DNA of 64,000 bases, taken from positions 4,769-68,768 of the forward strand of contig JAGVPT010000185.1 in assembly GCA_020052095.1 (NCBI GenBank), given 5' to 3'. The notes below the pieces were generated by a model, which was given only the letters and a program-made list of their open reading frames with translations, made no database searches and was not told the origin of the DNA. This stretch comes from Bacteroidota bacterium (lineage in GTDB: Bacteria; Bacteroidota; Ignavibacteria; UBA10030; UBA8401). The translations under genes and the position numbers were made by a program. Shown here in pieces: positions 1-64,000 of this stretch. The stretch's first letter is position 1; every line of letters starts with the position of its first letter.

Positions 1-1518
1 AAAGCCGCGAGATTCTCCACCAGTAGAGGCCATCGTCTGCGTCTTGAGATATTCGGGGCGCGTCGGAAAATTATCAACGTCCGCCGCAATTTTTCTGATA
101 TAGTCTACAACGAGCGATTGGCCTCCATAGTTTATTTTATCGGCGTCATCCGACGGCTTGTGGTAGTCGTCGTGAACGCCGGTGAAGAAGAAAAGAATCG
201 GCATATTCGCTCCATAGAATGATGCGTGGTCGCTCGGACCGAATCCATCCTTTACGGTTTTCAATACAAACGTCGAATCAGCGTTGTATTTCGAAAGGAG
301 GGAATCCCACTTGGACGACGTGCCTGTTCCCTGCACGGTCAACGTTCTGTCCTTCAGGCGTCCGACCATGTCGAGATTGATCATCATGATCGCATTTCCC
401 AATGACATCACGGGATGTTTCACGTAGTATTGCGAGCCGAGCAATCCTTCTTCTTCGCCGGAAAACGAGATGAACACCACGTTGCGTTTCAAAGACGTTT
501 TGCGCGACGAGAGCAAACGCGCAAGTTCAATTATGCCGCTCGTCCCCGAAGCGTTGTCATCGGCACCGTTATGGATTTCCACCTTGTCGGGTGCGAGTGA
601 GCCCTCGCCTCCAAAGCCGAGATGATCGTAATGGGCCCCGATGATCAAATGTTCCGCATTCGTCGTGTCCGCGACCCGAAGAAGTCCGATGACATTTGCC
701 GTTGTGTCTTTGAGTTCGATGATGTCGGAGGAGAGGGAAAGAGTGATGCCTGGGATTTCAAACGACGTCGGTTGTTTGGTGGCATTGATTCTTGACTGAA
801 GCGAGTCAAGATTTGTGCGTGATTGTTTGAGCCATCCATTGATGACGTTTCGCGTTACACTAAATACCGGAATTCCGCTGCTGCTGAAAGAATTGTCGTA
901 CCGCAATCTAATGAGTTGATCGGACGAGTCATCCGCAGAGCCGGTGACAACGATAAGAGCTTTGGCGCCTTTCTCCCGTGCTGTGAGGGTTTTGTACCGC
1001 AACGGCAAATATTTACTGAAATCTGAATGTGGATTATCTCCCGCAGGCGAGTAGCGCATCGCGATCACGATTTTATCTTTGACATCGACATTCTCATAGT
1101 CATCATATTTTAGGTCCATTGAGCTGATACCGTAGCCGGCGAAAACGATCGAGCCGGCAGCTTCAGCGTTTGACGAGAAGGCGAGGGGACGGAAATCTTT
1201 GTCCAGTTGGTACCACGTCTTGTTTTTTTCTTTGAGCGTCATCAGGGAGTTTTTCTCTCCGAGCTTCACGCCAGCCGTGAAGATAAAGGTCTGGAGATAA
1301 TTTCCGTTGTCGCCGACAGGAACCAGCCCACACGACGCAAATTGTTTCGCGATGTAATCGGCAGCCAGCTCTGCTCCTTTGCTCCCCGATTTTCTTCCTT
1401 CCATCCCATCGGATGCCAGGTATTCGATATGATGCCGCAGATACACAGAGGTCGAGTCGTCGAGGGCGAAGACTCTGCATGTGAGGAAAATGGTCAAGAC
1501 GGCAAAGACTTTTCTCAT
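1..1518 (-). CDS. M28-family Zn aminopeptidase with PA domain; partial, runs off the window start (C-terminus missing)
   Basis: ATG at 1518 on the minus strand gives MRKVFAVLTIFLTCRVFA (signal peptide). The frame is open for 506 codons to position 1, which is why the ORF track does not list it. M28 metal-ligand motifs are present: HYDHLGFG, GADDNASG, SGEEEGLLGS, DHASFY, HKPSDD. Confidence 0.75.
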   Translation of the reverse strand, partial: MRKVFAVLTIFLTCRVFALDDSTSVYLRHHIEYLASDGMEGRKSGSKGAELAADYIAKQFASCGLVPVGDNGNYLQTFIFTAGVKLGEKNSLMTLKEKNKTWYQLDKDFRPLAFSSNAEAAGSIVFAGYGISSMDLKYDDYENVDVKDKIVIAMRYSPAGDNPHSDFSKYLPLRYKTLTAREKGAKALIVVTGSADDSSDQLIRLRYDNSFSSSGIPVFSVTRNVINGWLKQSRTNLDSLQSRINATKQPTSFEIPGITLSLSSDIIELKDTTANVIGLLRVADTTNAEHLIIGAHYDHLGFGGEGSLAPDKVEIHNGADDNASGTSGIIELARLLSSRKTSLKRNVVFISFSGEEEGLLGSQYYVKHPVMSLGNAIMMINLDMVGRLKDRTLTVQGTGTSSKWDSLLSKYNADSTFVLKTVKDGFGPSDHASFYGANMPILFFFTGVHDDYHKPSDDADKINYGGQSLVVDYIRKIAADVDNFPTRPEYLKTQTMASTGGESRGF

Positions 1519-1522
1519 AAAC

Positions 1523-2290
1523 TCAGCCTTTCGTAAAGTGTTGTGCGTCGAATGATTTTCCCGTGACGTGTTTTGATTCGTCCGAGGCGAGATAAACAAA
1601 AACGTCCAGGATCTCCTCTGGCTTGCGCAGGTCGCGCTGGTCTTCCTGCGGATACGCTTGGTGTCTCATCTCTGTTGCAACTGCGCCCGGGCTCACCGAA
1701 TTTACTCGAATGCCTTTCGAGCGAAGCTCTATTGACAACGCCTGCGAAAATCCTTCCGCGGCAAATTTCGAAACCCCGTACGCCCCCCAATTGGGCTGCG
1801 CAATTTTGCCGACTGATGACGATACGTTAATGATGGATCCTCCGGCGGGAGCGAAGAAGGGGAGAGCGTTCCTCGTCATATAAAAAAGGCCGTTCAGGTT
1901 TACGGAAAGCACTTTCGTCCATTCCTGCGACAAATATCCTGAGAGCGGAACGCGTGGGCCGAGAATGCCAGCATTGTTCACGAGGATGTCTATCGGTCCG
2001 AAGTTCGATGAACATAAGGCAAGGAAATCCCGCACTTGTCCCTCGTCGGAAATATCTGTCTGTTCGAAGAATGACTTTCCGCCTGAAGACATGATCTCCA
2101 GGCTCGCCGTGCGTAACTGGTCGACATGGCGTGCGCACATACAAACAACAGCCCCTTCCGACGCGAATCGCTTCGAAAGGGCTTTGCCGATCCCTCGCGA
2201 TGCTCCGCTGATGACCGCAACTTTGTTGGTGAGCTTCAAGCTATTTCCAGTCTGCGACAAAAATATTGAACTCTCTCCGCTGCGTTGCAT
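1523..2290 (-). CDS. Short-chain dehydrogenase/reductase (SDR) family oxidoreductase
   Basis: Glycine-rich Rossmann motif KVAVISGASRGIGKA, NNAG, and the catalytic S...YxxxK (YGVSKFA). The listed ORF extends to 2395, but alignment of the TGxxxGIG motif favours an internal ATG at 2290 (MQRSGE...). Alternative starts are 2323 and 2395. Confidence 0.7.
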   Translation of the reverse strand: MQRSGESSIFLSQTGNSLKLTNKVAVISGASRGIGKALSKRFASEGAVVCMCARHVDQLRTASLEIMSSGGKSFFEQTDISDEGQVRDFLALCSSNFGPIDILVNNAGILGPRVPLSGYLSQEWTKVLSVNLNGLFYMTRNALPFFAPAGGSIINVSSSVGKIAQPNWGAYGVSKFAAEGFSQALSIELRSKGIRVNSVSPGAVATEMRHQAYPQEDQRDLRKPEEILDVFVYLASDESKHVTGKSFDAQHFTKG

Positions 2291-3251
2291 TGCGTCCGGA
2301 GGCGAAGACGAGCTTTTTTCCATCAGGACTGAACATCGGGAAACCGTCGAATGACTCGGAATATGTGACCTGCTCGAGATTCTTTCCGTCGACATCGATC
2401 AGGAAGACGTCAAAATTCCAGCCCTTGCTATCGTAAACGTTTGAGGAGAAAATTATTCGCATTCCATCGAGGGTAAAAAAAGGGGCGAAATTCGCAGCGC
2501 CGTTGTGCGTGATCTGTCGTTTATTTGAGCCTTCCGCATTCATCACGAAGATCTCCATGTTCGTAGGCTTGACCAATTGTTGGGCAAGCAATTCCTCTCC
2601 CTCTTTCCGGTCTTCCGGTCTCGTCGGGTGATGCGCGCGGTAGACAATTTGCTTCCCGTTGGGCGAGTAGAAGGCGCCGCCGTCGTAGCCTTTATCGAAG
2701 GTAAGCCTCTTTTGGTTCGTGCCATCGATGTTCATCGTATAGATCTCCAGATCTCCGTCCCTTGCGGAGGTGAACACGATCGATTTGCCGTCCGGCGAGA
2801 TTGTTCCCTCGGCGTCGTAGCCATCCGTGTCGGTAAGGCGCCGAAGGTCTGAGCCGTCTGCATTTGCGGAGAAAATGTCATAACTCTTGTAGACCGCCCA
2901 GACATAGCCTTTCGATCGGTCGGCGTCAGAAAGACAATCGCTGCTTCCCAAATGAGTCGATGCGTAAATAATCCGCTTGCCGTCTGGGAAGAAATATCCG
3001 CAAGTTGTTCTGCCAGTTCCTGTGCTTACTAGCGTGTCCCCAGTTCCGTCAACATTCATTGTAAAAATTCTGTCGCACCTATAGCCGCCTTTGGCTGATT
3101 GATAGATGAGCTTCGTTCCGTCGAAAGAAAAATAGGCCTCGGCGTTCAAGCCGCCAAAGGTGATCTGTTTGACATTCGTCAGATGTGTTTCCTTTTCGAC
3201 CTGTGAAAGTAGGACTGACGGAAGGAGAAGGAGGAACAGGCAGCGTTTCAT
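2241..3251 (-). CDS. TolB-like periplasmic beta-propeller (WD40/PD40 repeat) protein with signal peptide
   Basis: N-terminal MKRCLFLLLLPSVLLSQ signal peptide. Repeated SPDGK/FSPDGK, YSPNGK and 'DG...IYTMN' PD40-type blades. Confidence 0.65.
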   Translation of the reverse strand: MKRCLFLLLLPSVLLSQVEKETHLTNVKQITFGGLNAEAYFSFDGTKLIYQSAKGGYRCDRIFTMNVDGTGDTLVSTGTGRTTCGYFFPDGKRIIYASTHLGSSDCLSDADRSKGYVWAVYKSYDIFSANADGSDLRRLTDTDGYDAEGTISPDGKSIVFTSARDGDLEIYTMNIDGTNQKRLTFDKGYDGGAFYSPNGKQIVYRAHHPTRPEDRKEGEELLAQQLVKPTNMEIFVMNAEGSNKRQITHNGAANFAPFFTLDGMRIIFSSNVYDSKGWNFDVFLIDVDGKNLEQVTYSESFDGFPMFSPDGKKLVFASGRNATQRREFNIFVADWK

Positions 3252-3450
3252 CGGGAAGATCCTCTATATAGTGACCTGGAACATGATTAGGACGAGAGAT
3301 TTTTTTCAACACGGCAAAGAATCTGCTGATGGTGAGTCGAGAACTGACTAATGATACGAGTTGTCGTTGACATATTCAACATTTACATCGTATCGTGTAT
3401 ACATTCGTTGAAAAGAATTCTTTAATTGCATTGCAAGAACAATTTTCTTA

Positions 3451-3479
3451 TTGACAAACGTAACATATTTTGCTATATT
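3451..3479 (+). promoter_or_regulatory. Candidate sigma70-type promoter for the ferredoxin-Rieske-cyt b operon
   Basis: TTGACA (3451-3456), 17-nt spacer, TATATT (3474-3479), in an AT-rich intergenic region about 110 nt upstream of the 3592 ATG. Confidence 0.35.
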
Positions 3480-3591
3480 TTTTGCACAAAGTTGATGCAC
3501 CATACAGTGGGATGAGAAAAAGCCTTGATGGATTGCCGAACATCGAGGTCCTTGATACTACACCCAGAAAAATTCTACGATTCTCCATAGT

Positions 3592-3906
3592 ATGTCTGAA
3601 AACGTAACTGCCTTGCCAAAGGTCGCGACGCCGAAGAAGAAGAAAAAGTCGCCACTGGTAGCGATTGTCCATCCGGAAGGATGCACAGGCTGTGAAGTTT
3701 GCATCGAATTTTGTCCTGTCGATTGTCTCTACAAAGTACCCGGCCCCGAAAATCCTGGTGAACATTACAGCAATAATGTCAACGGAATCGTTATCGTTGA
3801 CGAAGAGGTTTGCATCGGCTGCAAACTCTGCGCAAAGTATTGTCCATGGGAAGTGATTGATATGGTTAAGCGCGAAGAAGATACCGCTGTTGCCGCAGCG
3901 GCATAA
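3592..3906 (+). CDS. 2[4Fe-4S] ferredoxin-type protein with Lys-rich N-terminus
   Basis: Two CxxCxxCxxxCP motifs (CTGCEVCIEFCP and CIGCKLCAKYCP) in 104 aa, with a KKKKK stretch near the N-terminus. Confidence 0.75.
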   Translation: MSENVTALPKVATPKKKKKSPLVAIVHPEGCTGCEVCIEFCPVDCLYKVPGPENPGEHYSNNVNGIVIVDEEVCIGCKLCAKYCPWEVIDMVKREEDTAVAAAA

Positions 3907-3972
3907 TTGTTTTTCTTCTTCAAACCCTGAATATCTATTCTACTGAATTTTCATTTTGTCAGAAAGAGTCAG

Positions 3973-4605
3973 TTGATGGCTGATGATATAACCTCTTCTT
4001 CACAGACAGTACCGCCACAGCGACCGCAGGCGTTATCGCAAGAATCACAGATTTCCGCGACACCGATTCCGAAAAAACCCAAACAGGATCGCGCGCCCGA
4101 AAACGACCCCGGCATCTGGAGGATGGGACGGAAGAGCTTTCTCTCTTTCGCAGGGTGGCTTTCGTTTCTCGGTTTCATCGGAATTTCCACAGTTGGTGCG
4201 CTTCGATTCATGTTTCCTCGAGTCCTTTTTGAGCCGCCGAGCAAGTTCAAGGCGGGACTCCCCGGCGACTACGTTATTGGCGAGGTTAATGAAAAATACA
4301 CGGAAGAGCAGCGTATTTGGATAGTGCGCGAGCGAGAGGGTTTCTACGCGCTCATCGCTATTTGCACGCATTTGGGATGCACCCCTCGCTGGCTGACTGC
4401 CGAGAATAAATTCAAGTGTCCTTGCCACGGAAGCGGATATTACAAGGACGGGGTAAATTTTGAAGGGCCGACGCCACGGCCATTGGAGCGCGCGCAAATC
4501 ACGGTGAACGACGACGGAGAAATTGTAATTGATAAGAGCATCAAGTTTCGGTATGAGCTTGGCGAATGGGGAAAAGCGGGATCGTTTCTGAAATATGTCG
4601 GTTGA
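3973..4605 (+). CDS. Rieske [2Fe-2S] iron-sulfur subunit of a cytochrome bc-type complex
   Basis: N-terminal TM helix (FLSFAGWLSFLGFIGISTVGA). Rieske box I CTHLGC and box II CPCHGSGY. Confidence 0.85.
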   Translation: MMADDITSSSQTVPPQRPQALSQESQISATPIPKKPKQDRAPENDPGIWRMGRKSFLSFAGWLSFLGFIGISTVGALRFMFPRVLFEPPSKFKAGLPGDYVIGEVNEKYTEEQRIWIVREREGFYALIAICTHLGCTPRWLTAENKFKCPCHGSGYYKDGVNFEGPTPRPLERAQITVNDDGEIVIDKSIKFRYELGEWGKAGSFLKYVG

Positions 4606-4628
4606 TTTTTTTTTGAAAGGATAGTCTC

Positions 4629-5408
4629 ATGATAAGTCCGATGGAGAAACTTCGGAAGACGGAAGTGTACAAGTCCATCTTTCGACATAAGTATGAGGAC
4701 ACGCCTCGAAATCGGGCACTCCAGATTGTCGACAACGTCTTCCTTCATCTTCATCCGGTGCGGGTTCCGCGTCATGCGACAAATATTGGATACACGTGGG
4801 GGATGGGAGGCATCACGTTTCTTCTTTTTCTCGTCCTGACGTTGACGGGCGTGATTCTGATGTTCTATTATCGGCCGACGGCGCAGTATGCGTACGAAGA
4901 TATGAAGTACTTGATGCATGATGTTCCGTTCGGTCCGCTCATCCGGAATATGCATCGCTGGGGGGCTCATGCAATGGTTATAACGGTTATGCTCCACATG
5001 TTTCGCGTTTTCCTCACCGGTTCATACAAGCCGCCGCGCCAATTCAACTGGGTCGTTGGTGTCGTTCTGCTTCTGCTGACTTTTCTTCTCAGCTTTTCGG
5101 GTTATTTGTTACCCTGGGATCAATTATCGATCTGGGCCGTCACGGTCGGAACAAACATGGCGCGCGCAACGCCGTTACTTGGGCATGAAGGTCCATTCGG
5201 ACCTCAACTAGGCATGCGCCCGGATGCTGACGTTCGTTTCGTCTTGCTGGGAGGAACACAAGTCGGCCCGCCGACATTGCTGCGATTCTATGTCGGTCAT
5301 TGCATCTTTCTTCCGCTCATCGCAACGATTTTTATGGTGGTGCATTTTTGGCGCATCCGAAAAGACGGAGGGATCTCTGGACCGGACACGGGCAAGAAGA
5401 ACTTTTAA
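4629..5408 (+). CDS. Cytochrome b (b6-like N-terminal half, 4 TM)
   Basis: Cyt b/b6 N-terminal signature ([46 protein letters not shown]); 259 aa. Confidence 0.85.
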
Positions 5409-5432
5409 TCCACTAGTCAACACCAAGAACTC

Positions 5433-6338
5433 ATGAACCATCTTTTAGAATTGGTAACGAAGCCGGACAATATTCCGATTGTCGGATTATTGCTGCTCGT
5501 AATTTTCTATTCGTGGCTTGCGTGGACGAAGGCGAGGAAGAACGACTCTCAACAGCTTCCAGACGAGGCACGGCTCGACGACAAAGTGCAAGTATGGCCG
5601 TACCTAGTTCGCGTTGAGTTCCTTGCGATGCTCGTCGTGCTCCTCATACTCGTCGTCTGGTCGGTGTTCATCAACGCGCCCCTGGAAGAACCGGCCAATC
5701 CGGCTCTGACACCAAATCCCTCGAAAGCACCATGGTATTTTTTGGGATTGCAGGAGTTGCTCGTCTATTTCGATCCATGGATTGCCGGCGTCGTGCTCCC
5801 CTCTATTATTATTGTCGGCTTAATGATCATCCCCTATGTGGATATCAACGAAAAAGGAAATGGGTACTACACATTCAAGGAGAGAAAGTTTTCGATACTG
5901 ACATTTTGTTTTGGATTTCTAATCCTGTGGGTTTCGTTGATCGTGCTCGGAACATTCATGCGGGGGCCTGGTTGGAATTTCTTCCTGCCCTGGCAAGATT
6001 GGGACACTCATAAAGTTGTCGTCTTGAACAACGTTGACCTATCCGAATATTTCGGGATGCCTTCTCACTTTCCGGATAACAGTCTCAACATTGCGGCATC
6101 AGCGTTTGGATTTCTGGTTATTGCTGCATTCTATCTCTCCCTTGGTGGCTGGCATTACATGAAATACAAGAACTCCGACGTTGTAAAGAAGCTCGGACTC
6201 GGACGCTACGCCCTCGTCCTTGGCCTTTTTCTGACGATGATGTTTGTTGTTTTGAAAATATTATTGCGTCTCGCTCCTCCGATTTTCGGAGGTTACCCGG
6301 TGAAATATATTTGGGTAACTCCGTGGTTTAATGTGTAA
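5433..6338 (+). CDS. Cytochrome bc-complex subunit IV-like (cytochrome b C-terminal half, extended)
   Basis: PEWY-region equivalent APWYFLGLQELLVYFDPW; multiple TM helices; follows the cyt b6-like gene after a 24-nt gap. Confidence 0.75.
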   Translation: MNHLLELVTKPDNIPIVGLLLLVIFYSWLAWTKARKNDSQQLPDEARLDDKVQVWPYLVRVEFLAMLVVLLILVVWSVFINAPLEEPANPALTPNPSKAPWYFLGLQELLVYFDPWIAGVVLPSIIIVGLMIIPYVDINEKGNGYYTFKERKFSILTFCFGFLILWVSLIVLGTFMRGPGWNFFLPWQDWDTHKVVVLNNVDLSEYFGMPSHFPDNSLNIAASAFGFLVIAAFYLSLGGWHYMKYKNSDVVKKLGLGRYALVLGLFLTMMFVVLKILLRLAPPIFGGYPVKYIWVTPWFNV

Positions 6339-6400
6339 GGACACCTCCGTGAGGTGTCCCTACGAAATTGTTTTCTTAATCCCCTAAGGAGTTCCGGTCA

Positions 6401-8962
6401 ATGTTGCAGAAGCGAGCAGAGACCCCCATTGAAAATAGAAACTACTCGAAGTTCTATCTGATCTTCAGCGGTTTATTGTTTCTTTCGACTCTGTGGGCTG
6501 TGGTCGATGAAGTTGCAGTCCGCCGGCCATGGAAAACGTACCAGGGCGAGTATTACTCCTTAAGCGCGGAAAAAATCCGCGAACAGTACAGAGAGGCCAT
6601 GGCAGCGGTTGACAGTAGTGCAGCCGCTGAGTTGTCAAGCCAACTTGCCGAAGCGAACCAGAGGCTCGAGAGCAAAGAGTATAAAGACGCTGTGAAGAAG
6701 GCTGATGATCTTCAACTCGCGCTTGCGAATGCGACGCGCCGATGGAGCTTTGCGCGCAGCAATTCAGACGCGGCATACTACGAGTACAAGACAACGGTGC
6801 ATGAGGGACATCCGAGCGAGAATTTGAAAAAGAAATTGGATGACCTCGATAATGAAATCGCCGGATATGCAAAGGAGATGGCAGACATTAGTACACAGCT
6901 CCAGTTCGTGAACGCGATCCTCGGCGGTTATAAAAACACAGCGGATAGTCTTGACGTTGCCCTGAAGGCATTGTACGCCGATGCGCACAAACTTAAATCG
7001 AAGTTTGAAGGGATCAAGAAAAGTTCGATCGATATCCGTCAAGTCCTGTTGAACGATTTCGACAAGTCGAATTTCGGAGAAGTCAAGGCGCGCGTCGACC
7101 GATGCCAGACGTGTCATCTCGGTTACAGCGACAAAAACATGTCCGACGCACCGCAGCCGTTCACGACCCACTCGAATCCTGAATTGCTGACGATCCACAA
7201 TCCGGAAAAATTCGGATGCACGCCGTGCCATCGCGGGCAGGGGCATGCGTTGACCGCCGGTAACGCACATGGCGATACAGACCATTATTGGGAAACTCCG
7301 GTCCTTCGGGGCAAAGATGTATACGCATCGTGCAATACGTGCCATTCGATGCGTCAGGCACTGAAAGGTGTCCCGTATTTTTCGAAAGCAAAGCAGACTC
7401 TGCTCGAATCCGGATGTTACGGGTGTCATGAGATAAACGGATTTACAAACCTCCCGAAGATCGGACCTCAGCTCAACACTCTTCCTGCAAAAGTAAAACC
7501 GGAGTGGGTCTATCGTTGGATGCGTAATCCGAAAGAATACAATCCTCGTACGCGCATGCCGAACTTCAGGCTGAGCGAAGAAGAGTCCGAAGCAATCACG
7601 GCATATTTGTTCAGCATCGGGCAAGAGAGCAGTTTCAAATTGGATCGGCCGAAGGGATCATATGCGGGCGGTTCGGCTTCGCGGGGCAGAGAGATTTTTG
7701 AGCTTGTAGGATGCAAAGGATGCCATGTCGTGGGCGACGATGAACGGGTTCGCAACGCTCGTGCGTCGAGCTATGATATTGCTCCCGAGCTGACTCATGC
7801 AGCCGGAAAATTAAATCCTGATTGGATTATTGATTGGATTAAGAATCCTCGTCACTATAATCCTACGACAAAAATGCCGAGCCTTCGTCTCACCGATCAG
7901 GAAGCCCGCGACATCGCAGCATTCGTCATGACGATGCGGGATGACCGGCCCAAAGAGACCTTCACCGGAGACATCGCCTCACACGAGAAGATCGCGCGGG
8001 GAGCAAAAGTGATCCGGGAGTATGGATGCTTCGGTTGTCATGAGATCAAAGGGATGGAGAACGAAAGCAAAGTGAGCGTTAATCTTTCTGATTTTGGCAG
8101 AAAGAAAGTGGAGCAGATGGATTTCGGCGACACTAAAGTGCACCACACCTGGTACGATTGGGTCGGGAACAAGCTGAAGAATTCCCGCGTGTTCCAGACG
8201 GAGCGCATCGTGCAAAAGATGGCGGTGTTTGCTTTTTCGGATGAAGAAGTCAGCCAGCTGAGAATGTTACTGATGAGCTTCCGCGTCGACAATCCCCAGC
8301 CGAAGTATCAGGAACTCGTCACACAACGGTTAACGGACATTGACGCTGGCCAGAAGCTGACGATCCGATACGGTTGCATCAACTGTCATCAGCTCGAGGA
8401 GCGGGGAAGTTACTTCGGTGCACTTCTCGATGAACCGGCGAAGGGTCCGCCGATGATCACCATTGAGGGAGCAAAAGTACAGGAGCCCTGGCTCCAGGGA
8501 TTTCTGAAATCGCCGTCGCCCATCCGCCCGTGGCTGAAAGTTCGGATGCCGACATTTTCGCTGACGGAAGATGAAATCAACACCGTGACAAAATATTTTC
8601 TCGGTTTATCGAAAATGAATCTCGAATTGCGCGATTACGCCGCGTTTACTCCGGATCCGCATCTGTTGCCGGATGGGAAAAAACTGTTCACCGAGTTTCA
8701 GTGCATCAAATGTCATCAACTCGGCGGCGCGGAGATCGACCCGGCGAGCGTCGGTCCGAATCTTGAACTTGCGCGAGGCCGATTGAAACCGGAATGGGTA
8801 GTTTCGTGGCTCAAAAACCCCGAAGCAATCCAACCGGGTACCATGATGCCGGGGTATTTTCCCGACGGACAATCGCCGATGCCCGACGTCATGCATGGAG
8901 ATGCGAAGTTGCAGATGGAAGCAATTCGGGATCATCTGTTTACGCTCGGAAAGAAGAAATGA
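6401..8962 (+). CDS. Membrane-anchored octaheme c-type cytochrome (putative cyt c subunit/electron outlet of the bc-type complex)
   Basis: Eight CxxCH motifs: CQTCH, CTPCH, CNTCH, CYGCH, CKGCH, CFGCH, CINCH, CIKCH. N-terminal TM helix and a coiled-coil-like segment. Several class-I-like modules carry NP..YNP...MP Met-ligand signatures. Confidence 0.8.
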   Translation: MLQKRAETPIENRNYSKFYLIFSGLLFLSTLWAVVDEVAVRRPWKTYQGEYYSLSAEKIREQYREAMAAVDSSAAAELSSQLAEANQRLESKEYKDAVKKADDLQLALANATRRWSFARSNSDAAYYEYKTTVHEGHPSENLKKKLDDLDNEIAGYAKEMADISTQLQFVNAILGGYKNTADSLDVALKALYADAHKLKSKFEGIKKSSIDIRQVLLNDFDKSNFGEVKARVDRCQTCHLGYSDKNMSDAPQPFTTHSNPELLTIHNPEKFGCTPCHRGQGHALTAGNAHGDTDHYWETPVLRGKDVYASCNTCHSMRQALKGVPYFSKAKQTLLESGCYGCHEINGFTNLPKIGPQLNTLPAKVKPEWVYRWMRNPKEYNPRTRMPNFRLSEEESEAITAYLFSIGQESSFKLDRPKGSYAGGSASRGREIFELVGCKGCHVVGDDERVRNARASSYDIAPELTHAAGKLNPDWIIDWIKNPRHYNPTTKMPSLRLTDQEARDIAAFVMTMRDDRPKETFTGDIASHEKIARGAKVIREYGCFGCHEIKGMENESKVSVNLSDFGRKKVEQMDFGDTKVHHTWYDWVGNKLKNSRVFQTERIVQKMAVFAFSDEEVSQLRMLLMSFRVDNPQPKYQELVTQRLTDIDAGQKLTIRYGCINCHQLEERGSYFGALLDEPAKGPPMITIEGAKVQEPWLQGFLKSPSPIRPWLKVRMPTFSLTEDEINTVTKYFLGLSKMNLELRDYAAFTPDPHLLPDGKKLFTEFQCIKCHQLGGAEIDPASVGPNLELARGRLKPEWVVSWLKNPEAIQPGTMMPGYFPDGQSPMPDVMHGDAKLQMEAIRDHLFTLGKKK

Positions 8963-9090
8963 TTTACACCCTTTGTGTCGTTGGCGTCCATTGCGGTTAG
9001 TCTTTAGTCAAATCAACGTGGAAACCGCCAAGGACGCAAAGAGAACAACAAGGAATTTCAAATTCACATTTTTAACAACAAGGAGTAACA

Positions 9091-9789
9091 ATGAAGATAT
9101 TTAATAGCGCGTTGATGTCATTTGCAGTGTTATCCATTAGTACAGTGACAATGTACGCTGGAGATATAGCCGGAAAGATTTCTTTCGATGGGAAGGCGCC
9201 CGCAGTTTCGCAGATCAAAATGAATGCGGATAAACAATGCTTGTCCATGCACCCAAATCCAGTCAACTCGGAAGAAGTTGTCGTCAATGGAAACGGCACG
9301 CTGAAAAACGTCTTTGTGTACGTGAAGGACGGATTGAACAAGAAGTTCGACGTGCCGACGACTCCGGTCGTTCTCGACCAGCATGGCTGCCAGTACACGC
9401 CTCACGTGTTCGGCGTACAGGCCGGACAGTCAATCGAAATTCGCAACAGCGACCCGCTGCTCCACAATATTCACGCCCTGCCGAAGAACAGCCCGCAGTT
9501 CAACAATGCGCAGCCGTTGAAGGGCATGAAGATGACGAAGAAGTTCGACAAGCCGGAGATCATGGTAAAGTTCAAGTGTGAAGTCCACAACTGGATGAAT
9601 TGTTACGCGGGCGTAGTGGATAATCCGTTCTACGCAGTCTCCGACGACAAAGGAACATTCACGATCAAGGGACTTCCGGCAGGAACATATACTGTCGAAG
9701 CATGGCACGAAAAGTACGGAACACAGCAATTGAAAGTTACTGTGAGCGATAAGGGCGCGGCAGCAGATTTCAAATACGCAGGCAAGTAA
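9091..9789 (+). CDS. Secreted cupredoxin-like (type-1 copper) protein, candidate electron carrier to the oxidase
   Basis: Signal peptide MKIFNSALMSFAVLSISTVTMYA. Plastocyanin/amicyanin-like ligand pattern: His in TPHVF and a C-terminal CEVHNWM (CxxHxxM). Confidence 0.5.
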   Translation: MKIFNSALMSFAVLSISTVTMYAGDIAGKISFDGKAPAVSQIKMNADKQCLSMHPNPVNSEEVVVNGNGTLKNVFVYVKDGLNKKFDVPTTPVVLDQHGCQYTPHVFGVQAGQSIEIRNSDPLLHNIHALPKNSPQFNNAQPLKGMKMTKKFDKPEIMVKFKCEVHNWMNCYAGVVDNPFYAVSDDKGTFTIKGLPAGTYTVEAWHEKYGTQQLKVTVSDKGAAADFKYAGK

Positions 9790-9884
9790 TTGAGATGGTG
9801 GATCGACTACGGTCCATCTCAAACAGAACTCACGTGTCATTCGGCTCACTCTAATCATCATACAGTAACCAAAAGGAAGTCACA

Positions 9885-11621
9885 ATGGAGGGCAACCATT
9901 CGCACGATCATGATCTTGGATTCTGGCGAAAATATATTTTTTCACAGGACCACAAGGTGATCGGAATTCAGTACGGATTTACGAGTCTTCTGTTTCTCCT
10001 TTTCGGATTTGGGTTGATGATTGTGATGCGCTGGCAGCTCGCCTATCCAGGCCAGCCCATTCCATTTATCGGGACTTGGTTTGGTGAAGATCGTGCGCCG
10101 GAGGGAATAATGCTGCCGGAATTCTACAATCAACTGGGCGCGATGCACGGAACGATCATGGTGTTCCTCGGAGTAGTTCCCCTCGCGGTTGGTGCATTTG
10201 GGAACTACATCGTGCCTCTGCAAATCGGCGCGCCGGACATGGCGTTTCCGAAACTCAACATGTCGAGTTACTGGGTCTACTTCGTGGGAGGAGTTACGAT
10301 GCTCGCGAGCTTTCTCATGCCCGGCGGTGCGGCAAATTCAGGTTGGACATCGTATCCGCCCCTTTCTGTCATTGCGACGACAGGGCAGACCTTCTGGCTC
10401 ATCGGGATGGTTTTTCTTATTACCTCCTCGTTGCTCGGCTCGGTGAATTTTATCGTCACGATAATCCAGTTGCGCGCAAAGGGCCTCACATTCATGCGCT
10501 TGCCATTCTTTGTCTGGGCGCAATTCGTGACCTCATTCCTCCTATTGCTCGCGTTTCCGCCGCTCGAAGCGGCTGGCGTCTTGCAGTTGATGGATCGTCT
10601 CGCCGGATCGAGTTTCTTCATGCCGAGCGGGCTCGTAGTGACGGGTCAGGCGCTGAACGTGAGCGGCGGCGGCAGCCCGCTGCTGTGGCAACACCTTTTC
10701 TGGTTTCTCGCGCATCCTGAGGTCTATGTCCTAATCTTGCCTGCGATGGGAATTGTTGGAGAAATAATCGCGAACAATACACGCAAACCATTGTGGGGAT
10801 ACAAATCGATGGTGTACGCGGTGATCTTTCTCGGGTTTATGTCATTCATCGTTTGGGCCCATCATATGTTCATGACGGGGATGGGAACAATCATCAGCAC
10901 ATTCTTCCAGACCACAACGATGATTATTTCGATCCCTTCGATCGTAATTCTCACCGCACTCTTCATTTCTCTCTGGGGCGGGTCAATTCGATTCACGACG
11001 CCGATGCTCTTCGCCCTCGCATTTCTTCCGATGTTCGGCATCGGGGGACTGACCGGATTGCCGCTTGGATTATCGGCGACAGATATTCCTCTTCACGACA
11101 CATATTATGTGATAGGGCATTTCCATTATGTGGTTGCCCCGGGAACAATCTTCGCGCTCTTTGCCGGCATTTATTATTGGTTCCCTAAAATGACGGGGAG
11201 AAAAATGAACGAAGTCCTCGGCAGGATTCATTTCTTCGGCTCACTGGTTTGCATGAACGCGATCTTCATGCCGATGTTCATCGTCGGTCTCGCGGGCGTC
11301 TCGCGTCGATTGTGGGATGGCGGCGCGCAATATGCACATGCTCAGCCGGTATTGCATTGGAATGAATTCATGTCCATGGGGGCCTGGACGCTTGGAATTT
11401 TCCAAATTCCCTTCATTATGAATATCTTCTGGAGCATTTGGAAAGGCAAGAAGGTCGAAGAGAACCACTGGGAGGCGACAACCCTGGAATGGGCAGCACC
11501 TTCGCCTCCGCCTCATGGAAATTTTCTTACAACTCCGGAAGTCTACCGTGCGCCGTACGAATACAGCGTTCCCGGACACAAGAAAGATTTTATTCCGCAG
11601 AATCAACCGATGGAGGCGTAA
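9885..11621 (+). CDS. ctaD: Cytochrome c oxidase subunit I (heme-copper oxidase, A-type)
   Basis: Canonical subunit I motifs: GAPDMAFPKLN, WFLAHPEVYVLILPAMG, HHMF, and a 12-TM pattern. Confidence 0.95.
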   Translation: MEGNHSHDHDLGFWRKYIFSQDHKVIGIQYGFTSLLFLLFGFGLMIVMRWQLAYPGQPIPFIGTWFGEDRAPEGIMLPEFYNQLGAMHGTIMVFLGVVPLAVGAFGNYIVPLQIGAPDMAFPKLNMSSYWVYFVGGVTMLASFLMPGGAANSGWTSYPPLSVIATTGQTFWLIGMVFLITSSLLGSVNFIVTIIQLRAKGLTFMRLPFFVWAQFVTSFLLLLAFPPLEAAGVLQLMDRLAGSSFFMPSGLVVTGQALNVSGGGSPLLWQHLFWFLAHPEVYVLILPAMGIVGEIIANNTRKPLWGYKSMVYAVIFLGFMSFIVWAHHMFMTGMGTIISTFFQTTTMIISIPSIVILTALFISLWGGSIRFTTPMLFALAFLPMFGIGGLTGLPLGLSATDIPLHDTYYVIGHFHYVVAPGTIFALFAGIYYWFPKMTGRKMNEVLGRIHFFGSLVCMNAIFMPMFIVGLAGVSRRLWDGGAQYAHAQPVLHWNEFMSMGAWTLGIFQIPFIMNIFWSIWKGKKVEENHWEATTLEWAAPSPPPHGNFLTTPEVYRAPYEYSVPGHKKDFIPQNQPMEA

Positions 11622-11627
11622 ACCGAA

Positions 11628-12212
11628 ATGGAAATTCCCTACACAATTAAAGCGCGGCCCGACACCGGTCTTTTTAACGCCAAGCTCGGGATATGGTTGT
11701 TTCTGGCCTCGGAGGTAATGTTATTCGGAGCGCTGTTTTCTTCGTATATCCTGCTGAGAATCGGATCCGTTGAATGGCCGCACCATGTGCTTGATGTTCC
11801 TCTTGCCACCGTGAACACTGCGGTGCTCATCACCTCGAGTATCACAATGGTGATGTCCTGGGCGTCGCTGATGATGAAGGATTTCAAGAAATACAGACTC
11901 TACATGGGAGCAACTGTTCTTCTCGGGTTCGGCTTCCTTATCATAAAGTACTTTGAGTACACGCACCATTTTCACAGCGGAGAATTACCGAGCCACAGCA
12001 CATTCTTTGCAATCTATTTTACGATGACCGGCCTTCACGGACTGCACGTAATCGGCGGGATGATCGTGAATTCGTATTTCTGGGGTCCTGGAAGCAAGAT
12101 GTGGAAAACGGAACCTGAGCGTTTTACGAATCGCATCGAAGTTGCCGGACTCTATTGGCACTTCGTCGATTTGGTGTGGATATTTCTCTTCCCAGTATTG
12201 TACCTACTTTAG
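11628..12212 (+). CDS. ctaE: Cytochrome c oxidase subunit III
   Basis: LGIWLFLASEVMLFGALFSSY and HGLHVIGG motifs; 194 aa; immediately downstream of subunit I. Confidence 0.85.
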   Translation: MEIPYTIKARPDTGLFNAKLGIWLFLASEVMLFGALFSSYILLRIGSVEWPHHVLDVPLATVNTAVLITSSITMVMSWASLMMKDFKKYRLYMGATVLLGFGFLIIKYFEYTHHFHSGELPSHSTFFAIYFTMTGLHGLHVIGGMIVNSYFWGPGSKMWKTEPERFTNRIEVAGLYWHFVDLVWIFLFPVLYLL

Positions 12213-12220
12213 GAGAATCT

Positions 12221-12520
12221 ATGGAACTAACCCATGCCGAAGATGTTAAAAAGCATGTCCGTGTTTATGTCACTGTTTTCGTTGCCCTACTTGCCTTGAC
12301 GATTGTGACCGTGACAATTTCGTATCTCAATCTCAGCGTCGTGCCTGCGATCATCGTCGCGTTGATCATTGCCTCAATCAAGGGGTCGCTCGTTGCGAGC
12401 TACTTCATGCATTTGATCTCTGAAAAGAAGTTGATTTTCGCGGCGCTCATTTTGACGGTGGTCTTTTTCCTCGCGTTGATTTTCATCCCACTTCTTGCAA
12501 TGTCGGATAGGATACACTAA
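12221..12520 (+). CDS. ctaF: Cytochrome c oxidase subunit IV (prokaryotic caa3/aa3-type small subunit)
   Basis: About 99 aa, 3-TM protein (KKHVRVYVTVFVALLALTIVTV...). AGGAGA RBS at 12211-12216 before the ATG at 12221. The listed ORF 12155 start overlaps ctaE and is likely too long. Confidence 0.6.
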   Translation: MELTHAEDVKKHVRVYVTVFVALLALTIVTVTISYLNLSVVPAIIVALIIASIKGSLVASYFMHLISEKKLIFAALILTVVFFLALIFIPLLAMSDRIH

Positions 12521-12522
12521 TT

Positions 12523-12729
12523 ATGTCACTCAAAGCATTCCATGTTTTTTTCATCTCCATCTCGATTCTTTTGTGTTTGACCGTGGGAGGATGGGGAATT
12601 CAATCGTTCGTCACCGGTTCGAACTCGGTCGGGATTCTGGTCGGACTATTTTTTATTCTTTTGGGATCCGCCCTCGTTGTCTATGAATTACGATTTCTTC
12701 GCAAATTCAAAAATGTGAGTTACTTATGA
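12523..12729 (+). CDS. Small 2-TM membrane protein of unknown function inside the oxidase operon
   Basis: 68 aa, two hydrophobic helices, 2-nt gap after ctaF. Confidence 0.4.
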   Translation: MSLKAFHVFFISISILLCLTVGGWGIQSFVTGSNSVGILVGLFFILLGSALVVYELRFLRKFKNVSYL

Positions 12730-13004
12730 AAATTGCCGAAACATTCGCCACCGTCGCATTCGTTGTTGCTCTCATCGCGCTTTTCAATCCGGCATCCGCT
12801 CTCGCGTGCGGGAGCTGTTATGGTGCAGCAGATACGCCTGCAACAAACGGGATGAACTTTGCTATCCTCAGTATGCTCGGGATTACGGGTAGCGTTCTTG
12901 CTGCGTTGACATCCTTCTTTTTGTACTTGCGCAAACGCGCCAGACTGAATCTCGCGACTATCGATGATCACGAAATGAGTAACGAAAAGGGAGGCATCCA
13001 ATAA
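12726..13004 (+). CDS. Small 2-TM membrane protein with CGSC (CxxC) motif, unknown function, inside the oxidase operon
   Basis: 92 aa; ALACGSCYGAADTP between two TM segments. Its stop abuts the ctaC start (TAA-ATG). Confidence 0.4.
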   Translation: MKIAETFATVAFVVALIALFNPASALACGSCYGAADTPATNGMNFAILSMLGITGSVLAALTSFFLYLRKRARLNLATIDDHEMSNEKGGIQ

Positions 13005-13973
13005 ATGAAGGAACTATTACATCTTCCTCTTGATGGCTCTGCACACGGATTGGCAATCGATAACATGCTTGCCGCGATTCACTGGCTCATGCTGATCCTT
13101 TTTCTCGGATGGGGAGCTTTTTTCATCTACACACTCATCCGGTTTCGTAAGAAGAAAAATCCTGTCGCCAATTATGCCGGTGTTAAGAGTCATCTCTCGA
13201 GTTATTTAGAAATTGCCGTCGCGGTCTTCGAAGCGGTGCTTCTTATCGGTTTCGCAGTGCCACTCTGGGCAAAACGTGTCAACGAATTCCCGGCGGAGAA
13301 GGACGCCACGATTGTCCGCGTGGTGGCTGAGCAATATTCCTGGAATATTCACTATCCGGGCGCCGATGGGATATTTGGAAGGACATCGATTTCGTTGATC
13401 ACGGATGACAATCCGCTCGGATTGGATCGCACCGATCCGAACGCCAAGGACGATATCGCCACGGTCAATCAGATGCACGTGCCTGTGAACAAGCCGGTGA
13501 TTGTCCGATTGTCATCAAAAGATGTCATTCACAGTTTCGGTGTGCCGACAATGCGGGTGAAGCAGGATGCTATTCCCGGCCAGGTTATCCCGCTTTGGTT
13601 CACGCCGACATTGACAACGGACCAGCTCGTTGCAGAAATGGCTGAGCAATTTCAGTTGAAGCCGGAAGGGACCTCGCCAAAACTATTTGAATACATCGCA
13701 TTGAAAGATTTCATCGCAAAAGACAGCACGGTGGTTTTGAAGAAAGGGGACGTGTTCAGCCAGGATGTCGTGAAATCACTTCTTGATGCCGGCGTTACGC
13801 AAGTCCTGGCCGCTCCCAACGTCACTACTGAAATCGCGTGCGCCCAGTTGTGCGGTCTTGGACATTACCGCATGCGCGGCTACCTGAGCGTTGACACGAA
13901 GGAAGCGTACGATGCGTGGATGGCGGACCAGGTATCCCAATTACCGCAGGATCCGGTCGCGGCGGTAAAATGA
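13005..13973 (+). CDS. ctaC: Cytochrome c oxidase subunit II (CuA-containing, no fused cytochrome c domain)
   Basis: Two N-terminal TM helices. CuA ligands: H in VIHSFGVP, then CAQLCGLGHYRM. About 75 aa inserted before the CuA Cys pair. No CxxCH anywhere. Confidence 0.9.
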   Translation: MKELLHLPLDGSAHGLAIDNMLAAIHWLMLILFLGWGAFFIYTLIRFRKKKNPVANYAGVKSHLSSYLEIAVAVFEAVLLIGFAVPLWAKRVNEFPAEKDATIVRVVAEQYSWNIHYPGADGIFGRTSISLITDDNPLGLDRTDPNAKDDIATVNQMHVPVNKPVIVRLSSKDVIHSFGVPTMRVKQDAIPGQVIPLWFTPTLTTDQLVAEMAEQFQLKPEGTSPKLFEYIALKDFIAKDSTVVLKKGDVFSQDVVKSLLDAGVTQVLAAPNVTTEIACAQLCGLGHYRMRGYLSVDTKEAYDAWMADQVSQLPQDPVAAVK

Positions 13974-13992
13974 TTTTCTGGAGAATACAACT

Positions 13993-15018
13993 TTGAAGTA
14001 CAACAAAGGATTACATCGATTTTCGTTCATCACGGTTGCGTGTACCTTCCTCCTCATCATTGCGGGCGGACTGGTTACGAGCACAGGATCGAGTCTGGCG
14101 GTTCCCGATTGGCCTCTTGCGTATGGCATGATCATGCCTCCGATGGTCGGAGGTATTTTGTATGAGCATGGGCACAGGATGCTCGCAACGTTTGTCGGGT
14201 TGTTGACGATTGTCCTTTCGGTTTGGCTATGGAAGAAGGAAGAGCGTCGCTGGTTGAAAATTCTTGGCATCGTTGCCCTCGGTGCGGTTATCACACAAGG
14301 ATTGCTTGGCGGCCTCACGGTTGTTTTCCTGCTTCCGACTGCAATTTCGGTGTCACATGCGACTCTTGCACAGACTTTTTTTGCGATTGTCGCGTCGATT
14401 GCGCTATTCACATCGCGATGGTGGCAATCGGACTATCCCAGATTGGCATCAGAAGGCAGCTTGGCGACGCTCCGGCTTTCATTCTTAACGACCCTTGCAG
14501 TCTTCGTTCAATTGATCTTTGGAGCGCTGATGCGCCATACAGGCTCAGGCCTCGTGGTTCCCGATTTTCCGATGGCGTACGGACAGCTTTTTCCATCTCT
14601 TGGCGCCGAATCACTCGCCCGGTATAATCACGACCTCATCTATTCTGATATTCGGCTTTTTGCCGATGGCGCGGTGACATCGTCCCAAATTGTCATCCAC
14701 ATGCTACATCGGATTTGGGCGGTTGTGGTTGCCGTTCTGATTGTCGCGCTGTCAGCAAATCTGTTAAGGCCATCGAACCTGACTTCTCGGATTAAACGTT
14801 TTGCTTATGCTCTTCCTTTTTTGTTGATCATTCAGATTACACTCGGAGCATACACAGTTCTATCGCGGAAAGCAGTTGAGGTCACCACAGCCCACGTTGC
14901 GACCGGCGCTCTTATCTTGGCAACCTGTCTTCTCGTTTTTCTACATCTTGTAAGAGTTTATCAAGTCCGCTTTAAGAAGTTCTCATTTGTTTATTCCACT
15001 GAAAGAGCGATTGCATGA
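13993..15018 (+). CDS. ctaA: Heme A synthase (COX15/CtaA family)
   Basis: Multi-TM protein with paired His-containing helices, typical of CtaA; positioned between ctaC and ctaB. Confidence 0.8.
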   Translation: MKYNKGLHRFSFITVACTFLLIIAGGLVTSTGSSLAVPDWPLAYGMIMPPMVGGILYEHGHRMLATFVGLLTIVLSVWLWKKEERRWLKILGIVALGAVITQGLLGGLTVVFLLPTAISVSHATLAQTFFAIVASIALFTSRWWQSDYPRLASEGSLATLRLSFLTTLAVFVQLIFGALMRHTGSGLVVPDFPMAYGQLFPSLGAESLARYNHDLIYSDIRLFADGAVTSSQIVIHMLHRIWAVVVAVLIVALSANLLRPSNLTSRIKRFAYALPFLLIIQITLGAYTVLSRKAVEVTTAHVATGALILATCLLVFLHLVRVYQVRFKKFSFVYSTERAIA

Positions 15019-15965
15019 TTGGTGATGCCGAAGCCGTAGCCGTAGCAGCTTTTCCTTATCCACGGTCCACCTGGAAATCTATCGCGGATTACATAGAATT
15101 GATGAAGCCGGAATTGACATCGCTTTCCGTATTGACGGCGCTCTGTGCGTTTTATGTCGCTCACACCGGGATCTGGAGTTCAATAGATACCTGGTTAGTG
15201 ACGAACCTCGCTCTCGGAACAACCCTCGTCGGCGGGGGCGCTGGTGCTCTCAATCAATACCTTGAACGAAAATATGATGGAATGATGAAAAGAACCGAGA
15301 AACGGCCGCTCCCTTCCGGCAGGCTGACTCCGGAAGCTGTCCTCTTTTTCGGAATTTTCATTTCGAGTGCAGGCCTTGTGGAGTTGACGTTTCTCGTGAA
15401 TGGTCTCACCGGATTTCTTGCCGTTGTCACTTTGACGACCTATTTATTTCTGTATACTCCGTTGAAGCGGATTTCGCCGATCGCGACGACCATCGGCGGG
15501 ATTCCTGGAGCATTGCCGCCGATGATGGGGTGGGCGGCCGCGCGAAATGGAATTTCATACGAAGTGATTGTATTTTTCGCGATTCTCTTTTTGTGGCAAA
15601 TGCCCCACTTTTTTTCATTGGCGTGGTTGTACAAGAAAGATTACGCGCGCGCCGGCTACAAATTGCTGACCGTCGAGGATGAGTCCGGCACAAAAACATC
15701 GCGCCACATTCTGGCGAATTGTGCGGCGCTTATCCCGATTAGCCTGATTCCGTCCGTACTCGGAATGACTTCCACCGTGTACTTCATAGGCACATTGGTA
15801 GCGGGGATCGCCTTTTTGTTTTTTGGAATCATGTTCGCGGTTTCATTCTTCTCGACAGAGGGCGACAAGCTCGCGCGGACGAACTTTTTTGCCCGCCGCC
15901 TTTTTTTCGCTTCGCTGGTTTACCTTCCCGTGATTCTCTTCCTAATGGTGATCGACAAGAGATAG
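15015..15965 (+). CDS. ctaB: Protoheme IX farnesyltransferase (heme O synthase, UbiA family)
   Basis: UbiA-family motifs (NQYLERKYDGMMKRTEKRPLPSGRL, D-rich loops); 4-nt overlap with ctaA. Confidence 0.9.
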   Translation: MIGDAEAVAVAAFPYPRSTWKSIADYIELMKPELTSLSVLTALCAFYVAHTGIWSSIDTWLVTNLALGTTLVGGGAGALNQYLERKYDGMMKRTEKRPLPSGRLTPEAVLFFGIFISSAGLVELTFLVNGLTGFLAVVTLTTYLFLYTPLKRISPIATTIGGIPGALPPMMGWAAARNGISYEVIVFFAILFLWQMPHFFSLAWLYKKDYARAGYKLLTVEDESGTKTSRHILANCAALIPISLIPSVLGMTSTVYFIGTLVAGIAFLFFGIMFAVSFFSTEGDKLARTNFFARRLFFASLVYLPVILFLMVIDKR

Positions 15966-15976
15966 GTTGCGAAAAA

Positions 15977-16007
15977 GCTATCCGATTGCTATCAGCAATC
16001 GGATAGC
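15977..16007. repeat. 31-bp perfect palindromic repeat (copy 1 of 4): GCTATCCGATTGCT-atc-AGCAATCGGATAGC
   Basis: 14-bp perfect inverted arms with a 3-nt loop. The same element recurs at 22453, about 24258 and 61951. Confidence 0.8.
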
Positions 16008-16013
16008 TACGAA

Positions 16014-16042
16014 TTGTTAGCAGCGCTATCTTTTCGTATATT
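16014..16042 (+). promoter_or_regulatory. Candidate sigma70-type promoter for the ABC exporter-SCO transcription unit
   Basis: TTGTTA (16014-16019), 17 nt, TATATT (16037-16042); 27 nt upstream of the ATG at 16069. Confidence 0.3.
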
Positions 16043-16068
16043 GTATATGATTTTCTCTCATTTTCTCT

Positions 16069-17016
16069 ATGAATGAATCTATAGTCATCGTTTCGGATTT
16101 AACACACGACTACGCGGAACGCCGCGCCCTGGATAACGTCTCCCTCGCTATCGCCAAAAATGAGATTTTCGGTTTCCTCGGGCCAAATGGCGGTGGGAAG
16201 ACGACAATGTTCAAGATACTCTCCACTGCGATAACGCCGACAAGCGGCCGCGCTGAAGTGTGCGGGTACGATGTTGTCAAACGTTCATCCGAAGTGCGAA
16301 GGCATATTGGCGTCGTGTTTCAATCGCCGAGCCTCGATGTCAAGTTGACTGTGAGGGAGAATCTGCGATTTCACGGACTTCTTCACGGATTGCATGGAAC
16401 GACGGCCTCGCAAAGAATTGACGACGTGCTGATCCATCTGAAGCTCGTCGACCGAGCGCATGATACCGTGGAGATGCTTTCCGGGGGCTTGCAACGGCGA
16501 GTCGAAATTGGAAAAGGCTTGCTTCATCGTCCTGATGTTCTCATTCTTGATGAACCGAGCACGGGACTCGACCCGGGGGCGCGGCGAGATCTGTGGGACT
16601 ATCTGCTTCAGCTCCGCAAGGAGACCGGGGTTACGGTTGTCGTCACTTCTCATATATTGGATGAAGCCGAACATTGCGACCGCCTCGTGATTCTCGACAA
16701 AGGAAAACTTGTCGCTATCGGAACGCCGGATAAGTTGAAACGAGAGGTCGGCGGCGAGGTCATTTCAATTGTAGCGAAAGATCCTGCTGAGGCGCGCATC
16801 TTGCTGAAAAGGAAATTCAAGCTGGCATCGACAATCGTGGAGAACACAATTCGCGTCGAAAAGAACAACGGGCATCAATTTGTTCCGAAGATTGTGGAGG
16901 CCTTCCCGGGTAAAATCGAAGCCATCTCTGTGGGAAAACCGACGCTCGAAGACGTCTTCATTCATCACACAGGACACAGAATGCGAAATGAAGAATCGAG
17001 CGGGGTGGATACGTAG
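16069..17016 (+). CDS. ABC transporter ATP-binding protein (ABC-2 exporter type)
   Basis: Walker A GPNGGGKTT, ABC signature LSGGLQRRV, Walker B LILDEPSTGLD, H-loop. Confidence 0.85.
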   Translation: MNESIVIVSDLTHDYAERRALDNVSLAIAKNEIFGFLGPNGGGKTTMFKILSTAITPTSGRAEVCGYDVVKRSSEVRRHIGVVFQSPSLDVKLTVRENLRFHGLLHGLHGTTASQRIDDVLIHLKLVDRAHDTVEMLSGGLQRRVEIGKGLLHRPDVLILDEPSTGLDPGARRDLWDYLLQLRKETGVTVVVTSHILDEAEHCDRLVILDKGKLVAIGTPDKLKREVGGEVISIVAKDPAEARILLKRKFKLASTIVENTIRVEKNNGHQFVPKIVEAFPGKIEAISVGKPTLEDVFIHHTGHRMRNEESSGVDT

Positions 17017-17052
17017 TGCTGCTCCGAAAAATAAATATTGTGCTTTGAAATG

Positions 17053-17170
17053 TCTTGTCATCCTTCGACGCAGCCGCGACGGTCATCCTGAGCAAGCAGA
17101 GCGCGTCGTCAACGACCCGATGGGTCGTCGACCCGTCGGGAAGGAGGCCGTCGCGGCTTTGCTCAGGATG
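17053..17170. repeat. GC-rich composite intergenic repeat, copy A (short form)
   Basis: Shares tgtcatcc..ttcgacgc and a 39-nt core, cgtcaacgacccgatgggtcgtcgacccgtcgggaagga, with 18909-18947 (36/39 identical). Contains interleaved inverted repeats gccgcgacgg/ccgtcgcggc and catcctgagcaa/ttgctcaggatg. Confidence 0.6.
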
Positions 17171-17290
17171 AGCACCATGATAAGAATGCAAGATTGTTTA
17201 ATTGTCGCGGTACTAGCAACGGGGAGCCTGGAAAGAGAAAAGTATTAATCAAATATCCAACAGCAACCCATTAATCCGAAATAGAAACCA

Positions 17291-18073
17291 ATGAACATCA
17301 CCACAGAAATCGTATTGCCGACATACTCGCTCTGGATGAGGGAGTTGATCCGCTTTTTTCGTCAGAGGAGCAGGATGATTGGCGTGATTGGTTCGCCGAT
17401 ATTGTTCTGGTTCTTCATCGGTTCCGGGCTGGGGAGTTCTTTTCGGATGAGTTCGCCGAAGGGAGATACAAGTTATCTTGAATACTTTTTCCCGGGCACG
17501 CTCCTCCTCATTATGCTGTTCACTGCGATTTTCTCGACGATCTCGATCATTGAAGATAGGAAAGAGGGCTTCCTGCAATCGGTTCTGGTGGCGCCGATTT
17601 CCGGCGCCGGAATTGCACTAGGGAAGATATTTGGCGGCACAACTCTCGCGGTCATTCAAGCGATTATTTTTCTTGCCTTCGCGCCCCTCATCGGCTTTCA
17701 ATTTAGCGTTCTGGAATTCCTTTCCCTTATCGTGTTGCTTTTCGTTATCGCCTTCGGACTAACCGGCCTCGGCTTCCTGATCGCCTGGCGGATGGAGTCG
17801 ACACAGGGGTTTCACGCTATCATGAATTTGTTTCTGATCCCGCTCTGGTTGCTTTCGGGTTCCTTGTTTCCGATGGAAGGGGCCCCGGGATGGCTGCGAG
17901 GAATTATGTCTATCAATCCCCTTACCTATTCCGTTTCTGCCACAAGGCTGATGTTATATCATCAGGCTCGCATCGAACACCCGGGGTTCATTTTTTCAGT
18001 GTGCGTCATTCTCTCATTTTGTGCTATTGTATTTATCGGGTCAATGCTCTCCGTAAGAAAGAAATCAATATGA
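17291..18073 (+). CDS. ABC-2 type transporter permease
   Basis: 260 aa, 6 predicted TM, ABC-2 family-like; downstream of the ATPase. Confidence 0.7.
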   Translation: MNITTEIVLPTYSLWMRELIRFFRQRSRMIGVIGSPILFWFFIGSGLGSSFRMSSPKGDTSYLEYFFPGTLLLIMLFTAIFSTISIIEDRKEGFLQSVLVAPISGAGIALGKIFGGTTLAVIQAIIFLAFAPLIGFQFSVLEFLSLIVLLFVIAFGLTGLGFLIAWRMESTQGFHAIMNLFLIPLWLLSGSLFPMEGAPGWLRGIMSINPLTYSVSATRLMLYHQARIEHPGFIFSVCVILSFCAIVFIGSMLSVRKKSI

Positions 18074-18705
18074 AGTTATCGACCGGTCATATTTCGTTCC
18101 GCACTTTTTTTCTTTGGGGATTACTCGGGTTTGTGATTGCTGCCACCATATTTTCCTTTCTCTACACCGAGATAATATCTCCCGCCAAAAGCTCTCTGCC
18201 GCGTACTGGAATAGTTCCAGAAATCACTCTTACAGAGCGTAGCGGCCGGAAACTCCCGCTCTCCGATCTGAAAGGGAAGGTGTGGATCGCCGATTTCATC
18301 TTCACAAACTGCGGCGGCAGTTGCCCCATCATGACCAGCACAATGGCGAGCTTTCAAGAACAGATTAAGAATGTGAACAATATTGTTCTTGTTTCGTTCA
18401 CCGTCGATCCTGAACGCGATTCTCCTCAAGCCCTCAGCGAATATGCGGAACTCTACAAGGCGTCTCCTTCTCGATGGCTCTTCCTGACAGGGGAGAAGAA
18501 GAAACTGAATTACCTGACGCGCGATTGCTTTCATCTTGCCGTTGCAGCTGATTCCGGATCGACCGTCGAACCAATCGTTCACAGTACGCTATTTGTTCTG
18601 GTCGATAAGCAGGGAGTCATCCGTGGATATTACGACTCAACTGACGAAAACGCGCTCGAGAAGATTGTCGCAGATGCCCGCGGATTGGCATCTGAAAAGA
18701 ATTGA
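18070..18705 (+). CDS. SCO1/SenC family copper chaperone (thioredoxin-like; CuA assembly)
   Basis: N-terminal TM anchor; CGGSCP (CxxxC) motif and a downstream His, as in SCO proteins. Its ATG overlaps the permease stop (ATGA at 18070-18073). Confidence 0.75.
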   Translation: MKLSTGHISFRTFFLWGLLGFVIAATIFSFLYTEIISPAKSSLPRTGIVPEITLTERSGRKLPLSDLKGKVWIADFIFTNCGGSCPIMTSTMASFQEQIKNVNNIVLVSFTVDPERDSPQALSEYAELYKASPSRWLFLTGEKKKLNYLTRDCFHLAVAADSGSTVEPIVHSTLFVLVDKQGVIRGYYDSTDENALEKIVADARGLASEKN

Positions 18706-18722
18706 AGACTATCTCAAAAACG

Positions 18723-18950
18723 CTCTGTCATCCGCCCTTCGACGCTCCCGAGTTCGTCGGTCGACGACTCGACTCGTCGAGGTCTATCGACCCGTCGGGT
18801 CGTTCTACGAATCTACGATTCGTAGAATCGTAGATAGACGACTCGTCGAGGATTGCTCAGGGTGAACAGGTTCCGTGTTCATCCTGAGGTGAGCGAAGCG
18901 AACGCATCGTCCACGACCCGATGGGTCGTAGACCCGTAGGGAAGGATTGA
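18723..18950. repeat. GC-rich composite intergenic repeat, copy B (long form)
   Basis: Same ends as copy A, plus about 130 extra nt containing gacgactcgactcgtcgagg, tcgacccgtcgggtcg and the hairpin ctacgaatc-tac-gattcgtag. Internal segment 18745-18810 matches 22650-22702 in inverted orientation. Confidence 0.6.
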
Positions 18951-19004
18951 TTGGAATGATTTTGAAATAGCTTATAGTCAACTACTCCATCCGAATCGCT
19001 GAGA

Positions 19005-19424
19005 GTGGTGATGGACTTGTCTTTTCTGCCAACCGTGAACGCTTTCTTGAATGGACTGACCGGCGCATTGCTGTTAGTTGGTTATTTTTTTATTCGAAAA
19101 GGGAACCGATCCATACACAAAAGAGTGATGCTGACTGCTTTCTCAACCTCAATCTTGTTCTTAATCTCCTACCTTTACTATCACGCTCACGTCGGATCCA
19201 TCCCCTTCAAAGGAACAGGCGTGGCGCGTCCCGTTTACTTTACAATTCTCGTCTCACATTCGATTCTTGCGGCAGTAATTGTGCCCATGGCAATCGTCAC
19301 GCTATCTCGCGCATTGTCATCCCGATTTGACAAACACAAAAAACTCGCTCGCTGGACGCTCCCAATTTGGCTTTACGTGTCGGTGACAGGAGTGACAGTA
19401 TATGTGATGCTGTATCATCTGTGA
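19005..19424 (+). CDS. DUF420-family membrane protein (CtaM-like oxidase accessory factor)
   Basis: 139 aa, 4 TM, conserved His-containing helices typical of DUF420, which is associated with aa3 oxidase operons. Confidence 0.6.
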   Translation: MVMDLSFLPTVNAFLNGLTGALLLVGYFFIRKGNRSIHKRVMLTAFSTSILFLISYLYYHAHVGSIPFKGTGVARPVYFTILVSHSILAAVIVPMAIVTLSRALSSRFDKHKKLARWTLPIWLYVSVTGVTVYVMLYHL

Positions 19425-19464
19425 AGAACAGACTTAGGTGGACTGAGGGGCCGGAAATGAAAAA

Positions 19465-19493
19465 GGCTGGTCCCGACGTGGTCGGGATCAGCC
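19465..19493. terminator. Bidirectional intrinsic terminator between convergent DUF420 gene and PNP gene
   Basis: GGCTGGTCCCGAC-gtg-GTCGGGATCAGCC hairpin (one mismatch), flanked by an A-run upstream and a T-rich stretch downstream. Confidence 0.5.
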
Positions 19494-19537
19494 TTTGTAT
19501 TGTACGAGCGGTGATGGCGCCGGAGAGATCCGGCCGG

Positions 19538-20368
19538 TTAACCGATATGCAATACAATTTCCGTCAATAGTCTTGTAAAATTGTGCTTCACTCTGTTGGC
19601 GACTTCAGTGACCTCGGCATGGTTTAGCTTGTTACTGCTTAATCCGGTCGCCAAATTGGTGACGCAGGAAATTCCAAGCACCTCCATTCCATAATTCGCG
19701 GCGACGATTACCTCGGGAACGGTGGACATACCGACGGCATCTGCGCCGAAGTTTGCCATCATGCGGATCTCCGCTGCCGATTCGTACATCGGCCCCTTCG
19801 TCCAACAATAGACTCCTTCCTTAAACGGAATGTTGTTTTCGAGCGCAATCGATTGTGCCTTTAAAAGCAATTCATGACTGAATGGGGATCGCCCTCTACC
19901 GGTCTCGTTCGTTTTCCTTCCGATGAGAGGACTTTCAAATGTTGCATTGATGTAATCTTTTATGAACATCAAATCGCCAGGCGAAAGCTGTGGGTTAATT
20001 CCCCCGGCGGCGTTAGTCACAATGATTGTTTTGATGCCGATACGATGTGCGACTTCGATGGGATAGACGACGATATCGTTGTCGTTACTTTCATACAAAT
20101 GAATCCGACCTTGAAACACCATCAGATCGGCCGATGTGCCACTCCCCGATCGGATTTTGCCGAAGAGAATCTTACCGGCATGACCTTCAACTGATGAAAT
20201 TGGGTAATGCGGAATGTTTTTTGTGTCGATCGAAATCTTGCCGATGAGTTGGTTGCCGAAATCCCCGAGGCCCGAACCAAGCACAACGCTGATTGTAGGC
20301 TGCGTCGATATTTTTGATTTGATGTATTCGACGGAAGCGTTGATATGCGATTGATAATCGACGTTCAT
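19538..20368 (-). CDS. Purine nucleoside phosphorylase (PNP family I, PunA/MTAP-like)
   Basis: PNP-I motifs (VVLGSGLG, VEGHAGKILFG, MSTVPEVIVA); 276 aa. Confidence 0.85.
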   Translation of the reverse strand: MNVDYQSHINASVEYIKSKISTQPTISVVLGSGLGDFGNQLIGKISIDTKNIPHYPISSVEGHAGKILFGKIRSGSGTSADLMVFQGRIHLYESNDNDIVVYPIEVAHRIGIKTIIVTNAAGGINPQLSPGDLMFIKDYINATFESPLIGRKTNETGRGRSPFSHELLLKAQSIALENNIPFKEGVYCWTKGPMYESAAEIRMMANFGADAVGMSTVPEVIVAANYGMEVLGISCVTNLATGLSSNKLNHAEVTEVANRVKHNFTRLLTEIVLHIG

Positions 20369-20369
20369 C

Positions 20370-21722
20370 TTATGAGCCTACCAAGATGCCGGCAATAGTT
20401 GCGGTCATTAAAGTGGCCAAACTCCCACCAAGCACGGCGCGGAGTCCGAGGGAGGCGATGTCTTTCTTCCGCTCAGGCGCGAGGGGGCCGATTCCGCCGA
20501 TCTGAATCGCGATGGAGGAAAAATTCGCAAAACCGCAAAGAGCATAGGTTGCCATCATCACTCCCTTTTCACTCATTGCATTTGCTTTTAGAAGGGAAGC
20601 GAGATCGAGATATGCGACGAATTCATTAAGGACAATCTTTGTTCCGAACAAGCTGCCGAAGTGCATGGCATCCGCCCATGGAACGCCGATGCCAACCGCA
20701 AGATATCGCAAGACAAGTCCGAAAATGAGTTGCAGTGAAAGGGGCGCTCCATAATTCGCCTGTAACATTCCGTTCACGTGAAGAAGGTCGCCGACGGCAA
20801 GAAAGAGGTAATTGAAGAGGGCAATGAGCGCGATGAAGGCGAGAAGCATGCCGGCGACGTTGAGCGACAATTGCAGTCCATCTCCTGCGCCGGTTGCAGC
20901 GGCCTCAATCACGTTGGATGCATTTTTTGGAATGTCGAGTTTCACGGTCCCCCTCGTAACCGGCTCGCCTACCTCGGGATAAATTATTTTTGAAATCGCA
21001 AGCGAGGCGGGAGCCGCCATCGTGCTTGCGGCGAGTAACTGCACCGCAAATTTTAATTGTGCCTCCGCCAATGGAATATGGTGCGCCTCGGCAAACGACT
21101 GTCCCAGCATTTGAATGTACCCTGCCATGACGCCGCCGGCGATCGTTGCCATTCCACCGACCATAATGGTGAGGATTTCTGAATTTGTCATTTTCCCTAT
21201 ATACGGACGAATGAACAACGGTGCTTCCGTCTGTCCGACGAAGATATTTGCCGTATTGGAAAGGGATTCAGCTCCGCTCGTTCCCATCGACTTTGCCATG
21301 ACCCATGCCATACCCTTCACAACCAATTGAAGTATCCCCAGATAGTACAGAATCGAAGTAAGTGACGATACGAAAATGATTGTGGGGAGGACTTGAAATG
21401 CAAAAAAGAAGCCAATGCTATCGGGACCAGAATTGATCGCGAGTTTCCCAAAAACGAACTCCGACCCCTTCGTCGTGAATCCGAGCAGGCTTACTACAGC
21501 GCCGCCAAGCCAGTCCACGCTGTCCTTCAACCATCCAAGCGGAAAGAACCATGAACGAAGCGTCTCGCTATGAATGATCAGGATGGCAAAACCGAGCTGT
21601 ATACCCAAGCCGGTGGCCACCAGACGCCAATTTACTCTCCTCTTATTGTTCGAAAAAAGAAAGGCGATTCCAATCAGCAGGATGATTCCTAGAATTCCAC
21701 GAAGCACGGAGATCATATCCAT
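20370..21722 (-). CDS. nupC: Concentrative nucleoside transporter (NupC/CNT family)
   Basis: 450 aa polytopic membrane protein with NupC-like conserved segments (GFTTKGSEFVFG, IALIALFNYL). Confidence 0.75.
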   Translation of the reverse strand: MDMISVLRGILGIILLIGIAFLFSNNKRRVNWRLVATGLGIQLGFAILIIHSETLRSWFFPLGWLKDSVDWLGGAVVSLLGFTTKGSEFVFGKLAINSGPDSIGFFFAFQVLPTIIFVSSLTSILYYLGILQLVVKGMAWVMAKSMGTSGAESLSNTANIFVGQTEAPLFIRPYIGKMTNSEILTIMVGGMATIAGGVMAGYIQMLGQSFAEAHHIPLAEAQLKFAVQLLAASTMAAPASLAISKIIYPEVGEPVTRGTVKLDIPKNASNVIEAAATGAGDGLQLSLNVAGMLLAFIALIALFNYLFLAVGDLLHVNGMLQANYGAPLSLQLIFGLVLRYLAVGIGVPWADAMHFGSLFGTKIVLNEFVAYLDLASLLKANAMSEKGVMMATYALCGFANFSSIAIQIGGIGPLAPERKKDIASLGLRAVLGGSLATLMTATIAGILVGS

Positions 21723-21759
21723 CGTTTATCTCTTCTTCATTTAGTGAAAAAGCTACGAG

Positions 21760-22332
21760 CTATTCTTTGGGAGGTCTGAAACAGAGACGGCAGCGCGCCT
21801 CGTAGAGATCTTTCGCGCCGACCACGACGCGTTCGTGAGAATCGGATGTTCGCTGGGTACGGTCTGCCGGGTTTCCACATACGACACAGATGGCGAGCGT
21901 CTTGGTGATGTACTCGGCAACGGCAAGAAGCTGCGGCATTGGCTCGAAAGGCTTGCCTCGATAATCTTGGTCAAGCCCCGCGACGATAACTCGCTTACCT
22001 TCATTCGCCAGTTGCTCGCAGACGTCAACAATTTTCGCACTGAAGAATTGTCCTTCATCCACGCCGATGACCTGCGCTTCGGAGGAAAGCGCTAGAATCT
22101 CTTCGGCTGTTTCAACGACTGTAGAAATGAGCGATTGTTCGCTATGCGAGACTATGTGATTCGAGCTGTACCGATTGTCTATGCGGGGTTTGAAGATTAT
22201 CACTTTCTGTCGGGCGATCTGTGCGCGCCGCATCCGGCGAATTAATTCCTCAGTCTTGCCGCTGAACATACATCCGGCGATGACTTCGATCCATCCTGTG
22301 TTTTTCGGGTTGGAATGAAGGGTTGTTTCCAT
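21760..22332 (-). CDS. tdk: Thymidine kinase
   Basis: P-loop [11 protein letters not shown] and C-terminal Zn ribbon CVVCG...CRLC. The start is set at the internal METTLHS; the listed ORF start at 22425 adds a non-conserved extension. Confidence 0.85.
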
Positions 22333-22452
22333 TAAGGGGAGTGGATTCTGGTGATATTGACGGTGATTTCCGTGAAAAATATAGAAAAATGGACTCGGAA
22401 AAGCAAGGGAAGGCTGGTGCCTCATCTTGGAGGACTTGCAGCAGTGAACCAG

Positions 22453-22483
22453 CTATCCGATTGCTGCGAGCAATCGGATAGCT
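22453..22483. repeat. 31-bp perfect palindromic repeat (copy 2): GCTATCCGATTGCT-gcg-AGCAATCGGATAGC, plus conserved 3' tail tcgaaactgcaccactgcc
   Basis: Exact arm identity with copy 1. The tail is shared with copies 3 and 4. Confidence 0.8.
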
Positions 22484-22589
22484 CGAAACTGCACCACTGC
22501 CAAGGAAGGCGTTCGATGTGTTGTGTCTCTGTTGTCCTTGAAGAGGGAGAGTCTCGTTGGTGAACTCCATTTTCTCGTTAAGCACCACC

Positions 22590-22760
22590 CCTTAGTCTCC
22601 TCCTCAATGAGGAAGGGCAGGCCCGGCCTGTCCGCTCAACGAGTCGTCTACGACCCTAAGGGTCGGTAGAGCTCAACGAGTCGAGTCGTCGACCGTAGGG
22701 AGTCTTCGACCGTCTTTTTGGCGGACCTGTCCGCCGTCTTTTTGGCGGAAGCGCCAGGGG
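22590..22760. repeat. GC-rich composite repeat, copy C (partial, inverted) with adjacent short direct repeat
   Basis: cgtctacgaccctaagggtcggtagagctcaacgagtcgagtcgtcgacc is about 80% identical to the reverse complement of 18757-18806. Followed by ccgtctttttggcgga repeated twice, around a ggcggac/gtccgcc hairpin. Confidence 0.5.
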
Positions 22761-22840
22761 TGGTGGCAAACAATCCCGCTAGAAGTGTCTCACTTTCCTT
22801 GGGACACGGAGAGCTTCATTGTTGGCTCCCATCGGCAAGC

Positions 22841-24073
22841 TTACTGTAGTGTAATTTTTGTGATTTCCGGCGGGCAATTCACACGGAAGGGGACACCGAC
22901 GGTTCCGATCCCCCGTGTAACATACATTTGGGCATTGTTAAATTTATAGAGTCCCCAAACGTATTTGGAAAATAACGTCGCCGGCGAGATGTACGTGTTG
23001 CCGATCTTCGCAAAAACAACCTGCCCACCGTGTGTATGTCCGGCGAGGGTTAGGTCGATGTTATGTCCGGCGATCGTCTCGAGAAAGTACGGTTTGTGGC
23101 AGAGTAGGATCTTTGGGTTGGAATTCTGGACCGATGATAGCGCGCGGGCAAGATATGTTTCGGGTTTGCCGCTCATCGGAATATCGTCGACCCCAATCAC
23201 GTTAATGAATGAATTTCCTTTGTGAATCTTGACTGCACCGTCCCGCAAAAGCTTGACGCCGCAAGCATCGACTTCTTTTGCCACAACATCCACATCGGCA
23301 AAGTAATCGTGGTTGCCAAGACAGCCGTAGATTCCGTACGGCGCACGTAGGGCGGAAAACGCTTCCGCGAATGGATAGACTTCCTCAGTCTGACTGTTGA
23401 CGAAATCCCCCGGTACGAAAATTATATCGGTTTTCAGATTATTGAGGGCGGCAACATAGTCATCCATCTCCGGCTTTGTCATGAACACGCTGGAATGAAT
23501 GTCGCTCATCAATCCAACAGTGAATCCCTTGAATTCATCCGGCAGATTAGCGATTTGCACGGTCTTTTCAATGATGTCATATTCGTCTCGGTCGATTACT
23601 CCTTTTGCAGCGCCGATAAAGGAATATGCAGACAACGCCACTGCGCCTGTTTTCAAGAAGACACGACGCGACTTGTCAAAATGTTCGTATCCCGGTGTCG
23701 ATTTCATTGCAATAATTTTTCGCTGAAGTGGATGATTGAGTTTTCCTAGCTGATAGATCATGTCAAAGGGAAGTTTGAGAATTCTCAGAATTCCCAGCGC
23801 CAAAAAAATAAAAAAAGTCGCACCATGCCACACATAAAAAGGCAAAACGGCCGCGTAGAGAAAAGGCTTCGAGAACTCAGTCAAGAAGACGCGATGAAAG
23901 AGGAGAACCAGGAGCGGCGCGTTGAACAGAAGGAAAAGAAACGACACAAGGCGCGAAGTCCACGGAGGGATTTTTCCATTGCTCTTGATCGACGAAAGGG
24001 AGCGCTTGTGCAAATACCATTGAATTAGTGTAACCAATATTTGAAAAATGAAAAATCCCGTCGTTCGGTTCAT
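22841..24073 (-). CDS. Membrane-anchored metallophosphoesterase (calcineurin-like phosphoesterase)
   Basis: Several N-terminal TM helices, then GDFV, GNHD and GHTHGGQ metallophosphoesterase motifs. Confidence 0.75.
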   Translation of the reverse strand: MNRTTGFFIFQILVTLIQWYLHKRSLSSIKSNGKIPPWTSRLVSFLFLLFNAPLLVLLFHRVFLTEFSKPFLYAAVLPFYVWHGATFFIFLALGILRILKLPFDMIYQLGKLNHPLQRKIIAMKSTPGYEHFDKSRRVFLKTGAVALSAYSFIGAAKGVIDRDEYDIIEKTVQIANLPDEFKGFTVGLMSDIHSSVFMTKPEMDDYVAALNNLKTDIIFVPGDFVNSQTEEVYPFAEAFSALRAPYGIYGCLGNHDYFADVDVVAKEVDACGVKLLRDGAVKIHKGNSFINVIGVDDIPMSGKPETYLARALSSVQNSNPKILLCHKPYFLETIAGHNIDLTLAGHTHGGQVVFAKIGNTYISPATLFSKYVWGLYKFNNAQMYVTRGIGTVGVPFRVNCPPEITKITLQ

Positions 24074-24250
24074 CGATATCCGATGTTGGTGAATGCCCCA
24101 TAAATCCCTGCGAGAATACGTATGATCTTAGAGCGGGGGACTTTGAATAGATTGACGTTCTTTTGCAAAAGGGATTGTATAATATAACGATTTTCCCAGA
24201 AATTTGATGCATTCATCTCTATAAGGTAATGCCGCATTTGCAGCGGGCAA

Positions 24251-24305
24251 GAAACTGTCCGATTGCTGAGAGCAATCGGATAGCTCGAAACTGTACCGCT
24301 GCCCT
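24251..24305. repeat. Palindromic repeat copy 3 (left arm partly degenerate) with conserved tail
   Basis: gaaactgTCCGATTGCTgagAGCAATCGGATAGCtcgaaactgtaccgctgcc. The arms are 12/14 relative to the other copies, and the tail is identical in pattern to copy 2. Confidence 0.7.
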
Positions 24306-24473
24306 CTATGAAGAATCACCGATTTCATTGATTCTATTGAATAACAACCCGACGAAACCTATAATTCCGATCCCGAAAATAATCCTTGATTTTCGGGGAC
24401 GGTTTTGCTATTTTTGTTTCAGTTCAGACGCCCAAAGACACGGGCTTTTTTGGTTTGAGAGGAGTAAGATATT

Positions 24474-24815
24474 ATGTATTCGTTCCTGTTAGCAATTGAG
24501 ATCATTGTCAGTATTCTTCTAATAATAGTAATTCTGATGCAAAACAGTAAGGGGGGAGGTCTGGCAGGTTCTTTGGGAGGCGGAAATTTTGGGACAGTAT
24601 TTGGTGTGCGACGCACCGCAGATTTTCTGACACGTGCTACAACAATACTGGCAACAACGTTCATAGCCCTGGCTTTGATCATCAACATCTTCTACTTACC
24701 TGGAAAAGGTGCTTCATCCAAGGAAAGCGTGATCCAGAGCGGCCAGACAACTGTGCCGCCGGCACAATTGCCACCGCAAACTCAACCATCGCCCACAAAT
24801 TCGCCCCAAAAATAG
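24474..24815 (+). CDS. secG: Preprotein translocase subunit SecG
   Basis: Two TM helices with a Gly-rich loop QNSKGGGLAGSLGGGNFG; P/Q-rich C-terminal tail. Confidence 0.7.
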   Translation: MYSFLLAIEIIVSILLIIVILMQNSKGGGLAGSLGGGNFGTVFGVRRTADFLTRATTILATTFIALALIINIFYLPGKGASSKESVIQSGQTTVPPAQLPPQTQPSPTNSPQK

Positions 24816-24831
24816 GCCTTAGGTTGTCCAA

Positions 24832-24904
24832 GCACCCATGGCTCAATTGGTAGAGCAACTGACTCTTAATCAGTGGGTTCCAGGTTCGAGTCCTGGTGGG
24901 TGCA
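24832..24904 (+). tRNA. tRNA-Lys (anticodon CTT)
   Basis: Hand-folded cloverleaf. Acceptor gcaccca/tgggtgc, D stem gctc/gagc, anticodon stem actga/tcagt with loop cTCTTaa, T arm ccagg-ttcgagt-cctgg. 73 nt, CCA not encoded. Confidence 0.9.
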
Positions 24905-24913
24905 CAGAAAAAT

Positions 24914-24936
24914 GTCCGCAAAAGCGGACTTTTTTT
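24914..24936 (+). terminator. Intrinsic terminator after secG-tRNA-Lys
   Basis: GTCCGC-aaaa-GCGGAC hairpin followed by TTTTTTT. Confidence 0.6.
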
Positions 24937-25017
24937 ATAAATAGGCCGATAATTCACCCATCGACTAGTCTTTTTTGCCGGATTGACCGTTTTTCTCGCT
25001 AATTGGCTGTTTTCTTC

Positions 25018-25045
25018 TTGACAAATCTAAAAATTCTGTTATATT
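25018..25045 (+). promoter_or_regulatory. Candidate sigma70-type promoter for the 25184-30495 operon
   Basis: TTGACA (25018-25023), 16 nt, TATATT (25040-25045). Confidence 0.3.
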
Positions 25046-25183
25046 ACTGCCAATTACACGATAGTATGCAAGCAGTATTTAAGTTGTTTGCGGTAATTTC
25101 TTCTAGAACGTAATGCTGGTTTTTGGGATTGTGCCGCAGGGTATTCTAAAAACTCATACACTCACAATGCGCAGACAAACATT

Positions 25184-26308
25184 ATGCACTCCCGGTCCAA
25201 TTATCTTTTTGTAATTGGTTTCATCGTCATTTCCAGTGTTTTACTCCCCGTTGTAGCCGGAGCCCAGCAGCAACCCCAAGATCAAGCAGCACTCGCAACA
25301 AAAATTCCTGTTACGGAGAACTCCGCCCTTATCTCAATATTCCCAAAATTTGAAATAGCGGTCGATACTGCACTCGCATCAATGTCACAAGCAGCCCGGG
25401 AAGTCAGCCCTAGCATCAGAACCTTGTTGGTGTACAAATTGAAAGTGCGATGGCCGTTTAAGGAGGAATTGCGGTATTCGGAAATTCAGTTCCTCTCCAG
25501 CTACTTTGAACAGAAGTTGAAGAATGCTCTCACCCGCGATCGGAGATTTGCAGCAGTGGGGGCACAGGATCTAAAGACCCTTTCATTTAAAGCGACCGAC
25601 AGTTCTCTTCAAGTGAAGAATACGTACTCAGAAGATGAAATCCGCAACTATGCAAGAGCCCATAGTGTCGACGGCATTGTGTCTGCAGATGTTTTGATTT
25701 CTTCGAATCAGATCCTAATGTTTGTTAGCATCAATGATCTGAATGGTGTGACGGTATGGAGCAAGGAATTGAAAGCGGAATACCGGGTTCTCCCCACCGA
25801 TCCCGCAGCGGAACTTGCCAACCAATATGCGCTGAAAAGAAAAACCGGATTGATCGAAAATTATTTAACTGTTGGATTCCAACTTGGGACACCCTACAGG
25901 TTGGGTCAAAAAGATTCTGCGGGGAGTGTCGGCTTTTATTCGGTAGGATATCGCCTCAACGAAATGGCGACCATTTTGGATTTTCTCAAATTCTATATCG
26001 ATTCACGATTGATCGGCACCTCGAAACTTGGGCTTATGGGAATAATTGTACAGCCGGGATTTTCTTTCGAAATCATCGGCGATGAACAAATCGGTCCGGG
26101 GATATTAATGCTTGACCTTGGAGGTGGCTTCGACCTCTCGTTCAAGAATGGGGGAATTGCCGAATCCTACTACGGGGGATTATCGTTGCGTTTGAGCAGA
26201 AACGTCGGGATAACAGGATTCTATAACGGCATTGCAATCAAGGATAGCTTCGACAGTTATGACTTAGGTGGTCCGGTGTACGGAATGCAAGTGAACTTCG
26301 TTTTATAA
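25184..26308 (+). CDS. Secreted beta-rich protein (possible outer-membrane protein), unknown function; first gene of the MotAB/FliG-like operon
   Basis: Signal peptide followed by AQQQ. The C-terminal third has alternating hydrophobic beta-strand-like segments (GILMLDLGGGFDLSF, YGGLSLRLSRN, GMQVNFVL). Confidence 0.5.
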   Translation: MHSRSNYLFVIGFIVISSVLLPVVAGAQQQPQDQAALATKIPVTENSALISIFPKFEIAVDTALASMSQAAREVSPSIRTLLVYKLKVRWPFKEELRYSEIQFLSSYFEQKLKNALTRDRRFAAVGAQDLKTLSFKATDSSLQVKNTYSEDEIRNYARAHSVDGIVSADVLISSNQILMFVSINDLNGVTVWSKELKAEYRVLPTDPAAELANQYALKRKTGLIENYLTVGFQLGTPYRLGQKDSAGSVGFYSVGYRLNEMATILDFLKFYIDSRLIGTSKLGLMGIIVQPGFSFEIIGDEQIGPGILMLDLGGGFDLSFKNGGIAESYYGGLSLRLSRNVGITGFYNGIAIKDSFDSYDLGGPVYGMQVNFVL

Positions 26309-26327
26309 CAGAGATCAGGATTACACA

Positions 26328-27056
26328 ATGAATAGATTGTTAGGTATTCTGGTCGTTGGCGGGTTGATGTCAACGTACTGTTTATCGCAGGATAACGCGG
26401 CGGCGACAGACACAACCGTTCGATCGGAAGCAAAGCCCTCCAACACGCAACAACAGAAAGAAAGTTATCAGCAGAGAGAGAGTGGCACGCCATCGGCCCC
26501 GGCATCGGTGAAGTTGAATACGCCTACGCTTAACATGGACGTGTTGCTCGACCTCTACAACAAAGACATCGATTTTACGATTGACTATTCGGGTCAAGCC
26601 TTGAAGCAGCCCAGACAAGGTACGGCGGGAGAGGGTGAGGAGGGAAAACCTCAGACGGCTAAACAGAAGAAGCGGGCAGCAGAAGTGACCGAAGATCTGT
26701 TGAAACCGCGTGAAGAGGACCTTTCCACCGATATCCAAGATATTGTCGACACGTCAAGGGCAAGAAAGAAGCAAGCGAAGCAGGGGACCTATACAAAGGA
26801 GGACGCTGACTATAATAAAGCGCTCTTCAACCTTCAAGAAGCTCAGAAACTTTTCTCGGAACGGCGTTACCCGCAGGCTCTTGTGGAAATAAATAAGTCC
26901 GTCGATTCGGCCCCGAACATGGCGTTGGCTTATGCAGTGCGCGGATCCATTTATTATATGTTGAGGCAATTTCAAGAAGCGAAATCAAGTTGGGAAAAGG
27001 CGCTCGAGCTTGACCCATCAATGGACAATGTGAGAGCAATTCTCTATCGAATGTAA
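26328..27056 (+). CDS. Secreted TPR-repeat protein
   Basis: Signal peptide, a low-complexity Q/K-rich region, and C-terminal TPR-like helices (ALFNLQEAQKLFSERRYPQALVEINKSV...AYAVRGSIYYMLRQFQEAKSSWEKALELDP). Confidence 0.6.
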   Translation: MNRLLGILVVGGLMSTYCLSQDNAAATDTTVRSEAKPSNTQQQKESYQQRESGTPSAPASVKLNTPTLNMDVLLDLYNKDIDFTIDYSGQALKQPRQGTAGEGEEGKPQTAKQKKRAAEVTEDLLKPREEDLSTDIQDIVDTSRARKKQAKQGTYTKEDADYNKALFNLQEAQKLFSERRYPQALVEINKSVDSAPNMALAYAVRGSIYYMLRQFQEAKSSWEKALELDPSMDNVRAILYRM

Positions 27057-27074
27057 TTAATTGAAAGGTCCACA

Positions 27075-27923
27075 ATGAATTCAACCTTTATCGGATATAT
27101 TCTTTTCGGGATCGGTGCTTACATCCTCCTGATTATCGGTCAGGACACGGCGACGGTCGAGGCATTACAAAAAGGATATGTTCCAGAGTCCATGATCAAT
27201 TACATTCATATCCCGGGAATTATCTTTGTCGTTCTGGGAGTAAGCTCATCGATGCTCATCAGCTACAATTTCAGAGAGTTGATCGGAGCCGCTCGAGCCT
27301 TGTATTTCGTGTACATCAAGAACAAAATCAATTTTTCTATCTATCTGGACGCGATCAAGGATATCGCTCAGTACTCCAACACGCACGACATCGAATCGCT
27401 CGAGGAATATGCGAACCAAATCAAGTATCCATTCCTTCGAGACGGGGTTCTCATGCTCGTGAACGGCTATAAGAAGGAAGAGGTGAAGGAGATTCTCGTC
27501 TCACGCATTGAGAATGAAGCGCAACGAGAGCTGACCGATGTGAATATCTTTAAAGCTGCGGCACGCTACTCACCGGGCTATGGCATGTTGGGAACAACAG
27601 TCGGTTTGATCCAGATGTTTTCAACGAAGATCGATGCCGCTGCAGGATTTGGACCGATCCTGCAGGCTTTGGCGGTGGCCTTCACGACAACACTCTACGG
27701 ATTGTTACTTTCCAATTTTATTTTTGCACCATTCGCCGATAAGATCGAGAAACGGACGGACGAAGAGGCTCTCCTGAAGACCATGATCATCGAAGGATTA
27801 TGCCTCATAGTCGACAAGAAGCATCCTATATTCATCCAAGATAAATTAGGATCATATGTTCCCCAAAGCCGGGCACTGGCTGTTCCGGCGGTGACGCAAC
27901 TTTCGACTGAAGGCGGAGGCTAA
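27075..27923 (+). CDS. motA: MotA/PomA-family proton-channel stator protein
   Basis: 4-TM architecture with the MotA/TolQ/ExbB C-terminal signature GPILQALAVAFTTTLYGLLLSNFIFAPFADKIEKR. Confidence 0.8.
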   Translation: MNSTFIGYILFGIGAYILLIIGQDTATVEALQKGYVPESMINYIHIPGIIFVVLGVSSSMLISYNFRELIGAARALYFVYIKNKINFSIYLDAIKDIAQYSNTHDIESLEEYANQIKYPFLRDGVLMLVNGYKKEEVKEILVSRIENEAQRELTDVNIFKAAARYSPGYGMLGTTVGLIQMFSTKIDAAAGFGPILQALAVAFTTTLYGLLLSNFIFAPFADKIEKRTDEEALLKTMIIEGLCLIVDKKHPIFIQDKLGSYVPQSRALAVPAVTQLSTEGGG

Positions 27924-27928
27924 GAACA

Positions 27929-28597
27929 ATGAGGGCGCCACGACAAAAAAAGCAGGAAGAACAGCACTGGCAAGTAAGCTACATCGATTTGCTCACTGCA
28001 TTGCTTGCGACATTTACGCTGCTCCTCTCGTTGTCAGTTCCTGATCAATCCAAATTGGACAGTTTGGCGTCTTCAGTCTCGGAGGCCGCGAAACAACAAG
28101 CGAACCTGGGGAGTCTATCGAAGGAGTTGATGGCGACGATAGAAAAGAACGCTTCGCTCAAAGGGCAGATCAACGTCGTCATGACCGATGCAGGCATCGA
28201 ACTTCGCTTCGGAAGCAATTTGCTTTTCCCGCCGGGCAAAGCGGCATTGCGTGCGGAAGGCTATGACGCGATCTACAGCATCGGCAAAATACTCGGCTAT
28301 TTCGTCAAGGCGCGTAACGCGTTTATCGCCGTCGAGGGACATACGGACGACACACCCCTTAGGACAACGACTGAATTTCGCTCCAACTGGGAATTGTCCT
28401 CGACCCGGGCAACAGAGGTCGTTCACTATTTGCAGGATACTGTCATGATCGAGGGGAAGCGGCTTTCGAGCACCGGGTTTTCCGATGCACGCCCGCAAAC
28501 TAGGGAGAAAGACCCGGCAACAGGCCAATTTACGGATCGGGCGCGCAACGATAATCGGCGCGTGGTTATTCGGATCTACTACCATCGTGAGGTCTAG
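27929..28597 (+). CDS. motB: MotB-family stator protein with OmpA-like peptidoglycan-binding domain
   Basis: N-terminal WQVSYIDLLTALLATF TM/plug segment with the conserved Asp. C-terminal OmpA-like domain (IAVEGHTDDTP...NRRVVI). Confidence 0.8.
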   Translation: MRAPRQKKQEEQHWQVSYIDLLTALLATFTLLLSLSVPDQSKLDSLASSVSEAAKQQANLGSLSKELMATIEKNASLKGQINVVMTDAGIELRFGSNLLFPPGKAALRAEGYDAIYSIGKILGYFVKARNAFIAVEGHTDDTPLRTTTEFRSNWELSSTRATEVVHYLQDTVMIEGKRLSSTGFSDARPQTREKDPATGQFTDRARNDNRRVVIRIYYHREV

Positions 28598-28635
28598 CGG
28601 ATGAAATTGTTATCAAAAACATTCTCGGGAAAATT

Positions 28636-30495
28636 ATGAAAACTCGATTCGGAAGTGTGGTTCTTCTCCTTGTGGTAGTCTTTCAGGCACAGCTCTTTGC
28701 CGTGGACCTCGAACTCGAAAAGAAAAAGATGGAGCGGGATCTCGAAGATCGCACTTCCACGGAAATCCGCCGTTATTTTTCAGATCTTAATTTCCTTGTC
28801 ACTGCCGAAGTAACTCTTGTCGATTTAACTCCTCCTGTGAAGAAAGACAGAGGCGACAATAAGGATTTTCTCCTTCCCGGAGTTTCCGGTTTTCAGGCCG
28901 AGACTCAACGTTCGGAGGAATCGGCAAAACCTCAAATCGGTATTGAATCCATCGTCATCAAATTGTTGATTGACAAGAATAGGACGATGGAAGAAAAGGA
29001 CTTGCTCACAAACATCACGTTCTATACCGGCAAGCTCAATAAGGTTCGAGGAGACAGAGTTGATATCCAGGAAATGTCTTTTCCGGCAAGCACGCTGCAG
29101 GTCCAGCGGGAGCAACAGAGAGCAGAACAGGAAAAGCGCATTCAGGAACTGGAGAAGGCGAAACAGGATGCCGATCTCCGCGCGGCCCAACAACAAAAGG
29201 CCCAACCAGATCAGCTCACGCCGGCGAAACAACCTGAAAGTTTTCTGAGCCCCACAACAATGTTGTTATTGGGTCTTGGTCTGTTATTGCTGATTATTAT
29301 CGTCGTACTGCTGGCACGGGGAAGGAAGCAAAGTACCCCGGAAGCACAACAACCGCCGGCGCAGATGATGCCAGCGCAGCAGGGAATTCAGGGGGCGGAA
29401 GGCCAGGGGCAATCAGGTCTTCAGCAAGCCGTGATCGAACAGAATACAGAATTCCAAGAAGCGATGGAAGTCGATAAGGTGCGTCATAATCTCATTGCGA
29501 CATGCGCCGGCGAATCCGACTTAACGTCGAACGTCATCCGAGACATGATCGCGGATGCCACTCAGAAAGAACGACTCATGTTGGTGATATCGCAACTTGG
29601 GAATAGTCTTCTGCAGGTCATGAGAGACTATTTTTCCATCGACGAGATGAAAGTGCTTCAGGAGTTATCCCTTGAAAAGCAGGAAAAAACGCCGATGGAA
29701 ATCCGGGAGGCGCTCGCATCATTCCAGAACCAGCTTGCGATAAAGCGATTCTCCCAGGCCCGAAACACAAAGCAAAATCCATTTGCATTCCTTGAAAAAC
29801 TTTCGGAACCGCAGCTATATCTGTTAATGAAAGACGAACCGCCCGGAATCATTGCAATCATCTTGTCGCAGCTCAGTACGCCGATCGCAAGCTCTATGCT
29901 TAAGAACCTCCCGTCAATGCAGCAGGGAGAGGTCGCGTTGGAATTGGGCAAACTGCGTCGCCTGACCTCGGATACGTACGTTTCCGTCGCAAAGCAGCTC
30001 GCGGGGAAGGCAGCGACCATTCCGGTGATCAACAACGTTCAAGTGCAGGGGACTGATCTCTTGCTCGACATCTTTGACAATATTGACGAAACGGCAGAGT
30101 CGTCAATCATCGAATTCATTAAGGTGGTTAATCTTGATTTGTATCGGGAAATAACGAGTCAGCGCGTTTCCTTTAGTGCAATCAATCAGTTGGATGAAAG
30201 ACTTCTCCGTCAGATTGTGAAAGATATCTCTGGGGATGAGATGGCAATCGCTCTGAAGAATGCGCCGAAGGAAATCAGTGAACGCTTCTTCTCCGTCCTG
30301 CCGTCAAAGTCGAGAATTATTTTGGAAGACCGGCTGACATCTATGAAGAGCGTCTCTCCGGACGACGAATTGAAGGCACGCCGGCGAATTACACGAATGG
30401 TGCGGACGTATATGAAGTCTGGCGGCGCGTCTCTGGCCGCGGCCCCGGCAGCAGAGGGAACGGGAGAAGAGGCTAAGGAAGAGCAGCTTCAGTGA
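28636..30495 (+). CDS. Membrane-tethered FliG-like protein: signal-anchor plus about 200-aa periplasmic coiled-coil region plus TM helix plus complete FliG (N, M, C domains)
   Basis: Residues about 270-600 align by eye with E. coli FliG across its length. The middle domain has KDEPPGIIAIILSQL, corresponding to DEHPQIIATIL. The C-terminal torque-helix region is LLRQIVKDISGDEMAIALKNAPKEISERFFSVLPSKSRIILEDRL, corresponding to IQRLLQEVDSESLLIALKGAEQPLREKFLRNMSQRAADILRDDL. The N-terminus has a hydrophobic signal/anchor, a Q/E/K-rich coiled coil, and a second TM (TMLLLGLGLLLLIIIVVLL). Confidence 0.7.
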   Translation: MKTRFGSVVLLLVVVFQAQLFAVDLELEKKKMERDLEDRTSTEIRRYFSDLNFLVTAEVTLVDLTPPVKKDRGDNKDFLLPGVSGFQAETQRSEESAKPQIGIESIVIKLLIDKNRTMEEKDLLTNITFYTGKLNKVRGDRVDIQEMSFPASTLQVQREQQRAEQEKRIQELEKAKQDADLRAAQQQKAQPDQLTPAKQPESFLSPTTMLLLGLGLLLLIIIVVLLARGRKQSTPEAQQPPAQMMPAQQGIQGAEGQGQSGLQQAVIEQNTEFQEAMEVDKVRHNLIATCAGESDLTSNVIRDMIADATQKERLMLVISQLGNSLLQVMRDYFSIDEMKVLQELSLEKQEKTPMEIREALASFQNQLAIKRFSQARNTKQNPFAFLEKLSEPQLYLLMKDEPPGIIAIILSQLSTPIASSMLKNLPSMQQGEVALELGKLRRLTSDTYVSVAKQLAGKAATIPVINNVQVQGTDLLLDIFDNIDETAESSIIEFIKVVNLDLYREITSQRVSFSAINQLDERLLRQIVKDISGDEMAIALKNAPKEISERFFSVLPSKSRIILEDRLTSMKSVSPDDELKARRRITRMVRTYMKSGGASLAAAPAAEGTGEEAKEEQLQ

Positions 30496-30515
30496 TTCGT
30501 GTGCGTTATGTCTAC

Positions 30516-30556
30516 AAAGAAAGAGCACCTTGGGAAAGGTGCTCTTTCTTTTTCTA
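30516..30556 (+). terminator. Strong intrinsic terminator closing the MotAB/FliG-like operon
   Basis: 14-bp perfect stem AAAGAAAGAGCACC / GGTGCTCTTTCTTT with an 8-nt loop, followed by a T-run. Confidence 0.7.
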
Positions 30557-30592
30557 TGTGAAGTTATTTTCTCGTTTGTTCTGTTGAATAAG

Positions 30593-31639
30593 ATGAGTAT
30601 GGAAACAGTTGAGTCATATGTCGGGACGGAATTGCACCGATTAACGCTCCACCCCCGGTACGAAGAACTGGGCGTTCCATTCATGGAATACGATGGTTGG
30701 CTTTTGCCGCGTAAATTCCGGGACCTCGGTGAAGAAGTGGCGCTGCTCGAAGATGGAAGGGGGTACATCGATTTTTCTGACCACGGATTCCTTAGAATGG
30801 AGGGGAACGACGCAGTCGACTTACTTCATCGGATATCCACGAATGATTTTCGCAGCTTTAAAGAAGGCAGCGCTGTGCAAACAGTTCTGTTGAGTGAAAA
30901 AGGGCGGCTCGTCGATTCTATCGTCATCCTTCATCGGAACGATCATCTTCTGGTGATTACAAGCCGCGGTGCACATCAACACGTTGCGCAATGGATTGAG
31001 AAATTCATAATTATGGAGGATGTAAAACTGTCCAATGAGACGGGTCGTCATCTTCTTTTCTTCCATTGCACGCCACACCATGGACATCATGCCCCGGTAT
31101 CAAATGGAGCGAAGCTCTATACCTTCAGAACGAAGTATTTTGACCTTGACAGCACATTCTATATTGGCGAGGTTGCCTCATCGATTAGGGCCGTGGTCGA
31201 ATCCGCGGCACTGGTTCAAGTTGGAAACGAGGCCTATGAATTGTTCCGCATTCGCAAGGGGATCTCAGCGTACGGTAAGGAAATCATCGCTGAGTACAAT
31301 CCTCTTGAATTGGGTTTGAGGGGACAAATGAGCTTTGCAAAAGGATGTTACATCGGTCAAGAAGTAATAGCTCGACTTGATACCTACAAAAAAGTGCAGA
31401 AGAAATTATGCCGTGTTCATATTGATAAGATTCTCCCTTCGAACAGAGAATATCGGTTTTTTGCAGACGATAAGGAGGCAGGGAGTCTAACGAGCCACGT
31501 CCCGAACATCGGAGGAGAATCTGGTTCAATGGGACTTGCGATGGTGAAGAGTGTTTTCGCAAGCGCCGGAGCGCGATTTCTTCTTGACCGTCATGGTTCT
31601 GTTTTGACTATTGAAGACTTTGCTGAGAACGTACGGTAA
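30593..31639 (+). CDS. GcvT-like folate-binding protein (YgfZ/aminomethyltransferase family)
   Basis: GcvT-fold N-terminal domain (FSDHGFLRMEGNDAVDLLHRISTNDF) and C-terminal barrel. The start is set at the internal MSMETV; the listed ORF begins at 30530 inside the terminator hairpin. Confidence 0.65.
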   Translation: MSMETVESYVGTELHRLTLHPRYEELGVPFMEYDGWLLPRKFRDLGEEVALLEDGRGYIDFSDHGFLRMEGNDAVDLLHRISTNDFRSFKEGSAVQTVLLSEKGRLVDSIVILHRNDHLLVITSRGAHQHVAQWIEKFIIMEDVKLSNETGRHLLFFHCTPHHGHHAPVSNGAKLYTFRTKYFDLDSTFYIGEVASSIRAVVESAALVQVGNEAYELFRIRKGISAYGKEIIAEYNPLELGLRGQMSFAKGCYIGQEVIARLDTYKKVQKKLCRVHIDKILPSNREYRFFADDKEAGSLTSHVPNIGGESGSMGLAMVKSVFASAGARFLLDRHGSVLTIEDFAENVR

Positions 31640-31644
31640 CGTGA

Positions 31645-32124
31645 ATGGAAACAATCACAATTACTACCGAGTCCAAAAAGGAGCGATACGAGGAATTGCT
31701 TCCACAGATATCGGCCCTCCTCGCTGATGAAAGCGATCTCATTGCCAATTTGGCGAATGTGAGCGCAGCGCTGAAAACGGCATTTAGTCATTATTCATGG
31801 GTGGGCTTTTATCTTCTGAAGAATGATGAACTGGTGCTAGGCCCATTTCAAGGGAAAGTCGCATGCGTTCGCATTGCATTGGGCAAAGGAGTATGTGGTA
31901 CTGCAGCCATGCGAAGGGAGACAGTTGTTGTCCAGGATGTGACAGAATTTCCGGGGCACATTGCCTGCGATTCAGACTCACGCTCGGAAATCGTCGTCCC
32001 AATGGTTCGAGGGATGTATCTTTGCGGTGTTATTGACGTCGATAGCTATGAGCGTGACTCGTTTGATGAAACTGATCGAACGTACCTGGAAAAAATCGCA
32101 GAGATCGTGAGCGAAAAATTCTGA
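31645..32124 (+). CDS. GAF-domain protein, free methionine-(R)-sulfoxide reductase-like (fRMsr/YebR family)
   Basis: 159 aa; conserved GKGVCGTAA and HIACDSDSRSEIVVP motifs, characteristic of fRMsr. Confidence 0.7.
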   Translation: METITITTESKKERYEELLPQISALLADESDLIANLANVSAALKTAFSHYSWVGFYLLKNDELVLGPFQGKVACVRIALGKGVCGTAAMRRETVVVQDVTEFPGHIACDSDSRSEIVVPMVRGMYLCGVIDVDSYERDSFDETDRTYLEKIAEIVSEKF

Positions 32125-32146
32125 TCAGTCAAGTTAATACGTCACG

Positions 32147-32989
32147 ATGAAAACGCCCAAAAGGAATGCTGGCCCAATACGAGCCTATAAAAACCTCGGA
32201 TTTCTTAACAGCAAAGATGCAAGGCCGATTCGGATTCTGTCAGAATTTCTGGAACCTCTGAGCAGGTTCAAATACTATGGAATAAAGGACATCATTGTGT
32301 TCTTCGGCTCGGCGAGGATCAAATCGCGGGCGGTTTGCAAAAAGCAACTAGCGCAAGTGCGGCGGACGATTCGAAGCTCCAAGAGAAAAAGCCCCGAATT
32401 GGAGAGAGATCTTAAAAGCGCTGAAATTGCGCTCTCAATGTCGAGGTACTATGAGGAGGCAGTCGACCTGGCTCGTCTCCTAACGAAGTGGTCAAAGTCT
32501 TTAAAGGACAAGCACAGGTTTGTGGTATGTTCGGGGGGTGGCCCTGGAATAATGGAAGCTGCCAATAGGGGCGCTCTTTTGGCGAAAGGGAAGTCTATTG
32601 GATTGAACATAGGTTTGCCTTTTGAACAGAGTTCTAATGAGTATATTACACCAGAACTGAATTTGGAATTCCACTATTTTTTTATGCGAAAATATTGGTT
32701 TATGTATCTTGGGAAAGCGCTGGTGGCGTTCCCCGGGGGCTTTGGCACTCTCGATGAACTGATGGAGCTGCTTACCCTGCTCCAGACAGGCAAGATTAAG
32801 AAGAAGATGACTGTGATCCTGTACGGCCGCACCTTTTGGGAGCAGATAATAAATCTCCCAAGATTGGAAGAACTAGGGATGATTAGTCGAGAAGACTCCC
32901 AGCTATTTAAGTTTGCAGATTCTCCGCGAGAAGCATTCGCGTTTCTCAAAAACGGCTTGACCCTTAACTATCCAGAAAGACCATTTTGA
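32147..32989 (+). CDS. LOG-family protein (TIGR00730, nucleotide 5'-monophosphate nucleosidase-like)
   Basis: VVCSGGGPGIMEAANRGA and PGGFGTLDELMELLT (PGGxGTxxE) motifs. Confidence 0.75.
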   Translation: MKTPKRNAGPIRAYKNLGFLNSKDARPIRILSEFLEPLSRFKYYGIKDIIVFFGSARIKSRAVCKKQLAQVRRTIRSSKRKSPELERDLKSAEIALSMSRYYEEAVDLARLLTKWSKSLKDKHRFVVCSGGGPGIMEAANRGALLAKGKSIGLNIGLPFEQSSNEYITPELNLEFHYFFMRKYWFMYLGKALVAFPGGFGTLDELMELLTLLQTGKIKKKMTVILYGRTFWEQIINLPRLEELGMISREDSQLFKFADSPREAFAFLKNGLTLNYPERPF

Positions 32990-33855
32990 CACCTATTAAT
33001 CGCTTTAATGAAAGTGATATAACTCGTGTTAAATCATTGATTAATCTACTTGATGATGAAGATAATTCTATTTATATTATTGCACGCGATCATTTGATAT
33101 CAATGGGTGAACTGGCGCTTCCACTTCTTGAAAGTCACCTTCAAGCCAACGAGCCAGTTCTTCAAGAGCGCGTTAAGGAGGCCTACAAAGTCATTACTTC
33201 TGCAATACTGAAGGAACAGATACGCGCGTACCGTGAAAAATACAAGGAGGAAATGAACCTGGAGGAGGGGGTGCTCCTCATCGCAAAATATGGATATCCC
33301 CAGATCGATATGCGCACGTTTTCTGATCTGCTTAACTTCTTCGCTTCGGAGTTACAGGGGCGACTTGATTTTGCGGACCCACCGGAGGAGATTGCAATAA
33401 AGGTCGGAAAGTACTTTTCCGAAGAGAAGGGCTTCAGCGGAAGCGAAATAGATTACTACGACGGTGATTACCATTACATCAACAAAGTAATTGAAACGAA
33501 AAAGGGAGTGCCTATTTCGCTCTCTGTAATCTATTTATTGGTCTTGAAGAGGTTAAATCTGCCCGTAAAAGGGATCGGAATGCCGGGACATTTCATCATC
33601 AGATATGAATTTGGGAGCAAACACATACTGGCAGATCCTTTTCATGCTGGAAAAATTTTGTCTCTTGAAGACTGCAAAAATTATTTAGTTCGAATGGGAT
33701 ATACCTTTAGTAGTGAATACCTTGACCCAGTCAGTAATAAGCAAATTCTTGAACGGATGATTAGAAATTTGATTTTGGTTTTTGAGAAGCAAAATCAGCC
33801 TGCGAACGTTCAGACTTTTCTACAGTGTATTGATATTCTGAACATGAATCTTTAA
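32986..33855 (+). CDS. Transglutaminase-like/SirB1-family protein
   Basis: Transglutaminase-like core (GVPISLSVIYLLVLKRLNLPVKGIGMPGHFIIRY) followed by a helical C-terminal region; 4-nt overlap with the upstream gene. Confidence 0.6.
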   Translation: MTPINRFNESDITRVKSLINLLDDEDNSIYIIARDHLISMGELALPLLESHLQANEPVLQERVKEAYKVITSAILKEQIRAYREKYKEEMNLEEGVLLIAKYGYPQIDMRTFSDLLNFFASELQGRLDFADPPEEIAIKVGKYFSEEKGFSGSEIDYYDGDYHYINKVIETKKGVPISLSVIYLLVLKRLNLPVKGIGMPGHFIIRYEFGSKHILADPFHAGKILSLEDCKNYLVRMGYTFSSEYLDPVSNKQILERMIRNLILVFEKQNQPANVQTFLQCIDILNMNL

Positions 33856-33865
33856 ATTGGAATAA

Positions 33866-34231
33866 GGGGGTGAATGGTTTCGACGAGGTCGAAGATGGTT
33901 GGACATAAGCATACCGTGCTCTCCGAGTTGCACGTAAATAAAGCGGAAACAATACAAGTGCAGACTACAACTACGCACTCGCTGCTTAATTAAACATTAA
34001 GTGGCGCATCTTCTTGAGACCCCGCCTGGCGGGTTTCTTGTAAGGTGTCGACTTCAGCCAGGCGTGCTAATATCCATGCTGGTGCGATATTGGCGAGAGC
34101 AAATCCCAGATAGCTTTGAGCATGGCGAGTTCATCCTGCCGGCTCCGGGCGAAATCGCACGAGATGAACTGAGTATGGAGAAGGTCTAATGGTCGTCACT
34201 TCGGACCGGGGTTCGAATCCCCGCACCTCCA
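33866..34231 (+). ncRNA. ssrA: tmRNA (ssrA), tag peptide ...ADYNYALAA
   Basis: 5' end GGGGGTGAATGGTTTCGACG (tRNA-like domain with the GGnTTCGACG box). 3' end GGACCGGGGTTCGAATCCCCGCACCTCCA pairs with the 5' acceptor (one G-U). Internal tag ORF gca-gac-tac-aac-tac-gca-ctc-gct-gct-TAA ends in YALAA*. Confidence 0.8.
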
Positions 34232-34265
34232 CGACGTTTTACGCCTCACCACTACTGCCATTCGA

Positions 34266-35147
34266 ATGGAGAAGGAAAAGATCGAGCAAATCGACTTTTT
34301 GAAAATGTCGGGAGCTGGAAACGACTTTGTCGTAATTGACAATCGCCGGGGAACCGTCACGGAGCCAGTTGCATTTGCCCGCGTCGTATGCGATCGACGC
34401 AGGGGAGTGGGTGCTGACGGACTGCTTCTGCTTGAGAATAGCAATAGGTCAGATTTTCAAATGAAGTATTACAATGCCGACGGAAGTTACGGCGGCATGT
34501 GTGGGAATGGTGGTCGGTGCATCAGCCGATTCGCCTACCTCAAAGAAATAGTTGCATCGGAACAGATGAAATTCGACGCCCTTGATCATGTCTATCGAGC
34601 ACAGATTTTGAAAGACGATGTAAAATTGACGATGAAAAATCCCTCCGACATACGATCAAACGAGATGCTCCCGATGGACGGGCTCAATCTAATCTCTCAT
34701 TACATCGATACCGGATCTCCGCATTGTGTCATTTTTCTAGATCAGAATAAAGATATCCTTGGAACTCTTCGCGACTTGGATGTGTATGGAATAGGAAAAA
34801 CTATTCGCTATCACAAATCATTTTCTCCAAACGGAACGAACGTGAATTTTGTCGAAGGTGTCGATTCAAATACCATACGCATAAGAACTTATGAGCGAGG
34901 TGTTGAAGCGGAAACTCTGGCTTGTGGAACAGGATCGGTCGCCTCGGCGATCTTGGCAAATCAAATTGGTGGAGTCCGTGCGCCTGTAGTTGTCCAGACG
35001 CAAAGCGGGGAATCACTCCAGGTCGACTTTCAGAATCGAGGCATGTCTGTTTATGAGGAAGTCTCACTCTTAGGAAGTGCTCACGTTACGTTCGCCGGAG
35101 CAATCCGCTATAATCCCTCCTCACACACCATAGTCGACCAAGCATAG
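34266..35147 (+). CDS. dapF: Diaminopimelate epimerase
   Basis: N-terminal FLKMSGAGNDFVVID; active-site cysteines in MCGNGGRC and ACGTGSVA. Confidence 0.85.
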   Translation: MEKEKIEQIDFLKMSGAGNDFVVIDNRRGTVTEPVAFARVVCDRRRGVGADGLLLLENSNRSDFQMKYYNADGSYGGMCGNGGRCISRFAYLKEIVASEQMKFDALDHVYRAQILKDDVKLTMKNPSDIRSNEMLPMDGLNLISHYIDTGSPHCVIFLDQNKDILGTLRDLDVYGIGKTIRYHKSFSPNGTNVNFVEGVDSNTIRIRTYERGVEAETLACGTGSVASAILANQIGGVRAPVVVQTQSGESLQVDFQNRGMSVYEEVSLLGSAHVTFAGAIRYNPSSHTIVDQA

Positions 35148-36046
35148 TGCTCCCGACTTTTTTTATTGTCAATCCCCATTCCGGAAACGGAAACGTCGCA
35201 AGGACCATTCCTCTCATCCGGCAGCACTTCGAGGAAGCGGCCGTTCCATTCGAAATCTACCTGACAAAGAAGGCAAACGATGCAACTGCTGTAGCTCGTG
35301 AAATGTCTGACAAATTTCCCGTTCTTGTGGCGGTGGGAGGGGACGGGACGATCAACGAGTTGGTTAATGGGATGGGACCTTCGAACATCCTAGGTGTTCT
35401 ACCGACGGGGTCCGGAAACGATTTCTCCAAAATGCTGCAGCTTCCCCATGGCACAAATAGAATCCTCCAAGTTATTGCCAAACAGAAGACTAAGCTCATT
35501 GATCTCGGACATATTACTGCTATAAACAGCAGGTTGGAGAAGATCGAAAAATATTTTGTAAACTCAGTTGGAATCGGACTTGATGCAAAAGTCGCCTATG
35601 AAGCACGCAAGTTGCAGATGTTGCGTGGGCTTGCAAAGTACGTTGTCTCAGCAATGAAGAGTATATTTTCTTACCGTCCCGCCATCGCGCACGTGAGTTT
35701 TGGCTTACGCGAGAGCCACGGAAAGCACTTGCTGATAGCAATTGGCAATGGGAAAAGTGCTGGCGGCGGCTTCTATCTGACGCCCGACGCAATTCTCGAC
35801 GACGGATTACTGGACATCTGCCTGGCAAAAGATATTTCTGTTTTGGAGACGCTGAAGATCTTCCCGTTCGTTCTCAAAGGAAAGCATGGCCGCTTTGACA
35901 AGATAGAATTCGGGCGGTCAGCTAAATTTAACGTCAAAGGCGATGACGACTTGCCGGTTCATGTGGACGGAGAGGTTGTCGGGCTCGACAATCGTGAAAT
36001 CGCAATTGACTTGAAGCCACGATCATTGAGGGTGATCGTCCCATAA
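35147..36046 (+). CDS. Lipid kinase, diacylglycerol-kinase catalytic domain family (YegS/BmrU-like)
   Basis: GGDGTINELVNG motif of the DAGK_cat family; 299 aa. Confidence 0.75.
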   Translation: MLPTFFIVNPHSGNGNVARTIPLIRQHFEEAAVPFEIYLTKKANDATAVAREMSDKFPVLVAVGGDGTINELVNGMGPSNILGVLPTGSGNDFSKMLQLPHGTNRILQVIAKQKTKLIDLGHITAINSRLEKIEKYFVNSVGIGLDAKVAYEARKLQMLRGLAKYVVSAMKSIFSYRPAIAHVSFGLRESHGKHLLIAIGNGKSAGGGFYLTPDAILDDGLLDICLAKDISVLETLKIFPFVLKGKHGRFDKIEFGRSAKFNVKGDDDLPVHVDGEVVGLDNREIAIDLKPRSLRVIVP

Positions 36047-36148
36047 GGTAATTAGAGGGAAGAAACAGACGAAATTCAATATGCTAATTAGCGATATAAT
36101 ATGTGTTATGTAAAGTTACATTTCTTGAGAATTACACCCGCAAACAAG

Positions 36149-38395
36149 TCACGAACTCATTCTCTTCCCTAGTGAATCTGAATATACCTCACGAAGCTCC
36201 TCTCCATCCAGAATTGCAATTTCATTGATCGAGACTTTGTCCTCCTGAGTGACAACTCCCAAGAGACAATAATCCACATTGGACTGCCTGATCAATGTCG
36301 TTACCTCCCTTTGATTGTCCCTTGGACACGTAATGATTATTCTAGACTGTTCTTCTCCGAATAGCAAGAAATCATTCCTTAAGGATTTTTCATTTGGGAT
36401 TTGCACTGCACATCCGAACGAGCTGAAAATGGCCGCTTCGGCGATGGCGATTGCTATACCTCCATCGGAAACGTCGTGTGCAGAAGCAACAAGGTTCCTT
36501 TGGATTAGTTTAAGACAGCACTCCTGGATTCTCCGTTCCTCCTCAATGTCGAAATGCGGAGCATCAGTGCCCGCGAATCCAAAGAGTTGCTGAAGGTACT
36601 CGCTGCCGTTGATATCGCCACGGTTTTTGCCCAACAGAATAATGTCATCACCAGGATTTTTGAATGCAGCTGTGGTGATGTGGAATCTGTTCTCTATCAA
36701 CCCGACCATGCCGATTACCGGAGTTGGATAAATCGAGCTTTCAGGACTTTCGTTGTAGAAGCTGACGTTTCCCCCGGTGACGGGCGTGTTGAAAACGCGA
36801 CACGCGTATCCAATCCCCGCAACCGCTTCCTTGAATTGCCAGAACGACTCCGGTTTATAAGGGTTTCCAAAGTTCAAGCAGTTTGTTATTCCAATCGGTG
36901 TAGCTCCCGAGCAGACAACGTTTCGGGCAGCTTCGGCAACTGCAATTTCTGCCCCCTTCCGTGGACTTAAGTATACATAACGACCATTGCAATCGGTTGT
37001 CATCGCAAGAAATTTTTCAGTTCCTTTGATTCGAACGACTGCCGCATCCGACCCGGGAAGTACGCTTGTGTTGGTTCTGACCATGGAGTCGTACTGCTCA
37101 AAAACCCAACGCTTGCTGGCGATGTTCGGTGACGCCAACAATGTCTTGATGCTCCGGCCGTAATCCGGAATCGACCGAAGCGATTGAAAATCCATCGCTT
37201 TGCGATCCCTGATGTATGCCGGTTCAGCCGCATTGCGAATGTACACAGGAGCTCCACCGCCGAGCACGAGCGATTCAGCAGGGACTTCTGCTTTCAATTC
37301 TCCCCCTTTAAATACCCGCACGATGCCGTCATTCGTGACCTCGCCGATGACAACGGAATGAAGATCCCATTTGTCGAAAATTGATTTAACCTGTTCCTCA
37401 CAACCTTTTTTTACGACGAGCAGCATCCTCTCCTGCGACTCGGACAACATAATCTCATATGCGGACATTTCTGATTCTCGGACCGGGACCTTGTCAAGGT
37501 CTACTCTCATACCGGACTTCCCTTTTGCACTCATTTCCATTGTTGAACAAGTGATTCCAGCAGCGCCCATATCTTGTATTCCGATAAGATAGCCCGCCCG
37601 AATTACTTCAAGTGTAGCTTCGAGCAACAATTTTTCAGTAAAAGGGTCGCCCACTTGCACGGAAGGGCGCTTGCTTTCTGACTTTTCAGAAATTTCTTCG
37701 GAAGCGAATGTCGCACCGTGGATTCCATCTCGTCCGGTCGCCGAACCTACAATCATGACCGAATTGCCAACTCCATGCGCGGTGGCAGACGCAACGTCAG
37801 AATGTTTCACGACTCCCACTGCCATCGCATTAACAAGTGGGTTTCCTTGATAGAATTTATTGAAGTACACTTCGCCGGCAACTGTCGGGACGCCGAAACT
37901 GTTGCCGTAATCTCCGATCCCTTTCACCACGCCTCTGAACAATTGACGGGCACGTGAATCACTCAGCTCACCGAATCGCAATGAATTGAGCGCTGCGATT
38001 GGCCGTGCTCCCATGGTAAAGATATCGCGCATGATCCCCCCCACTCCAGTTGCGGCCCCTTGATACGGCTCCACCGCCGACGGATGATTGTGGCTTTCAA
38101 TCTTGAATGCAACGGCCAGTCCGTCACCGATATCAACAAGCCCGGCATTCTCCTCACCTGCGCTGACGAGTAATCGTCCGCCTGAACGAGGAAGCGTCTT
38201 GAGCAGAGCAATTGAGTTCTTGTAGCTGCAATGCTCGCTCCACATGACGCTATAAATCCCCAGTTCGGTGTACGTTGGAGTACGCCCAAGAATGCTCAGG
38301 ACCTTGTCGTATTCTTCGTCAGTGAGCCCGTGGTGAAGAGCAAGCTCTCGGGTGACTTCCGGTTCGGCTCTGTTCGGACTTATCATATTCTTCAA
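36149..38395 (-). CDS. purL: Phosphoribosylformylglycinamidine synthase subunit II
   Basis: PurL signature segments ([33 protein letters not shown], duplicated AIRS-like domains); 748 aa. Confidence 0.9.
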
Positions 38396-38529
38396 TATCC
38401 GCTTTCTAAGTTATTGGCTACCACTCTGACAGGCCTTCGGACACAAAGTCCTAAGAACGAAGAAGATCTAAGATTATTTGGTTCTCGAGCGACCAAGTGA
38501 AGATTTTCATACGACTTGCCTCGAATGAG

Positions 38530-39033
38530 TCATGCTATCGTCATGAGGAGCTCTCCCTTTTCGACAACTTGTCTCTCTTTCACGAGCATCCTCTTGATCA
38601 CACCTCCTGTGTTGGCTCGAATCTCATTTTCCATTTTCATCGCTTCAAGTATGAGCAACCCATCTCCCGGTTTGACCTTAGTCCCCTCCTGAACCTCGCA
38701 TCGAACCACCATGCCGGGCATCGGCGAACGAACTTCGGTGTCAATGGCGGTCCGCCTTGTTCCACCGAGAACCTTCGAAGCCAATTGTTTTGTTGAGTCT
38801 TCAGTACTTACTCTAATGAAGTTTCCATTGATTATGATATCATAGTTCAAGTCATTTTTAGTGACCATAACGAAGTAGGACTTTCCTTTAAAGAGTATTG
38901 AAACTCCGTTGGGGGAAATTTTTGTTACTTCTACGGGAATCTTTTCTCCGGCAAGAGACACTGTACCGTCGTCATCAAATCGCCAGTGGAATTTTCTGGT
39001 TCCTATGGTCGAAATTATTGTAGCCACGCTCAT
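38530..39033 (-). CDS. Biotin-carboxyl-carrier-like protein (biotinyl domain with non-canonical N-terminal domain)
   Basis: C-terminal biotinyl domain with LEAMKMENEI (AMKM biotinylation motif). The N-terminal roughly 90 aa are beta-rich and lack the usual Pro/Ala linker. Confidence 0.65.
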   Translation of the reverse strand: MSVATIISTIGTRKFHWRFDDDGTVSLAGEKIPVEVTKISPNGVSILFKGKSYFVMVTKNDLNYDIIINGNFIRVSTEDSTKQLASKVLGGTRRTAIDTEVRSPMPGMVVRCEVQEGTKVKPGDGLLILEAMKMENEIRANTGGVIKRMLVKERQVVEKGELLMTIA

Positions 39034-40529
39034 TCGTCAAACCGCTTATTCTTCCAATTTCCGGAGGAGATGCTGTGCTCCCTCATCTCTTTCCCTTTGC
39101 CACTATCCCAATTGTGCATCGATGCGGCGGCTAGAGAGGCAATGAGTTCTTCCTCTTCGCTCCGGATTAATTTGTCAGGATGGTAATATTTTTCTACAAA
39201 ATGAATATCGTATTCGCCCTCGATGAACTTGGGATGGGAGATGACGAATGCACAGAACGGAATAGTTGTCGACACGCCCGAGATCTTAAATTCCTCGAGT
39301 GCACGTTTCATCTTTCGAATGGATTCTGATCGATCGGCGCCCCAAACCACTAATTTTGAAAGCAGAGGATCATAAAAATGAACGATCTCAGAACCGCGCA
39401 TGATTCCGGAGTCATGACGGATTCCGTAGCCCTCGCTCGGCATGTAATCTTCCACTCTTCCGGTTGACGGAATAAATCCTTCCAGGGGATCCTCCGCATA
39501 TATCCTGCATTCGATCGCATGTCCGCGAGGAACGACCTGCTCTTGCGTAAGAGACAACTCTTCGCCTTGCGCAATTCGAATCTGAGCTTTCACGAGATCC
39601 AGGCCGAACACCATCTCAGTAACCGGATGTTCGACTTGGAGTCTTGTATTCATCTCGAGAAAATAGAATGACTTGTCCGAGTCCATCAAGAACTCAACAG
39701 TTCCGGCATTTACGTAGCCACACTTTTGCACCGCATTGACGGCAGCTTCTCCCATCCTCTTTCGGATATCAGGAGTCAATAAAGAGCTCGGACATTCCTC
39801 CACGACCTTCTGATGTCGACGCTGAACGGAGCATTCCCTTTCTCCCAGGTAAATCACATTTCCATGCATGTCTGCGAGTATTTGTATCTCAATATGCCTG
39901 GGATTTTGGAGGTACTTTTCAATGAACACGCTCTCGCTTCCGAAAGAACTCTTCGATTCAGACTTTGCCTGACTAAATGACTGCTCAAGTTCTCCCACTT
40001 CATCGACCTTCCGCATTCCTTTTCCCCCACCTCCGTGTACGGCTTTGATCAGAATTGGATATCCAATACTCTTGGCAACTTTAGCCGCCTCAGTAAAATC
40101 CTTTAATGGATATGTAGTTCCCGGGATTATTGGAACATTTGCTTTCGCCATCAATTCGCGGGCACCTGTCTTACCCCCCATGGATCTCATGGCCGCACTT
40201 GAAGGGCCAATGAAAATTAAGCCGGCCGATGTCGTTGCGTCGACGAAATCTGGGTTCTCGGAGAGGAATCCGTAACCGGGGTGAATAGCGTCACAATGGC
40301 TTGCATGAGCTATATCTATTATTTTTTTGATATCAAGATAAGTATCTTTTGATAAATTTCCGTTGAGAGAATACGCTTCGTTCGCTTGAAGAACGTGCGG
40401 AGCACGCCTGTCCGCGTCCGAAAATATCGCCACCGTTTGAATCCCCATCTCGGAGGCAGAGCGGTGAATTCGAAGAGCAATCTCTCCCCGGTTTGCAATC
40501 AGGATTTTCTTTATGACCTTCGGTTTCAT
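39030..40529 (-). CDS. accC: Biotin carboxylase (ATP-grasp) subunit
   Basis: KILIANRGEIALRI, ATP-grasp motifs and the EMNTRLQVEHPVTE catalytic segment. Start taken at MKPKV (ATG at 40529), which overlaps the mutS2 stop (TAATG); the listed start at 40577 lies inside mutS2. Confidence 0.9.
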   Translation of the reverse strand: MKPKVIKKILIANRGEIALRIHRSASEMGIQTVAIFSDADRRAPHVLQANEAYSLNGNLSKDTYLDIKKIIDIAHASHCDAIHPGYGFLSENPDFVDATTSAGLIFIGPSSAAMRSMGGKTGARELMAKANVPIIPGTTYPLKDFTEAAKVAKSIGYPILIKAVHGGGGKGMRKVDEVGELEQSFSQAKSESKSSFGSESVFIEKYLQNPRHIEIQILADMHGNVIYLGERECSVQRRHQKVVEECPSSLLTPDIRKRMGEAAVNAVQKCGYVNAGTVEFLMDSDKSFYFLEMNTRLQVEHPVTEMVFGLDLVKAQIRIAQGEELSLTQEQVVPRGHAIECRIYAEDPLEGFIPSTGRVEDYMPSEGYGIRHDSGIMRGSEIVHFYDPLLSKLVVWGADRSESIRKMKRALEEFKISGVSTTIPFCAFVISHPKFIEGEYDIHFVEKYYHPDKLIRSEEEELIASLAAASMHNWDSGKGKEMREHSISSGNWKNKRFDE

Positions 40530-42895
40530 TAGTCCTTCAGCTCGACAACAGTGACTCCGGCGCCACCTTCGTTCCATTCTCCAAGACGATGGGATTTGAT
40601 CCTTTTGTCTGACTGGAGATATGAATTTATTCTCTTTCGCAGGACCCCAGTCCCCTTTCCGTGAATAATATCGATTCGATGTAATCCACTAACAGTGGCG
40701 CTGTCAATGAATTTGTCAACCGCCTCAATAGCGTCGTCTCCATAGAATCCCCTAACGTCAAGTTCACGCTGAGGCTTCCCTTCCAGAAAAATTGGTGCAG
40801 ACGCTCGCGGAGCGGCGGACTGGCCTGTCAAAGGAACTACGTCGCTGATGTGCACCTTCATCTTCAGGCTGTCAAATGCGACTTGAAGCAGGCCATTGGA
40901 ATCGGAGACCTGCACCACTTCGCCTACCTGCGAATTTGATTTGAGTCGAACAAGACTCCCTTTTGCGACAATGGAGCTGCTATCAGTTGAATGAAGCTCA
41001 AGTTCGCCCAAAGATCTCTCAATACGATGAATCTCAGCCTCCAGCTCATGCACTTCTGCCTTTGATTCCCGAATGACGGATTTCTCCGCCTGACTCTGCC
41101 TTATCTCCTTCACCGAGCGCTCAATTACTGAGTTCGCCTTGCTTATGATCGCCTTTGCTTCTTCTACTGCTTTCGATTTTATGAGTTTCAATTCTCGTTG
41201 GAGTGACTTTAATTTTGTTTCATACTCGGTCACTAATTCATTTAACTGTATCTTTTCCCGGTCGATTGCCTCTAACTGTTTCGAGAGCGCTTGCGAACGA
41301 TTTTCCAAATCAAGAATTAGTTTTTCGAGATGGGATTTCTGCTCTCCAGCCATCGCCTCGGCTTCGGAAATTAGTGAACTTGAAATCCCGAGACGCTTCG
41401 CAATCTCCAGAGCGTAGCTGCTACCTGGCACACCCACTCGGAAATTGTATGTCGGTAAAAGAGATCTTTGGTCGAATTCCATCGCCCCGTTTTCCATCCC
41501 TTCAGTCTCGTGTGCAAACGCCTTTAGTGCAACCTGGTGTGTTGTAGCAATAGTAAATGCTCCCGCCTTTGTGAGCTGGCGAAGAATTGCCGCAGCAAGT
41601 GCCCCACCTTCTACGGGATCTGTCCCTGCTCCTATCTCGTCCACCAAGACCAGGCTTCGACCATCGGCTGTTGAGAGAATCTCTTTCAGTCTGGCGATGT
41701 GGGAAGTGAAAGTGCTGAGATCATTTTCGATTGACTGATCATCACCGATATCGACATGCAATTGAGTAAAAATCGGAAATTCAGAGTCAGGCGACGATGG
41801 GATATGAATTCCTGACTGCACCATCATGACCAATATCCCAACAGTTTTCATGGCGACACTTTTGCCGCCAGCATTCGGTCCTGTAATCAACAATGTCGTA
41901 AAGCCGTTACCAATTTCGATCGAGAGGGGGATTACCTTCTCGCGAGGATGATGCAACAGGAGAATCGGATGCCGCGCCTGGCAAATCTTGAGAGGGCCGG
42001 ATTCTTTTAGAAAGGGTTTATTCCCTTTAATCTCAATGGAATACCTTGCTTTGGCATAAATCAAATCTAGGTGAGCCAGGATATCTAAGTCCCTCAACAA
42101 ATCTAGATGCACTTCGCGAACCTGAGATGTCAATACCCGGAGGATCTTTTCGATTTCTCGCAATTCCTTAAAATGAAGCTCGCGAATTTCGTTATTGAGA
42201 GCCAAAGTCTCGGCCGGTTCAATAAATACAGTCGACCCCGTTGCGGACGAACTGTGAATAAAGCCCGGTACATGGTGCTTCTCCTCCACCTTGACAGGAA
42301 TTACCATCCTTCCGTCCCTCGTGGTAATGATCTCGTCTTGTGCAAAGCCTTTTTCAGAGACACTTCTTAGGATCCGCTCGAGTTGTTTGCGAAGCGACTC
42401 GTACATTGAAACGATGTCATTTCGAATCGTCTTCAATTCTTTACTTGCGTTGTCTCGCACTAACCCATTTTCATCAATGGCTTGAATGATGTTGTACTCA
42501 AGTACTTTATTGGTAGCGATACCTTCACAGAAAGAAGACAATTCAAGATACCCATCACTTCCTTTTTGGATGAAGGTCTTAAGGTTTCTTGAAGTTTGGA
42601 GTGTCTGAGCTATTGCGAGGAGGTCTGACGGCTTGAGAATGCTGTTTTCTATTCCTGACCTCTGCAGCGCTTCTCGGTTATCGTGGAGGCCATCGATCGG
42701 AAAAGGGCCGTCACTTTCCAAAATCCTTTTCAGCTCATCGACCAGAGTCAATTCCCTTGCTACCTCGTCCAAAACAGAGATGGGCGACAAATGCTCCGCC
42801 GCTCGCTTTCCCAATTCGGACGTGACATACGATTGCAGTCGGATGAGTATTTTATTAAACTCAAGTTTTTCGACTGCAGATTGGAATTGGATCAT
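40529..42895 (-). CDS. mutS2: Endonuclease MutS2 (MutS domain plus C-terminal Smr domain)
   Basis: Walker A GPNAGGKS, MutS domains, and a C-terminal Smr domain (LDVRGFYGDDAIEAV...HGKGTGVLR). Confidence 0.85.
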   Translation of the reverse strand: MIQFQSAVEKLEFNKILIRLQSYVTSELGKRAAEHLSPISVLDEVARELTLVDELKRILESDGPFPIDGLHDNREALQRSGIENSILKPSDLLAIAQTLQTSRNLKTFIQKGSDGYLELSSFCEGIATNKVLEYNIIQAIDENGLVRDNASKELKTIRNDIVSMYESLRKQLERILRSVSEKGFAQDEIITTRDGRMVIPVKVEEKHHVPGFIHSSSATGSTVFIEPAETLALNNEIRELHFKELREIEKILRVLTSQVREVHLDLLRDLDILAHLDLIYAKARYSIEIKGNKPFLKESGPLKICQARHPILLLHHPREKVIPLSIEIGNGFTTLLITGPNAGGKSVAMKTVGILVMMVQSGIHIPSSPDSEFPIFTQLHVDIGDDQSIENDLSTFTSHIARLKEILSTADGRSLVLVDEIGAGTDPVEGGALAAAILRQLTKAGAFTIATTHQVALKAFAHETEGMENGAMEFDQRSLLPTYNFRVGVPGSSYALEIAKRLGISSSLISEAEAMAGEQKSHLEKLILDLENRSQALSKQLEAIDREKIQLNELVTEYETKLKSLQRELKLIKSKAVEEAKAIISKANSVIERSVKEIRQSQAEKSVIRESKAEVHELEAEIHRIERSLGELELHSTDSSSIVAKGSLVRLKSNSQVGEVVQVSDSNGLLQVAFDSLKMKVHISDVVPLTGQSAAPRASAPIFLEGKPQRELDVRGFYGDDAIEAVDKFIDSATVSGLHRIDIIHGKGTGVLRKRINSYLQSDKRIKSHRLGEWNEGGAGVTVVELKD

Positions 42896-42912
42896 TGAGG
42901 AAATGGCTGCTC

Positions 42913-43440
42913 CTAGGGATTGGCCTTTTTCTTCACCGATTTCATTATTTCCTGATAAAAGTCCTCAGACTCGGGCAAGAAAGTATTAATGCTGTCAAAT
43001 AGACGCGGCGCAAAATTCTTAAGAGGTTTATAGAGAAGGGATTCGGAACGAGTTTCATCGGATGGATAATGAAAATAGATGCTGAGAAAAATGACTGTTA
43101 CGCTTACCAACAGTCCCCCCTCAAGCAATCCCATCAGAAGCCCTCCGATCTTATTCCACAGCCCCTCGCCCAGTTTCTTGATGACGAGCCTGTAAAAGAT
43201 TGCCTGCGAGATCATGATTACACATACGATGACGATGAACGAGAGCGTTGTGCCGGTGCCGGGGGAAAGTCCGAGCGGTCCGGAGATCTCATCGCTGACC
43301 GTCGAGGCGAACTTTGTTGCGACCACGAGGGAAAGTGCGAGACAAATGAGAGCAATAAGCTTCCGCAGTAATCCCTTGCGCCAGCCGGCGAACATGAAGA
43401 CGGAGAGTACGAGCGCCAGAATAATATCGAAGCTACCCAT
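42913..43440 (-). CDS. cvpA: CvpA-family membrane protein (colicin V production protein-like)
   Basis: 4-TM protein whose N-terminus MGSFDIILALVLSVFMFAGWRKGLLRKL is typical of CvpA. Confidence 0.7.
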   Translation of the reverse strand: MGSFDIILALVLSVFMFAGWRKGLLRKLIALICLALSLVVATKFASTVSDEISGPLGLSPGTGTTLSFIVIVCVIMISQAIFYRLVIKKLGEGLWNKIGGLLMGLLEGGLLVSVTVIFLSIYFHYPSDETRSESLLYKPLKNFAPRLFDSINTFLPESEDFYQEIMKSVKKKANP

Positions 43441-43891
43441 TGTATTTTTCGAGCTTTTGTTTTACAATTTCCGAGATTATTTTTGAATCGATCTTGCCCT
43501 TTAGTTCCTTCATCGCCAACGGCATAACTTTACCCATCTCTTTCAAAGAAGAGGCTCCCGACTCTTGTATAACCTTCACTATGATCGCCTCCGCCTCCTC
43601 TTGGGACAATTGTTTCGGCAAGTACTCGAAGATGATTTTGAGTTCCTTTGTCTCCTGCTCGACCAGCTCTGTCCTTCCGGCGGCCTTGAATTGCTCAATT
43701 GACTCATTCCGTTTTTTTACAGCAGAAACAAGGATTGACATTTCATCGTCCTCATTCATCGGACGGTCCAGCCCCTTTTTCTCGAATTCTATAATTTGTG
43801 CGCGCACCATGCGGAGCGTTTCGAGCCGGGTTTTATCCCCGGCTTTCATTGCTGCCTTCAAGTCATCATTTATTTTTTGTGCAAGTGCCAT
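43433..43891 (-). CDS. GatB/YqeY-domain protein
   Basis: YqeY-like helical protein. Start set at MALAQKINDDLKAAMKAGDK by analogy with YqeY N-termini; the listed ORF start is 43954. Confidence 0.7.
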   Translation of the reverse strand: MALAQKINDDLKAAMKAGDKTRLETLRMVRAQIIEFEKKGLDRPMNEDDEMSILVSAVKKRNESIEQFKAAGRTELVEQETKELKIIFEYLPKQLSQEEAEAIIVKVIQESGASSLKEMGKVMPLAMKELKGKIDSKIISEIVKQKLEKYNG

Positions 43892-43919
43892 GATACCGTC
43901 TTTCCTAATACGTTTCTTT

Positions 43920-44630
43920 TTAGACGCCGCCGTATATTCGTACGGTCTGACCATTAATTGCCGATGCTTGGTCAGAGGCCAGAAATAGGACTACGTTCGC
44001 CGCCTCATCGAGTGTGACCCATGCCGCACTCTCCTCCTTGGAGGCAGACTCTCTGTTCGCCGCTGTCAGGAGTATGCTGGGCGCAATTGCATTAACAGTG
44101 ATGTCTGAGTCGAGATATGATTTTGCTTCTTCTCCGGCGATGTGCGTAAAAGTAGCAACTCCAGCTTTCGCAATTCCGTATGCTCCCCTTCCCGCTCCGG
44201 GAGAAAGTCCGGCCATCGCGGAGACGTTGATAATTCTGCCGTATTTATTTTTGCGCATTATCCGGAGAGCGCTTTGCGAACAAAGAAAGCACGTCTTCAA
44301 GTTCAGAGCAAACATAAATTCCCATTCTCTCTCTTCCAAATCAGCGATGTCTTTCTTCGGCATGTAACCCCCGACAAGATTGCAGACTATATGCACGGTC
44401 TTTTTCTTATCCAAAAGAGTTGCGAAGACGCCCTGAACATCTTTCTCTTTTGATAAATCTCCTTTCAGCATTACTGCGCCAGGAAAGTCCTTCATGAACT
44501 GAGGAACGTCGGAGTCGCTGCGATATGTAACAACGACCTCGGCGCCGGCGGCGATAAATCTCTTCGTCAAAACTCTTCCTAATTCACCCGTGCCGCCTGT
44601 GATCAGGGTTATTTTCCCTGTAAGATTCAT
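43920..44630 (-). CDS. SDR-family oxidoreductase (3-oxoacyl-ACP reductase-like)
   Basis: TGGTGELG Rossmann motif, NVSAMAG...YGIAKAG catalytic tetrad region. Confidence 0.75.
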   Translation of the reverse strand: MNLTGKITLITGGTGELGRVLTKRFIAAGAEVVVTYRSDSDVPQFMKDFPGAVMLKGDLSKEKDVQGVFATLLDKKKTVHIVCNLVGGYMPKKDIADLEEREWEFMFALNLKTCFLCSQSALRIMRKNKYGRIINVSAMAGLSPGAGRGAYGIAKAGVATFTHIAGEEAKSYLDSDITVNAIAPSILLTAANRESASKEESAAWVTLDEAANVVLFLASDQASAINGQTVRIYGGV

Positions 44631-44708
44631 CCCGTTGACCTTCCAGCAACAATATATTACAAGCGCGTGCGAAAATCAATCCGATAAATTGATTATTACG
44701 CCAATAGC

Positions 44709-46391
44709 ATGTATATTTATCAAAATTTCATTCACCAATTAAGCATTGAAATGGATTGGATCGATTTCAAACAAATTCAAAACTTCGAGCTTGGGATCAC
44801 CCCCCTTTTTGTGGATTATCTTCATGACTTCGAAAAAGTGGAGCAGTATTTTGCCGTCGATTTTCGAAATAGAAAAGGCTGGAAGAAGCTTCTTGAGAGC
44901 GTGCTTTCGAAGCAAAAAGACCGATCGACGCTGGTTCGCGTTCTGACCGAACAGAATAAGGAACACCATTGCGGGATCAAGACGCTTGCAAATATTGACC
45001 TCCTCGGAAATGACAACACGGTCGCAATCGTCACCGGTCAACAAGTTGGGATTTGTAGCGGTCCTTTGTATACAATCTACAAAACAATCACGGCGATAAA
45101 ATTGGCGGAGCAACTAGCCACGCAATTCCCTGACCACAACTTTGTCCCTGTTTTTTGGGTTGAAGGCGAGGATCATGATTTCGACGAAGTCAACAAGTTC
45201 AATCTTATAAACCCGGGGGGCCAATTCGAGAAAATAGAGTATCTGTGGGGAGGCAAACCGCTGGAAAAGAACCCCGGCCCTGTTGGCAACCTCCTGATCG
45301 ATGGCTTCATTGATAAGTTCTTCGACGACGTGCAATCGAGTTTACAGGAAACCGAGTTCAAGGCGCAAATATTTGCCTCGCTGCGCGGGCATTATCGCGC
45401 TGGTTCGACCCTTGGGAAAGCCTTCCTGGGATTGATGAATCAATTGTTTGAGGAGACTGGACTGATTTTTCTCAACCCGGACAACAAAGAATTCAAGCAA
45501 ATTCTGAAACCCATTTTCCAAAAAGAAATTGCGGCGATAACGAAGACGTCACAGATGGTGATCGAGAGAAGCGCCGAACTTGAAGAGCATTATCATGCGC
45601 AAATCAAAGCGAAAGCGCTAAACCTTTTCATGCTCCATAAGGGGGGACGGTACCTTATCGAAGCAAGAGAACATGATTACAGCCTGAAAGGGACGCGGCA
45701 GTTCTTCTCTAAGGAGGAGTTGAATGCAATCGTGGAGAATACTCCGGAGATGATTTCTTCTAATGTCGTCCTCCGGCCTATTTGCCAGGATACGATTTTG
45801 CCGACGCTCGCGTATGTCTGTGGACCGTCGGAAATCGCGTACTTCGCGCAACTAAAACCGGTGTACGAATTCTTCGGCGTCCCGATGCCGGTTGTCTACC
45901 CGCGCGCAAGTGTGACGATCGTGGAAGAAAAGGTAAAGAATATTCTCGAAAAATTTCAGGTGGACTTCACCGAAGTAATATCAAACCTCGACCCCGTTCT
46001 CATTAGGATCGCAGAACAGGTATCAGAAGTCAAGCTTGAGGCGTTGTTTGAGAGCTTGAACCGCCGTGTGAGGGAGGCAGTCGTTGAATCTCGGTTCGGC
46101 ATTCAACAAATAGATCCCACTCTTTCGGGAGCAGTCGATTCGACATTGGCAAGAATTGAGGGACAAATTAACGTGCTGAAAGAAAAGACCCAACAAGCGC
46201 AACAGCGGCGGCAGGATGTGACGGTGAAGCAGGTACAAAAAGTGGCGTTGAATATTTTCCCTAACTCAAATTTTCAGGAAAGGGAATTCAACGTTGTCTA
46301 TTACATGAATAAATATGGACCGGATTTTGTAAAGTGGCTCGCGGGTGAAATCGTTATCGACCGGTTTCAGCATCAACTGATTGAACTCTGA
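44709..46391 (+). CDS. bshC: Bacillithiol biosynthesis cysteine-adding enzyme BshC
   Basis: Diagnostic VTGQQVGICSGPLYTIYK (GQQxGLxxGPLYTxxK) motif and coiled-coil C-terminus; 560 aa. The true start may be the internal MDWIDF at 44751. Confidence 0.7.
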   Translation: MYIYQNFIHQLSIEMDWIDFKQIQNFELGITPLFVDYLHDFEKVEQYFAVDFRNRKGWKKLLESVLSKQKDRSTLVRVLTEQNKEHHCGIKTLANIDLLGNDNTVAIVTGQQVGICSGPLYTIYKTITAIKLAEQLATQFPDHNFVPVFWVEGEDHDFDEVNKFNLINPGGQFEKIEYLWGGKPLEKNPGPVGNLLIDGFIDKFFDDVQSSLQETEFKAQIFASLRGHYRAGSTLGKAFLGLMNQLFEETGLIFLNPDNKEFKQILKPIFQKEIAAITKTSQMVIERSAELEEHYHAQIKAKALNLFMLHKGGRYLIEAREHDYSLKGTRQFFSKEELNAIVENTPEMISSNVVLRPICQDTILPTLAYVCGPSEIAYFAQLKPVYEFFGVPMPVVYPRASVTIVEEKVKNILEKFQVDFTEVISNLDPVLIRIAEQVSEVKLEALFESLNRRVREAVVESRFGIQQIDPTLSGAVDSTLARIEGQINVLKEKTQQAQQRRQDVTVKQVQKVALNIFPNSNFQEREFNVVYYMNKYGPDFVKWLAGEIVIDRFQHQLIEL

Positions 46392-46404
46392 TTTTGCGCG
46401 CTGA

Positions 46405-47508
46405 TCATATCACCTTCTCGGTTGCCTTATCGAAGAAGTGCGCTTTCGCCATATCGAAGGCAACGTCCATCTCCTTGCCTGCCGCAGGTTCTACGGTTGT
46501 GACGATACGCGCGACGTATTGCGTCGGGCCGCCGGACGTAAAGTACACAAAAATCTCATTCCCCATCGGCTCTACAATGTCCACCTTTACTCTGCAGCGG
46601 GCATGTTCCTTGCTTGTTGTCTTCTTTGCGTCCACGATATGTTCGGGTCGGATTCCGAGCCACACTTCTTTCTCGCGATACTTCTTCAGAGCGGCGTGAT
46701 GTTCCTTTGGTAGTTTCAAGGAAAGCCCCGTTCCCTTCTCCTTAAAGAGCAAACCTTTCTTTTCGGTAATCATTCCGTCCATAAAATTCATTGCCGGACT
46801 GCCGATAAATCCTGCAACAAATTTGTTTACGGGGTTATGGTAGAGGTTCAGCGGTGTGTTCGTTTGGTGAACAAGTCCATCCTTCATCACAACGATCCTG
46901 TCTCCCATGGTCATCGCTTCAGTCTGATCGTGGGTTACATAGATCATAGTGGCCTCAAGGCGCATGTGGAGCTTGGATATTTCCGTCCGCATTTGCACGC
47001 GCAGCTTCGCGTCGAGATTACTCAAAGGTTCATCGAAAAGGAAAACCTTTGGCTTGCGGACGATCGCTCTCCCGACTGCAACACGCTGGCGCTGTCCTCC
47101 GGACAATGCTTTCGGTTTTCGATCAAGATAATCCTCGATACCGAGAATGTCAGCGGCGTCGCGTACACGATTGTCGATTTCCGCTTTCGGATATTTGCGG
47201 AGTCTCAGTCCGAATGACATGTTTTCATACACCGTCATATGTGGATAGAGAGCATAATTTTGAAATACCATCGCGATATCCCGGTCTTTCGGCGCGACAT
47301 CATTAACGACTTTCCCATCGATAGAAACGGAGCCGCTGCTGATGTCCTCCAGCCCGGCAATCATACGGAGTGTTGTCGATTTTCCGCAACCCGATGGTCC
47401 GACGAGGACGACGAATTCTTTGTCGGCAATATCAATGTTAACATCTTTGACGGCAACCACGCCGCCGTCGTATTCTTTTCGGACATTTTCCAGCTTGACG
47501 CTTGCCAC
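46405..47508 (-). CDS. Sugar-type ABC transporter ATP-binding protein (MalK/UgpC/MsmK-like), orphan
   Basis: Walker [31 protein letters not shown], plus a C-terminal MalK-type regulatory/TOBE domain. The start is called at the GTG at 47508 (VASVKLENV aligns with MalK MASV...); the listed ATG at 47577 runs into aroA. Confidence 0.85.
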
Positions 47509-47519
47509 GGTATGCCTCG

Positions 47520-48803
47520 TCAGTTTGCCAACGTGTGAAGAACATCCCAGAATGTCGGGAAGGAAATACCCACGCACTCTGATTCTCGAAGAGTCGACTC
47601 GCCGGGAAGCCCAATCGCTGCAACGCCGAACGCCATCGCGATCCGGTGATCTCCGAAGCTATCAAAGTGCGAAGGAATTAAATTATTATTTGACTCAAAT
47701 GCAAATCCGTCATCGAACTCCTCAACGTCAATCCCCATAAGCAAGAGATTTTCGCACACAGCGCCGATTCTGTCGCATTCCTTGTTCCGCAACTCGAAAG
47801 CGTCTCGCACTTCAAATCTTCCAGGCGCAAACGCTGCCGCGACGGCAAGGATCGGGATTTCGTCGATAATGTTTGGGATGACAGAACCTTTCAACACGAT
47901 ATCCGAATGGAGTGCTGAGGTTGTCACGAGAATATCTCCTACGGGTTCGCCGCCGATGGAACGCTCATTTTCCATGCGGATATTTCCGCCCATCGCGCGC
48001 AAGGTCTCCAGAAATCCTGTTCTCGACGGATTCAGCCCCACATTTCTTATCAGGACCTCGGAATTTGGCACAATGAGCGCGGCAACGATAAAGAACGCTG
48101 CCGACGAGGGATCTCCGGGAATGAAAAAACGAGACGCCTCAACGCGCCTTCCCCCTTCTACCGCAACGATTTTCTTTCCGTGCGAGGAAGTCGATGAGAG
48201 TCCGAGCATTCGCTCCGTATGATCGCGGGACGGTTGGGATTCCTCCACTCGTGTCAGCCCCTCGGCATAAAGCCCGGCGAAAAGGATCGCGGATTTCACC
48301 TGCGCACTGGGCACAGGGAGCTCGTATGTTATTGCATGAAGTCTGTCGGAAGGAAATATTTTCAGCGGGGCAGTGAACTTGTCCGTTCCGACGATCTGTG
48401 CTCCCATTTCCGTCAGTGGGTCGATAATGCGTTTCATCGGTCGGCGCAACAGATATTGGTCACCGGTGATCTGTGAGGGAAATCTTTGGCCGGACAAGAT
48501 TCCTGAAAGAAGACGCATTGTGGTTCCTGAGTTACCTGCATCCAACATTGCGTCAGGCTTATGATAGCCGTGAAGCCCTCTGCCGATTATCCGGAGTGTC
48601 TGCGAAGTCAGAGTCGTTTCGATGCCCAAAGCCCTGATGCACTCCAATGTGCTGCGCGGGTCGGCAGCGTTAAGGAAACCGTCGATCTCCGAAGTACCTT
48701 CACCGATCGAACCGATCATAACCGCGCGGTGCGAAATAGATTTATCTCCCGGAACGTTTAGTTCGCCCCTGAGATGATGTGCCGTGATGAGCGTTTTATC
48801 CAT
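47520..48803 (-). CDS. aroA: 3-phosphoshikimate 1-carboxyvinyltransferase (EPSP synthase)
   Basis: [12 protein letters not shown]-terminal motif and two-domain EPSPS architecture; 427 aa. Confidence 0.9.
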
Positions 48804-48856
48804 ATAAAAAATCCTCGCCTATACTTACAGCGGGGATGCTGATTCATCCGAGTTTC

Positions 48857-50968
48857 TTAGTTGTGTTGCGGCACTTCTTCCTTTTTCTTTTCCGCAATCA
48901 AAACCGCTTTCCGGCTGAGGTTGAGGCGTCCTTTATCATCGATCTCCATCAGTTTCACCACCATCACATCGCCGACCTTTACAAAGTCCGCGACTTTTTC
49001 GATGCGCTTGATGTCGAGCTGTGAAACATGAACTAGTCCTTCCTTGCCGGGAAGAATCTCGACAAAGGCTCCAAAGTCCATGATTTTTTTCACCGTCGCC
49101 GAATATGTTTTTCCGACTTCAGGGGATTCGGTAATTCGACCAATCATCTGTCTCGCCTTCTCACTTGCATCTTTCGACGTGGCAGCGATAATAATTGTGC
49201 CGTCGTCTTCGACGTTTATTTCTGCGCCAGACTCTTTCACGATATTTCGAATATTCTTGCCACCCGGACCGATAAGCGCACCGATCATGTCGACAGGGAT
49301 TTTGAGCGTCGTCAACCGTGGGGCGTATTGACTCAGGTCGGAACGGGGAGCGGAAATAACAGCGTCCATCTTTTCGAGTTTGTGAAGGCGTCCCTCCTTC
49401 GCTTGCTGAACGGCCGTCTCGATGATAGCGAATGAAATACCTTTGATCTTAATATCCATTTGGAATGCGGTGATACCGTCCCGGGTTCCGGCAACCTTGA
49501 AATCCATATCGCCGAGATGGTCTTCATTCCCGAGAATATCGCTGAGGACTGCAACGCGATCCCCTTCTTTTACGAGACCCATCGCTATTCCTGCGACGGA
49601 TTTCTTCAACGGAACACCGCCATCAAACAGAGCAAGAGACCCGGCACACACTGTCGCCATAGAGGACGAACCGTTCGACTCGAGGATATCGGAGACAATG
49701 CGGACGGTGTAGGGAAAATCCTTTTCATCGGGCATGATGTTCTTAAGCGCACGCTCAGCCAAATTTCCGTGCCCTACTTCGCGCCGGCCAGTGCCAAGCC
49801 TTCCGGCTTCGCCGACACTGAACGGCGGGAAATTATAATGAAGCATAAAGCGTCGCGTCGTCTTTGGGAGGAGCCCGTCGAGCATTTGTTCGTCGAGCTT
49901 TGTGCCAAGAGTCATTGTTGTCAACGACTGCGTTTCGCCGCGCGTGAAGAGCGCTGAGCCGTGTGTGCGCGGCAAAAGCCCCAACTCGATCGAAATAGGG
50001 CGTATGTCTTTGAGGCTGCGACCATCCAATCGCTTTTTCTTGGAAAGGATCATCTCGCGCATCTCATACTTTTCGATATCGTGGAGAATCTGTTTGATGA
50101 CAGATTCTTGCTCTGGATACTTTTCGGCGAGCGCTGTGAGCACCTCAGTCTCGATTGCAGCATTCGAGTTTGAGCGTTCGTCCTTAGTAAGAACAGTATT
50201 CACCGCCGAACGAATTTTGTCCGCCGCAATTGATTTCACGTCCGCGAGCAATTCCGGATTGATTACCGGGACCACAACGGAACGCTTCTGCACTTTCACT
50301 TCCCCGGCAAGCTCTTTCTGTAATGCGCATATTTTCTTGACAGCACCGTGGCCGAACTTCAGCGCTTCTAAAATGTCGGCTTCCGAGATCTCGCGCGATT
50401 CACCTTCTACCATAACGATAGAATCGTCGGTGCCGGCGAGAGTCACATCCATGTCGCTGAGATCCAATTCCTCGAACGTGGGATTAATGATCAATGTCCC
50501 GTTCACCCTGCCGATCCGCACCTCCGCAATCGGTTCGTCGAATGGGGAATCCGAGATCATGAGTGCGGCGGAGGCGGCACACGCGCCGAGCACGTCCGCA
50601 TCATTCTGTTGGTCCGATGAATAGACACTCACGATGATCTGTGTTTCGTTGTGATATCCCTCGGGAAACATAGGCCGAATGGGACGGTCTATGAGCCGTG
50701 CAGAAAGGACTTCTTTGTCGGAAGGCCTTCCTTCGCGTTTCAAAAATCCTCCGGGAATTTTTCCGGCCGCAGACATCTTCTCGCGATATTCGACCTGAAG
50801 AGGAAAATAATCCGAATCATCTTTCGCCTCTTTCGGTGCGACGACCGTTGCGAGGACCATCGTATCTGCGTACCGCGCCATCACGGCTCCGTCCGCTTGT
50901 TTTGCAAACCGGCCTGTCTCGAAGGAGAGAGTCTTGTTGCCCAATTGAATTTCTTTTTTGACTACCAT
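48857..50968 (-). CDS. pnp: Polynucleotide phosphorylase
   Basis: Two RNase PH domains, KH and S1 C-terminal domains; 703 aa. Confidence 0.95.
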   Translation of the reverse strand: MVVKKEIQLGNKTLSFETGRFAKQADGAVMARYADTMVLATVVAPKEAKDDSDYFPLQVEYREKMSAAGKIPGGFLKREGRPSDKEVLSARLIDRPIRPMFPEGYHNETQIIVSVYSSDQQNDADVLGACAASAALMISDSPFDEPIAEVRIGRVNGTLIINPTFEELDLSDMDVTLAGTDDSIVMVEGESREISEADILEALKFGHGAVKKICALQKELAGEVKVQKRSVVVPVINPELLADVKSIAADKIRSAVNTVLTKDERSNSNAAIETEVLTALAEKYPEQESVIKQILHDIEKYEMREMILSKKKRLDGRSLKDIRPISIELGLLPRTHGSALFTRGETQSLTTMTLGTKLDEQMLDGLLPKTTRRFMLHYNFPPFSVGEAGRLGTGRREVGHGNLAERALKNIMPDEKDFPYTVRIVSDILESNGSSSMATVCAGSLALFDGGVPLKKSVAGIAMGLVKEGDRVAVLSDILGNEDHLGDMDFKVAGTRDGITAFQMDIKIKGISFAIIETAVQQAKEGRLHKLEKMDAVISAPRSDLSQYAPRLTTLKIPVDMIGALIGPGGKNIRNIVKESGAEINVEDDGTIIIAATSKDASEKARQMIGRITESPEVGKTYSATVKKIMDFGAFVEILPGKEGLVHVSQLDIKRIEKVADFVKVGDVMVVKLMEIDDKGRLNLSRKAVLIAEKKKEEVPQHN

Positions 50969-51037
50969 AGCGCTCTTTGCTGTAAATGAATTCGTGTGAC
51001 CGCTGAATTAGTTCAGCGTGTGTCGTGCTTCTGATCG

Positions 51038-51307
51038 TTACTTACGGATCTCAAGTTCCTGGATGATCTTTCGATAGCGTTCGATATTCTTCACCACGAG
51101 ATAATCGAGAAGACGGCGTCGCTTTCCGACCATCCGCAGCAAGCCGACGCGTGAATGATTATCCTTCTTATGCCCTTCAAAGTGCGACGAAAGGGCGTTA
51201 ATGTTCGCTGTGAGTATTGCTATTTGCACTTCGGGGGTCCCGGAATCGTTCGGGGACTTTCCGTATTTCTTTATGAAATCTACTTTTTGAGTTTTTGAGA
51301 TCGACAT
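51038..51307 (-). CDS. rpsO: 30S ribosomal protein S15
   Basis: 89 aa; S15 signature ([23 protein letters not shown]...[15 protein letters not shown]). Confidence 0.9.
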
Positions 51308-51328
51308 GCGTACTCCTTAAGAATGTAG

Positions 51329-52294
51329 TTATAGTTGAATATTTTCGAAAATGTTTTTGCCGGCTATCTTGTCCTTGTCCATTTCTTTCACCAGCTCATC
51401 TGCCGACGCAAATTTTTTTTCTCCGCGGATCCATTCAAGACATTCGACGGTGATGTTTTTTCCGTAGATATCCTTGTCAAAATCGAAGATGTACACTTCA
51501 CACAATCGCGGGTGGTTTTCATAGAATGTCGGCACTACGCCGATGCTCATAAGTCCGCGATGCGAGTTGCCGTCGATATCGGCCGTTACGGCATACACTC
51601 CGTTGCGCGGGAGCATTTTTCTCGGATCGCTGACTGCAATGTTTGCCGTGGGATATCCAAGAGCCTTACCTCGTTTGTCTCCAGCAATCACTTTTCCTGA
51701 AAAACTGAACCGTCTTCCAAGCAGCCGGTTGGCTTTTGCGATAGCGCCCTCTGAGAGGAAGGTTCGAATGCGCGAACTGCTCACAACCTCCTCTCCGGCT
51801 GTGAACGGCTTCTCGGCAACAACCGAAAACTTGAATTCCCGCCCCAAGGCAAGAAGCTCTGAAAGTCCAGCTTCGCGATCGCGGCCGAAACCGTGGTCGT
51901 ATCCCTCAATCACCTCGCTCACGCCGATGCCGTTGATAATATATTCAGAATAGAACTCGCGAAACGGCTTGCGCGAAAATTCGTACGTAAACGGAACCAC
52001 GAAGACCAGATCAATATCCAATTGCGAAAGCAGCTCAAGTTTTTCTTCGTGAGTCGTGAGCAGCCCGACCGCATGCGTTTCATCCCCCCCATCGTTCGGC
52101 TTTTTCCGGCCGACGATCTCTTTTGGGTGAGGATCGAAGGTGACGACAACGCTTCGTCCGTTCCGTTCCTTCGCCCGCTGCCGCACCTCGCCGATTATTT
52201 TCTGATGTGCGAGATGGACGCCGTCAAAAGTTCCTATGGTGATGACAGAATCTTTGTTTCGCCGGACTTCATCGATTGAATGAACGATGATCAT
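51329..52294 (-). CDS. ribF: Bifunctional riboflavin kinase / FMN adenylyltransferase
   Basis: GTFDGVHLAHQKI N-terminal FAD synthetase motif and a C-terminal riboflavin kinase domain. Start taken at MIIVHSID (52294); the listed 52381 start overlaps truB. Confidence 0.85.
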   Translation of the reverse strand: MIIVHSIDEVRRNKDSVITIGTFDGVHLAHQKIIGEVRQRAKERNGRSVVVTFDPHPKEIVGRKKPNDGGDETHAVGLLTTHEEKLELLSQLDIDLVFVVPFTYEFSRKPFREFYSEYIINGIGVSEVIEGYDHGFGRDREAGLSELLALGREFKFSVVAEKPFTAGEEVVSSSRIRTFLSEGAIAKANRLLGRRFSFSGKVIAGDKRGKALGYPTANIAVSDPRKMLPRNGVYAVTADIDGNSHRGLMSIGVVPTFYENHPRLCEVYIFDFDKDIYGKNITVECLEWIRGEKKFASADELVKEMDKDKIAGKNIFENIQL

Positions 52295-52298
52295 GGTC

Positions 52299-53036
52299 TT
52301 AGCAGCCGTTCTGCGCGCTGAAGCGCTGGCCGAGAACATGAAGATCTTCAATGTGCAGCGCTTGTTGCAGCGACAGTGCACCGATTCGAGTACGGCGGAG
52401 TTCCTTTAAATATGCCCCACATCCTAATTTTGATCCGCATTCGTCGACCATTGCCCGAATGTAAGTTCCACTCGAGCACACGACGCGGAAGTGAATGAAC
52501 GGCAGATCCATCTTTACCAAATCAAATCTCGAGATAACGATTTCGCGCGATTGGCGCTCCACCGTTCGGCCTCTTCTCGCATATTTGTACAGGGGCTTTC
52601 CGCCATATTTCACTGCCGAATACATCGGAGGCGTTTGCAACTGCGTCCCGAGGAACCCGCGAAACATGTTCTGAATCTGCTCTTCAGTCACCGATAAAAA
52701 ATCCTTCGCATCTTGCTCCGGAGTCTCCGAATCGAAGCTTGCGGTCGTCGCTCCGAGCTGCATAATGCCTTCGTACTCCTTCTCCTGCGCGGTAAATCCG
52801 TCGATCGATTTAGTTTTTTTTCCGGTGCAGAGTATCAAAAGGCCTGTGGCTTTCGGATCGAGCGTCCCTGCATGGCCGACCTTTTTAACGTGAAAAAGGT
52901 CTCGCACCCGATGAACAACGTCGAACGAAGTCCAGTTAAGCGGCTTATCGATCAATAGGATTTCACCGTTCTCAAAATCGAGCGTCCGGACGTTTGAATT
53001 CGGTGTGATCGGCTCACTGTGCGTTGTCATTTCCAT
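52299..53036 (-). CDS. truB: tRNA pseudouridine(55) synthase
   Basis: LLIDKPLNWTSFDVV...GHAGTLDPKATGLL with the catalytic Asp motif. Confidence 0.85.
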   Translation of the reverse strand: MEMTTHSEPITPNSNVRTLDFENGEILLIDKPLNWTSFDVVHRVRDLFHVKKVGHAGTLDPKATGLLILCTGKKTKSIDGFTAQEKEYEGIMQLGATTASFDSETPEQDAKDFLSVTEEQIQNMFRGFLGTQLQTPPMYSAVKYGGKPLYKYARRGRTVERQSREIVISRFDLVKMDLPFIHFRVVCSSGTYIRAMVDECGSKLGCGAYLKELRRTRIGALSLQQALHIEDLHVLGQRFSAQNGC

Positions 53037-53367
53037 GAATTTTCTTTATCAGGTTCTCCAAGTTCTCGACGCGGTCCATCGTGTCGTCGTGGTAGAACTG
53101 CAATGCCGGGGTATATTTCAGATTGATATGCGATGCAAGGAGACCTCGGATGTGGGCTTTCTCGCTTTCCAGGCGTGCGAGCGTCTTCGTCTTCACGGCT
53201 GGTGTTCCCAGAATGCTGACATATATTTTTGCGATTTTGAGGTCAGGAGTCACGCGCACTTCCGTTACGGTGCTAAATCCCAATTCGCCGCCGCTGAATT
53301 CTCGGCTGATAATAGTCCCAACTTCGTGGCGTATAACCGACGCGACTCTCTCCGTTCGAACTGACAT
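53014..53367 (-). CDS. rbfA: Ribosome-binding factor A
   Basis: KH-like RbfA fold sequence (RTERVASVIRHEVGTII...VTEVRVTPDLKIAKIYVS). Start taken at the internal MSVRTERV. Confidence 0.8.
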   Translation of the reverse strand: MSVRTERVASVIRHEVGTIISREFSGGELGFSTVTEVRVTPDLKIAKIYVSILGTPAVKTKTLARLESEKAHIRGLLASHINLKYTPALQFYHDDTMDRVENLENLIKKIHGNDNAQ

Positions 53368-53409
53368 TTCATTTCCTTCTGATCCGTGGTGACTGGACAC
53401 CGAAACGAA

Positions 53410-56079
53410 TTACAGCGTCCGCTTCGTTTCGACAAGCTTATAAGCTTCGATAACGTCTCCGACTTTCACATCGTTGAAGTTTTCAAATCCGACCCCGCAT
53501 TCAAATCCCTGTTCGACCTCGCGCACATCATCCTTGAATCGTCGGAGTGAAGCGAGGGTTCCATCGAAAATCGAGATGCCCTCGCGAAGCAGACGCACTT
53601 TGTTGTTGCGAACGATTTTGCCGTCGGTGACAAAGCAACCAGCGATGGTCCCGATTTTCGGCACCTTGAATGTATCGCGTACTTCCACCGTGGCCGTCAC
53701 TTCCTCGGAAATCGAGGGCGCAAGCAATCCTTCGAGCGCACTGCGCACTTCATTGATCGCGTCGTAAATAATATTGTACAGACGAATGTCGACTTTTTCT
53801 TGTTCGGCAAGCCGCCGTGCATTCAAATTCGGACGGACGTGGAAGCCCACGATGACAGCTTTCGAAGCGGCGGCGAGCAACACGTCGCTCTCCGATATCC
53901 CGCCAACGCCTTTATGAATGACGCGTATTTTAACCTCTGCCGTGGAAAGCTTCGCCAGCGAATCTGCAAGAGCTTCCACGGATCCGTCAACGTCTCCTTT
54001 AACAACCATCGACAGTTCGCGGACTTGTTGACCAGCCTGAATTTGTTCGGAGATTTCGTCGAGCGTAACAAAGTGAATTTGCCTGAAATCCTGTTCGCGC
54101 TTCAATTGCTGACGCTTCAGGCTTATTTCGCGGGCCACGCGGTCTGAATCGACAGCGATGAATTGATCTCCGGCTTGGGGAATGCCGTCGAAGCCCAGAA
54201 GTTGCACAGGCGTAGATGGTCCGGCGACCTCCGTACGGCGGCCGCGCTCGTCAAACATCGCTTTCACTTTGCCGCTGTAAATACCTCCGACGAAAGGATC
54301 TCCGACCCGAAGCGTTCCTTTCTGGACCAAAATTGTTGTGAGAATTCCCTTTCCCTTGTCGATCTGAGCTTCGACAACCGCTCCCCGTGCGTTGCGGATC
54401 GGGTTTGCTTTCAAATCGAGAACCTCCGCTTCAAGTAAAATCTTTTCCAGCAGGAGATCCACCTTCAAACCCTTTTTCGCCGAGACTTCGACACACTGAT
54501 ATTTTCCACCCCATTCTTCAACCAAAATGCCTTTATCGGCAAGTTGCTGGCGAATGCGGTCGGGATTGGCCTCGGTCTTGTCAATTTTATTGATCGCTAT
54601 AATAATCGGAACATTTGCTGCGCGTGCATGACTAATAGCCTCAAGTGTCTGCGGCATAACGTTGTCCTCGGCTGCAACCACAAGCACAACAATATCGGTC
54701 AGTTGAGCACCGCGCGCACGCATTGCTGTAAAGGCTTCGTGGCCCGGCGTGTCGAGAAAAGTAATCTTCTTCCCGCTTTCCAGACTTAGCTCGTAGGCTC
54801 CGATGTGCTGTGTAATTCCGCCGGCTTCGCCCGCAACGACGTTCGTGCGGCGGATGTAATCCAGCAACGATGTCTTTCCGTGATCGACATGCCCCATGAT
54901 GGTTACGACGGGGGAGCGAGACACCAAAGTCTCGGGAGCATCGGGCTTGTCTTCAAGAGAGTCGATCGTGAACTCTTCGTGGAACTCCACCTGCAAGCCG
55001 AATTCATCTGCGAGAAGAGTGATATTGTCTTTATCTAGCCGCTGGTTGATCGAAACCATCAATCCCAATCCGATGCATTTGGCGATGACGTCTGCGACAG
55101 ATGCATTCATAAGATTGGCAAGCTCTCCGACGGTAACATATTCTGTCACACGGAGCTTTCCCTCTTCACTTTGCGCTGCTTCTAATAATCGAGCTTGCTC
55201 TTCTTCACGCTCTCGCTTTCTTTTTTTTCTGTTGACTGCCCGCAGGCTGACTACATTTTCATCCATCTCGGCGAGCGTCCGTTTAATGGCCTCGTTCACC
55301 TGCATATCGTCGACTTCATGGACACGGAGCTTCTTCTTCTTTTTCTTCTTCTTCGCAAGCTCCTCGATGTCGCTTTCGGTGATTTCCTTCAGCTTCTCGT
55401 CTTTGACCTTCTTCTTTTTCTTTTTCCTCTTGTGCAGATCCTCCGATTCCGGCGTGGCTGCTCCCGGCTCCTTTTCCGGAGTCTCAGCGGCCTCCTTCAA
55501 CTCAATTTTTCCTTTGATGGTCAATCCCCGTCGCCGCGCGCTCACCTGATCGAGCGGTGACCTGTAAGACCTCTCACCTTTCTTTTTCCGATCTACCGAT
55601 TCTTGTTTCACTTCTTTGCCCGCAGGCGCTGCGTCGGGCTCAACCTTAATCTTTGCCGCAGGACCCTCTTCTTTCGTCTGGAGCTTCTCGTCTTGCTGGA
55701 GTATCGGCTCTCTTCTCCCTTCTTCCTGATCGGCTGGAACTTCTTCAACTTTCTGTACAAGCGTTGCGGGAGCTTCTTCTGCCCCTTTCTTTTTTGGAGC
55801 AGGTTCCTTGGTTTCTTCTTCAGCTTCTTTTTTCTTTTCAGCGGTCTTCCTTTTTGTTTCCTTTATTTCTGCGATTTTTCGCTGATGACGCTCCGCGACA
55901 TCTTTGTCCTTTTTGAAATGGGACATGATGTCCTTCATCATGTCGTTTTCAACGACAGACATCGGCCCTTTAAGCTTGTACCCTTTCTTCGTGAGGAATT
56001 CAATAATAGTACCGCTCGCCAGGTTTAGTTCCTTGGCAAGATTAAATATTTTGATTTTCTTTTCTGCAGTTTCCGTCAT
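53410..56079 (-). CDS. infB: Translation initiation factor IF-2
   Basis: GTPase domain [12 protein letters not shown]...DTPGHEAF...NKID; K/E-rich low-complexity N-terminal region; 889 aa. Confidence 0.95.
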
Positions 56080-56129
56080 TCAAAATCCTTCAGTAAAAGG
56101 AAACAGGGAGTGAGTCCGCACTTTGCGGA

Positions 56130-57500
56130 TTATAGTGTCTCTGCATTTTCTTCTTTGGGAGACTCGGTCTGTTCGTGGGAGACAGTCTCTTCTTTCTGCT
56201 TTTCGTCAGCTGGCCTTGCCTCTTTGGCTACCGTCTCTTTTCCTTTTTCCTCATCGCCATCTTCATCGTCTACTTCAGCCTCTTCAAATTCCTTCTTCAC
56301 AAGAGCGACAATTTCTTTGATCTTCTCTTCGTCCAGTTGAAGTTCGTCAACCAAGTCTTCGATGTCGGCGTCGATAACTTGCTGTGCCGTATCGTAGCCG
56401 TTTTCAATAAACTTATCATAGATCTCCTGACCGATTTCATCGCGGAATTCAATCAACTCTATGTCGTACTCCGCACCCTCTTTTACGAGTTGGAGGTCGA
56501 ATCCGGAAAGTTTGCCCGCAAGCCGGATATTCTGTCCTCCTTTTCCGATGGCAAGCGATACCTGGTCTTCTGCAACAAGGATAGTCGCTTTCTTCGTTTC
56601 GAGATCGAGTTCGACCTTTTTCAATTTCGCAGGAGCGAGCGCCCGCGTGATCATGATAAGCGGTTCTTCGCTGTAGTTGATGACGTCGATATTTTCATTG
56701 TTCAACTCGCGAACGATTGCGTGAATGCGCACACCCTTCATTCCAACGCATGCGCCGACGGCATCAATGCGGTCGTCGTGCGATTCAACGGCCACTTTGG
56801 CCCGGTCACCCGGCTCGCGCGCAATGCCTTTGATCTCGATAATGCCGTCGTAGATTTCCGGAATTTCAATTTCGAACAACCGTGCAAGGAACTTCGTGTC
56901 GGACCGGGAGACGATAACGGTTGGGTTTCCGGAATTCTTTCGGACTTCCTTGATAACCGCACGAATCGTGTCGCCCTTCTTGTAGCGTTCTTTCTGAATC
57001 TGCTCGCTCTTCGGCAAGACGACTTCGTTCTTGTTATGCATGACGAGAATTTCATTTTTCCGAATCTGATACACCTCGCCGACAAGTATTTCGCCGATGG
57101 TATTGCTGTATTCGTTATAGATGAGTTCCTTCTCGAGTTCCTTAATCCTCTGATTGAGATTCTGTTTTGCCGTGATGATCAATCGGCGGCCAAAATCAGC
57201 CAGGTTCACAATTTCCACAAAGTCTTCACCGACGTCCAAGGGTTCGCCGGATTTCTTTCGTGCAGATTCGACATCAATTTGCGTTACCGGGTCGATCACC
57301 GTCTCAACGACCTGCTTTTCGAGATAGATTTCAATATCTCCTTTTTCCATATTGACAACGACGTCGAACTTGGCCTCTTGCCCGAACTTCTTTCTCACCA
57401 TCATGCCAAAAATATCCTCGACAATTCCTACAAGAATATCCTTGTCAATTGATTTTTCGCGAACCAGTGATGAAAATGATTCGACAATCTCATAATTCAT
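56130..57500 (-). CDS. nusA: Transcription termination/antitermination factor NusA (with acidic C-terminal extension)
   Basis: N-terminal domain, S1 and two KH domains, and an acidic tail. Start taken at MNYEIVE. Confidence 0.9.
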   Translation of the reverse strand: MNYEIVESFSSLVREKSIDKDILVGIVEDIFGMMVRKKFGQEAKFDVVVNMEKGDIEIYLEKQVVETVIDPVTQIDVESARKKSGEPLDVGEDFVEIVNLADFGRRLIITAKQNLNQRIKELEKELIYNEYSNTIGEILVGEVYQIRKNEILVMHNKNEVVLPKSEQIQKERYKKGDTIRAVIKEVRKNSGNPTVIVSRSDTKFLARLFEIEIPEIYDGIIEIKGIAREPGDRAKVAVESHDDRIDAVGACVGMKGVRIHAIVRELNNENIDVINYSEEPLIMITRALAPAKLKKVELDLETKKATILVAEDQVSLAIGKGGQNIRLAGKLSGFDLQLVKEGAEYDIELIEFRDEIGQEIYDKFIENGYDTAQQVIDADIEDLVDELQLDEEKIKEIVALVKKEFEEAEVDDEDGDEEKGKETVAKEARPADEKQKEETVSHEQTESPKEENAETL

Positions 57501-57542
57501 TGAAGCCTCCAAAGTGAAAATTGTAATTCATCTACTTACACA

Positions 57543-57998
57543 CTATTTGAATCTCGGAAGAACATATGTTTCACGGATATCCTTCAGCGCCACCGGAACT
57601 GAATGCTTCTCTCCTGTCGACAACGTCAACGACGTCTCAGTGACTTCTTCCAATATTCCAGTTAGTGGTTCACTGTTTGCGTTCGAAATTATCCTCAACT
57701 GGCGTCCAATATTCTTGCGAAACTGCCGTTCGAGTTTCAGCGGGCGCTCTAATCCCGGTGAGGAGACCTCTATTCTGTATCTTCCAGTGAAAATACTTTG
57801 GCTTTCAATCTCCGGGGAAATCCTCCGGCTGACCTCGGCGCATTCATCCGCCGTGATGCCGTTGTCCGTATCAACAAATACTTCGAGGACTGTGGTGCCG
57901 GCTTCGCCCCGCATGTTCAGATCGACGAGATAACCCTTTATCGGCTCAAGAATCGGCGTCGTGAATCTTGAAATCTGCTCAAAAAGCTCTGTTTTCAT
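57543..57998 (-). CDS. rimP: Ribosome maturation factor RimP
   Basis: RimP N- and C-domain pattern (GYLVDLNMRGEAGTTVLEVFVDTDNGITADEC...YRIEVSSPGLERPLK). Start taken at MKTELFEQ. Confidence 0.8.
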   Translation of the reverse strand: MKTELFEQISRFTTPILEPIKGYLVDLNMRGEAGTTVLEVFVDTDNGITADECAEVSRRISPEIESQSIFTGRYRIEVSSPGLERPLKLERQFRKNIGRQLRIISNANSEPLTGILEEVTETSLTLSTGEKHSVPVALKDIRETYVLPRFK

Positions 57999-58014
57999 GG
58001 TCTCTTCCACCGTC

Positions 58015-58089
58015 AAAAAAAAGTCCCGCTTGAGGCGGGACTTTACATTGCGGCGCATATAATATACCCAACGCTAGGCTTAGAAGCAA
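58015..58089 (-). promoter_or_regulatory. Leader of rimP-nusA-infB: candidate promoter followed by terminator-like hairpin plus U-run (possible attenuator); also terminates the upstream gene
   Basis: On the minus strand: TTGCTT (58089-58084), 17 nt, TATATT (58066-58061). Then hairpin AGTCCCGC-ttgag-GCGGGACT (58042-58022) followed by TTTTTTTT (58022-58015), 17 nt before the rimP ATG. Confidence 0.35.
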
Positions 58090-58113
58090 GAGAAATGTTC
58101 ATGAAATCGAGCG

Positions 58114-61100
58114 CTAGAAAAAGGCACGCACTTCCGCCCTGGCGGTATGAATCGGTGCGCGAAATTGTTCGGACCGCCCCATGTATTGCAGCGATGATTG
58201 AAGATTGCCGCTGAGGCGATAGTCAAACGTAACGCCCCAGAGGAAAGTTTTCCCGTCTCCTCTTCCGCCAGTGAGCTCAAACGGGATCAACAAACCCGCC
58301 GGCGCGTTTTCCAGTAGAATTTCCTCGCGAGAAAAATCTATGCGCACCTGACCTGCATTCCGGAACGAGACGGCCGTCCGGAGCGATTGGCTGTTGAAGT
58401 TCGCTGCTACCAGAGCGGACGGGTAGGCATCTTCAGACCTTGACACTTCGATTTTGAATCCGACTTCCACGTTTTGCTCGGGGCGGTACGAATAATCGGA
58501 ACTTAGACCATCGGACGCGATCATCCTTGAACGGGCGCTGTTCACCGATGCCCTAACGTTGTCTTGCTTGTTGATGTACTCAAGTTGGTTAGAAATCTCG
58601 GTGACCAATTGCAATCGGACTCGAATCGATCGCTCGCGAGAGTAGCTTTGCTCCAGCCCGGAGCTGTATTGTCCCAATCCTCTTCGTTGTTGATAACGGA
58701 AGCGAAATGAAAAATCGGACCTATTCTCAAAGAGAAAAATATCTTGCTGGAGAAGCTGGCTGCCGAGAATAGTTGTCGCCGGCTGAAGAAATCTGCTGAA
58801 ATCCAAAAGGTAGATTTTCCTTGTGTCAGTCTCTGAACTTTTCTCTTCGATACGGACATAACTTTCAGTTGAAACGACGGCGAGCGCTTTCTCCGACCAC
58901 GAGGATGGAGAATTAATAAATCGGGTTGGCGTGAATCGGAGCCGGATTGACGTCTTCAAGTCGATAACGGGATACAGCTCGTCACTGGGTATTGTGATGA
59001 CAATATAGTCGCCGTCAAACCTGCTGAGACGGAAATCTCTTTCATCAGCAACGTCGACCCTGCCGTTGCGAATGCCGTCTGTCCAGACGTATTGTCCGTC
59101 TCCCTTCCGGACTTGGTAGAATATTCTTTCGAGCTTGGCAGAGCGTTGGGTTGAAACCTCATAGAAGACGTCGGCGTCGATACTTCGCCGGAGGGGCGCG
59201 TAGCGCGATTGAGATCGAAGCAAAATCGTCTGAACGTCGCCGTTTGTGAGTCGAAACGTACCATTGTACATTTTTTCCCGAAGAATAACGTTTGCCCCGG
59301 ATGAAAAATTCGCGATCTCAGGGAGCGACCAATTATACGCTTGCGTCAAGGAGCGAGATTGCGGATGAAGTCTCCCCTCGATGGGCGCTCTGTCGTCTCG
59401 CATCTCAAATTCGGCGGAGACATTCATACTATAAATCCCCGTTGCAGAGACTTTCGGTGCGACGGTCGTAAAGCCGAAACTCGCAGGGTTCAACGAATCG
59501 GTTGCTCCAGTTTCAAGCGTTCTTTTTTCAGTTTCAAAACGAAAGCTCGGCGTGATTGTGCTTAGGGTGTAGGAAATCGTACCTCTTTGCCGTAGCCAGA
59601 CATTCTTCCCGACAGATGCCTTTTGCGAGCTGGTGATCTGCTCAATAGTGTAGTCGCCATTGGGGAGTGAATCGGCATTCATTTGAATGAATGCGTCTAT
59701 TCTGTCTGCAGAGAATTGATTTCCCCGTCTATTACTCCCAAGCGAGCCCCCGATGGAAACAGTCTGCAGTGGATTGTACGCCATGCGAGCTTCACGAATC
59801 TCTTCCGATGCGGGCTGCACGGTCACCGTGCTGTCCAAACTCCACTTCCTCCCGAACTCCACGTCGTCGGAGCGGTCAATGGAAATAAAATTCTTGTTCA
59901 CATATCTGTCGGACAGCGAAAAATCGAATGAACCGATGTCGTTCCCGCCTATTTTCACGTTTGCAGGAGTATAATGGGCCAATAATTTCATTGCCCCGCC
60001 AGTTTTATCGTCGCCGACTGAAAACCTATTTGCATTGTAACTGCTCCCGGCATATTCGCCTGCTATCGAAAAATTCTTCATAACTTGGATAGTTGTCTTC
60101 ACATCCGCTAGCTGCTGAAGTTGCGGGGAGGGCAAGATCACAATCGGTAAATATTGTCCATTGTGAGATCCCACGTAACGGTAGCGCCCCAAAGACTCTC
60201 GAATATAGTCACCCTGCCCTCCTCCGACAAAAGAGAACGCGACGTTAAACTGCGCTTCGGGTGTTCCAGGTGAGAATCTGTACAACCTGACATTCGCTCC
60301 TTGCAGTGCGGTATCTACAGCAATATACTGCCCTTTTCCGAGGTTCGAAGAATCGACACCAACCGAGTCTACCCCAGATTTTGTCGCCGTAGTGCTCCCA
60401 CTTTGTTGTAAAATTTTCTTGTCACTGTCGCTCAAAGATAGATCAATTGGAGCGTTGGGATCGTCTCCCTCCCTCGCGTAGACGATGGAAAGTTTCACGT
60501 CGTCGTGAATCGTCTGAGACATAGTTTGCGCAGCGAAGAAGTTTCTCGTGTAGGCGCGGTCTGTGTATTGAAAGTCCACCACAATGCGTGAAGCACTCGT
60601 AATTAACCTCTTGGAGGAAAAGACTATTTCAGAGCTGGCATAATCAATCGCGTAATCGTTAGTTTCGCCCCTTAACATTAAGTTGCCATCGACGTAAACT
60701 TTCTCTGTTCCGGCGATGACTATGATATTGCGCTCATTGTTCTTTCCGAACAAGCGATAGGGCCCTTGCACTCCTTCAATCCCTGCAAATTGATTTATAT
60801 TGAACTTTCCCCTCGAGGTCGCACCGATCACCGTCCCTGAGTTGGAAATGGCCCCTGTCGAATAATATGCGGTCCCCTTTGCTCCTTGTAGCTTTCGACT
60901 CAAGCGCCCAAAGTCACTCCCCACAAGATCGATGTAGAAATCTCCTAGGGTCGCTTCGTAATTAGTGCTTTTTACTTCCACAAACACTTTGTCCAGTTCT
61001 TGTAGGGTCTGTGTGTTTCCCTCCGGCTGTATGGGCGTATTCTCATCTGTGAGAGCGGCAAGAATCTCAACGTCGGAAGAGAGTTTTCCTGCAAATTGAA

Positions 61101-61638
61101 GTCGAAAACCAGAATTGAGAGTCAAATCTCTGTTGGAGCCGACACTGAATCCTCTAAAAATGCTGCCACTTTTTTGAAGTTCATTTCCGAAGATATCACT
61201 GAGCGGAGACACATTCGTTGTCACGATTGTGGCGCGATGATTAATGCTGTCTCGACGGACAGTATAGTTTTTATGCCAATAAGGAGATTGAAATGAAAAC
61301 GGTAAGAAATTGTATTGTAGGTAGATATTGACTTCTCTGTCTTTAAAATCTATGTCTCTTTTCAGATTTATGGTAACCCTCCCAGTGGAATTTTCGATGA
61401 CATAGTCCACCCCTCGATTGAGCTTTAAGGAGTCGAGATGCAGAGATTCCGAATTTGGAATTATGAGATCGTGGGAGAGCTGGATCGAAGTATCGGGTCT
61501 AGAGATGCGGAAATGGTCGAATGTTTGGGTGATTTGCTGGAGAGGTTGAGCGTAAGCTGCTCCCAAGCGGAAGGCAAAGATGAGAGCTAGTAAGAATAGG
61601 GTAGTACGTATGTCGGAAGTCGGTCTCAAGGAAGACAA
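58114..61638 (-). CDS. Large (1174 aa) secreted, beta-rich, outer-membrane-like protein of unknown function
   Basis: N-terminal signal peptide (LFLLALIFAFRLGAAYAQ). Pervasive alternating-residue beta-strand patterns, many Tyr/Gly/Ser/Asn, and a C-terminus ...AEVRAFF with terminal aromatic residues, typical of OM beta-barrels. Confidence 0.6.
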   Translation of the reverse strand: MSSLRPTSDIRTTLFLLALIFAFRLGAAYAQPLQQITQTFDHFRISRPDTSIQLSHDLIIPNSESLHLDSLKLNRGVDYVIENSTGRVTINLKRDIDFKDREVNIYLQYNFLPFSFQSPYWHKNYTVRRDSINHRATIVTTNVSPLSDIFGNELQKSGSIFRGFSVGSNRDLTLNSGFRLQFAGKLSSDVEILAALTDENTPIQPEGNTQTLQELDKVFVEVKSTNYEATLGDFYIDLVGSDFGRLSRKLQGAKGTAYYSTGAISNSGTVIGATSRGKFNINQFAGIEGVQGPYRLFGKNNERNIIVIAGTEKVYVDGNLMLRGETNDYAIDYASSEIVFSSKRLITSASRIVVDFQYTDRAYTRNFFAAQTMSQTIHDDVKLSIVYAREGDDPNAPIDLSLSDSDKKILQQSGSTTATKSGVDSVGVDSSNLGKGQYIAVDTALQGANVRLYRFSPGTPEAQFNVAFSFVGGGQGDYIRESLGRYRYVGSHNGQYLPIVILPSPQLQQLADVKTTIQVMKNFSIAGEYAGSSYNANRFSVGDDKTGGAMKLLAHYTPANVKIGGNDIGSFDFSLSDRYVNKNFISIDRSDDVEFGRKWSLDSTVTVQPASEEIREARMAYNPLQTVSIGGSLGSNRRGNQFSADRIDAFIQMNADSLPNGDYTIEQITSSQKASVGKNVWLRQRGTISYTLSTITPSFRFETEKRTLETGATDSLNPASFGFTTVAPKVSATGIYSMNVSAEFEMRDDRAPIEGRLHPQSRSLTQAYNWSLPEIANFSSGANVILREKMYNGTFRLTNGDVQTILLRSQSRYAPLRRSIDADVFYEVSTQRSAKLERIFYQVRKGDGQYVWTDGIRNGRVDVADERDFRLSRFDGDYIVITIPSDELYPVIDLKTSIRLRFTPTRFINSPSSWSEKALAVVSTESYVRIEEKSSETDTRKIYLLDFSRFLQPATTILGSQLLQQDIFLFENRSDFSFRFRYQQRRGLGQYSSGLEQSYSRERSIRVRLQLVTEISNQLEYINKQDNVRASVNSARSRMIASDGLSSDYSYRPEQNVEVGFKIEVSRSEDAYPSALVAANFNSQSLRTAVSFRNAGQVRIDFSREEILLENAPAGLLIPFELTGGRGDGKTFLWGVTFDYRLSGNLQSSLQYMGRSEQFRAPIHTARAEVRAFF

Positions 61639-61751
61639 TACTAAATAGTCAAACCTACATCGTAAAAACGGGACGCCCGACCTCCAAAAAAATGCAGAAA
61701 GAGTTGTTTTGAAAAAAAGTCATCTGGCAGCATGCTTGATGACTTTTACAG

Positions 61752-61837
61752 TACCAAAGGTCGGACTCGAACCGACACCTGGGGTAAGCCAGACTGGATT
61801 TTGAGTCCAGCGCGTCTACCAATTCCGCCACTTTGGC
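61752..61837 (-). tRNA. tRNA-Leu (anticodon CAA), type II with long variable arm
   Basis: Hand-folded. Acceptor gccaaag/ctttggt (one G-U), anticodon stem ctgga/tccag with loop ctCAAaa, long variable arm, T arm gtcgg-ttcgagt-ccgac. 86 nt. Confidence 0.85.
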
Positions 61838-61950
61838 TTATTCGTATCATAATATAAGCAACTTAGTCTGGCAAGGCAAGAGTTTTTCGGGTGATAGTAA
61901 GCTTTTCGACGTAGCTTCCATTCTCGGCGTAGGAACGATGTCACGAACAA

Positions 61951-61981
61951 GCTATCCGATTGCTGAGAGCAATCGGATAGC
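61951..61981. repeat. 31-bp perfect palindromic repeat (copy 4): GCTATCCGATTGCT-gag-AGCAATCGGATAGC
   Basis: Identical arms to copies 1 and 2; lies between tRNA-Leu and the TonB-like gene. Confidence 0.8.
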
Positions 61982-62080
61982 TCCTAACCGTACCGGCACC
62001 TTCTTTCGTGTTCATGGTGATTGGTCTAAGCTGCAAGGTCAAACAGCATTACCATGAAACAATGAAATTTTTTCTAGTAA

Positions 62081-62812
62081 TCACCTTTGAATTTTGTACT
62101 CAAATGTGACCGATGCCCAAACGCCGATTGGTGTTCCTTTGACTGTCGCCGGCGAGAATTCCCAATTCATCACCGAAGCTACTGAGCTTTCCACGAAGAT
62201 AGGATCAGAGCTTTGAACAACTTGATGTTTTTTGGGTAATCCATCCTTATCAATCCACAATCTCAAAATCACCGCACCTTCCAGACGTCTTGACGCTGCT
62301 CCGGGAGGATATTCAGTGTTTGCCCGAACCAACGGAACCGGCTTTTGATCAACAAGCGCGCTCTGGGCCGCGGCGGTGTCCTTCCTATCAACTGCTCCGA
62401 CGTAAATTGAATCGCGCTCTACTGCAAGGGCAGCAACTGAGTCTCTCTTGGTGGAGACGCCGAAGTTCTTTGGTAATTTTATTGTCGGGACATTCCCTGC
62501 GGTGCGACGCTGTTCGGCCCTCGGTTTTCGCTGCCAAATTGTTATCTTCGTGGGGCCAAAGTCTTTTGTGACTTCAAGGAGCGAATCTACATCAATAGTT
62601 ATGATCTGAGCAATTTTATGCTTAGTTACTTCTAAATAAAGAGTTGTGCCTTCGAATTTAAGAATCTTTCCCCTAAATGGTTTTCCCCTGATGGGCACAA
62701 TCTCATCGGGATAATTTGGCCTCTCCTCTCTCAGTTGGGCTGTCGCTCCAACAGAGAGAAGAAGAAAGACGATACCGTGAGCCATGACGAGATTCCAAGA
62801 TCCGATGTTCAT
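62081..62812 (-). CDS. TonB-family energy-transducer-like protein (N-terminal TM anchor, C-terminal TonB domain)
   Basis: TM anchor WNLVMAHGIVFLLLSV; C-terminal region with TonB_C-like PxYP..A....EG.V.L...ID..G motifs (TEYPPGAASRRLEGAVILRLWIDKDG). ATG at 62812 overlaps the upstream stop (ATGA). Confidence 0.55.
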   Translation of the reverse strand: MNIGSWNLVMAHGIVFLLLSVGATAQLREERPNYPDEIVPIRGKPFRGKILKFEGTTLYLEVTKHKIAQIITIDVDSLLEVTKDFGPTKITIWQRKPRAEQRRTAGNVPTIKLPKNFGVSTKRDSVAALAVERDSIYVGAVDRKDTAAAQSALVDQKPVPLVRANTEYPPGAASRRLEGAVILRLWIDKDGLPKKHQVVQSSDPIFVESSVASVMNWEFSPATVKGTPIGVWASVTFEYKIQR

Positions 62813-63885
62813 TTTTTTGAGGGCCTTTCGTATAAGAATGCGCAATCCAGCAAACGACTTCCTCCGCCATCGTTCACTACGTACTTCCCATTGCTCCATA
62901 TGGAGGCGCTCCCATGTTCTCCTTTGCGGCTGATCGCGTAAAATTTCACATCAAAATTCGGACGTCCGGAACCATCGAGCAGCCTTTTTTCCTTCGTGTG
63001 CTCCACTATTCTCCTACACGCCAAGAGGCACGCCTCTTCGGGAGACTTACCCTGTCTCATGTATTCGACTATCATGACGCTGCTGCAGTTCGCAAGGTTT
63101 GCTTCGCCGCGTCCGGTGGAACCGGCGGCACCTACAGCATTGTCCACATAGAGGCCGGCACCGATAATGGGTGAGTCCCCCACACGTCCGGGTATCTTGT
63201 AAGCCAAGCCGCTCGTGGTAGTAACGCCTGAAATATTTCCCTGTAAGTCCAATCCCAGACAATTAATAGTTCCATATGTCTGAAGAGCTTTCTTGATCCT
63301 TTCTCCGATATTCAGGTCATCGATTGAATGTGGCGGAAGATAATCATCTTCTTTGCTCAGACTCTCTTTCCATTTCACCCACTCCTCCCTTGATTCATCG
63401 GTAAGGAGATTCTCTTCAACAAACCCATGCATCTTTGCGAACCGCAGGGCGCCTTCCCCCACCAAAAGAACATGGTCGGTTCGCTCCATTACGGCCCTTG
63501 CGACTTTAGATGGGTTTTTGATATTCCGCAAAGCTGCTACTGCTCCCGCTCTGTGCGACGGACCGTGCATCACGGAAGCGTCGAGTTCAACATCGCCATC
63601 AGCGTTTGGCAATCCGCCAAGCCCAACGCTCATATCGTTAGGATCGTCTTCGACAATATTGACGCCGGCTATGACGGCATCCAAAGCATCTTTCCCGTCC
63701 CGCATCAATTGCATCGCTTTCTCGGTTGCCCGAATTCCGTTTGCACTTGAGATAGCCAAGGCTTTAGAGGTCTTTTCAGTTTGAGAACTCGCATATGACA
63801 TCCCCTCTCGCGGAAAGAGCACAGAGCCGACTCCGGCCAGGGTTGCGGCTTTCAGGAAATGGCGGCGTGACAGTGTAAGGTTCAT
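62809..63885 (-). CDS. Ntn-hydrolase asparaginase-family protein (isoaspartyl peptidase / glycosylasparaginase-like) with Tat signal
   Basis: Twin-arginine signal SRRHFLKAATLAGVGS. Asparaginase_2 family segments (DAVIAGVNIVEDDP, GTINCLGLD, GAGLYVDNAVGAAGSTGRGE). Confidence 0.7.
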   Translation of the reverse strand: MNLTLSRRHFLKAATLAGVGSVLFPREGMSYASSQTEKTSKALAISSANGIRATEKAMQLMRDGKDALDAVIAGVNIVEDDPNDMSVGLGGLPNADGDVELDASVMHGPSHRAGAVAALRNIKNPSKVARAVMERTDHVLLVGEGALRFAKMHGFVEENLLTDESREEWVKWKESLSKEDDYLPPHSIDDLNIGERIKKALQTYGTINCLGLDLQGNISGVTTTSGLAYKIPGRVGDSPIIGAGLYVDNAVGAAGSTGRGEANLANCSSVMIVEYMRQGKSPEEACLLACRRIVEHTKEKRLLDGSGRPNFDVKFYAISRKGEHGSASIWSNGKYVVNDGGGSRLLDCAFLYERPSKK

Positions 63886-64000
63886 AATATTTTTCTCCGC
63901 TGTTGATGGATAACCTTCAAGCGTCGGCTGAGGGGAGTCCGACTGCTACTTATTTAATGAGAACCATCCTTTTGATGTCGATGAAACTTCCCGCTGTCAG

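Follow-up and report, generated by a model that had tools for sequence, protein, structure and literature searches.

The window, that is, the whole 64,000-nucleotide stretch that we analyzed, carries a five-gene operon that appears to encode a rotary machine, driven by ions and not described before, that operates outside a flagellum. Its last gene is a natural fusion that joins the C-terminal half of FliF to full-length FliG in one polypeptide, and it is accompanied by a flagellar-type MotA/MotB stator pair and two envelope proteins. We lean toward reading the operon as a self-contained rotor/stator machine that works without a flagellum and that was derived from, or has common ancestry with, the flagellar motor. 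Our literature search found no description of such a FliF-FliG/MotAB module.

The operon and its products

The five reading frames (Table 1) share the plus strand and are separated by 19, 18, 5, and 38 nt, which agrees with the layout given in a sequence-only reading of this DNA. The sigma70-like promoter that this reading placed at 25018 is present: the site scores 11/12, as a match to the consensus only, and is the top one of nine in the region, where shuffled sequences give 6.2 expected. No Rfam element, including any riboswitch, was found in the operon leader. At the other end, a terminator-like hairpin starts 20 nt past the gene 5 stop codon; it had been correctly recognized as having a perfect stem, but the stem is 16 bp long and not 14.

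Table 1. Positions of the operon's features in the window
Feature	Nucleotides	Strand	Residues	Description
Promoter	25018..25045	+		sigma70-like match, TTGACA-16-(TG)TATATT, TG upstream; 139 nt 5′ of gene 1
Gene 1	25184..26308	+	374 aa	predicted outer-membrane protein
Gene 1, signal peptide			1-27	
Gene 1, periplasmic domain	25328-25783		~49-200	alpha/beta
Gene 1, C-terminal barrel	25856-26302		225-373	8-stranded beta-barrel
Gene 2	26328..27056	+	242 aa	secreted TPR protein
Gene 2, conserved motif	26493-26594		56-89	SAPASVKLNTPTLNMDVLLDLYNKDIDFTIDYSG
Gene 2, C-terminal repeats	26793-27041		~156-238	TPR
Gene 3	27075..27923	+	282 aa	MotA/PomA-type stator A subunit
Gene 4	27929..28597	+	222 aa	MotB-type stator B subunit
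Gene 5	28636..30495	+	619 aa	natural FliF(C-half)-FliG fusion
Gene 5, N terminus			1-23	signal peptide or N-terminal anchor
Gene 5, RBM3/S-ring-like domain	28705-29085		24-150	FliF-like
Gene 5, long helix			152-186	
Gene 5, TM helix	29251-29322		206-229	
Gene 5, FliG_N-like domain	29416-29766		261-377	
Gene 5, FliG_M	29785-30018		384-461	
Gene 5, FliG_C	30037-30417		468-594	includes torque helix
Terminator	30516..30551	+		intrinsic-terminator-like hairpin, 16-bp perfect stem, GGGA loop, T-rich tail

Gene 5 had been described as FliG fused to a membrane anchor and a periplasmic region. The fusion is real, but what had been overlooked is that the anchor and periplasmic region correspond to FliF's C-terminal half. 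The protein is collinear with FliF residues ~250–560 (RBM3/S-ring, TM helix, and tail) and then with all of FliG (N, M, and C domains), with a Q/P-rich linker between the TM helix and the FliG_N-like domain; RBM1 and RBM2 of FliF are missing. Profile and fold searches upheld the FliG similarity. Pfam detected FliG_M (1.5e-12) and FliG_C (1e-18) in gene 5 and, among 74 relatives, FliG_N in 61 and YscJ_FliF_C in 24. The profile of this 74-sequence family matched Salmonella FliF residues 344–559 (4.3e-7), Vibrio FliF 250–578 (1.1e-6), an RBM3-only FliF chain (2.8e-4), and the FliG_N chain 5tdy_B (5.6e-4), and FliF was not recovered by a profile from 16 sequences that covered the N-terminal part alone. 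AF2 models were of moderate confidence (pLDDT 67 and 71), and the Foldseek matches to FliF were modest in E-value, with RBM3/S-ring structures at ranks 14–33 (E of 4e-3 to 3e-2 over ~150 columns). The RBM3-like domain has the conserved motifs LPG (residues 80–82) and RGD (138–140). In the FliG part, the FliM-binding EHPQR motif is altered to E-P-P-G...E. Having lost this motif and bringing its own ring domain, derived from FliF, gene 5 is unlikely to be the fliG of a canonical flagellum.

Domain matches and residue conservation identify genes 3 and 4, as the sequence-only reading had proposed, as a MotA/MotB stator of the flagellar type in which the channel Asp, the plug, and the prolines are intact, as is the OmpA anchor. 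Gene 3 spans the membrane with four TM helices, and its cytoplasmic torque domain resembles that of PomA. It matched MotA_ExbB in Pfam (3e-20) and, below the equivalog cut-offs, MotP (1e-42) and PomA (2e-37) in NCBIfam; its PDB matches were flagellar stators without exception (PomA, 1e-25). The prolines of TM3 and TM4 are conserved. Gene 4 combines a TM helix bearing the channel Asp D20 (nt 27986–27988) with a plug (MotB_plug, 3.5e-10) and an OmpA-like peptidoglycan-binding domain (OmpA, 3.3e-15), and it matched MotD, MotS, and MotB in NCBIfam and MotB and PomB in the PDB. The channel Asp is invariant in the family alignment and in distant operons.

At the rotor–stator interface, the equivalents of PomA E96/E97 in gene 3 are an invariant EE/ED in the core family, and three more distant operons retain an acid at the first position (E, D, and E). 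The position of E. coli FliG R281, K558 in gene 5, is R or K in 68 of the 74 relatives. The canonical charge pairing nevertheless appears only partly kept, since the D289 equivalent is basic in the core family and the PomA R88/K89 positions in gene 3 are not basic, a basic residue lying one or two positions further on.

The two upstream genes encode envelope proteins. Gene 1, suspected from the outset of being an outer-membrane beta-barrel, has no Pfam match; modeling predicts a barrel together with a periplasmic domain of LpoB/TolB-N-like fold, and its relatives show faint FlgT_M matches. Residues 136–147 form a highly conserved flexible segment, 'KATDSSLQVKNT'. Gene 2, already recognized as a TPR protein, matched TPR_2 (3.6e-09) and TPR_1 (1.6e-08) and includes a low-complexity region. 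Most distant operons contain a TPR gene.

Conservation and genomic surroundings

Among 20 related genome loci, the five genes adjoin in every locus with sufficient flank, down to 36–42% identity, and the arrangement is therefore not due to chance. They are kept together in 20 MAG species and three genomic contexts, and these core-family chromosomal contexts have nothing but the five-gene block in common. Distant relatives (~20% identity) also keep all five, arranged in two further orders, and the set spans at least six genomic neighborhoods and three gene orders. Judged by this distribution, the five genes are a single module that has been conserved even between distant lineages. Between the window and a related locus (L001), genes 1–5 are 77, 69, 86, 85, and 77% identical, while the flanking genes for PurL, AccC, DapF, and YgfZ are 74, 66, 57, and 44% identical; the five genes are probably under purifying selection. 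The gene 5 family numbers 113 representatives at E ≤ 1e-30, of which the majority are 580–720 aa long and align over nearly their full length; at 50% identity, over 100 clusters have the fusion architecture in common. Every carrier genome is an uncultured MAG.

Pfam scans of the other ORFs of at least 100 aa in the window found no flagellar, chemotaxis, or T3SS domain, in agreement with the earlier claim that no other flagellar genes lie nearby. Apart from a single 1174-aa ORF without a Pfam match, these ORFs are housekeeping only (bc complex, caa3 oxidase, PurL, MutS2, IF-2, NusA, PNPase, and similar). The sampled flanks in the other contexts likewise contained no flagellar gene among genes with Pfam annotation. 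The idea of a self-contained module was thus strengthened, as the five genes travel together through contexts without flagellar neighbors.

Relation to known motors

The operon has homologs of several parts of the flagellar rotor (FliF MS-ring plus FliG), namely the RBM3/S-ring domain, the TM helix, and the three FliG domains (N, M, and C) with their torque helix, and its stator is homologous to MotAB/PomAB, including the plug, channel Asp, and OmpA-like anchor; the electrostatic rotor–stator drive is presumably the same. It differs in that FliF and FliG are one polypeptide, with RBM1/RBM2 missing and EHPQR changed, and in that the operon has no genes for FliM/FliN, the export apparatus, rod, hook, or filament. 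Its fixed partners are instead the outer-membrane barrel/LpoB-like protein and the TPR protein.

The nearest precedent is the FliF-FliG(M) fusion of Chlamydiaceae, bacteria considered to lack flagella, in which a truncated FliF is naturally linked to a FliG domain (Bergeron 2016, PMC4768692). The chlamydial protein (~330 aa) consists of RBM2, one further RBM, and the FliG M domain only; the flagellar genes listed for these bacteria are FliF, FliL, and FlhA only, and a link to the injectisome was proposed (PMC4768692). It is without the torque-generating C domain, whereas gene 5 keeps an RBM3-like domain and full FliG and is paired with MotAB. Engineered FliF-FliG fusions form rings and support rotation, in the account that PMC4768692 gives of Francis 1992 and Thomas 2001. 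In such Salmonella and Vibrio constructs, the covalent chain assembles MS/S-rings, and the Salmonella fusion still rotates (PMC10941966, PMC11481574, PMC6079021). One engineered fusion, PDB chain 8z4d_1, matches the gene 5 family profile in two stretches. Unlike gene 5, these are laboratory constructs with full-length FliF inside a complete flagellum.

Genes 1 and 2 recall the periplasmic scaffolds that hold stators around the rotor: MotX/MotY and FlgT/FlgO/FlgP in Vibrio and PflA/PflB in Campylobacter. These also comprise TPR or Sel1-type proteins and outer-membrane-associated proteins with TolB-N-like domains. Neither gene showed significant sequence homology to these scaffolds, and the resemblance is in fold class and logic only.

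Tol-Pal, ExbBD-TonB, GldLM/PorLM, AglRQS-Glt, and Zorya, like the operon, combine an ion-driven MotA/ExbB-family motor with envelope partners, which in Agl-Glt and Tol-Pal include TPR proteins and outer-membrane barrel or outer-membrane-anchored partners. Their motors belong to the generic non-flagellar branch, which is without the plug and the OmpA-type B subunit (PMC12505986), whereas the operon has a flagellar-type stator. These motors drive a partner helix that sits within or next to them, and none makes use of FliG. Pfam searches of the operon proteins gave no match to GldL, GldM, TonB_C, or TolA.

A proposed machine and its alternatives

In the proposed machine, the RBM3-like domains of gene 5 would assemble within the inner membrane as a ring resembling the S-ring, with a ring of FliG torque helices beneath that membrane. 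MotA5B2 units, anchored to peptidoglycan via MotB, would be turned by ion flow, and MotA's invariant acidic pair would push K558 and rotate the ring. Because gene 5 has no FliM/FliN-binding motif, the ring should turn in one direction only and escape control by chemotaxis. The TPR and barrel proteins would form the periplasmic part, either scaffolding stators in the manner of MotX/MotY, FlgT, and PflA/PflB or linking the ring with the outer membrane. In both proteins, a highly conserved segment that is disordered in isolation may co-fold with the ring's conserved LPG loop. The output would most likely lie at the outer membrane or the cell surface, for example movement over surfaces or upkeep of the envelope. 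We could identify no rod, adhesin, substrate, or other output component in the operon.

That no axial or output component is encoded also suits a nonrotary force transducer in the style of Tol-Pal/TonB, the best placed of the alternatives, although we consider it unlikely. Here, MotAB would energize conformational work on the FliF-FliG protein with no ring required, and this protein would reach the outer-membrane barrel via the TPR protein for envelope tethering or remodeling, for example in cell division. The parts parallel TolQ-TolR-TolA-TolB-Pal-CpoB, where a 5:2 motor is likewise combined with a partner anchored in the inner membrane, a TPR protein, and an outer-membrane-anchored TolB-N/LpoB-like partner, and in one clade the operon lies directly 3′ of murC-ftsQ-ftsA-ftsZ. 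However, the fts link is confined to that clade, and the stator, with its plug and OmpA domain, is not of the TolQR/ExbBD type (PMC12505986). The stator is engaged through a cytoplasmic FliG torque domain, whereas TolA and TonB insert a TM helix into the motor. A ring is favored by the homology to RBM3, since this domain builds rings.

Less probable again is an accessory or alternative rotor–stator set for a conventional flagellum encoded elsewhere, as a lineage-specific variant or a conditional second motor. Every recognizable domain is flagellar, database annotators label the products FliG and MotA, and the cultured Ignavibacteria Ignavibacterium and Melioribacter have flagellar genes. Against this, gene 5 has neither RBM1 nor RBM2, which FliF needs to house the export gate in the MS-ring structure, and its EHPQR motif is replaced; the partners that stay with it are not flagellar proteins, and neither the window nor the Pfam-annotated sampled flanks contain a flagellar gene.

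A Zorya-like or other antiphage defense built on a MotAB-type motor is very improbable. Zorya did co-opt MotAB homologs for a nonmotility role, and gene 4 matches ZorB models (7e-23), but this match reflects general MotB homology. Gene 3 has no ZorA match and, at just 282 aa, no long ZorA tail; ZorC, ZorD, ZorE, and nuclease or helicase genes are absent from the operon, which keeps a stable chromosomal position, flanked by syntenic housekeeping genes and lacking the features of an island. Hardest of all to credit is a decaying, functionless relic of a lost flagellum: the set is reduced to flagellar-derived core parts, but its reading frames are intact, its conservation equals or exceeds that of neighboring housekeeping genes, its functional residues are invariant, and the module has been retained across deep divergence and changes of gene order.

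The rotor-like protein of gene 5

The last gene of the operon, gene 5, encodes a 619-aa protein with a FliG region at its C-terminal end. Pfam matched FliG_M (1.5e-12) and FliG_C (1e-18), a profile built from 43 homologues retrieved T. maritima FliG-MC (PDB ID code 1lkv, 7e-25), and a Foldseek search of the PDB with the AF2 model of gene 5 returned FliG at ranks 1–13. The FliG similarity proposed in the sequence-only reading thus survives both profile and fold searches. The Foldseek matches included full-length FliG aligned over ∼325 columns, and the N, M, and C domains are therefore all covered. FliG_N was not significant for gene 5 alone in Pfam; it was matched by 61 of 74 relatives in a widened family that includes distant members, and the profile of these 74 sequences matched the FliG_N chain 5tdy_B (5.6e-4). 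On the torque helix, K558, the equivalent of E. coli FliG R281, does not vary within the core family of closer relatives, and the position holds R or K in 68 of the 74. Position 565 (D288 equivalent) holds D or E throughout the core family and varies in the wider set, and position 566 (D289 equivalent) is basic. The FliM-binding EHPQR motif was not found in gene 5: the aligned residues are E401-P-P-G404 and E436, of which E401, G404, and E436 are invariant across the core family yet unlike EHPQ...R. With the FliG equivalog model TIGR00207, gene 5 scored 92.3 bits, below the cut-off of 226.7.

The periplasmic part of gene 5 resembles FliF. In the Foldseek search with the gene 5 model (pLDDT 67, moderate confidence), ranks 14–33 were all FliF MS-ring structures, aligned in the RBM3/S-ring/collar region over ∼150 columns (E 4e-3 to 3e-2). 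The 74-sequence profile matched Salmonella FliF at residues 344–559 (4.3e-7), Vibrio FliF at residues 250–578 (1.1e-6), and an RBM3-only FliF chain (2.8e-4), and Pfam YscJ_FliF_C was present in 24 of the 74 relatives. Because a 16-sequence profile restricted to the N-terminal part failed to recover FliF from the PDB, the assignment to FliF rests on the 74-sequence profile and the fold match. Together, these point to an RBM3/S-ring domain that precedes a TM helix and a cytoplasmic tail. FliF RBM1 and RBM2 (SctJ-like) were not found in gene 5, which has a single RBM-like unit and a periplasmic part of only ∼180 aa; moreover, YscJ_FliF (PF01514) matched neither gene 5 nor any of the 74 relatives, and the FliF alignments begin at about residue 250. 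On the basis of the fold and family-profile matches, gene 5 appears collinear first with the C-terminal half of FliF and then with a complete FliG, joined in one polypeptide. Two periplasmic motifs, LPG (80–82) and RGD (138–140), are nearly invariant across the superfamily.

Features of the operon, of the gene 5 protein, and of a distant clade
Feature	Position	Strand	Remarks
tRNA-Lys(CTT)	24832-24905	+	directly upstream of operon promoter
Sigma70-type promoter-like site	25018-25045	+	TTGACA, 16 nt, TG-TATATT; near-consensus match
Gene 1, putative OM barrel protein (374 aa)	25184-26308	+	19-nt gap to gene 2
Gene 2, TPR protein (242 aa)	26328-27056	+	18-nt gap to gene 3
Gene 3, MotA (282 aa)	27075-27923	+	5-nt gap to gene 4
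Gene 4, MotB (222 aa)	27929-28597	+	38-nt gap to gene 5
Gene 5, predicted FliF(C-half)-FliG fusion	28636-30495	+	
Terminator-like hairpin	30516-30551	+	16-bp perfect stem, T-rich tail; 20 nt past last stop codon
N-terminal hydrophobic helix	start of gene 5		AF2 model
Alpha-beta-beta-alpha-beta unit	gene 5 aa 25-146		AF2 model
Long conserved loop	gene 5 aa 64-100		AF2 model, low confidence; within aa 25-146 unit
Long helix	gene 5 aa 152-186		AF2 model
TM helix, single	gene 5 aa 206-229		AF2 model
Q/P-rich linker	gene 5, between TM helix and helical region		AF2 model
All-helical region	gene 5 aa 261-594		AF2 model
Divergent MORN_2-like protein gene	L022 8113-9816	-	locus of a distant relative
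Divergent MORN_2-like protein gene	L026 513-2216	-	locus of a distant relative
Divergent MORN_2-like protein gene	P0281 locus		locus of a distant relative

The stator and the envelope proteins

Genes 3 and 4 have the features of a flagellar-type stator. Gene 3 matched MotA_ExbB (3e-20) in Pfam, with MotP and PomA as its best NCBIfam models, and all 10 of its PDB matches were flagellar stator A subunits, including PomA (1e-25) and MotA from Paenibacillus, Clostridium, Bacillus, Aquifex, and Campylobacter; ExbB and TolQ chains were absent from these 10. The TM3 and TM4 prolines are kept, as is an acidic pair equivalent to PomA E96/E97. At the positions of PomA R88/K89, gene 3 has N/Q/S and then T/K, the basic residue being displaced by one or two positions. 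Gene 4 matched MotB_plug and OmpA in Pfam; its OmpA-like domain carries the usual peptidoglycan-binding motifs, and its channel Asp (D20 in SYIDLLTA) is invariant. Judged from sequence, the pair comprises a PomA-like MotA and a MotB with channel Asp, plug, and OmpA domain. Within the superfamily, the flagellar branch is distinguished by a plug together with a B subunit of the OmpA type and by a large torque interface, and a recent survey placed all plug-and-OmpA-type stators in one “flagellar” clade (PMC12505986). The stator missed the NCBIfam equivalog cut-offs (MotP, 145.9 vs. 394; PomA, 128.9 vs. 341; MotD, 126.9 vs. 283), and none of the operon’s matches reached the curated equivalog cut-off for a canonical flagellar protein. 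The TM1–TM2 periplasmic loop of MotA (aa 25–45) is ∼13–17 residues longer than that of PomA, an insertion that the core family retains (consensus “...A.V..LQ...”).

The two upstream genes encode predicted envelope proteins. In a model of gene 1 built from 24 homologues (pLDDT 71), a signal peptide leads into an alpha/beta domain, and eight long beta strands follow. Its lower-scoring structure matches included soluble barrels, its sequence had no match in the PDB, and Pfam gave no match for gene 1 itself and only a faint FlgT_M for two of the 24 homologues. FlgT_M and LpoB have a TolB-N-like fold in common. One highly conserved segment of gene 1, KATDSSLQVKNT, was modeled with low confidence. 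Gene 2 is secreted and combines variable low-complexity linkers with a conserved 34-residue motif and C-terminal TPR repeats. Pfam and NCBIfam confirmed the TPR, MotA, MotB, and FliG domains called in the sequence-only reading. Conserved segments in all three periplasmic partners, at aa 129–147 of gene 1, aa 56–89 of gene 2, and aa 64–100 of gene 5, are disordered in the monomer models, which suggests that the partners may fold together.

Conservation and genomic settings of the operon

The association of the five genes is obligate. The core family of gene 5 comprises 57 database clusters at 90% identity, all metagenomic or from Bacteroidota/Ignavibacteria-labelled MAGs, and it was found in 20 species-level genomes; the content and order of the five genes are identical in every locus with enough flank, down to 36–42% identity. 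Between the window and L001, the locus of a relative, identities for genes 1–5 are 77, 69, 86, 85, and 77%, equal to or above those of adjacent housekeeping genes. The core family occurs in three contexts, and the five-gene block is their sole common element. The nearest relatives share syntenic housekeeping flanks with the window; a second clade has murC-ftsQ-ftsA-ftsZ upstream and DUF4159-DUF4175 downstream; a third has a giant ORF on the upstream side, with a MerR regulator and PAS histidine kinases on the downstream side. In the fts context (L011 1569–6294 and its equivalents in L012, L013, L014, and L020), the operon is on the same strand as ftsZ and follows it after a gap of ∼158 nt. This adjacency, absent in the window’s clade, might reflect some connection with cell division or with the envelope.

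A HMMER search of 1.84 billion representatives returned 113 proteins at E ≤ 1e-30, mostly of 580–720 aa and with nearly full-profile alignments. Sampled distant members are laid out like gene 5, with a signal peptide, then an RBM-like unit bearing LPG and RGD, then a TM helix, and finally FliG. Assemblies that carry the module include CAYTOA01, CAYLMV01, CAZXQG01, DATJQP01, JAJYOK01, JAJYOI01, JAGWND01, SXSI01, JAQCAB01, CAYIXI01, CAZQSI01, JBAYIS01, JBAYJG01, JALNZH01, CAJBTU01, CAIOTF01, and a 1.6-Mb contig in ERZ26693861. The few that are named come from MAGs labelled Pseudomonadota, “Deltaproteobacteria bacterium TL4,” or “bacterium”; all carriers are uncultured MAGs or metagenomic sequences, and public annotation calls the relatives merely “FliG,” “FliG C-terminal domain-containing protein,” or “MotA.” Six members of the distant set were looked up, and each of them belongs to such an operon. 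Four of the operons, at five loci, are complete and have the five components in two further gene orders, fusion-X-TPR-MotA-MotB and X-TPR-fusion-MotA-MotB, the gene at the TPR position lacking a Pfam match in one of the four; two more loci follow the first of these orders, with the sequence ending at the MotA position. X is a gene 1 homologue in two distant operons (hhalign probability 93–95%). In the three distant operons examined for stator residues, the MotB channel Asp, the MotA prolines, and the acid at the E96 position are kept. At L023, a distant operon’s MotA is split into ORFs of 142 and 137 aa (10000–10783), a frameshift, assembly error, or pseudogene. Three loci of a distant clade have a divergent 567–611-aa protein with a faint MORN_2 match encoded directly upstream of the fusion gene; this protein could be an extra clade-specific component.

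The sequence-only reading had reported no other flagellar genes nearby, and this holds within the 64-kb window: in a Pfam scan, none of the other ORFs of at least 100 aa has a flagellar, chemotaxis, or T3SS domain, and their products belong to respiratory complexes, to the metabolism of nucleotides and the cell wall, or to the translation factors. Flagellar genes and domains were likewise absent among the Pfam-annotated flank genes of the other core-family contexts and of the distant neighborhoods. The operon itself lies between secG upstream and a ygfZ-like gene downstream. The listed TTG start of the latter, a ygfZ/GcvT-like ORF (30530–31639, + strand), falls within the operon’s terminator hairpin, and an ATG at 30593 is a more plausible start. 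An Rfam scan of 24400–31000 gave no element above threshold except tRNA-Lys; a riboswitch or known regulatory RNA in the operon leader was rejected, the other matches being subthreshold and due to chance.

A proposed rotary engine and its alternatives

We tentatively propose, as a reading that could well be correct, that the operon encodes a free-standing, flagellum-independent rotary engine in which MotAB spins a FliF(RBM3)–FliG ring that two dedicated proteins connect to the OM. Such an engine would be widespread in uncultured Bacteroidota/Ignavibacteria-like lineages and in Pseudomonadota/Deltaproteobacteria-labelled MAGs and would form a new class of envelope machine. It would be a minimal flagellar motor that has been repurposed or else a relative of the pre-flagellar rotor/stator core that has survived. 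The RBM3-like domain of gene 5 would build the ring, as FliF does; engineered FliF–FliG fusions also assemble rings (PMC4768692, PMC10941966, PMC11481574). The ring would array the FliG torque helices beneath the membrane, and peptidoglycan-anchored MotA5B2 units, driven by ion flow, would rotate it. With the FliM/FliN interface missing, the motor would not switch. On the periplasmic side, the TPR protein and the OM barrel/LpoB-like protein would act as a stator scaffold or connect the ring to the OM.

To our knowledge, FliG and flagellar-type MotAB have hitherto been treated as exclusive to the flagellum. Our literature search covered non-flagellar FliG/MotAB systems, FliG paralogues, natural FliF–FliG fusions, flagella in Ignavibacteria MAGs, and “Deltaproteobacteria bacterium TL4”; within this scope, no FliG/MotAB module of this kind is described, only Chlamydia and engineered fusions. 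The nearest natural precedent is the FliF–FliG fusion of Chlamydiaceae, but the chlamydial protein keeps RBM2 and only the M domain of FliG, and the only chlamydial flagellar genes listed are FliF, FliL, and FlhA (PMC4768692). What we rate as new here is the occurrence of flagellar-type rotor and stator parts in a minimal module, flagellum-free as judged from the window and the sampled flanks; there is a substantial chance that the machine is categorically new. If the proposal is true, it bears directly on the evolution of the flagellar motor, whether the module is a repurposed motor or a pre-flagellar relative. A module keeping only the torque core (S-ring domain, FliG, and stator) with new envelope partners would show that the rotor/stator pair can work as an independent engine and would allow a concrete test of models of flagellar origin, motor first vs. 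secretion system first. Because it has a single rotor gene and lacks a switch complex, it would also let torque generation and ring assembly be studied in a system that is minimal by nature, and it would give soil and freshwater bacteria, which are poorly known, a new energized envelope system.

A non-rotary transducer resembling Tol-Pal is an unlikely but serious alternative to the rotary engine. Against Tol-Pal, ExbBD-TonB, and GldLM, the five proteins have no TolA, TonB_C, GldL, or GldM Pfam matches, and gene 3, whose best matches are flagellar, is not an A subunit of the TolQ/ExbB/GldL type. Somewhat less probable still is that the module serves as an accessory motor for a flagellum encoded elsewhere in the genome; the 64-kb window contains no genes for an export apparatus, FliM/FliN, rod, hook, or filament, and an ordinary fliG of a flagellar regulon is disfavored since gene 5 lacks RBM1/RBM2 and the EHPQR motif. 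A defense system such as Zorya is very improbable and was rejected: PADLOC found no ZorA, ZorC, ZorD, or ZorE and only generic ZorB/MotB similarity. The slightest prospect, a decaying relic or pseudogene, was rejected on the conservation between the window and L001.

Elsewhere in the window, a tmRNA gene (33866–34232, + strand; tag peptide ADYNYALAA) lies 3.4 kb 3′ of the operon. A 1174-aa ORF (58114–61638, − strand) has no Pfam match; its N terminus is signal-peptide-like, and its C terminus (...RAEVRAFF) resembles an OM beta-signal. It adjoins rimP-nusA here and also in three loci of relatives (L007, L009, and L010; 31–33% identity), and it probably encodes a large uncharacterized outer-membrane protein.
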